A stretch of DNA of 47,928 bases from Octopus bimaculoides (taxonomy: Eukaryota): contig NC_069003.1 in the NCBI RefSeq assembly GCF_001194135.2, positions 23,102,149 to 23,150,076 of the forward strand, read 5' to 3'. Below are positions 1 to 47,928 of the stretch, piece by piece. A program made the translations under genes and the position numbers. The notes beneath the pieces are model-generated. The model saw only the letters and a program-made list of their open reading frames with translations. It was not told where the DNA came from and made no database searches. Position 1 is the stretch's first letter; each line of letters starts with the position of its first letter.

Positions 1-57
<57 letters not shown>

Positions 58-110
58 CAGAAACGCACACACACATACATATATATATATACACACACAT
101 ATACTCATTT
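1..110. repeat. (AT)n/(AC)n microsatellite
   Basis: Direct read of dinucleotide runs. Confidence 0.95.
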
Positions 111-227
111 ACCCAAATTTATATACGTGTATATACACATGTACTTAAATATACCCCGTTCCTTTCTGTTTTATAATTGGATGTACATACAGTTAATTAT
201 GACATTTATATGTTTCCAACTAATTAT

Positions 228-308
228 GCAACAAGAAGATGGAGGAGGAGGAGGAGGAGGAGGAGAAGACGAAGAAGAAGAAAAAGAAGAGCAACAACAA
301 CAACACCA
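228..308. repeat. Compound trinucleotide microsatellite (GGA/GAA/CAA)
   Basis: Direct read; explains the poly-G/E/Q/R ORFs at 127-413. Confidence 0.9.
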
Positions 309-339
309 ATAACGATTTCAAATTTTTGCCACGAGGGCA

Positions 340-520
340 GCCTGGGGAAGGGGACTAAGTCGATTACGTTGACCCCAGTGCATAACTTATTTAATCGACC
401 CCCGAAAGGATGAAAAGCGAAGTCGACACCGGCGGTATTTGAACTGAGAACGTAAGGACAGACGAAATGCCGCTAAGCATTTTGCTCGACGTGCTAACGA
501 TTCTGCCAGTCCTCCGCCTT
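340..520 (-). mobile_element. tRNA-derived SINE, family A (GGCGG..CTGGCAGAATCGTTAGC head)
   Basis: The reverse complement has a tRNA-like A box (TGGCAGAATCG), a B box (GTTCAAAT) and the body GTCGAC..TTTCATCCTTTCGGGG. Further copies at 895, 15295, 21672 and 42164. Confidence 0.85.
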
Positions 521-530
521 AATAATAATC

Positions 531-561
<31 letters not shown>

Positions 562-640
562 GTACAACAACAAGTACATAAATAGCAATAATAACAATAA
601 AAACCACAATTACAACAGCAGCAACAACTACGGCTACAAC
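521..640. repeat. (AAT)n/(AAC)n microsatellite
   Basis: Direct read; explains the poly-N ORF at 467-799. Confidence 0.9.
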
Positions 641-894
641 ATTTATAAGGTCTTTAATAGTTTTCCATACACGCACACATACACACACACACACATATAC
701 ACGCACACACATATATTTATATATATACATGTATACATTCATACATTGTCTAAACTAATAAGCTCCCCCCCACAAAAAAAATATGTCACATACAAATAGA
801 TCTGCTGGAAAGATATATATTGACAACAACAGTAACACAAATATTTGTGACACAACTACAATAACAGCGACAGTATCAACAACAATAATTATTT

Positions 895-1022
895 CAACTG
901 GTACTTATTTTATCGACCCCGAAAGGGTAAAAGGCAAAGTCGACATCGGCTGAATTTGAACTCAGAACGTAGCGACGGGCGAATAACCGCTAAGCATCTC
1001 GTCCAACGCGCTAGCGATTCCG
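895..1022 (-). mobile_element. SINE family A fragment
   Basis: Matches 380-500 (CGACCCCGAAAGG..AAAGTCGAC..TTTGAACTCAGAACG). Confidence 0.8.
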
Positions 1023-1099
1023 AGTATTAACAACAATAATGATCACAACAACAGTGACGGCATAAACTATGAAAGAAATAATCACCACAACAATAATTA

Positions 1100-1435
1100 T
1101 ACAACAGGCCGGCAGGAGACTCCGTCGGTTACGACGACGAGTGTTTCAGTTGATCCGATCAAGGAACAGCCTGCTCGTGAGACTGACGCGAAAGTGGTTG
1201 AGCATTCCACAGACTCGCGTACACTTGACGTAGTTCTCAGGGAGATCCAGTGTGATACACCGAATATGACACACCGAATGTGGCACACCGAATGTGACAA
1301 CTCGTTCTTACCAGCTGAATGGACTGGAGCAACAGGAAATGAAATGTCTCGTTCCAGGACACGACACGCCGCCGGGAATCGAACTCAGCACTTTACGATC
1401 GTGAGCCGAATGCACTAACCACTAAGCCACGCGCC
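1100..1435 (-). mobile_element. tRNA-derived SINE sharing its 3' tail with family C
   Basis: The reverse complement begins GGCGCGTGGCTTAGTGGTTAG..GAGTTCGATTCCC (A and B boxes). It ends CACGAGCAGGCTGTTCC.TTGATCGGATCAACTG..GTCGTAACCGACGGAGT, as in 10587-10970. Confidence 0.8.
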
Positions 1436-1592
1436 TTGGCAATTATGCAACAGCAACGGCATCAATAACACCAGTCAGAAAAATGACAAGAAGAAGAAGA
1501 AGAAGAATAATAGTGTGAACATCAACACCAGCAACAATAACAACAATGACAGCATTAACAATCAACGACAGCAAGAACATCAACATTAAAAA

Positions 1593-1735
1593 TGTTCGGC
1601 AAAAGAGACACCGATAGAATAAGTACTAGGCTTACAAAGAATAAGTCCTGGGGTCGATTTGATTGGACTAAAGGCCGTGCTCCAGCATGGCGACAGTCAA
1701 ATGACTGAAACAAGTAAAAAGAAAGAATAAAGAAT
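1593..1735 (+). mobile_element. SINE family B, 3' fragment
   Basis: GATAGAATAAGTACTAGGCTTACAAAGAATAAGTCCTGGGGTCGATTTG..CTCCAGCATGG..GACTGAAACAAGTAAAA is shared with the other family B copies. Confidence 0.85.
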
Positions 1736-1849
1736 TTTAAGTAGAAGTCAAAGACTAAAGACAATTATACTGAAGCATTTATCATTCCCATTTTGTCCTT
1801 TTTGCCTCCAATACCCATATAAAAATTTCCGGCGCCACCCACGGACTAT

Positions 1850-4395
1850 GAGAGATAAACAGGAATACGTATTCATTCTGAGAACATGTAGTAAACTAAC
1901 GAATTGTGGGAGCAACGTGTATCAAGGTCGGACATTACTTTGCCGATGCTCAATATAAAGACACAGTGTCATGAAACAGAAGTCAGAGCAGACGAGAGAC
2001 AAATAAACAGCTGGATGCGATGCTAGTTAGGATGATGTGAATTTAACCGAATCTACTTTTTATTATGAAATAACTTAAACGAAAAACAAAAATAACTGTT
2101 CACTCTGAAGACATCATATAAACGAACGTACTGTGGAAGTCTGACATTGTTTTGTCGATGTCTATCATAAGATAACTATTTAGATGCAATGGAGCTGAAA
2201 ATCCTTGTTCAGACAATTTCAAGAGATCTAAACATTGCAGAGAACTAACATGTCCGTTACTGACTATAGATGGTTAATATGTCTAACATTAACTGTAGAC
2301 AACAGATAAGTTTATCTCTATGAATTCACTTCCTACACCATCACTAGTAGTTTCTAGGTAAATTATTCTGGATTTAAGTGGTCTATTTTTCTAAATTGCC
2401 TTTTAAGCTAATAAACAACATTACTTCGGCGTTGAAGATATAGAATTGGGAAAATATATTTAGAGCGAACAATAAAATATACAAAATTTTAAGTTACTTA
2501 TTTTAACAAGACAGATGCCTCGTGGCAGTTACATTGTGCATTTTAATGCTAGGCGGGTAGCCCTCAACTTAAGAACTATCGTGTGTCTCATTTGAAGTTT
2601 TATATTACATTGTGTTGAAAACAACTTTTCATACAAGTATTTCAATGAGATATTGCTTGGTAATTTAAGATATCACAATTCATGGGAATGCAAGTCATTT
2701 GTTTACAATTTGGGTGAATATTCACGATTACCATTACATGTTTACGATCAAATTCTTCTGAAGTAGTTAAAAATACGGATCTTGCTTCCAAATTCGATTG
2801 GATTGCAAATCAACTAATCGTATTTCTAGAAAATTTTAAGTCTAATCACTGGATGCATTATGTTTCAGCTCCGTGAAATCAGCTTCATTACAATATTTTA
2901 TGGATTTATTATTTTTTAACTCTCTCTGTGGTACAGATCTAGAAGAAAATTACCCAGTCATAACCTTTAGAACGTTTATAATTTCGTTTGTTGCTCAAGA
3001 TTTTTTCAGCTGGTTTCCTCATTAAATTTCGGCCTACCATCAGGGACACCATCATTCATTGCAGGAACAATTTTTGACATATATTTGTCTTTTTGAGAAT
3101 CATTTTAACAATGCAATCGTTTATGTCTATTCCGGACATGTTTACAGGAAATTTCTCTAACTTAATTAGCAATCATTAGCATTCATTTCTATCTTTAATT
3201 GTATTTCTACATATTACTAACTCATTCACACGATTTATAATTATGATTTTCATCAGAAAATCAAAACATGTAAGTGAAACACATTTAACAAAAAGAGATT
3301 TTCAATGAAAACTCACCCTTCTTAGGGATTTTCAATGATCAATAATAGTATGTTAAATACTAAAACTCATAGATACTAATAGTGAAGACACATGGCTCAG
3401 TGGTTAGAACATCGGGCTCGCAGTCATGAGGTAGTGAGTTCGATTCCTGGACTGAGCTGTGTGTTGTGTTTTTGAGCAAGGCTCTTTATTTCACGTTGCT
3501 CCAATTCACTCAGTTGTAGAAATGAGTTGCTAGGTCACTGATGCCAAGTTGTATCGGCCTTTACCTTTCCCTTGGACAACATCAGTGGTGTGGAGAGGGG
3601 AGGCTGGTATATATGAGCGACTGCTGATCTTCCACAAACAACCTTTCTCAGACTTGTGCCCCGGAGGGTAACTTTCTAGGTGCAATCCCATGGTCATTCA
3701 TTACCGGAAAGGGGTCTTTGCCCCTAAATAGAAACTAATTAGGACGTTCCTATCGAGGATTTAAATATATTCTCTGATTGGGATTATATCTTTTCGTATG
3801 CATATTCTCTGCGGTCTTTCACACCATCTTCTGTTCTTTTTTTTTAAGCGCCAGTGGCGTTTCATGTTAAAGTGACTTTTTTATATTTCAAGTTCTCCTC
3901 GCAAATAGCTCTTTCAAAAAAATCATATAATTTTATCAGTTTTATCAACAACTCTATATGGTTCACTGAAGTAAACTTTGAAAATTTCGCCCACTTCCTT
4001 TTTTGTGATAATATCTATTTTTTTTTTATAAGCAGTTAGTTAATGCCATTTTGATTGGATTCAGAAAAGAACTGAGAAAAAAAAAGGAACTAAAATCCTG
4101 CACCTGTCATATCGTGTTCGCCTGCACGAGTGATCAATGATGAGTTACTAATCCATTAATTTGTAAGCGACTTTTAATGAATGTGTTGTGATACGATGTG
4201 CTGTATTAGTGGATATCACAGAAAAATATAAAATTTTCAGACTAATATCTTAAACTTGTGAAAGTTTTTGTCAAATCTAATGAGATTTCCATAACGTGTC
4301 ATAGCAGAGAAATTTGTTTCATTGTCCATCACGTGTCACCTAAAATCCTGGCGCGTGTCACTGCTGACACGTGTACCATACATTCGTCTTCATTG
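1850..4395 (-). mobile_element. Decayed hAT (Buster/Charlie-type) DNA transposon, copy 1
   Basis: The terminus CAATGAAGACGAATGTATGGTACACGTG resembles Buster-type ends, and the flank TCCTAGAT fits the nnnTAnnn target. The minus strand has a remnant EQGFSA (2193-2213) and QCQTS of the hAT dimerisation domain, and a frameshifted HNV..L.RG (VRWLSRG-like) near 2520-2545. The left boundary is uncertain. Confidence 0.75.
3383..3727 (+). mobile_element. tRNA-derived SINE (family D) inserted into hAT copy 1
   Basis: Head TGGCTCAGTGGTTAG..GAGTTCGATTCC; flanked by a degenerate TSD ATAGATACTAATAG / ATAGAAACTAATTAG; absent from the paralogous site near 23045. Confidence 0.85.
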
Positions 4396-4399
4396 TCCT

Positions 4400-4700
4400 A
4401 GATACTATATCTGCAAAAAAAAAAGAAAAAAATACGGTACTGTCACGGTTTGAATGCTTTTGATTATAGACATCGTGTCTAACCTGGAACTGAACAAGAA
4501 TAACAAAAATTACAGCTCGGGCCTAACGAGGGAACCGTTCCGTTGCACTCGATCTGTTAGGTATACCAAACAAGTCTCCCTCAAGTCACAATCTATGTTA
4601 AAATGGACACGGTGGGTAACGTAATCTTGAATTGCCTGCATTTAAGAAAAAAGAAAATTAGATGGCCACAGCTGCAGCGCCTTTGATTCTTGATTTCAGT
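4400..4700 (-). repeat. Interspersed repeat of unknown class (about 205-bp unit, AAAGGCATTCCAGCCGTGACC-like motif)
   Basis: Inverted homology to 22150-22410; related motif at about 5540-5610. Confidence 0.55.
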
Positions 4701-5015
4701 TAAACAACAAAAACAACACTACACTACAGTAAGTTTCACTGTGCTACACTATAAAAGCTTGTTCTGCGCCATAGCACATCATTCCACGCAATACAATATC
4801 CTTGCACTCCACAGTATAAAACCCTGCACCATACACTCAACTACACTCCTATTATACTATACTACATATCACCCGGACTGATCCCCTTCTCTGTTTCTAC
4901 ATAAAACTGTTGCTTTAGGTGTGGCCCCGATCTTTCCGACTTCTTTGATATCTTAATACCCTTTCTTAAACTTACTCAACCAATCTCAGTCTTTCCCTTG
5001 CTCCCAATTCTACCC

Positions 5016-5019
<4 letters not shown>

Positions 5020-5059
<40 letters not shown>

Positions 5060-5335
5060 CTCTCTCTCTCTCATTCTCTCTCACTCTCATTCTCTCTCCC
5101 TCTCATTCGCTCTCTCTCATTCTCTCTCTCTCCCTCTCTCTCTCTCTCTCCCTCTCTCTCTCTCTCATATTCTCTCTCTCTCTCTTACTCGGTCTCTCTC
5201 TTTGTCATAGCCTCTTTCTCTTACTCAGTCTCTATCGTACTCAATCTTTCTCTCTCTCTCTTACTCTTACTCTTTCTTTCTCTTTCTCTTCCTCTGTTTT
5301 CTTTCTCTTTCTCTCTCTTTCTCTCTCTGTCTCTA
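5020..5335. repeat. Degenerate (CT)n microsatellite
   Basis: Direct read; explains the SLSL ORF at 4998. Confidence 0.95.
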
Positions 5336-5675
5336 TTCCATTACCTTCAACACTTCTTAAATCATTTTCTTTTCTGCTCATCTCGTAGATTCATAGCTGC
5401 AACCATCAAGCACTTCACGCCAAAAGATAATAGGAATCCTTTTCATATAGTCTGGACCTGTTTGACGCCACAACCGAGTTTCTACTACCTTAAAAGAGAA
5501 AGGATACATTAGGTAGCGGGCTACTTCCCCTTATAAGACATTTGGTTATGGCTGGAAAGACTTTGATCATATAGTTATTCAGCTTGAGCTGATTATGGGC
5601 CAAACAACATCTACACAAGTAAACGAACACCATATCGCATCACAACTAAAAAATTGTCAAATTGTCAACTGATAT

Positions 5676-5784
5676 GCGCAGATGTGGCTGTGTGGTAAGA
5701 CGCTAGCTTCCAAGTCACATGATTCTGGGTTCAGTCCAACCGAGAGGCACCTTAGGAAAGTGTCTTCTACTATAACCTGTCGTA

Positions 5785-5824
<40 letters not shown>

Positions 5825-6015
5825 TGTGTGCGTGTTTGTGTCTGTCCCACACCAACACTTGGAGCCTGTGTTAGCGTTTCGACAAAAGAGAAGGATAGAA
5901 TAAGTATTAGGTTTTTAATAAGTCCTGGAGTCAATTTGTTGGATTAAAACCCTTCAAGTCAGTACCCCAGCATGGCCGCAGTCAAATTACTGAAAAAAGG
6001 AAAAGATAAAAGATA
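5676..6015 (+). mobile_element. SINE family B (GGCGTGGCTGTGTGGTAAG head, internal (GT)n)
   Basis: tRNA-like head, GGCACCTT.GG.AAGTGTCTTCTACTATA, internal (TG)n and the family B 3' end; internally deleted. Confidence 0.85.
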
Positions 6016-6199
6016 ATGAAAAATATGCATTTAGTTGGAGAAAAATATGGAAACCTAGCGGTAATAGTTAATAATTCACAAAGACAAGGGGAAGTAATTT
6101 CAAGAAATTATGAATTAATCTCTTTAAATGAATTTACATGCTCGGGATAAAAATCGCTCTTTGCCTGCTTTATTTAGACCTCATTAGCTTTGTCTAATA

Positions 6200-6645
6200 T
6201 ATGGAAGTCTTTTTTGATGAGTTCACAAAGGTTTGTTACAAAGACAAGAAGTGTCGACAATGCTACTACTTGTTCAGCAATCAATTCAGGCAGGCTCACA
6301 TGATTTGGGGTATAAGGCCTTGCTCCTGATCTGCTGCAGGTGAAGCTATTTGACGCAACGGAGAAGTGACGTTTCTCAAGTGCTCTTCCATATTTTCTCT
6401 GTTGTTTCTCTTCAGTGGCTGGAGTTACGGGCTTCAGCGATTGGTACCATTCATGGCGCTGCAGGCCCAGGTGTCTGGGGGAGATGCCACAATTCTTCAT
6501 ATGTCTCTTCAGCACATCCCTGTATCATAACCTGTGGCCACAACAGCTTCACGTACCCTGACGCAATTCAGCATGAAAAAAAAAAAAACCCTGCTTTTGG
6601 GAGCCTGCCGCCCTCCATCCTGTTAACATGTCCCGCCCCAAAACC
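6200..6645 (-). mobile_element. RTE-clade LINE 3' fragment
   Basis: The minus strand reads VNRMEGGRLPKA.F..ELRQGT..RL.YRDVLKRHMKNCGISPDTW...FTC, typical of the RTE ORF C-terminus; contains stops and frameshifts. Confidence 0.75.
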
Positions 6646-6849
6646 CTATACAATATTATAAACACGGCAATATTTCTCGGTTCAATAGTCAACAGGTAAA
6701 ATTATTACTGAGCAGTTATTCATTTGATATTTAAATGTCCCACTATTAATTCTCGTATCAATGCTTTTTATCTCATGATCTGCTTCTGTTCCTCTTTTTT
6801 TCTCCTCGTGGCTGCTTTCCCCACTCGGTTGAACAACCTCAGAGAGGCT

Positions 6850-7210
6850 TACTTGTTTCAGTCATTAGACCGCGGCCATGCTGGGGCACCGCCTTGAAGA
6901 AGTTTTAAGGGAATGAATCGACCTCAAAACTTTTTTTAAAGCCTCGTACATAACCGAACCGCTAAGTTATGGGTACGTAAACACACCAACACCGGTTGTC
7001 AGGCGGGGGTGGAGAACAAATACAAAGACACACACACACACACACACATATACGATGGACTTCTTTCAGTTTCCTTCTACCAAATCCACTCGCAAGGATT
7101 TGGTCGGCCCAAGGCTATGGTAGAAAATATTTGCTCAAGGTGCCACGCAGTGGAACTGAACCTGGAACGATGTGGTTGGAAAGCAAGCTTCTTACCACTC
7201 TACCACGCCT
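6850..7210 (-). mobile_element. SINE family B, near full length
   Basis: Reverse complement of family B, from GTTTCAGTCATT..CCATGCTGGGGCACCGCC to the head. Confidence 0.85.
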
Positions 7211-7299
7211 GAATAATAATGAATAATTCTAGTATATGAAACCACTTTCTTACTTGTCGTTGTATTCTCTCTTCACTAAAACTGGACAGCTACATACAA

Positions 7300-8390
7300 C
7301 GTGTGAACATTTAAGATGTTAGTCTACTTTCACCCTCTTCCGTTTTTTCAGGTATTCACCATCTAAAGCATCTTTGTGTTATCTTTACTGCAAAACCCTA
7401 TTTTTAGTTTATTCACAATATCTATTGTTTCTTGATTTTCTTCACAACAATTTGCATTTTTCTTTTGCTTTGCTTTTGTATTTGTCGGCTTCCTTGAGGG
7501 TAGAAAGCAGTTTTTTTTTGGGGGGGGGGGGTTGTTTTGTCAATGTTTTGCAGCTCTTTGTATTAGTTTTTCATTATTCTTTGCTAGATATTTTTGTAGT
7601 CACACAACACATATGCTATAATAGTTTTCTTGTTGCACAAGATTACGGGTAGCATATTCAAATTACTTTTTTCTTGTTTTCTTTCTGTCTGCTCTTAATA
7701 TATTTAGCGTCCGGTTGCGAATATAACATTCACTTATTACTGGAACAGCTGGAGTATTGATTACTTTTTACATTTAGCTCTGCTTGAAGTAATAATCTAA
7801 TCTGCCAGTAATATTCATTCCTTGTCGCTCCTTTTATTTCTGTGCGTCGCATTCTATCTAGTTCATTGATTGGTAAGGATTTGTAAGTCAGTGTTTGGTC
7901 TAATTATGTTTTTTTTTTATTTAACATATTAGTATTCTTAATTATTTGATTTTTTTCGCTTCCAGGTTGCTTTGGTGCATTCTTGTAATCCGAAACTCAT
8001 GAAATGTTTTCTATTAAATGCTTGTACTATCTCTGAGAGTTGTTCTAGTTATTTATCATCTGCTGAATACAATTTGTGGACATTCATGCACAAAACATGG
8101 TTGGGATCTATTTTAAAACGGGGGCCACATTTTTCATTAATGTTTTACGTAGTGTTTTTGGTACGGAAAGACTTTCAAACTTCGTATACTTATCTATTTT
8201 GTGTTATAGAACAGAAAAATATTTTTGTATTCGAATTTATTTCACGTAAAAAATTGTCTTATTTCGATAATTTCAACCAATCACTGACAAGTATTCAGTT
8301 GTTTACATTTACTCCTTTGGTTCATTAAGCGATGTAAAGCGTATTTAATCTCCATACCTTCGTTTTATTTGCTTTTTTCATTTTAAATTT
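7300..8390 (-). mobile_element. R4/Dong-like non-LTR retrotransposon fragment (RT C-terminal region), highly decayed
   Basis: The minus strand reads NHVLCMN..KLYSADDK.LEQL..IVQAF..MSFGLQEC and AELNVKSN, homologous to the RT at 12927-13443. Confidence 0.65.
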
Positions 8391-8395
8391 GCTTT

Positions 8396-9211
8396 NNNNN
8401 NNNNNNNNNNNNNNNNNNNNNNNNNNNNNNNNNNNNNNNNNNNNNNNNNNNNNNNNNNNNNNNNNNNNNNNNNNNNNNNNNNNNNNNNNNNNNNNNNNNN
8501 NNNNNNNNNNNNNNNNNNNNNNNNNNNNNNNNNNNNNNNNNNNNNNNNNNNNNNNNNNNNNNNNNNNNNNNNNNNNNNNNNNNNNNNNNNNNNNNNNNNN
8601 NNNNNNNNNNNNNNNNNNNNNNNNNNNNNNNNNNNNNNNNNNNNNNNNNNNNNNNNNNNNNNNNNNNNNNNNNNNNNNNNNNNNNNNNNNNNNNNNNNNN
8701 NNNNNNNNNNNNNNNNNNNNNNNNNNNNNNNNNNNNNNNNNNNNNNNNNNNNNNNNNNNNNNNNNNNNNNNNNNNNNNNNNNNNNNNNNNNNNNNNNNNN
8801 NNNNNNNNNNNNNNNNNNNNNNNNNNNNNNNNNNNNNNNNNNNNNNNNNNNNNNNNNNNNNNNNNNNNNNNNNNNNNNNNNNNNNNNNNNNNNNNNNNNN
8901 NNNNNNNNNNNNNNNNNNNNNNNNNNNNNNNNNNNNNNNNNNNNNNNNNNNNNNNNNNNNNNNNNNNNNNNNNNNNNNNNNNNNNNNNNNNNNNNNNNNN
9001 NNNNNNNNNNNNNNNNNNNNNNNNNNNNNNNNNNNNNNNNNNNNNNNNNNNNNNNNNNNNNNNNNNNNNNNNNNNNNNNNNNNNNNNNNNNNNNNNNNNN
9101 NNNNNNNNNNNNNNNNNNNNNNNNNNNNNNNNNNNNNNNNNNNNNNNNNNNNNNNNNNNNNNNNNNNNNNNNNNNNNNNNNNNNNNNNNNNNNNNNNNNN
9201 NNNNNNNNNNN
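8396..9211. other. Assembly gap (other gaps: 14913-15294, 16510-17074, 26188-26350, 29249-29734, 41034-about 41376, 43641-43696, 46929-47440)
   Basis: N runs, mostly bordered by microsatellites or repeats. Confidence 0.99.
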
Positions 9212-9347
9212 CGTGTATAAAATTTTATACTATTTGTTCTATATTTCTTATTCCTTATGTTTGACGGATTATGCTGTATATCTTATATATGTTCATTCAG
9301 CGGGTGTGATATGTTGAGTCGTTAACACAGCGTTTTTATTCTATAAC

Positions 9348-9391
<44 letters not shown>

Positions 9392-9401
9392 ACAATTATT
9401 C

Positions 9402-9475
9402 GGTTGCCATAATAAGACTCCGAGTTTCGGATGTCGGAATACTGCTCCGGCATCTCGTCAGTTATCGAGGCAATC
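9402..9475 (-). ncRNA. Type I hammerhead ribozyme motif (Penelope-like/retrozyme type)
   Basis: Minus strand: GATTGCC-TC-GATAA CTGACGA GATGCCGGA-GCAGTAT-TCCGACATC-C GAAAC TCGGA GTC TTATT-AT-GGCAACC. Core CUGANGA, GAAA and the GUC triplet are present, and stems I, II and III can be drawn. Confidence 0.75.
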
Positions 9476-9819
9476 AAATAATGCTATGAAAGTGACTGTT
9501 AAATAAAGGAAAATTACTATGTAATTGACCGTTACTAAGACAAAAGAGCTATTAGAATGACCAATAAATAAAGGGAAAAAAACCGAAGGGGAGAAAGTAA
9601 GCAAGTAAGGAAGTAAAAATGCTCATAGAAATTGCGTAAGCGCGCATGTACATACATACACATGCGCGCATGTACACCCGCGTACATGTGCCTATATGCA
9701 TATGCTCATTCACACTCGCGTGAAATACATACATGCATACCCACACATGCACCTATATATGCACATATATATGCAACCATGCATGTACACGTATGCATAT
9801 CCGCACACACGCGCGCCAA

Positions 9820-10095
9820 CAGATGACAACACATGGCTGTGTGCGCTGTGAGAGATAACAGTGACCTTAATGAGGCAGTTTGTCGAATGACGTCGCTGTG
9901 TTTACTTCGCAAGTTGTGAAATTTGTGCTTTTGTGATCGTGTGTATGCTGTAGTCAGCGATTTTGTCATGGGCAGGATGTTGGAACAAAGAGCCAACGTG
10001 AAATTTTGCATTGAACTTGGGAACTGTGTTACAGAGACATGCTTCGGCAAGCTTACGGCGACGTGGCAATGAATCGTACGCAATGTGTATGTGTG
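9820..10095 (+). mobile_element. Mariner transposase 5' fragment
   Basis: From the ATG at 9968: MGRMLEQRANVKFCIELG...(frameshift) LRQAYGDVAMNRTQC, a Mos1-type N-terminal HTH. Confidence 0.8.
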
Positions 10096-10586
10096 TGTTT
10101 AACCCGATGATATGTTTATATCTGTTCAATTGATCGACAATGTTCAAGACCACTTTTCTTTTATTTGTTGGTGTTATTTACCGTTAAGTTTTATCGAGAG
10201 GAAGATCTATTACTTATATTATCGTATCTATGTTTTCCATCGCTAGAATTTTCTATTTTCGTATTGTCTTCATATTCTCTTTTATTCATATATTTCTTTG
10301 CATTGTTCTGCTCTGGTCAGCATTCTGTAGATATTTCACTATTTGATCTAGTTGAATATTGCTATTTCCTTTATACGTTTTAGACTCTATCTTTCTGGTT
10401 CACACTCCCAATCTTTTTATTTTGCTGTACATTTTTTATCGTTATTTGGGTTTTCACAATTTATTCTTCTGTTTAAGTGTTTTATTTTGATTTCTGATAT
10501 TTTTAAAAACATCTTTTTAACACAGCTTATACGTACTTTTTTTCTTAAAGCATCCTTTTTAACATAGCTTATATGTACTGTGTGGT

Positions 10587-10970
10587 GGAGGCGCAATGGC
10601 CCAGTGGTTAGGGCAGCGGATTCACGGTCATAAGATCGCGGTTTCGATTCCTAGACAGTGCGTTGTGAGTGTTTATTGAGCGAAAACACCTAAAGCTCCA
10701 CGAGGCTTCGGCAGGGGATGGTAGCGAACCCTGCTGTACTTTTTCACCACAACTTTATCTCACTCTTACTTCCTGTTTCTGTTGTGCCTGTAATTCAAAG
10801 GGTCAGCCTTGTCACACTGTGTCACGCTGAATATCCCTGAGAACTACGTTAAGGGTACACGTGTCTGTGGAGTGCTCAGCTACTTGCACGTTAATTTCAC
10901 GAGCAGGCTGTTCCGTTGATCGGATCAACTGGAACCCTTGACGTCGTAAGCGACGGAGTGCCAACAACAA
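10587..10970 (+). mobile_element. tRNA-derived SINE family C, full length
   Basis: GGAGGCGCAATGGCCCAGTGGTTAGGGCAGCG..GGTTTCGATTCC head and (CAA)n tail; close copy at 45587-45976. Confidence 0.9.
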
Positions 10971-11374
10971 TATACGTACTGTGTGTACGATTTTTTCTAG
11001 GGTGCACTCCGCCCACTGTTACTTGATGTAAACTCAGTATTTTAGATTCATTTTTATTTTACCGGTTATATGGTTCTAAATACTCCCACGATCCTATATA
11101 TACTTACTTTATGATTTAACTCTAACCTCTAGGTAAGTTAATCTCAACTGCCTCTAGTATAATCTCGTTATAGCTAATTAATATTATGGTTGCAAAAGTT
11201 TAGAGACCGTCTTCTATTTCTGCATTTAAATTCTTCTTAGTTGCTCTTCCTCTTTTAGTTCTTTCCTTTCTTTTTATATATAGTCTTACATTTAAATATT
11301 TATATATTTGTCTTATTAGCTATTTGTCCGTATCTAAGCTTTGGGCATTTGCCTAAGCGTATCTGAACCGTATA

Positions 11375-11382
11375 TATATGCA

Positions 11383-11444
<62 letters not shown>

Positions 11445-11562
11445 GTGTGTATGTATGTATGTATATGTATGTATGTATATGTATGTGTGTATATGTATGT
11501 ATGTATGTATGTACGTATGTATTTGTAGGTATGTATGTATGTATTATATATGTATGTATGCA
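11375..11562. repeat. (AT)n plus (ATGT)n microsatellite
   Basis: Direct read. Confidence 0.95.
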
Positions 11563-11579
11563 TACAAGTTCTCTTCTGT

Positions 11580-23390: not shown

Positions 23391-25294
23391 CTTTTTCGAT
23401 TTCTGAAATTCTTTTTATCTTAATTTTTTTTTAATACTTAATTGTTCACTTTCAATATATATTTCTCAATTTTATAAGTATATCTTCAACATTGGAGCAA
23501 ATACCGTAAAATGTAACTTAAACTGTTGGTATTCTAAAGTTGAGGCCAGAGTTCGATTGCTCGTCATCGATATTTTCTCTCGTCATCGATACTTTGTCTG
23601 CAGAATAAAAATGAATATTGCGACAGCTCCAATTTTTACTTTTGATTTTAACAGAAGTAATCTTCTCAGGGACAAACATTTAAAATCTTTAATTAAAAGT
23701 CGAAATATTCATTCAGCACTACTCCACATTGTTATCAATTCATTCAACACTACTCTACATTGTTATCAATTGTTTTCTTATAAAAAGTCAATAATTCTCG
23801 AAAAACTACAATATTTCCGTTGAATCGAGGTTGTCCTACGGTTTCAGTACCCGATTAAATATAATTTGCTTCACTTACACAACTATAAGGAAGTTAATAT
23901 GCCTCAGTCCAAGTGTTCTTCACCAAGATCCTTGTCCATGTTATATAGGATAAGCAGTTAGAGTCATTGCACTGGCCATTCACGCAACTGCCAGCCAAAC
24001 TGTTTATTTCTCAAATTCATTTTGAGTTAGTTGCTGCAGGTTGGTATATTCCAATGATGTTAGTTGTGTCGCTTGTTGTAAATGGATGAGAATTTGTCGG
24101 CAAATGCAGGGTAAAATTTGCTTCCTGGGTTGGTAAATTATGCAAGTGAACTCGTACATATTGTAAAGAAAAGGTAGAAATAGTGTTGCATCATGGAATT
24201 CAGTTATCATCAGCATTATCATCATCTGTTAGTCAATCTTTCAATGGGGCCATCTTCTTTTCCATTACGACCATTCTTTTAATGCTTTTACTTAACTACA
24301 TTAGTGCTCCGTAATGAATATAATCTTTACTTGACAATAAGACTGGTCACAAGGGTTATATTAGTGAAACCGCGTACCTTTACAATTATAAATAGCAACT
24401 AAAAAGATAATAAGACGATCTCACCAAGGAAATCATCTTGATTGTTCTGTGTATGAAGATTAGAAATGAAATTCGGGTAAATCGTTAATATTTATTAATT
24501 TATATTATTTTCTTCATTAACTATTCTAAGGCATATGTGGAGATAGTAACGGACTAAGCTAGATGTTTTGTAAAATATGGTTTGGTACCAACCCGTTTGG
24601 AGTTCGAACACAAAAGATATCTACTTCCCTTTTTATTTCTTCGTAGTTGATAAAACAAATACCAGTGACCTACTGCGGCTGTTTGGATATATGATACACT
24701 TTTTCAACAAATTTTTTATGCCTTGTTCAGAAAACAGAGATCTTTTTGGGAAATAAACAGTTAGCTGTTCAGCTTCGTCATTGCAGCAGAGGCTAAGCTG
24801 AGTCTTGTTATTATCTCCCTTTGAGATCTGCCGTCCTTGACAATACAATGAAGAGACAACGATTCTTACACTCAGTTTGAAGAGTTGTGACGTGTAGTCG
24901 CCCTGACCCACCAAATAGTTTGTCTGACAAAATCAAAACAAAGCTTTTTGGAGAGCGGAAACAGAGTCACTTATCTGAGTTGATATCTTTCTGAACATTA
25001 CTTCATTGCCATGGAAAGCAACGGTTTGAGTTATTTCTTTAGATGACAATTCCATGAACTTATAAAGACATCAACGTTTTATAAGTTCAAGGACTTGTCA
25101 TATGATAACTTGCAATACCGGAAATATCAAATACAAGATAAAATGATAAAATAATATTTCTTCATTCATATATAATATGTAATATAAATTATACTATATG
25201 TAATATATAATATAAATTTACTTTGTTGGAAATGTCTAGAAGAAAATTAATTTTTATTATTTCAAAACATACAGAAAAATTTACATTTCATCAT

Positions 25295-25336
25295 TGTATG
25301 TATGCATGCGTGCATGTATGTTTTTATGTATGTATG

Positions 25337-25412
<76 letters not shown>

Positions 25413-25445
25413 TGTCTCTCTGTTTATCTGTCTGTTTGTCTGTCT
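25295..25445. repeat. (ATGT)n-(AT)n-(TCTG)n microsatellite
   Basis: Direct read. Confidence 0.95.
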
Positions 25446-26068
25446 ATCTATTATATTTTCAATACAAACTGTTCTATTTGTAAACTGTTCACACACACAA
25501 CACACATTCAACACACACACATCTGTACTGTACATAAATATGTAAGCATACATACAATCAACAGAAGAGAAATAAGAGATACCGAGAGATGTTGGGAGGG
25601 TGGGGATAAATATTTCCTCACGTCTATGAAACACATCGGGACAGTGAGATTATTTGAAGATTGATTCCTCCAAATGAAGCGGAAAAACATTTATATATGA
25701 AATACCTTGCAGAGAAATTCAAATGGCTTTTGTTCACTAAGAATAAAACACTGTTTGATCTGTACAGCACGTAATTTTAGCAAGACGGACACACAGAAAT
25801 AAATACAGGAGACTCAGATTAACAAAAACAATATTGTGCGGCACTGAATTATTGTTTTACCATTCTCTGGAAAACAAAAAGTATATGATATGTGAAAAGA
25901 AAATATCCAACGCCGTATAAATATCATTATCAAAGTAGAATTGAACCAACACACACCGTTGTACACAGTGTTGTACACAGTGCTCATATACGCACGCGCA
26001 CGTCAGCGTACACACAGAGGCACAGACACACACATACACGCATGTACATAGACATATATCTACATACG

Positions 26069-26114
<46 letters not shown>

Positions 26115-26350
26115 CAGAGAGGGAGATAGACAGACAGATAGATAGATAGATAGATAGGTGTGTGTGTGTGTGTGTATATATATATATNNNNNNNNNNNNN
26201 NNNNNNNNNNNNNNNNNNNNNNNNNNNNNNNNNNNNNNNNNNNNNNNNNNNNNNNNNNNNNNNNNNNNNNNNNNNNNNNNNNNNNNNNNNNNNNNNNNNN
26301 NNNNNNNNNNNNNNNNNNNNNNNNNNNNNNNNNNNNNNNNNNNNNNNNNN

Positions 26351-26605
26351 ACTGCGGCCATGCTGGAGCACTGCTCTAAAGGGTTTTAGTCGACGATTTC
26401 GACCCCGGGACTTATTGTCAGTAAGCCTAGTACTTATTCTATCGGTCAGTTTTGTCGAACCGTTAAGTTACGGGGACATAAACATGCCAACATCGGTTGT
26501 CAAGCGATAGTGGGAGGGCATCCACAAACACAAAGTCACGCACACATAAATATACACACATATACATATATACGACGATCTTCTTTCAGTTTCCGTCTAC
26601 CAAAT
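26351..26605 (-). mobile_element. SINE family B 3' half
   Basis: ACTGCGGCCATGCTGGAGCAC..TTTCAGTTTCCGTCTACCAAAT. Confidence 0.85.
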
Positions 26606-26881
26606 TATTAAATTTATTTCAAGATTTCTTGCCAATAGAGAAAGAATAGGTTTCTAACCTAGATTCAAGGCTCCTTCATTGGAATTTCAACATCAACAAT
26701 TGTATGTATGTATATATGTATGTATGTATGTATGTATGATAAAACAAGCGAATGAATTTTCGGGAGTTGCTACAATTGTTTCTTTAGAAGCTTTTATTAT
26801 GATGTAAGCATAATACAATTATTCAGGTTATGCAATACACTAATCAACTTCCAAGCTCGCCAGGCAACGTCTCAAAACGGA

Positions 26882-26960
26882 GTGACGTAACGACTTGTTG
26901 AGTGATTCATTTATTGTGTGGTCGGGAATTGATGGATCACTCAACAAATCATTACTTCAT
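26882..26960 (+). ncRNA. Candidate pri-miRNA-like hairpin
   Basis: 34-position stem with 4 mismatches and 3 G-U pairs, and an 11-nt loop, in apparently unique sequence; strand assumed from the putative host gene. Confidence 0.45.
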
Positions 26961-27435
26961 CGATACTTTCTGCTCTGATAGCGGATTACTTCACTTTTGT
27001 CTGCCTCTGCAGGATTCTCACTAGCTAATCAGGAGCGTGCTTCACGTTGAGATGCCTAGATTCTTTACAGATCTTTGTAACTAAGATATATATGTGTGAG
27101 TGTGTGTATGTGTGAGTGTGTGTGTATATAGATAGATAAACAGATAGATATACATACACACATACACATATATATGCAGTTAGATATAGATAGATAGGTG
27201 TGGAGTTTAATTATATGATCTCCATTATATAACTGGTAATCATTCTTTGTTTATGAAACGCGTATTAGATGATGTAATTAAATATTGTATAAATAAACCG
27301 TCCTGTATTGTTTACACCAATACACACGGACTCATTCAAACTCTCACTCAGTTACGTACGTATGAATATTTACATACATATGCAGTTATAAATAAATAGA
27401 CTCATGATATTAACATATTGATATTTATATAGATA

Positions 27436-28170
27436 CAGGGTGGGTGAAAAGTAAGCAGGCATTAAAAATTTGTCATAAAATCCATTTTCTTTTTACAAAT
27501 TTATTGAAACAAATGAGACATGTTCTTTATTACACGGGGAAATGAAAGTAAATCTTCATATTTCAACGTAAGCACCGGTGGTGTCAACCAGTTTCCTCAA
27601 ACTGCCAGGGATGGAATGAACAACCCTCTGAAAGACGTCATCTGGGATATCAATGAGAACCCTCTGAATCTGTGTCTCCAGGCCCTCCTTTGTGTGAGAT
27701 TTTGTCTTGTACACCACCTCTTTTGTGTAACCCCACAGGTAAAAGTCACATCGAGTGATATCTGGACTTCTTGTAGTTCTGGACTTCTGGACTTCTGCGG
27801 TTACAGTCTTCAAATTTTAGCTCCTGCACGTAATGGGGTTTCCACGGACGAAAATTCAATTCTTTATGTAACACTGTACGTATTGTGAGTCTTGTTAGTC
27901 CACTTTCACGAGTTGCTTGACGTGTTGATTTTTGTGGGCTGCGATTAAACATTTCCTGCTCTATTGCCACGTTCTCCGCCGATCGGGATGTGGTTGGACG
28001 GCCACTTCTTTTTGCATCGTTCATAGAGCCCAGTGTCCTCAGCTTTGCATGACAACCTTTTATTGTCTCCGGATGTAGTGTTGCATGCTTACCTTTCCAT
28101 GCACGCCACCATCTCTGAACCAAAACAATGGAATTCCATGCTTCATAGCGTGCTGTTATCTTAGCTCACT
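27436..28170 (-). mobile_element. Tc1/mariner-superfamily element, internally deleted
   Basis: TA plus TIR CAGGGTGGGTGAAAAGT at 27436; N-terminal HTH (KRSGRPTTSRS..RSPQKSTRQ) joined almost directly to the C-terminal RSPDITRCDFYLWG, so most of the DDD core is missing. Confidence 0.85.
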
Positions 28171-28287
28171 CCTGAACAGTCAAGCGACCAGTCATCTGGA
28201 AAATAAGAAATTAGAAAATAAAAAATCCCCGTTAGTGTTGTCTGTTTAAAAGCATTTGCTACTACACACACACATACATACATATAT

Positions 28288-28412
28288 ATATACATAGGCT
28301 TTGGTCGGCCCGAGGCTATAGTAGAAGACACTTGCCCAAGGTGCCACACAGTAGGACTGAACCCAGAACCATGTGATTAGTAAGCAAGCTACTTACCACA
28401 CAGCCACTCCTG
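28288..28412 (-). mobile_element. SINE family B head fragment
   Basis: GGCTTTGGTCGGCCCGAGG..CTTACCACACAGCCAC. Confidence 0.85.
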
Positions 28413-29187
28413 TATATATATTTTATTCTATCAGTCATTATTTGTCTATCATAAATCACTGTTTACAAGTAGTCCCTATGTTAAACCAGATATGAAGATA
28501 GACATGGACCATGCCTTATACACACATACAGGCATGCATGTGTGTGTGCGTGCGTGTCTGAGTGTCAGTGTCTGTGCGTAAAAATTGCTTTAACGAAACT
28601 CATATTTTGGTTGAAATACGTGAATGGAGAACGTGTGGACCAGAGAAAAGAGACGTCGTCAGTTGAATATGACAATCACCAGATTTCCTAGCTATTTCTG
28701 TTCCTCGTTCGATACGAATTAATTGACAATTAATATACTGGTACTACTTCACGACGTTTTATATGATACATGACCAAATATATTTGTCATAAGAAAAATG
28801 GTTTTTGCTGTTGAAATTAATTTTACTGATAAGTCAGAATGGGGAAAACGTCAGTTTTTTTAACTTTTCATGTTATTATGGCTGTCCCCAACTGAAACTC
28901 GTTGTTATGGTTCAAGCTAGAATAGCAAATCGTCTTGAAATTTGACAGAACTGAGAATTTGTCCATAAGGACAGTGCCCAAGGTAACAAATAGAGAAATT
29001 CGCGTTCCATTTGGAATATGGTTCCGTGTCGAATTGGAACCGTCGATTGGAACACTTTTCGTGCGTTTTTCAGTATCCTCAACGTCTATAAAGCTGAAAT
29101 TGTACATTTTCGAGTAAACTGAATATAACCTGTAGATATCTTTCGCTACCTGTTTGACAATAAATGCATAATAGTTATTGTATTCCT

Positions 29188-29248
<61 letters not shown>

Positions 29249-29788
29249 NNNNNNNNNNNNNNNNNNNNNNNNNNNNNNNNNNNNNNNNNNNNNNNNNNNN
29301 NNNNNNNNNNNNNNNNNNNNNNNNNNNNNNNNNNNNNNNNNNNNNNNNNNNNNNNNNNNNNNNNNNNNNNNNNNNNNNNNNNNNNNNNNNNNNNNNNNNN
29401 NNNNNNNNNNNNNNNNNNNNNNNNNNNNNNNNNNNNNNNNNNNNNNNNNNNNNNNNNNNNNNNNNNNNNNNNNNNNNNNNNNNNNNNNNNNNNNNNNNNN
29501 NNNNNNNNNNNNNNNNNNNNNNNNNNNNNNNNNNNNNNNNNNNNNNNNNNNNNNNNNNNNNNNNNNNNNNNNNNNNNNNNNNNNNNNNNNNNNNNNNNNN
29601 NNNNNNNNNNNNNNNNNNNNNNNNNNNNNNNNNNNNNNNNNNNNNNNNNNNNNNNNNNNNNNNNNNNNNNNNNNNNNNNNNNNNNNNNNNNNNNNNNNNN
29701 NNNNNNNNNNNNNNNNNNNNNNNNNNNNNNNNNNGGCAGATGGAGAGACAGACAAACGTACAGACAGAAATTGCCATCCGTATATAAA

Positions 29789-29843
<55 letters not shown>

Positions 29844-30559
29844 ACAGACACACACACACACACACACATCATACGTCCTAATTGATTGCATAATACTATA
29901 CTTTATTAATTTATTAATAAAATTTGATGTATAACAGGGGGACTAAGTCTATTGTACGAATTACAGACTCGTGTTAGAAACCATGAAAATATAATTATTA
30001 GAGAATATAGTCGAAAAAAATAGTCTTAAATCCAATAGAAAACCGTAGGATTTACCAACTAAAAGTAATAAATCATTTGTGTAAAGTATAGCAAATTGAA
30101 GTATATTAATTCACGTCTGTTTCTGTAGCGCTTAATGATCGAGAAATGAAGTTTTTCATATGTAAGACATGGTTATGCACCAAATAACCATATGAGAGTT
30201 TTCTCTCTTGATAAATATCACAGTATTTGTGTGTTCTAACGCAACATTCACTTTCAAGTGGCAAATATTTTACCCTTTGATATTTATACTGCCTTTGTTG
30301 CTCTATTTCTAGGTATGATTATAGAATTTTTTTAGCTGTGGTCCTTGTGCCTACTCCCTATAACAGGATCGTGTGTGGCACGTACAATAAAGTGTGTCGT
30401 CCAAAGATACAACAAAATGCTTTCGACGGATTTGGACGCGAATATTCTAATCCGATAGACTGAATTTGACAGCGATTTTTCGCCACCATCATACTGTACT
30501 TCAATGAATATTTTTGGATATATTAGTTGTCAGTCGGTTACACACAGCCGTTGAATATA

Positions 30560-30900
30560 AAAGAAGTACAGATGTTATTTACATAGGTTGTTAAGACATT
30601 TAATCAGATAGATCACGGAAGGCGATTATAAATGTTCGGAAAAAATGAATGAATTAGGGGAATGAAATGCTTTCTACCAAATTTCTACAGGGAGAACAGA
30701 TTCAGTTTATCGAACAACTTTAATTACTTACTGGATTTCTGATTTACGCACAGTACTTCAGGATAACAGCTGGAAGAAAATGTGGTGATCATACAGAATA
30801 TTACACCAGCTTTGAAGACATTTGACGTCAGAGGGAATACAACACAAGAGAAATAAAGACTTCAAAGAGAAATCTTTAAGCGATCAGAGGCAGGCATTCG
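30560..30900 (+). mobile_element. Highly decayed CR1/L2-like RT fragment
   Basis: DVIYIG/(frameshift)KTFNQIDHG resembles DVIYLDFxKAFDKVDHG; weak beyond that. Confidence 0.45.
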
Positions 30901-32002
30901 TTTCGATATTTTCTCAACTTTACCTTCTAACCTTATTTGCGACTTTCTATTTTTATATATAATTTATACAGAGTATCTAATTTCTATGAGACACCCAATT
31001 TTCTCATGGGCATTAAAGATATCAATGACATACTATGGCCTCAAACAGAAATCGAGAATGTTGCAAAATCATTATACCTCGATGTCATCTCGCAACCATC
31101 ACTGTTCACCAAACTCAAATTACCAGACAAAATCAAAATTTGTTTCTCAAAATCAATGATGTTACAAACTTGTTAACAGTATAGTTTTACATGTTAGGCA
31201 GCGGTGGTGATGGTGGTAGGGAGGTTTTACGTCTTCTAGACGACATGTGAACAAACTCATTATGTATTAGTTAGAGATGACCAGTTGATTTATATTCCAA
31301 TATTGGTTCCCGATAATGAACCGCCAAATAGCAGAAGAGGACGAAGAAGAAGAAGAAGAAGTTAAAAATCTCCGGGGACATAAAGGTGTTGGTAACAATA
31401 TAATGATGATGATGATGATGACGATGATGGTGTTGGACAATTGTTGCTGCTAACAATGTTGATGAGGATACGTAGGTGGCAGAGGAGATTGGTGAGGAAA
31501 GAACAACAAAAAAAAGTAAGGAATTAAGGAAAGATATTTGTGTTAATTCTTAAGTTCTAATTCTAGGAGAACTGAAAATTGGCCAAAGTTTTGAATTGCG
31601 ACTTGACAAATATCAATAACGATTGTCAGCTAAATTGAATGACGTTGTGATTATTGTGCTATTTACATAAAAGTCTTGCATGTGAGAAAGTAAATCTCGT
31701 GTTATTTTATCAGTTAATCATACTGTTACATTGTCAGTCATCTCGTTGCTGTACAGGACACCTAGGACAGGAAATTAACTTACTAACATAATAAATCACC
31801 AAGAAATGTTTGAAACATCTTGTCAAAGTTATCTGTAAATAATATGTATATGGTACAGGCGGTTGTGGAATTAGGAAGTTTGTTTTGCAATTCTGTAATG
31901 CAGCTCTGGGTTCTATTCGAAGCCAGTTCGTGGCGCCTTCAGCAAATGTCTTCCACTGTAGTCAAACAAACCTATGTTAGTTAAATTTTGGAAATCAAAA
32001 CC

Positions 32003-32039
<37 letters not shown>

Positions 32040-32544
32040 CAGCCGGTTTGGTTACTTTTTATAGCCGCGTTTTGTTACCGTTTGTGTAACACTACTTTTA
32101 TATGTTTCCTATTTGGAATTAGATAATAAATATATTTTACTTTTGAAGTAGGAATATATATTGATAAACCTGTCACTTATAACTTACTTATATATGTTAT
32201 CATTATATGTAAATGCTCCAGCTACATAACTCCAGCTACATAAACGCCATAGCGAGAAATATATACTCTGAAATGCAAACGGACATTTTATGCGTGCATG
32301 TATGTTGAAGATAAACAAATTCGTGTTCTTTTAACCGCTATAAAAAATAAACAGTTTCATAATTGCAGAAATTAATTTCATTAACAAGTTGAAGAACGTG
32401 AAGAAAGAGAAAATTACTACATTATTTTATTTATGCACATTTAGCATTTATGGTACAATTGGAAAGTAAAATCATTTTGTTGTAGAGAATTTCGACTTAA
32501 AATTCACACTAGCTAATCTTTCATACTAACTACTAGAGTTCACA

Positions 32545-35453
32545 ACAATTCAAATAAGTTTTATTGGATTTGTATCATAGACATGGCATCCTTTATTTGA
32601 CCCATTAATTGATAGCAATGGTCGTTGATCTGTTTGTAACAGAAAGCTTCTACCAAGTAGAAACCTGTGAATTTTTTTTTTACAGTAAAGATAAAGCTTC
32701 TTTTTCTATCTGACTGTATTTTTTTCTCTGCCGCTGTCAGCGAACGCGAAACATGAATCACTGGTTTCATACTTCCATCTTTATACTTGTGTAGCAAAAC
32801 TACTCCTATTCCGCATTCCGAAGCACCAGACGCTACAACAATGATTCAAGAGACAAATCTGCGATTAGAATTCTTTTTATTTCTTCAAACACGTTTTGGC
32901 ATTTAACCGACCAATTCCACTTTACTTCCCTTTAATAAGTCATTCAATGGAACTCTTAATTTGTGTATGGTAGGAATGTAGTTTTGGTAGTAGTTTGCCA
33001 GCCCACGAATCGATTATAATGTTGGTATATTTGTCGGAGCAGGAATATTATTTATTGCGTCTGCCCTCAACGAGTCAAGCCGTCTACCATTTTTATCAAC
33101 TATTTGCCCTAAGTACTTAATTTGAGGCAAAAAGAATTCTCATTTTTCTTCACTCAAAGTGAACCTGTACTCTTTAATTTTCTTGAACACAACTTTTATA
33201 TGCTCCACATGCTGCTCATGCGAATTACTCTTAATCAATATATCGTTCAAATAAGGGAGTGCAAATTCACAATCAGATAACATAGCGTCCATGATTTGCT
33301 GAAATATTGCTAGTGCAACCTTTAATCCAAAAGGTAACCGGGTATATCTTTACAGTCCTCTATATGTATTTATTGTCAGATCCTTTGAGCATTTGTTATT
33401 TACTTCAATTTGTAAATAAGTGTCAGATAGATCCAATTTCGAGAAAAGTTTTCCACCATTTAATTTTGCAAAAATGTCCTCAGGGTCCGGGAGTGGATGG
33501 TGGCAGGTCTTTAAGCAGGCGTTCAATCCTGTAGAGAAATTGGCACACAGCCTAATCTTACTATTTTTCTTTTTAATGCACACCGCAGGCACCGCCCACT
33601 TAGAATAATCCACCTTTTTGATGATTCCACTCTTTTCCAGTCTGTACAACTCTTCATTTACGATTTCAATTGCCATGATCGGTACTTTTCTGTTAGATTT
33701 AAATATAGCCACAGTGTTTTCACTTACTTGAAAGTAAGGCTTCAGTCTTTTTACATAGACCTAACTCCTCCAATAGTACTCGAGGAAACAACCCTTTCAA
33801 TTTTCTTTTCAATTGCTCAGACGATTTATTTTTAACGGGACAACAATTTATGTTTCTGCAGTAGAGACTTATGGGGAGGTACCGTAAGTCAAATAACTCC
33901 AACCAATCTGTACCAAACAGATTGATTGTATTCTCCTCAATGAATATTTTTGGTTCGCGTGTTGCTCCTCGAAATGTGACGTCTGTACACATTTCACCCA
34001 TAAAATGTAATTTATCGCCCGTTACGCCAGGCGCAATTTTCGCTGTTTTACGTAAGTAACCTCGGTTTTCCAATTTTTCTCCATGTATCCTCATTTATGA
34101 TTGAAATATCACTACCCGTACCCAACTGTAGTTTAATATTTGCACCATTTATTTTTACGTCTACGAATTTTTCTTGTTTTTGTGTCGCATTCACTTCCTG
34201 CTGAAAACACCTCAGTACGTTTTGCGTTCGACCCTCGTAATTTTGTCCTGCTCTTGTGAGCAAGTTTCTGACAAATACAGCATTTTCTGTTTTTAAACGG
34301 ACACTCTTTTCTGAAGTGTAGGCCTCCACATCTGCAACATGGATTGGTGGCTGGCACTCTTTTTTTCGTTCACTTTCCGGGTCGACACATCTGAATTTTT
34401 GCGGAATCTTTCTCTTGAATTTTTTCACGTCGTCATTCAACTTTACCATTGACATTCTTCTGCAATGGTCTGTAGGATTAAGTCTTGGTTCGCTTGCTCC
34501 ATTCTTGAGAGTTTTTGCCCGAATTTCTCTATCTTCGGTTGCTGTAAGGCCTTGTACGAAGATAAGGGATTTAAACATATCCGGAGTGAGTTCCTGAAGT
34601 TTAAATTTTTTACACATACGGTTGACTACTCCAGCGTATGTAATAAAGTTATCATCGTCATTTTTTGTTAAGTTCCAACACTCCATTCAAGTGTTAAATA
34701 ATGAACTTTTGTCACAAAAGATCTTTGATAGTAATTCAATAGTTTCTTGGAAACAAATCTCACTCGACTTTTTGGGCAATATAAAGTTACAGCAGCGTTC
34801 ATGCTCGGCCGGAGCTACCTTGCGCAGCAATAGCCTCACCTTCTCCTCATCCGACCATGACTTACAAACTTTATTAAAAATTTCCTCGTACCTTCTATAG
34901 TACGTAGGAAGTGTAATACCCTCCTCCGGATTATAAGTGAATTCAGAAATCGAGTTCGTCACGCCGTCTGGCGTAATCGAACTTACCGAATTTTCTGACT
35001 TCCTTGACTGTAACTCAATTAACAGTTGTTGTTGTTGTTGTTGTAGTAATATTTGCTTCTGCAACTCCTGTAAATGTTCCTGTTGCTTCTCTTGAAGCTG
35101 TATTACTGTGGCTAATAGGTTCTCCATAATTTAACCAATTTGTATGACGCATAAATTGTCAAATAACTTAGGTTAGCTTCGAAAAATCCTTATCGCTAGA
35201 TGTTATATCCTTACGTCTCCAATATCGTAATACGGTTGATATTGTCGGCGATAGATAAAGAATATACTGTAACAGTGTTATAACAATACAAAATAGAATC
35301 AGCGGCAGTAACAAATACGTAACGAACCAACAATCAATATTTCCTGGACTTCGAAAACCAAATTATGAATTGCCGACTACGTCAACCCGCTACTGTTCAT
35401 GTGTAGTTACCACGTCTGTTCTCGTCAGAAGGTGTCGTACTCTCGCCACAACA
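32545..35453 (-). mobile_element. Ty3/Gypsy (Mag-like) LTR retrotransposon remnant: 5' LTR, gag, protease, RT, partial RNase H
   Basis: Gag ITLPTYYRRYEEIF..KVRLLLRK; paired knuckles CCRCGGLHFRKEC..CCICQKLAH; protease LQLGTGSDISI (catalytic D lost); RT WAVPAV..IRLCANF..FSKLDLSDTYLQ; RNase H PVIHVSRSLTAAEK. Frameshifted; no integrase or 3' LTR seen. Confidence 0.92.
35191..35453 (-). repeat. 5' LTR of the Gypsy remnant (263 bp)
   Basis: The minus strand runs TGTTGTGG...GGATATAACA, followed by a degenerate PBS TCTAGCGATAAGG (compare TGGCGACGAGG) just upstream of gag. Confidence 0.65.
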
Positions 35454-37377
35454 ACGTGATAAAAACCTGCACATACCACGTGTATTAATGGTAAAAAAAA
35501 CTATCAGTAGTAGCGCTTATCTTAATACAATAAATGATATATATATATATATACACATACACATACATTGTGATGCGTGTATGTATGTATATATAAGTAG
35601 TAGTTCATGAACTATAGAGGACTTCTAAGTAAAAAAGTAAACACAGCAGTTCATGAATTAAATTCGAAAGTTTATCTCTTTAGATTGAAGTAGCGGTACA
35701 GGACTTTTTTCAGAGACAATATTTATGAAAGAACAGTTTTATATTTGGATATTTATAAGAGGTCCTTTTGAATGTCACAGTTTAAAGCAGATCATTTCGT
35801 CGTCTTTGTGTAAAATCTTTTCAGGAAGCTAGCTGATGTGTTCAGTTAATCATGCGTTTCGTGTGGCACCAGCTGAATGAACGTTTCTTTCGTGGTTAAG
35901 TTTTTCTTGTTGCAACGGGCGAAGAAGAATGTGTAACAATAGAAGCAAAATGATGTGGGTTTAAAGTAATAAAGCTTCAAAATGGCTGGTAAACTATAAA
36001 ATGCAGTGATTTGTAAACTGTAATAGCTGCTAAAGCTGAAAATAGAGTTGTGAGCGTAAAGTGTGAATTCATTCATGTTTTCAGTGTTCATGAAACTTAT
36101 TGAAGTTGGTTAAACCCATGCAAGGAAAACGAAATAAGTGTTACTAGCTGCCTATTTGTAGGATGCTGATCTGCATAGCTGTTCTATGTAGCCGTTGCTA
36201 ATGAGAAATCTGAGAGCAAACGACTTCCCATTATTTTGACTTTCATAGAAGAATATTCAATCAAGAACGCAGATGGCTCGAATCAGCGCAGAACTTCATC
36301 AAGTAGTTAGAGCATTTGACTAAATATCATGCAGTATTTTTCAAGCTTTCGTGTTCAAAGTTCCAATCTTGTTCAGTCCCCGAAGTCGCTATAATAAGGT
36401 TCCAGTCATCTAAATAGACTTCACATATTAAATTAAATGAACTAGTGGTGTTGTAACAACATCAGTAAAGCTAAAAGAAAAAAAAAAATGAAACTCAAGT
36501 CTGGCCCAAACTTGCCCAAGTTTTTAAATCCGCTGGCAAAATGGATGACTTAACTATTATTAGCTCAGTTCTCTCTCATTCAACTCAGGCTTTTCTAAAC
36601 ACTTCTCTCTGATTAAGCTCAGACTTTTCTGAAAAGACCAGTCGAGTGTCATCGGTCTACTGATTTAGAATGAAATGCTGTTACATCCTCCTCCATGATT
36701 TCAAACTCATTTACTCCATACAAAGGAAATGAAATCGGCGATTTACTGCATTAACTTGTGCTTATTTTTAAAAATGATAAAACATATCCATAAAATGCCT
36801 AACTTTATGTTTTATAAATTTAGATTTTATAAGTTAGGTTTTATGAAGTTAGGTTTTATACGTTCGCAGAAATACAAACAACAAAGGTTATGAAATTACT
36901 GAATATGCACTTGGCGTGGATTCTAAATGTTTTAAATGTTTTTAAATGCTCCTAATATTGTGGTTCGTGTGCTTATCTGAAGAAAACGATTTTTATGATA
37001 TGATGTAACCATTAATCAATTCAAAAAATTTGTTGGAAACAGTTGTAAGGACACCTTTCCATCGTTTATTATTTATTTACATATGATTCACCTCCCTCGG
37101 AACTTGCTCCTCGCGAGTTCCGAAATATGGAATGGACTATATATTTAATACAATGTGCATATTTCTGCATTAGTCCAAGGACTAACAATATACTCAGTAG
37201 GGTTCAATTAATTGTATACATAACCTGAATATCTTTCTGCCAACATTTGTATTCGTCTATAGTTGCGGTGTATGCATTTTGATGTTGACCCGACCCGGTA
37301 CCTTACCATCTAAGTGCCTTATTAACCCGAATCCTAATATATTGTGTGTGTATGTGTATATTATTATTATTATTATT

Positions 37378-37942
37378 GAGTGAGAGAGCAGTGCATGCCA
37401 TCAAAATGACACTGGGGGTAAAATATACGAAACCCAATATACCCATCATGACTACCCGTTTGATAACGGTACACCAGATACATATGGTATCACAACCATA
37501 TGTGCGCAACATGGTGATCTCATATCAAGATAAACAGCGAATGACCTCGCAGGTGGGGCCCAGTTAGAATTTTCTTCAGGTCGGGTAGCCCATCCTGCTC
37601 AAAAGGTCCCTGAATAAGGTTTGTTTAAGGATGTTTAGCAAAACACCCATGTTTCCAAAGGTGAATTATTCAAATCCCAAAGAATTCCTCTCAACACATG
37701 ACTATGATGCTCCCCCACTACTTCTGCTCATGATCAGAGATGCACATATCGTCAGCCACTAAGGGACATGCTCAACTGGTTAAGGTCAAACAACTGACAA
37801 GCAAATCTGTGGTATTGAGCAGAATATTTGCTGCAGCCCATCTTTTTATACCAAGACAAAACAATGTACATGATAACACTTCCAATCAGTTAAGATCAGA
37901 AGCCATGAGAGCCACTGCCTGGAACTGCATCCGGGCACGTGT
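37378..37942 (-). mobile_element. 565-bp retroposon-like element embedded in (TAA)n
   Basis: Non-coding, GC-richer block with sharp edges, flanked on both sides by (ATT)n; recalled as a common octopus repeat. Confidence 0.6.
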
Positions 37943-37946
37943 ATTA

Positions 37947-37977
<31 letters not shown>

Positions 37978-38337
37978 GTACATATACTAACGTATATAAT
38001 TTGTGTATTTTCCGGTGGCTGCAATGGCGTAGCGGAGATATAAACTCTCATGTCACCGGTGTTAAAACCTTAGTCATGGACGGATGAGACAACTCACTCT
38101 CAAATCCCATTTCGGAGTGAAGGACATCAATGCTTCGCCTTTTGTAGCTTGTCAGCATCACGCACCCTAATAGGATGAGTGCGACTTACCTAGCCAGCCC
38201 ACGACTTTCATGGTCATGTAGCCAGCAGAAAATACAAAAAACACATACATTAGTGTATGTATTTAATAATATTTATTACGCTAGAACTACTTTTACTTCA
38301 TATGAATATACATATATATTTCTCCATATTTTTTCAG

Positions 38338-38535
38338 GAAAAATGATGAAGTTGTTGCTGAACTTTATTCTTTCGAGGATTTTCCAACTCCAATGAATAT
38401 GTTTTCTCGAGGCGTTCAGAACAACCAAAAGAGTATTCAGGCCAAAGATGCGCTCATCCAAGAATTTTGTGTTGAACTTATCAACATGTCTCTTCACCCA
38501 AGTGAATACAATATCAAGGTCTCTCGGCAATCAAA
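38338..38535 (+). CDS. Internal protein-coding exon of an unidentified gene (KNDEVVAELYSFEDFPTPMNMFSRGVQNNQKSIQAKDALIQEFCVELINMSLHPSEYNIKVSRQS)
   Basis: Acceptor TTTCTCCATATTTTTTCAG, donor AAA|GTAAGT, 198 bp, 65 open codons, symmetric phase 2-2, non-repetitive sequence. Confidence 0.72.
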
Positions 38536-38665
38536 GTAAGTCACATCTATTCTATCTTGTACAACAGTCTTGAAATTTGGCCTCTCAGAACCGAACAATA
38601 TCTCTAGAAAATATATGATAAAAATAGCCGATAGATATTCGAAAATCAAAATTAAATCAAAGTTG

Positions 38666-38724
<59 letters not shown>

Positions 38725-38726
38725 TA

Positions 38727-38890
38727 CGACCGGCTTCTTTCAGTTTCCGCCTACCAAATCCACTCGCAAGGCTTTGGTCGGCCCGAGGCTATAGTTGAAG
38801 ACACTTGCCCAAGGTGCCACGCAGTGGGAATGAACCCGGAACCATGTGGTTGGTAAGCAAGCTACTTACCACACAGCCACTCCTACGCCT
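38727..38890 (-). mobile_element. SINE family B 5' half
   Basis: Reverse complement of head and body. Confidence 0.88.
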
Positions 38891-38892
38891 AA

Positions 38893-39271
38893 GCGCAGGC
38901 GTAGCTGTGTGATAATAAGTTTCTTTCCCAACTATATGGTTCTGGGTTCAATCCCGCTGCATGGCACCTTGGGTAACCCGTTTGAGTGGATTTGGTAGAC
39001 GGGAAGTGAAAGCGGCCCATCATATATATACAAATGTGTATGAGTGTGTGTGTGTCTTTGTGTCTGTGTTAGTCCCCACCAATGCATGACAACCGTTGTT
39101 GGTTTGTTCACGTCTCTGTAGTATCGGTTCGGCAGTAAAGAAACCGATGCAATAAGCGCCAGGCTTTAAAAAAATAAGCCCTGGGGTCAATTCATTCGAC
39201 TAAATGTTCTTCAAGGCGGCGCTCCAGCGTGGCCGCAGTCTAATTGACTGAAACAAATAATAGATAAAAGA
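38893..39271 (+). mobile_element. SINE family B, near full length
   Basis: GCGCAGGCGTAGCTGTGTG head through GACTGAAACAAATAA; about 40-bp internal deletion. Confidence 0.88.
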
Positions 39272-39973
39272 TTTGTATATATACGTATCTATATTATAAT
39301 GGAGAAAGCTTCTTATTAATTAGGTATGTAACAATTACTAAAAGTACTAAAAGAAAGCAATTATTAAAGAGTTGACCGTCTGGAAATATTTTTATAAATT
39401 CATGTTCTAACAAATTTCCTATAATTTCGATTTGTGTAAGTTCTTGAATGTTTTTAATTCCAATTTCTCGCAAATTTAAATATTCATTGCATTCACTGCG
39501 TCCAATTCACAAATTTAAATATTCATTGCATTCACCGCGGTGTATTCCATTCTCATTTTGCAAAGTCTCTCACTTTTTCTTTTAAGTCTTTATTCACTAT
39601 TTGGAAAACCGACAGTTTATTCTATTAATGTATACATAATATATTATTTATTATTCTATTAATGTATACGTAATTTATTATATACTATTCTATTTATTGA
39701 ATGAAATTTTTTTAAATACCCGTATAATTTTTGAACGCGAGATATCTGTGAGAAGAGCTTAGAAAGTTGGATAATTACTTTAAGAAAACGAGGAGAAAAA
39801 AAAAGTTACCGTCAAGTACTTGAAACTTGCACCTTATTCAAAGGTTCCAAACACTGTACCGCTAAGCCAATATATATATATATATATATGCAAACAAGTA
39901 GAACGAGCAACTTCATTAGTGACACACTTGCGCACACACATTGATACACATACACACAAATGAAAAGCAATGA

Positions 39974-40035
<62 letters not shown>

Positions 40036-40158
40036 ACTGTTCACTGACAAAACTTCGTGCTGCATTACTTTTGTAAAGTTTTGTCAGTGAACAGGTTGCG
40101 GTTTGAAATCGAAGAAAATATTTTGACACAAATGAAATTTTGATGTTGAAGTGAAACT

Positions 40159-40349
40159 GGTACTACTTAAATACAGGTGTTACGTACAAAACATTTTAAA
40201 TTTACGCTGTGTGGACGTGTAATGACACCCTAACCCTAACTAACCCTAAAACTAGCCCTGACCTTAAATCTAAAAACTAACCCTAAAACTAGCCCTCCCC
40301 TTCATATCGTTACGCAGATGCATCGGGACCTCTGTATTTAAGTAGAGCC
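40159..40349. mobile_element. 191-bp MITE with an 8-bp TSD (Merlin-like), carrying telomeric-type repeats
   Basis: TIRs GGTACTACTTAAATACAG / CTGTATTTAAGTAGAGCC; perfect TSD GTGAAACT at 40151-40158 and 40350-40357; internal CCCTAA variants. Confidence 0.8.
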
Positions 40350-41376
40350 GTGAAACTAATGATTTCTGCGTGTTCTTGAATGGCTTACAAACATCTACGC
40401 TGCAATTGTTTTTGTTTCAGCACACGATCTCAGATCAAGTCACTTGCTATGCAAGTACATCTCCGTAATCTTTTAAAAATCACTGTGGATAAATACCAGC
40501 AATGACCTTCTCAGGTTCTCAAATATTTTAATTTCTAAACAGAAACAATCGGGGGCAGGGTGTGGAGTTGCAAAAAATTCCTGTTTTCTCAAATATTCTT
40601 TTTTATAGCATATAAATGCATTTATGGGGGGAAATATTGAAAAACATCAATACATGCGAGAGTAATAAAAAAACGAGGAGGGTTGTCTTTGAATATGCTA
40701 GAAACAACAGCCAAATCGCCCTTAAATCACTCTTCCCTCTGAAAATATTAACAATTAAATTTTTTTTTACCGAAAATGTTCTTCCCATGGTTTTGAAGTG
40801 CAAAAAAAAAAAAATTGGCCAAAATAGGTCCGGAGTGAGATGATGAGGGAGGGGGTGTAAAAAAGAGTTTACAAAACTGTTTTCATACAAAGATGCCCCC
40901 ACCACCCCATCATTTAGAAAACTGTGGTTTAGAAGAATGAGAGAAATCTCTGGAAAAATTTCCCCCACAAATTTCTTTATAATCGTAATCTATGCCGTTT
41001 GAAAGGGATTTGTATAAATTTTCATTAAAAGATNNNNNNNNNNNNNNNNNNNNNNNNNNNNNNNNNNNNNNNNNNNNNNNNNNNNNNNNNNNNNNNNNNN
41101 NNNNNNNNNNNNNNNNNNNNNNNNNNNNNNNNNNNNNNNNNNNNNNNNNNNNNNNNNNNNNNNNNNNNNNNNNNNNNNNNNNNNNNNNNNNNNNNNNNNN
41201 NNNNNNNNNNNNNNNNNNNNNNNNNNNNNNNNNNNNNNNNNNNNNNNNNNNNNNNNNNNNNNNNNNNNNNNNNNNNNNNNNNNNNNNNNNNNNNNNNNNN
41301 NNNNNNNNNNNNNNNNNNNNNNNNNNNNNNNNNNNNNNNNNNNNNNNNNNNNNNNNNNNNNNNNNNNNNNNNNNNN

Positions 41377-41438
<62 letters not shown>

Positions 41439-41470
41439 TCTGTCTTACATACACACTGCAAAGCTTACAG

Positions 41471-41513
41471 AAGGGCTGCTAAATTGAAATCTCTATGTTG
41501 CTTTGAGGGGAAG
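41471..41513 (+). CDS. Candidate short exon, 43 bp (RAAKLKSLCCFEGK)
   Basis: Acceptor CTTACAG downstream of (CT)n, donor AAG|GTAAAA; its phase-2 start is compatible with the 38338 exon. Confidence 0.25.
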
Positions 41514-42163
41514 GTAAAACTGGACAGACTGCTTCTCTCTCTATTGTTGGACTACTATGATGTTTGTTTAAAAAGGAGAGATTATGACTGTGATAAAATA
41601 ATGAAAGCAATACTTACTAAGCAAGTGAGCAGTGAGCACTATTATACAAAGAAATAATTAGACGTAAAATATAAAAATTATTAGAATGGGGAATCAAATG
41701 TGAAAATATTAACAAGGGGCTAGCAGAAAACTTCCCGGAGGGTGGTCTTTCTGCTAGTCTAATATGTGATTCAAGTGATCACTACGTATTGTTTCATGAT
41801 CCTAAGTCATACGTGCGTAATTCAATCTTCAGGTGCATAAACCACTCACAGCAGCCTTGAGTGGAGCGTAAGAAGTAAAACATCTGCTCTGTAACAAGTA
41901 AAATTTCAGACTTCGGTGCTAACTCATGTTGTTATGTGAAGTATTCGGCTTCCATTGAAATGTTGGTGCTAAAATTATTGAATACATACATACACGAATA
42001 TGCGTGCTTGTGTTTGTGCGCCCTCATACAAACATACACTCGAATATCTATTAAATAAAGAATGGATTAAAATTTTAAATAATTTATATAGATATACTGC
42101 AGACCAAAAATTAGAATTGGTGTGTGTGTGTGTGTGTGTGTCTGTGTCTCTCTATCTATAAAA

Positions 42164-42375
42164 GCGGCGTGGTGTTAGAATCGTTAGCGCACCGGACAAT
42201 AATTTTAGCAGCATTTCATCTGTCTCTACATTCCGAGTTCAAATGCCACCGAAGTCGACTTTGCCTTTAATCCTTTCGGGGTCGATAAAATAAGTACAAA
42301 TTGAGTACTTGGATTGATGAAATCGCCTAGCCTCCTCCTCCATAATTTCAGGTCTTGTACCTATAATATAAAGGA
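42164..42375 (+). mobile_element. SINE family A
   Basis: GCGGCGTGGTGTTAGAATCGTTAGCGCACCGG..GAGTTCAAATGCC..TCCTTTCGGGGTCGATAAAATAAGTAC. Confidence 0.82.
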
Positions 42376-42394
42376 TGTATGTATATATCGCCTC

Positions 42395-43400
42395 GCCCCT
42401 TAGCCTATAGGCTTTGCCTGAGTAGGAGTTGCTCGAACTCATTTAGCCTTCGGCTACGGAAAGTTTTCATCTGCGGTCTCTTGTCAACCATAGCTACTTG
42501 AGCTGGTTTTAGCTGCCATGCCTTTCTTCGTGGCGGCTTTCTTCAGTCGTTTGTATTCGTTTGTATACCAGTCAGACGGCACTGGCATCGGCCCCTCTCG
42601 AATGGTGTTTTTTCCTGCAACGGCTACGATTTCACTCGTAGACTATAGCCTACACCACCAGATATTTAAAGCATCTCAGCAGTGATTCCTGATGGACCGG
42701 GGGATTTCTCTGTCTTCATACCGTTAATTGCTTTATCTACCAAGGCACTGTCAATTCAGATAGCTAATCCCTCTGTTGGGTCGATGTTTGGCAAACTCTC
42801 TTTCTCCCATTCATTCTCTTAATTCAGTAACCTTTCATAGTGGCGTCACCAAGTCTCTCTCTTTGCAGCATCATTAAATGCAAGTGAGCCATCATCCATG
42901 CGGACACATTTCTCTCCTATGACATCACAATTTTCTCTCACACACTGCCTTGTAATTCGAAACACTTCAAGTCTCTGGTCCTCACGACACAGAACATTGG
43001 TAAATTTCTTCTTATCTGCTTCCCTTCTGGCTAAGTAAACATGTCTCCTCGCTTCCCTTCTAGCTATCTGATACGGTTCCTTGCTACTACTACACTTCTA
43101 GTCCTTCCATGCCTGTTTCTTTTCCCTACTGGCCCTGTAAACTACATTGTTCCACCACCATGTCATCTTAGTACGAGAGGGGACTTTGCACCAGCTACAG
43201 ATCTGGTTAGTAGTTTTCAATAGGTTGTCCCGTAGGAACCTCCAGTCGTTCTCCATATTATGTGATGTTACATCCTCTTCTTTTTTGTCAAAAACTTCAA
43301 GTAATATGTCTCTAAATCTTTGTCCATTCAGAAGATCTTTAAGCTTTCGGACCCTTCTTTTCCACACTGGTCGTCTTTTGGGCAGCCATTTAGTCCTAAG
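42395..43400 (-). mobile_element. RTE-X-like LINE fragment (region between endonuclease and RT, plus possible 3' piece)
   Basis: TWWWNNVV.RA.REKKQAWK, EKCVRMDDGSLAF, KAINGMKTEKSPGPSGITAEMLK on the minus strand. Confidence 0.8.
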
Positions 43401-43490
43401 GATTTCGTAATGAGATAAAAAAACCAAGGGTGTGTATAATATATTATACACAGCCTTGGTTTTTTTTTTTATTTCATTACGAAATCCTTA
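43397..43490. repeat. 94-bp near-perfect palindrome bounded by TA
   Basis: TAAGGATTTCGTAATGAGATAAAAAAACCAAGGGTGTGTATAAT mirrored by ATTATACACAGCCTTGGTTTTTTTTTTTATTTCATTACGAAATCCTTA. Confidence 0.92.
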
Positions 43491-44397
43491 TATTCACACG
43501 CTAATATATGACCTACGTTGGACCCCTTCTTCACATAATCACCGAACCTGGAGCTTAACTATGGTCTATCCACAGCACTTACTCAGCATTACCTGAAACC
43601 TCTGGGTCTAATTGACACAACTTTCGCTCATAACCTATATNNNNNNNNNNNNNNNNNNNNNNNNNNNNNNNNNNNNNNNNNNNNNNNNNNNNNNNNTATA
43701 TATATATATATATATATATATATTCACATAATACATACATACATACATACATACATACATACATAACCGTTTCAAAGCGCTTGACAACAGTCTGCCAAGA
43801 CATCCCTTCTTCTAATTTGTTGTCTTCTTTATTCGATTCTTTTGAGTAATTATCTTGTCTTAGGTAGAAATATTGTGCTTTGAATGAACGTCTCTGTATT
43901 TCTAGTATCGTCTCCAGTGTGTATCCAATCTTCTACACAAACAGCATTAAGCTTGTACAGTGAATTCGTTTCTAGAGATAATTTGATAGGTTTCATCAGT
44001 TCTCGTACATCAGACACCTTCGTTTTTTTTAGTAGATTTAGAATCCTTCTAAACCTTTGCCTTGATCACACTCTAAATCTGCAAACATTACGTGCAAGTT
44101 TAACTTTCGTCAAGCTCTTAAAATATTTCAAGTTTGACAGCGTTGTACAAGTGTAAATGATAGCATTGTTGATTATAACACTGCATTGGAAATTTATATG
44201 GTTGACATTGTTGCTCAGTATTTTCCTCATCAATCCAATTTTATGACAACATTTAAAGTTTCGAGTTGGCTCGTTGACCTATGAATGTAACGTTTGTTGG
44301 CAAGAAGCTTGCCTACATATTCTTGCAACCCGACACTAGGTTTATTGATGTGGGTGGGCCTACAGCTGTTGAGAAGAACCGTTTGCCTCTTACCTAT

Positions 44398-44655
44398 TGT
44401 TTCACTCATTAGACTTCGACCATGCTGCGGCAACGCCTCGAAGAACTTTAGCCGAACTAATCGACTCTAGTAGTATTCTATTTTGGTACTAATTCCATCG
44501 GCTTTTTTTGCCGAACTGTTAAGTTACTGAGACGTAAACACCAGCACTAGTTGTCAACATACACGCACACACACACAGTCACACGCACGCACACACAGTC
44601 ACACGCACACACAGTCACACGCACGCACACAGTCACACGCACACACAGTCACACG

Positions 44656-44691
<36 letters not shown>

Positions 44692-44850
44692 AGAGCGGTT
44701 TCTTTCAGTTTCTGTCTAACAAAATCCACTCACAAGTCTTTGGTCGGCACGCGGCTATACTAGAAGATAATCATCCAAAGTGCCACGCAATGAGACTGAA
44801 CCCGGAACTATATGGTTGGGAAGCAAACTTCTTAGCACACAACCATGCCT
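44398..44850 (-). mobile_element. SINE family B with an expanded (CACAGT/CA)n internal tract
   Basis: Tail, body and head all recognisable on the minus strand. Confidence 0.82.
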
Positions 44851-45586
44851 AGCTGACACTTTGTATTTATGTTTCCCACAATTTCCTTAACTTCCGGGGA
44901 ATTGATGGAATAAAATCATAAGTGAACCATCGCGAAATATCATATGCATTTGTCTATCCAAGTTCTCATTTCGGTTTTATAGGTGGTAAGAAAGTAAATA
45001 ATGCCGTTAAAGAAATTTGCAAATGACCAAAAGCTTAATTTTATGCTGAACTGAAACACTAACACACGTAAATCTGGTTAATCTTACCTTACTAAGCTTA
45101 TTTCGTTCCTGGTTTCCATTCAAAGTTTTGTGAGCAAATAGTTTCAATGAATCACTGTTTTACAATTTATATAAATTTGGTCTGCTGCTAGATCATAGTA
45201 AATGATCATATATCTTTTTAATGTTGCACTGTGTATGAGTCAGCTAGCTATCTAATAATTTCTTTTAATATCGTGACGAATCTTGAAGCTCTTTAGCATT
45301 ACATAATCAAATACGTACTCTGATTCAATGTTCATTTGCTCCTTAAAAGACGTTGTTTTAGCAATAAGCATCGACACAAAACGGCTATACTTCCTGACAG
45401 TTTTAATACAAATCATTTGTACAATACTTTCTCGGTGTTTTCCAATGAAATCTTTGTCTTAGAAATTATCTTTTAAGGTTTGGGTAAAGCTGTAAATACA
45501 GTAATTTTATTATTCACCTTTTCCTAAATTGTATGCTTTCAGATATTGTATGATTCCGTGGGAAGATTATTGCTTTAGTCTTTAAA

Positions 45587-45976
45587 AGTGGTTAGGGCAG
45601 CGGACTCGCGGTCATAGGATCATGGTTTCGATTCCCAGACCAGGCGTTGTGAGTGTTTATTGAGCGAAAACACCTAAAGCTCCACGAGGCTCCGGCAGGG
45701 GATGGTGGTGAACCCTACTGTACTCTTTCACCACAACTTTCTCTCACTCTTACTTCTTGTTTCTGCTGTGCCTGTAATTCAAAGGGTCAGCCTTGTCACA
45801 CTGTGTCACGCTGAATATTCCCGAGAACTACGTTAAGGGTACACATGTGTGTGGAGTGCTCAGCCACTTGCACGTTAATTTCACGAGCAGGCTGTTCCGT
45901 TGATCGGGTCAACTGGAACCCTCGACGTCGCAAGCGACGGGGTGCCAGCAACAACAACAACAACAACAACAACAAC
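45587..45976 (+). mobile_element. SINE family C, head slightly truncated
   Basis: Close match to 10587-10970; (CAA)n tail. Confidence 0.9.
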
Positions 45977-46071
45977 CTATTTTATCCCTCAAATTGTCTT
46001 TCTCTTCATGCAAAGAACTTCATCTATTTCAGGAGTATAAGGTTTGTAAATATATATGCTATATATGCTAA

Positions 46072-46190
46072 ATTTCCCGTTGCTCCAGTCCCCTCAGCTG
46101 GTAGAAATGAATAATCCTGCGATGGACCGGCGCCCCGTTCATGAAGGAATACATACGCCAGGGAAACTGGTCAAACCGGCCCTATGCTCC
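46072..46190 (+). mobile_element. SINE internal fragment
   Basis: GTTGCTCCAGTCCCCTCAGCTGGTAG is shared with the SINEs at 1100-1435 and 3383-3727. Confidence 0.55.
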
Positions 46191-46234
46191 TTACGGAGTT
46201 AAGTGGACTAACCAATACATGTTAAATGGGAAAA

Positions 46235-46735
46235 GTAGACAAAAAATACGGTTGTTCCGTAAAGCTTGTGTGAGATGGGTGCCTGGAGAGCTTACCGAGG
46301 CGCATAAGTGTAATCATCTGTCAACGCTTATTTAACCGCTACAACGACGAAGCTCACTTTGAGCCAGAATCCAAAAGGTAGAGCATGGTGTGGAAACACT
46401 CGGAATCGCCAGCGAAAACGAAATTCAAGACTAAACCTTCAGCAGATAAAAGTGGTGCTAACTGTATTGGGGGACGTAAAGGGGATTGTACGGGAATATT
46501 ACTACGAAAGAGGGTCTACAGTCACCAGTGTAGGCTACAGAGAAATCTGGCCAACAAACAGAAACCGGCAATTTTTGCATCAAACACCGCAGCCCGTTGT
46601 CAAAGCAAGTGTTACTCTTGCATGACAATACAAATCCACATATGGCCGCCCACACCATTGAAGCCATTGAAAAATTGGATTTCAAGTTGCTGGAACATGC
46701 GGCATTCAGTCCAGATCTCATTCCTTTCGGTCAAC
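46235..46735 (+). mobile_element. Mariner (DD34D-type) transposase fragment, decayed
   Basis: RKACVRWVPGELT, HFEPESKR.SMVWKH, LLLHDNTNPH, LEHAAFSPDLIP (compare HPPYSPDLAP). Confidence 0.88.
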
Positions 46736-46896
46736 CACCTCTTTGGACCGTCCCAACATCCTTTACTAGGTCGTCGGTTAGGGTTAGGGTTAGGAGGGTC
46801 TTTTCTCTGTGTTTACTTGTCCTGTTTTCCATTTTTTTCTCGTTGTTTACATATTTCATGATATTTGCACCGTATGTGACGTCCTCTACCCATATA

Positions 46897-46928
<32 letters not shown>

Positions 46929-47439
46929 NNNNNNNNNNNNNNNNNNNNNNNNNNNNNNNNNNNNNNNNNNNNNNNNNNNNNNNNNNNNNNNNNNNNNNNN
47001 NNNNNNNNNNNNNNNNNNNNNNNNNNNNNNNNNNNNNNNNNNNNNNNNNNNNNNNNNNNNNNNNNNNNNNNNNNNNNNNNNNNNNNNNNNNNNNNNNNNN
47101 NNNNNNNNNNNNNNNNNNNNNNNNNNNNNNNNNNNNNNNNNNNNNNNNNNNNNNNNNNNNNNNNNNNNNNNNNNNNNNNNNNNNNNNNNNNNNNNNNNNN
47201 NNNNNNNNNNNNNNNNNNNNNNNNNNNNNNNNNNNNNNNNNNNNNNNNNNNNNNNNNNNNNNNNNNNNNNNNNNNNNNNNNNNNNNNNNNNNNNNNNNNN
47301 NNNNNNNNNNNNNNNNNNNNNNNNNNNNNNNNNNNNNNNNNNNNNNNNNNNNNNNNNNNNNNNNNNNNNNNNNNNNNNNNNNNNNNNNNNNNNNNNNNNN
47401 NNNNNNNNNNNNNNNNNNNNNNNNNNNNNNNNNNNNNNN

Positions 47440-47464
<25 letters not shown>

Positions 47465-47472
<8 letters not shown>

Positions 47473-47682
47473 TTGTGTGTCTGTTTGTCTCCCTAGCATT
47501 GCTTGACAACCGATGCTGGTGTGTTTATGTCCCCGTCACTTAGCAGTTTGGCAAAGCAATTGATAGAATAAGTACCAGGCTTACAAAGAATAAGTCCTGG
47601 GGTCGATTTGCTCGACTAAAAGGCGGTGCTCCAGCATGGCCGGGTGTCAAAAATGACTGATACAAGTAAAAGAGTAAAAGAG
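47465..47682 (+). mobile_element. SINE family B 3' half
   Basis: GCTTGACAACCGATGCTGGTGTG..GGCGGTGCTCCAGCATGGCC..AGTAAAAGA. Confidence 0.85.
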
Positions 47683-47881
47683 ATAGATAAATAAATAGAG
47701 AGATAGGTAGATAGATACTTAATTAAATAGACAGATTTGCATACACCCACATTCTATATACATGTGCGTACACGAATATGGAAATTTAACACTTTCCGTC
47801 TATTCTTTCAACCTCTCTTTACTGTGTCTGTCTCAACTATTCTTTTTTACTACATACTTACATACATATATGCATACACAC

Positions 47882-47928
<47 letters not shown>

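What the first reader, a model, noticed from the sequence alone, without database searches (positions are those of the whole stretch)
26882..26960. Pri-miRNA-shaped hairpin in unique intronic sequence
Seen: the arms GACTTGTTGAGTGATTCATTTATT and AATTGATGGATCACTCAACAAATC close an 11-nt loop. Pairing extends through a lower stem (GTGACGTAA/TTACTTCAT) to 34 positions with 4 mismatches. A CNNC (CTGC) lies about 18 nt past a plausible 3' cut at about 26952. No TIR/TSD or second copy was seen in this window. Established: Microprocessor substrates have about 35-bp imperfect stems with loops of 10 nt or more, and coleoid cephalopods have many lineage-specific miRNAs. I do not recognise either arm as a known family. 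Inference: a candidate novel intronic miRNA.
Basis: partly seen in the sequence, partly recalled or inferred. Interest (0 to 1): 0.7.

Follow-up and report, generated by a model that had tools for sequence, protein, structure and literature searches.

The report
Orphan inverted repeat, unproven miRNA
A 79-base hairpin-forming inverted repeat really exists in repeat-rich non-coding DNA of an Octopus-type genome, but nothing available here shows it is a microRNA gene, and it is most likely an ordinary by-product of local DNA duplication.

Summary
Bases 26882-26915 and 26927-26960 pair over 34 positions: 27 Watson-Crick pairs, 3 G.U pairs and four 1x1 mismatches, around an 11-nt loop. MFE is -33.4 kcal/mol (z = -4.1). 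No comparable repeat appeared in 160 random sequences of the same size, so it is not a chance match.

The miRNA reading is untested and unlikely, about 4%.
- Both strands fold about equally well (-33.4 against -31.9).
- The six arm differences give no strand-specific compensation.
- Rfam has no match. Eighteen plausible seed complements are absent from the held O. vulgaris miRNA seed tables.
- Of three sequence motifs checked, apical UGU fits, basal UG is absent and CNNC is borderline.
- "Intronic" is unverified, because no host exon is in the window.
- The same window holds at least two other non-random inverted repeats and about ten non-microsatellite hairpins with MFE of -30 or lower. A published base rate is 18 miRNAs from more than 6,000 suitable hairpins.

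No second copy, target-site duplication or link to the window's mariner remnants was found, so a MITE origin is unsupported but not excluded.

Best reading: a partly decayed local inverted duplication with no shown function. Small-RNA read mapping and whole-genome BLAST in Octopus genomes would decide.

The parts
26882..26915 (+). 5' arm of the inverted repeat (lower stem 26882-26893, upper stem 26894-26915)
   Evidence: Pairs with 26927-26960 in the MFE folds. At the DNA level the inverted repeat is 27/33 complementary.
26916..26926 (+). 11-nt spacer or apical loop, GTGTGGTCGGG. UGU at 26915-26917 sits where an apical UGU motif would lie.
26927..26960 (+). 3' arm of the inverted repeat
   Evidence: Its core is the only other match to the arm 17-mer in the window.
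26970..26973 (+). CTGC (CNNC-type tetramer), 18-20 nt past the inferred 3' cut. This is at or just beyond the usual 16-18 nt position.
   Evidence: Read directly. My estimate is that such a motif occurs by chance in about 10% of cases.
26745..27085 (.). 341-bp single-copy block that contains the hairpin
   Evidence: Self-BLAST finds no other copy in the window. There is no hit in 36 kb of O. bimaculoides and O. sinensis DNA, where the SINE control hits many times.
26700..26744 (.). (TGTA)n microsatellite bounding the block on the left
27086..27200 (.). (TG)n/(TAGA)n/(TACA)n microsatellite bounding the block on the right

Best explanation
This is an orphan short inverted duplication (a quasi-palindrome): two 33-34-nt arms separated by 11 nt. 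It lies in neutrally evolving, transposon- and microsatellite-rich non-coding DNA of an Octopus-type genome.

Inferred origin: a single local DNA event made the arms complementary. A replication template switch, which copies the opposite strand for a few tens of bases, is the likeliest such event. Inferred history: the arms have since drifted apart by about 18% (6 of 33 positions).

Shown: any transcript through it, on either strand, would fold into a pri-miRNA-shaped hairpin. Nothing indicates that the RNA structure is selected or processed. The most likely current function is none; it is raw material of the kind from which young miRNAs occasionally arise.
For: - The inverted repeat is far beyond chance, with 0 hits in 160 random sequences. 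A mutational mechanism, not composition, made it.
- It is single-copy in the window. It is absent from 36 kb of other Octopus DNA in which the SINE control hits repeatedly.
- It has no TSD and no similarity to the ends of the mariner remnants in the window.
- Both strands fold about equally well: -33.4 against -31.9 kcal/mol, with z of -4.1 and -5.3. That is expected of a DNA-level palindrome.
- The six arm differences are 4 transitions and 2 transversions. They give 2 G.U plus 2 C.A on the + strand and the mirror image on the - strand. No strand shows compensation.
- The same 45 kb holds other non-random inverted repeats: a 94-nt near-perfect palindrome at 43397-43490 and perfect 19-bp arms at 40037-40094. 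Such events therefore recur here.
- In primates, template switching produced more than 6,000 miRNA-suitable hairpins, of which only 18 are miRNA genes (PMC10710096).
Against: - No outgroup sequence was available, so the event itself (an ancestral state without the repeat) is not shown.
- A template switch cannot be separated from a decayed palindromic MITE on this evidence.
- The geometry is unusually close to an ideal Microprocessor substrate: a 34-35-bp stem, an 11-nt loop and UGU at the loop start.
- Lack of function cannot be shown without expression data.
Confidence: 0.65

Rival explanations
1. It is a remnant of a palindromic miniature transposon (a MITE or foldback element). The two arms would be the terminal inverted repeats, with almost no internal sequence, as in the 80-bp human MADE1 element derived from a mariner.
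For: - The architecture of two ~33-nt arms plus an 11-nt spacer (79 bp in all) matches MADE1-type elements (my own knowledge).
- The window is rich in DNA transposons, with two mariner remnants at ~27450-28165(-) and ~46111-46730(+).
- The arm divergence of 18% is similar to the age of other repeats here.
Against: - There is no second copy in the window. There is none in 36 kb of O. bimaculoides and O. sinensis DNA either.
- No TA, 3-bp or 8-bp duplication flanks the repeat.
- The arms are no more similar to the mariner ends than shuffled arms are.
- The sample of about 80 kb can exclude only very abundant families.
Confidence: 0.25
2. It is a genuine, young, Octopus-lineage-specific miRNA gene, whatever its mutational origin. 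A host transcript would be cut by Drosha near 26893-26895 and 26950-26952, and then by Dicer. The products would be roughly CUUGUUGAGUGAUUCAUUUAUU (5p) and UUGAUGGAUCACUCAACAAAUC (3p).
For: - The stem is 34-35 bp with an 11-nt loop, and the hairpin persists in a 341-nt fold.
- The 11-bp-from-base and 22-bp-from-loop rules agree on the cut site.
- UGU lies at the 5' end of the loop, and CNNC lies 18-20 nt downstream. The motif definitions are from PMC6298569.
- On the pre-miRNA segment the + strand folds better than the - strand, -24.2 against -17.6 kcal/mol.
- Octopus has many lineage-specific miRNAs (PMC9699675).
Against: - There is no Rfam match. The best is mir-95 on the opposite strand at 18.8 bits against a gathering score of 67.5, E = 0.58.
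- None of 18 plausible seed complements occurs among about 2,900 O. vulgaris miRNA target-site rows.
- The arm sequences are absent from the full text of the paper library.
- The basal UG is absent and CNNC is off the optimum.
- There is no strand-specific compensation, and no exon or transcript evidence.
- About 10 non-microsatellite hairpins with MFE of -30 or lower occur per 45 kb, against about 164 miRNA genes per genome.
Confidence: 0.04
3. It is a chance match arising from base composition or a microsatellite artefact.
For: The region is flanked by microsatellites, and most of the best-folding hairpins in the window are microsatellite-based.
Against: - The arms are not low-complexity; the two most common dinucleotides make up only 0.21-0.31 of the sequence.
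- None of 160 random sequences gave an inverted repeat of this grade.
Confidence: 0.01

Closest known systems
Canonical animal pri-miRNA hairpin (Microprocessor substrate)
   Same: It has a ~35-bp imperfect stem, a loop of at least 10 nt, UGU at the apical junction and a downstream CNNC-type tetramer.
   Different: - There is no evidence of transcription, processing or conservation.
- The basal UG is absent and CNNC is 18-20 nt rather than 16-18 nt from the cut.
- The antisense strand folds almost as well.
- There is no family or seed match.
Template-switch-generated hairpins (Monttinen et al. 2023, PMC10710096)
   Same: It is a short, adjacent inverted duplication that creates a whole hairpin. 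It is non-random and single-copy, and it lies in non-coding DNA.
   Different: The generating event cannot be reconstructed without outgroup sequence. The arms are already 18% diverged, so this is not a recent event.
MADE1 / miR-548 type palindromic MITEs
   Same: It is a ~80-bp element made almost entirely of two inverted arms. It folds into a miRNA-like hairpin, and mariner remnants lie nearby.
   Different: There is no TA duplication and no other copy in about 80 kb of Octopus DNA. The arms have no similarity to the local mariner ends.
Octopus lineage-specific miRNA families (Zolotarov et al. 2022, PMC9699675; MirGeneDB)
   Same: The host lineage is the same (genus Octopus or close to it), and the precursor shape is the same.
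   Different: No plausible seed is shared with the O. vulgaris miRNAs in the held parts of Data S2 and S3. The precursor sequences themselves were not available for comparison.

Membership tests
Canonical animal miRNA gene | Imperfect stem of about 35 bp with an unstructured apical loop of about 10 nt or more | tested here: met
   34 stem positions, 30 of them paired, with an 11-nt loop.
Canonical animal miRNA gene | Discrete ~22-nt reads from both arms with 2-nt 3' overhangs and homogeneous 5' ends | not testable with these tools
   No small-RNA read data are accessible.
Canonical animal miRNA gene | Primary-sequence motifs: basal UG, apical UGU(G), downstream CNNC | tested here: inconclusive
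   UGU is present at 26915-26917. There is no UG at -14/-13 (26880-26881 is GA). CTGC lies at +18 to +20 (motif definitions from PMC6298569). The motifs were defined in mammals.
Canonical animal miRNA gene | Lies in a transcribed region (intron or non-coding transcript) on the folding strand | not testable with these tools
   No host exon is in the window; the only protein-like ORFs are transposon-derived. No annotation is available.
Canonical animal miRNA gene | Hairpin conserved in a second species (the criterion used for Octopus by PMC9699675) | not testable with these tools
   No searchable cephalopod genome is available. Attempts to fetch orthologous contigs through exact ORF look-ups all failed.
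Known miRNA family (Rfam 15 / annotated O. vulgaris miRNAs) | Sequence and structure match to a family model, or a shared seed | tested here: not met
   - No Rfam hit reaches a gathering score.
- The best sub-threshold hit has E = 0.58.
- All 18 seed-complement 7-mers are absent from the miRNA seed rows of Data S2 and S3. Those files are truncated as held.
MITE / foldback transposon | Target-site duplication flanking the terminal inverted repeats | tested here: not met
   The flanks ...AACGGAG | TCGATAC... share no 2-, 3- or 8-bp direct repeat.
MITE / foldback transposon | Multiple dispersed copies in the genome | tested here: inconclusive
   There is no second copy in the 44.6-kb window or in 36 kb of O. 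bimaculoides and O. sinensis loci, while the SINE control hits many times. The sample is too small to exclude families of fewer than about 30,000 copies.
MITE / foldback transposon | Terminal repeats related to those of an autonomous element | tested here: not met
   The arms score no better against the ends of the two mariner remnants than shuffled arms do.
Local inverted duplication / template-switch product | Adjacent inverted arms with a short spacer, beyond chance, single-copy | tested here: met
Local inverted duplication / template-switch product | Outgroup or ancestral sequence lacking the inverted copy | not testable with these tools
   No orthologous sequence could be obtained.

The most novel reading that the evidence does not exclude
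The hairpin is a young, Octopus-lineage-specific intronic miRNA that was born from a local inverted duplication. It is not yet in MirGeneDB because it is species-restricted or weakly expressed.
Probability: 0.04. Interest if true: 0.3.

Novelty: new member of a known kind. Interest (0 to 1): 0.12.

Why it matters
As it stands, this is an ordinary instance of a common genomic feature: a short inverted repeat that can fold like a miRNA precursor. It matters mainly as a caution. In this genome, shape alone has very low predictive value for miRNA genes.

If small-RNA data showed processing, it would add one more lineage-specific miRNA to the roughly 90 novel families already described in Octopus. 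It would also be an example of miRNA birth from a local palindrome. That would be incremental rather than surprising.

Tried and rejected
1. Rfam, whole window at gathering thresholds and the region at E <= 10: only chance-level miRNA-model hits.
2. Full-text search of the paper library for the arm sequences: none found.
3. Zolotarov 2022 supplements: the precursor sequences are not held, and neither the arms nor the seeds are found.
4. Fetching orthologous contigs through exact look-ups of ORFs in and near the hairpin, and of ten transposon ORFs: none are on record.
5. A both-arms pattern scan of JGI metagenomes: three unrelated hits that share only the 12-mer core. One lies in non-hairpin sequence that looks coding. 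The other two are perfect palindromes with no other similarity.
6. A 38-aa frame across the hairpin searched against 1.84 billion protein representatives: 0 hits. This is a weak test of copy number.
7. A Gag-like ORF search for organism identity: no hits. The RT fragment then gave Octopus hits.
8. ENA contigs from ERZ21867824 (L006-L009): these carry related RT genes but not the Octopus SINE, so they are not Octopus DNA and are of no use for copy counting.
9. Mirtron reading: GT at 26882 and a pyrimidine-rich stretch plus AG ending at 26981 could be read as a weak tailed mirtron. The splice-site matches are poor (GGA|GUGACG) and no flanking exons exist, so this was rejected as coincidence.
10. 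Hairpin as part of the adjacent mariner: the transposase reading frame ends near 27530, and the hairpin lies about 570 bp beyond that, past a microsatellite. Rejected.

Full report
**Observation.** The quoted sequence is present at 26882-26960.

Folded as RNA, the + strand of 26870-26975 gives a single hairpin of -33.4 kcal/mol (z = -4.09; none of 200 dinucleotide shuffles folds as well). Pair by pair:
- 26882-26915 faces 26927-26960 over 34 positions.
- There are 27 Watson-Crick pairs and 3 G.U pairs.
- There are four symmetric 1x1 mismatches: C.U 26886/26956, C.A 26891/26951, C.A 26894/26948 and U.U 26912/26930.
- The loop is 11 nt (26916-26926).

The hairpin survives when the whole 341-nt block is folded. 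CTGC lies at 26970-26973. The description is therefore accurate.

**Is it more than chance?** At the DNA level the arms 26883-26915 and 26927-26959 are 27/33 complementary with an 11-nt spacer. Scanning the real window for ungapped repeats of that grade (spacer 3-20) finds only this one and two (TA)n tracts. None appeared in 100 first-order or 60 third-order Markov random sequences of the same length. My analytic estimate is about 2e-5 per window. A mutational process or selection made this repeat; base composition did not.

**Surroundings.** The window is a draft eukaryotic assembly with eight N gaps. It is about 37% G+C excluding Ns (0.345 of all bases) and is dense in microsatellites and transposons.
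- The hairpin sits in a 341-bp single-copy block (26745-27085), bounded by (TGTA)n on the left and (TG)n/(TAGA)n on the right.
- Upstream lies a SINE-like repeat at 26351-26605, with at least ten diverged copies in the window.
- Downstream lies an internally deleted mariner on the minus strand. Its reading frame ends near 27530.
- The hairpin is not part of either element. Its arms are no more similar to the mariner ends than shuffled arms are.
- No host exon was recognisable anywhere in the window. The only protein-like reading frames are transposon-derived. 'Intronic' is therefore unverified.

**Organism.** A reverse-transcriptase fragment at 33350-33712(-) has its best named relatives in Octopus bimaculoides (77%) and O. 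sinensis (62%). At the DNA level the Gypsy-like element 33168-35157 is 84% identical to an O. bimaculoides locus. SINE copies are up to 93% identical to copies in an O. sinensis locus.

**Tests of the miRNA reading.**

The shape fits. Measuring 22 bp down from the loop or 11 bp up from the base both place the 5' cut near 26893-26895 and the 3' cut near 26950-26952.

Of the sequence motifs listed in PMC6298569:
- UGU lies at the start of the loop, which fits.
- The basal UG is absent.
- CNNC is 18-20 nt from the cut, which is borderline.
- The mismatched GHG motif was not assessed.

These motifs are short and frequent, and they were defined in mammals.

The remaining tests were neutral or negative:
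- Rfam 15 gives nothing at gathering thresholds in the whole window. Around the hairpin it gives only chance-level hits. The best is mir-95 on the opposite strand, 18.8 bits against a threshold of 67.5, E = 0.58.
- The arm sequences occur in no paper text.
- The held supplements of the Octopus miRNA study contain no precursor sequences. They do list seed-complement 8-mers for O. vulgaris miRNAs in about 2,900 target rows.
- None of 18 plausible seed complements from either arm on either strand occurs in a miRNA row.
- The antisense strand folds almost as well: -31.9 kcal/mol, z = -5.3.
- The six differences between the arms are 4 transitions and 2 transversions. On the + strand they yield two G.U pairs and two C.A mismatches. 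On the - strand they yield the exact mirror image. This is the pattern expected from neutral decay of a DNA palindrome, with no strand-specific compensation.

**Base rate.**
- In this one window about ten non-microsatellite 90-nt segments fold into single hairpins of -30 kcal/mol or better. The candidate ranks about sixteenth overall.
- Two further inverted repeats, each also very unlikely by chance on my estimate, are present. One is a 94-nt near-perfect palindrome at 43397-43490; the other has perfect 19-bp arms at 40037-40094.
- Octopus has 164 confidently annotated miRNA genes (PMC9699675).
- In primates, more than 6,000 miRNA-suitable hairpins created by template switching yielded 18 miRNA genes (PMC10710096).
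- Allowing for the good geometry, I put the probability of a processed miRNA at about 0.04.

**Tests of the MITE reading.**
- There is no second copy in the window, even at 3 mismatches over the 17-nt core.
- There is no hit in 36 kb of O. bimaculoides and O. sinensis DNA, where the SINE control hits many times.
- There is no TSD of 2, 3 or 8 bp.
- There is no relation to the local mariner ends.

This argues against an abundant family. It cannot exclude a family of low or moderate copy number, and the 79-bp two-arm architecture does resemble MADE1-type elements. I give this reading 0.25.

**Best explanation.** This is a single-copy local inverted duplication, most simply a replication template switch. 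It has since diverged by about 18% between its arms and lies in neutrally evolving non-coding DNA.
- Shown: the repeat is real, non-random, single-copy within the sample, foldable on both strands, and without a family match.
- Inferred: the generating mechanism, the neutrality and the absence of processing.

**What failed.**
- All attempts to obtain orthologous or paralogous sequence through exact ORF look-ups failed.
- A both-arm scan of metagenomes gave only unrelated hits.
- A translated frame across the hairpin had no relative among 1.84 billion protein representatives.
- ENA contigs from ERZ21867824 (L006-L009) proved not to be Octopus DNA.

**Verdict.** The feature is an ordinary member of a known kind and of low interest, unless small-RNA data show otherwise.

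Noticed in passing
window 43397-43490: A 94-nt near-perfect palindrome. The outer 27-nt arms and the inner 25-nt arms are each 96% complementary, and the inner arms have no spacer between them. It sits at the edge of a LINE-like ORF (43098-43487, minus strand). It folds at -48 kcal/mol, far better than the finding.
   Followed up: partly
window 40037-40094: A perfect 19-bp inverted repeat (CTGTTCACTGACAAAACTT / AAGTTTTGTCAGTGAACAG) with a 20-nt spacer, directly after a (TG)n tract. On my estimate it is also very unlikely by chance.
   Followed up: partly
window 26351-26605, 38740-39240, 14261-14622, 16065-16293, 47442-47685 and others: An abundant SINE-like repeat with at least ten copies at 70-75% mutual identity. 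Copies are up to 93% identical to copies in an O. sinensis locus (L005). At 38846-38935 a stable hairpin (-48 kcal/mol) lies next to one copy, 38740-38891; its upstream arm may be an inverted second copy (not checked). ARAGORN finds no intact tRNA.
   Followed up: partly
window ~27450-28165 (minus) and ~46111-46730 (plus): Two decayed mariner-type transposase remnants. The first is internally deleted: the N-terminal helix-turn-helix part is joined to the C-terminal end in another frame.
   Followed up: partly
window 33168-35157 (minus): Gag-pol fragments of a Gypsy/K02A2.6-like LTR retrotransposon, 84% identical over 2 kb to a copy in O. bimaculoides chromosome CM046616.1 (L004).
   Followed up: partly
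window 11762-13473 (minus), 6174-6524 (minus), 43098-43487 (minus): Fragments of LINE-type reverse transcriptase and associated ORFs. No non-transposon exon was seen anywhere in the window.
   Followed up: no
L006-L009 (ENA assembly ERZ21867824): Long contigs (100-536 kb) filed as a metagenome assembly. They carry Gypsy-type RT genes related to the window's but lack the Octopus SINE, so they are probably DNA of another animal host within a metagenome.
   Followed up: no
window 26951-26959 and 26985-26993: The last 9 nt of the 3' arm (ATTACTTCA) recur exactly 34 nt downstream. This may be a trace of the local rearrangement that made the repeat, or it may be chance.
   Followed up: no
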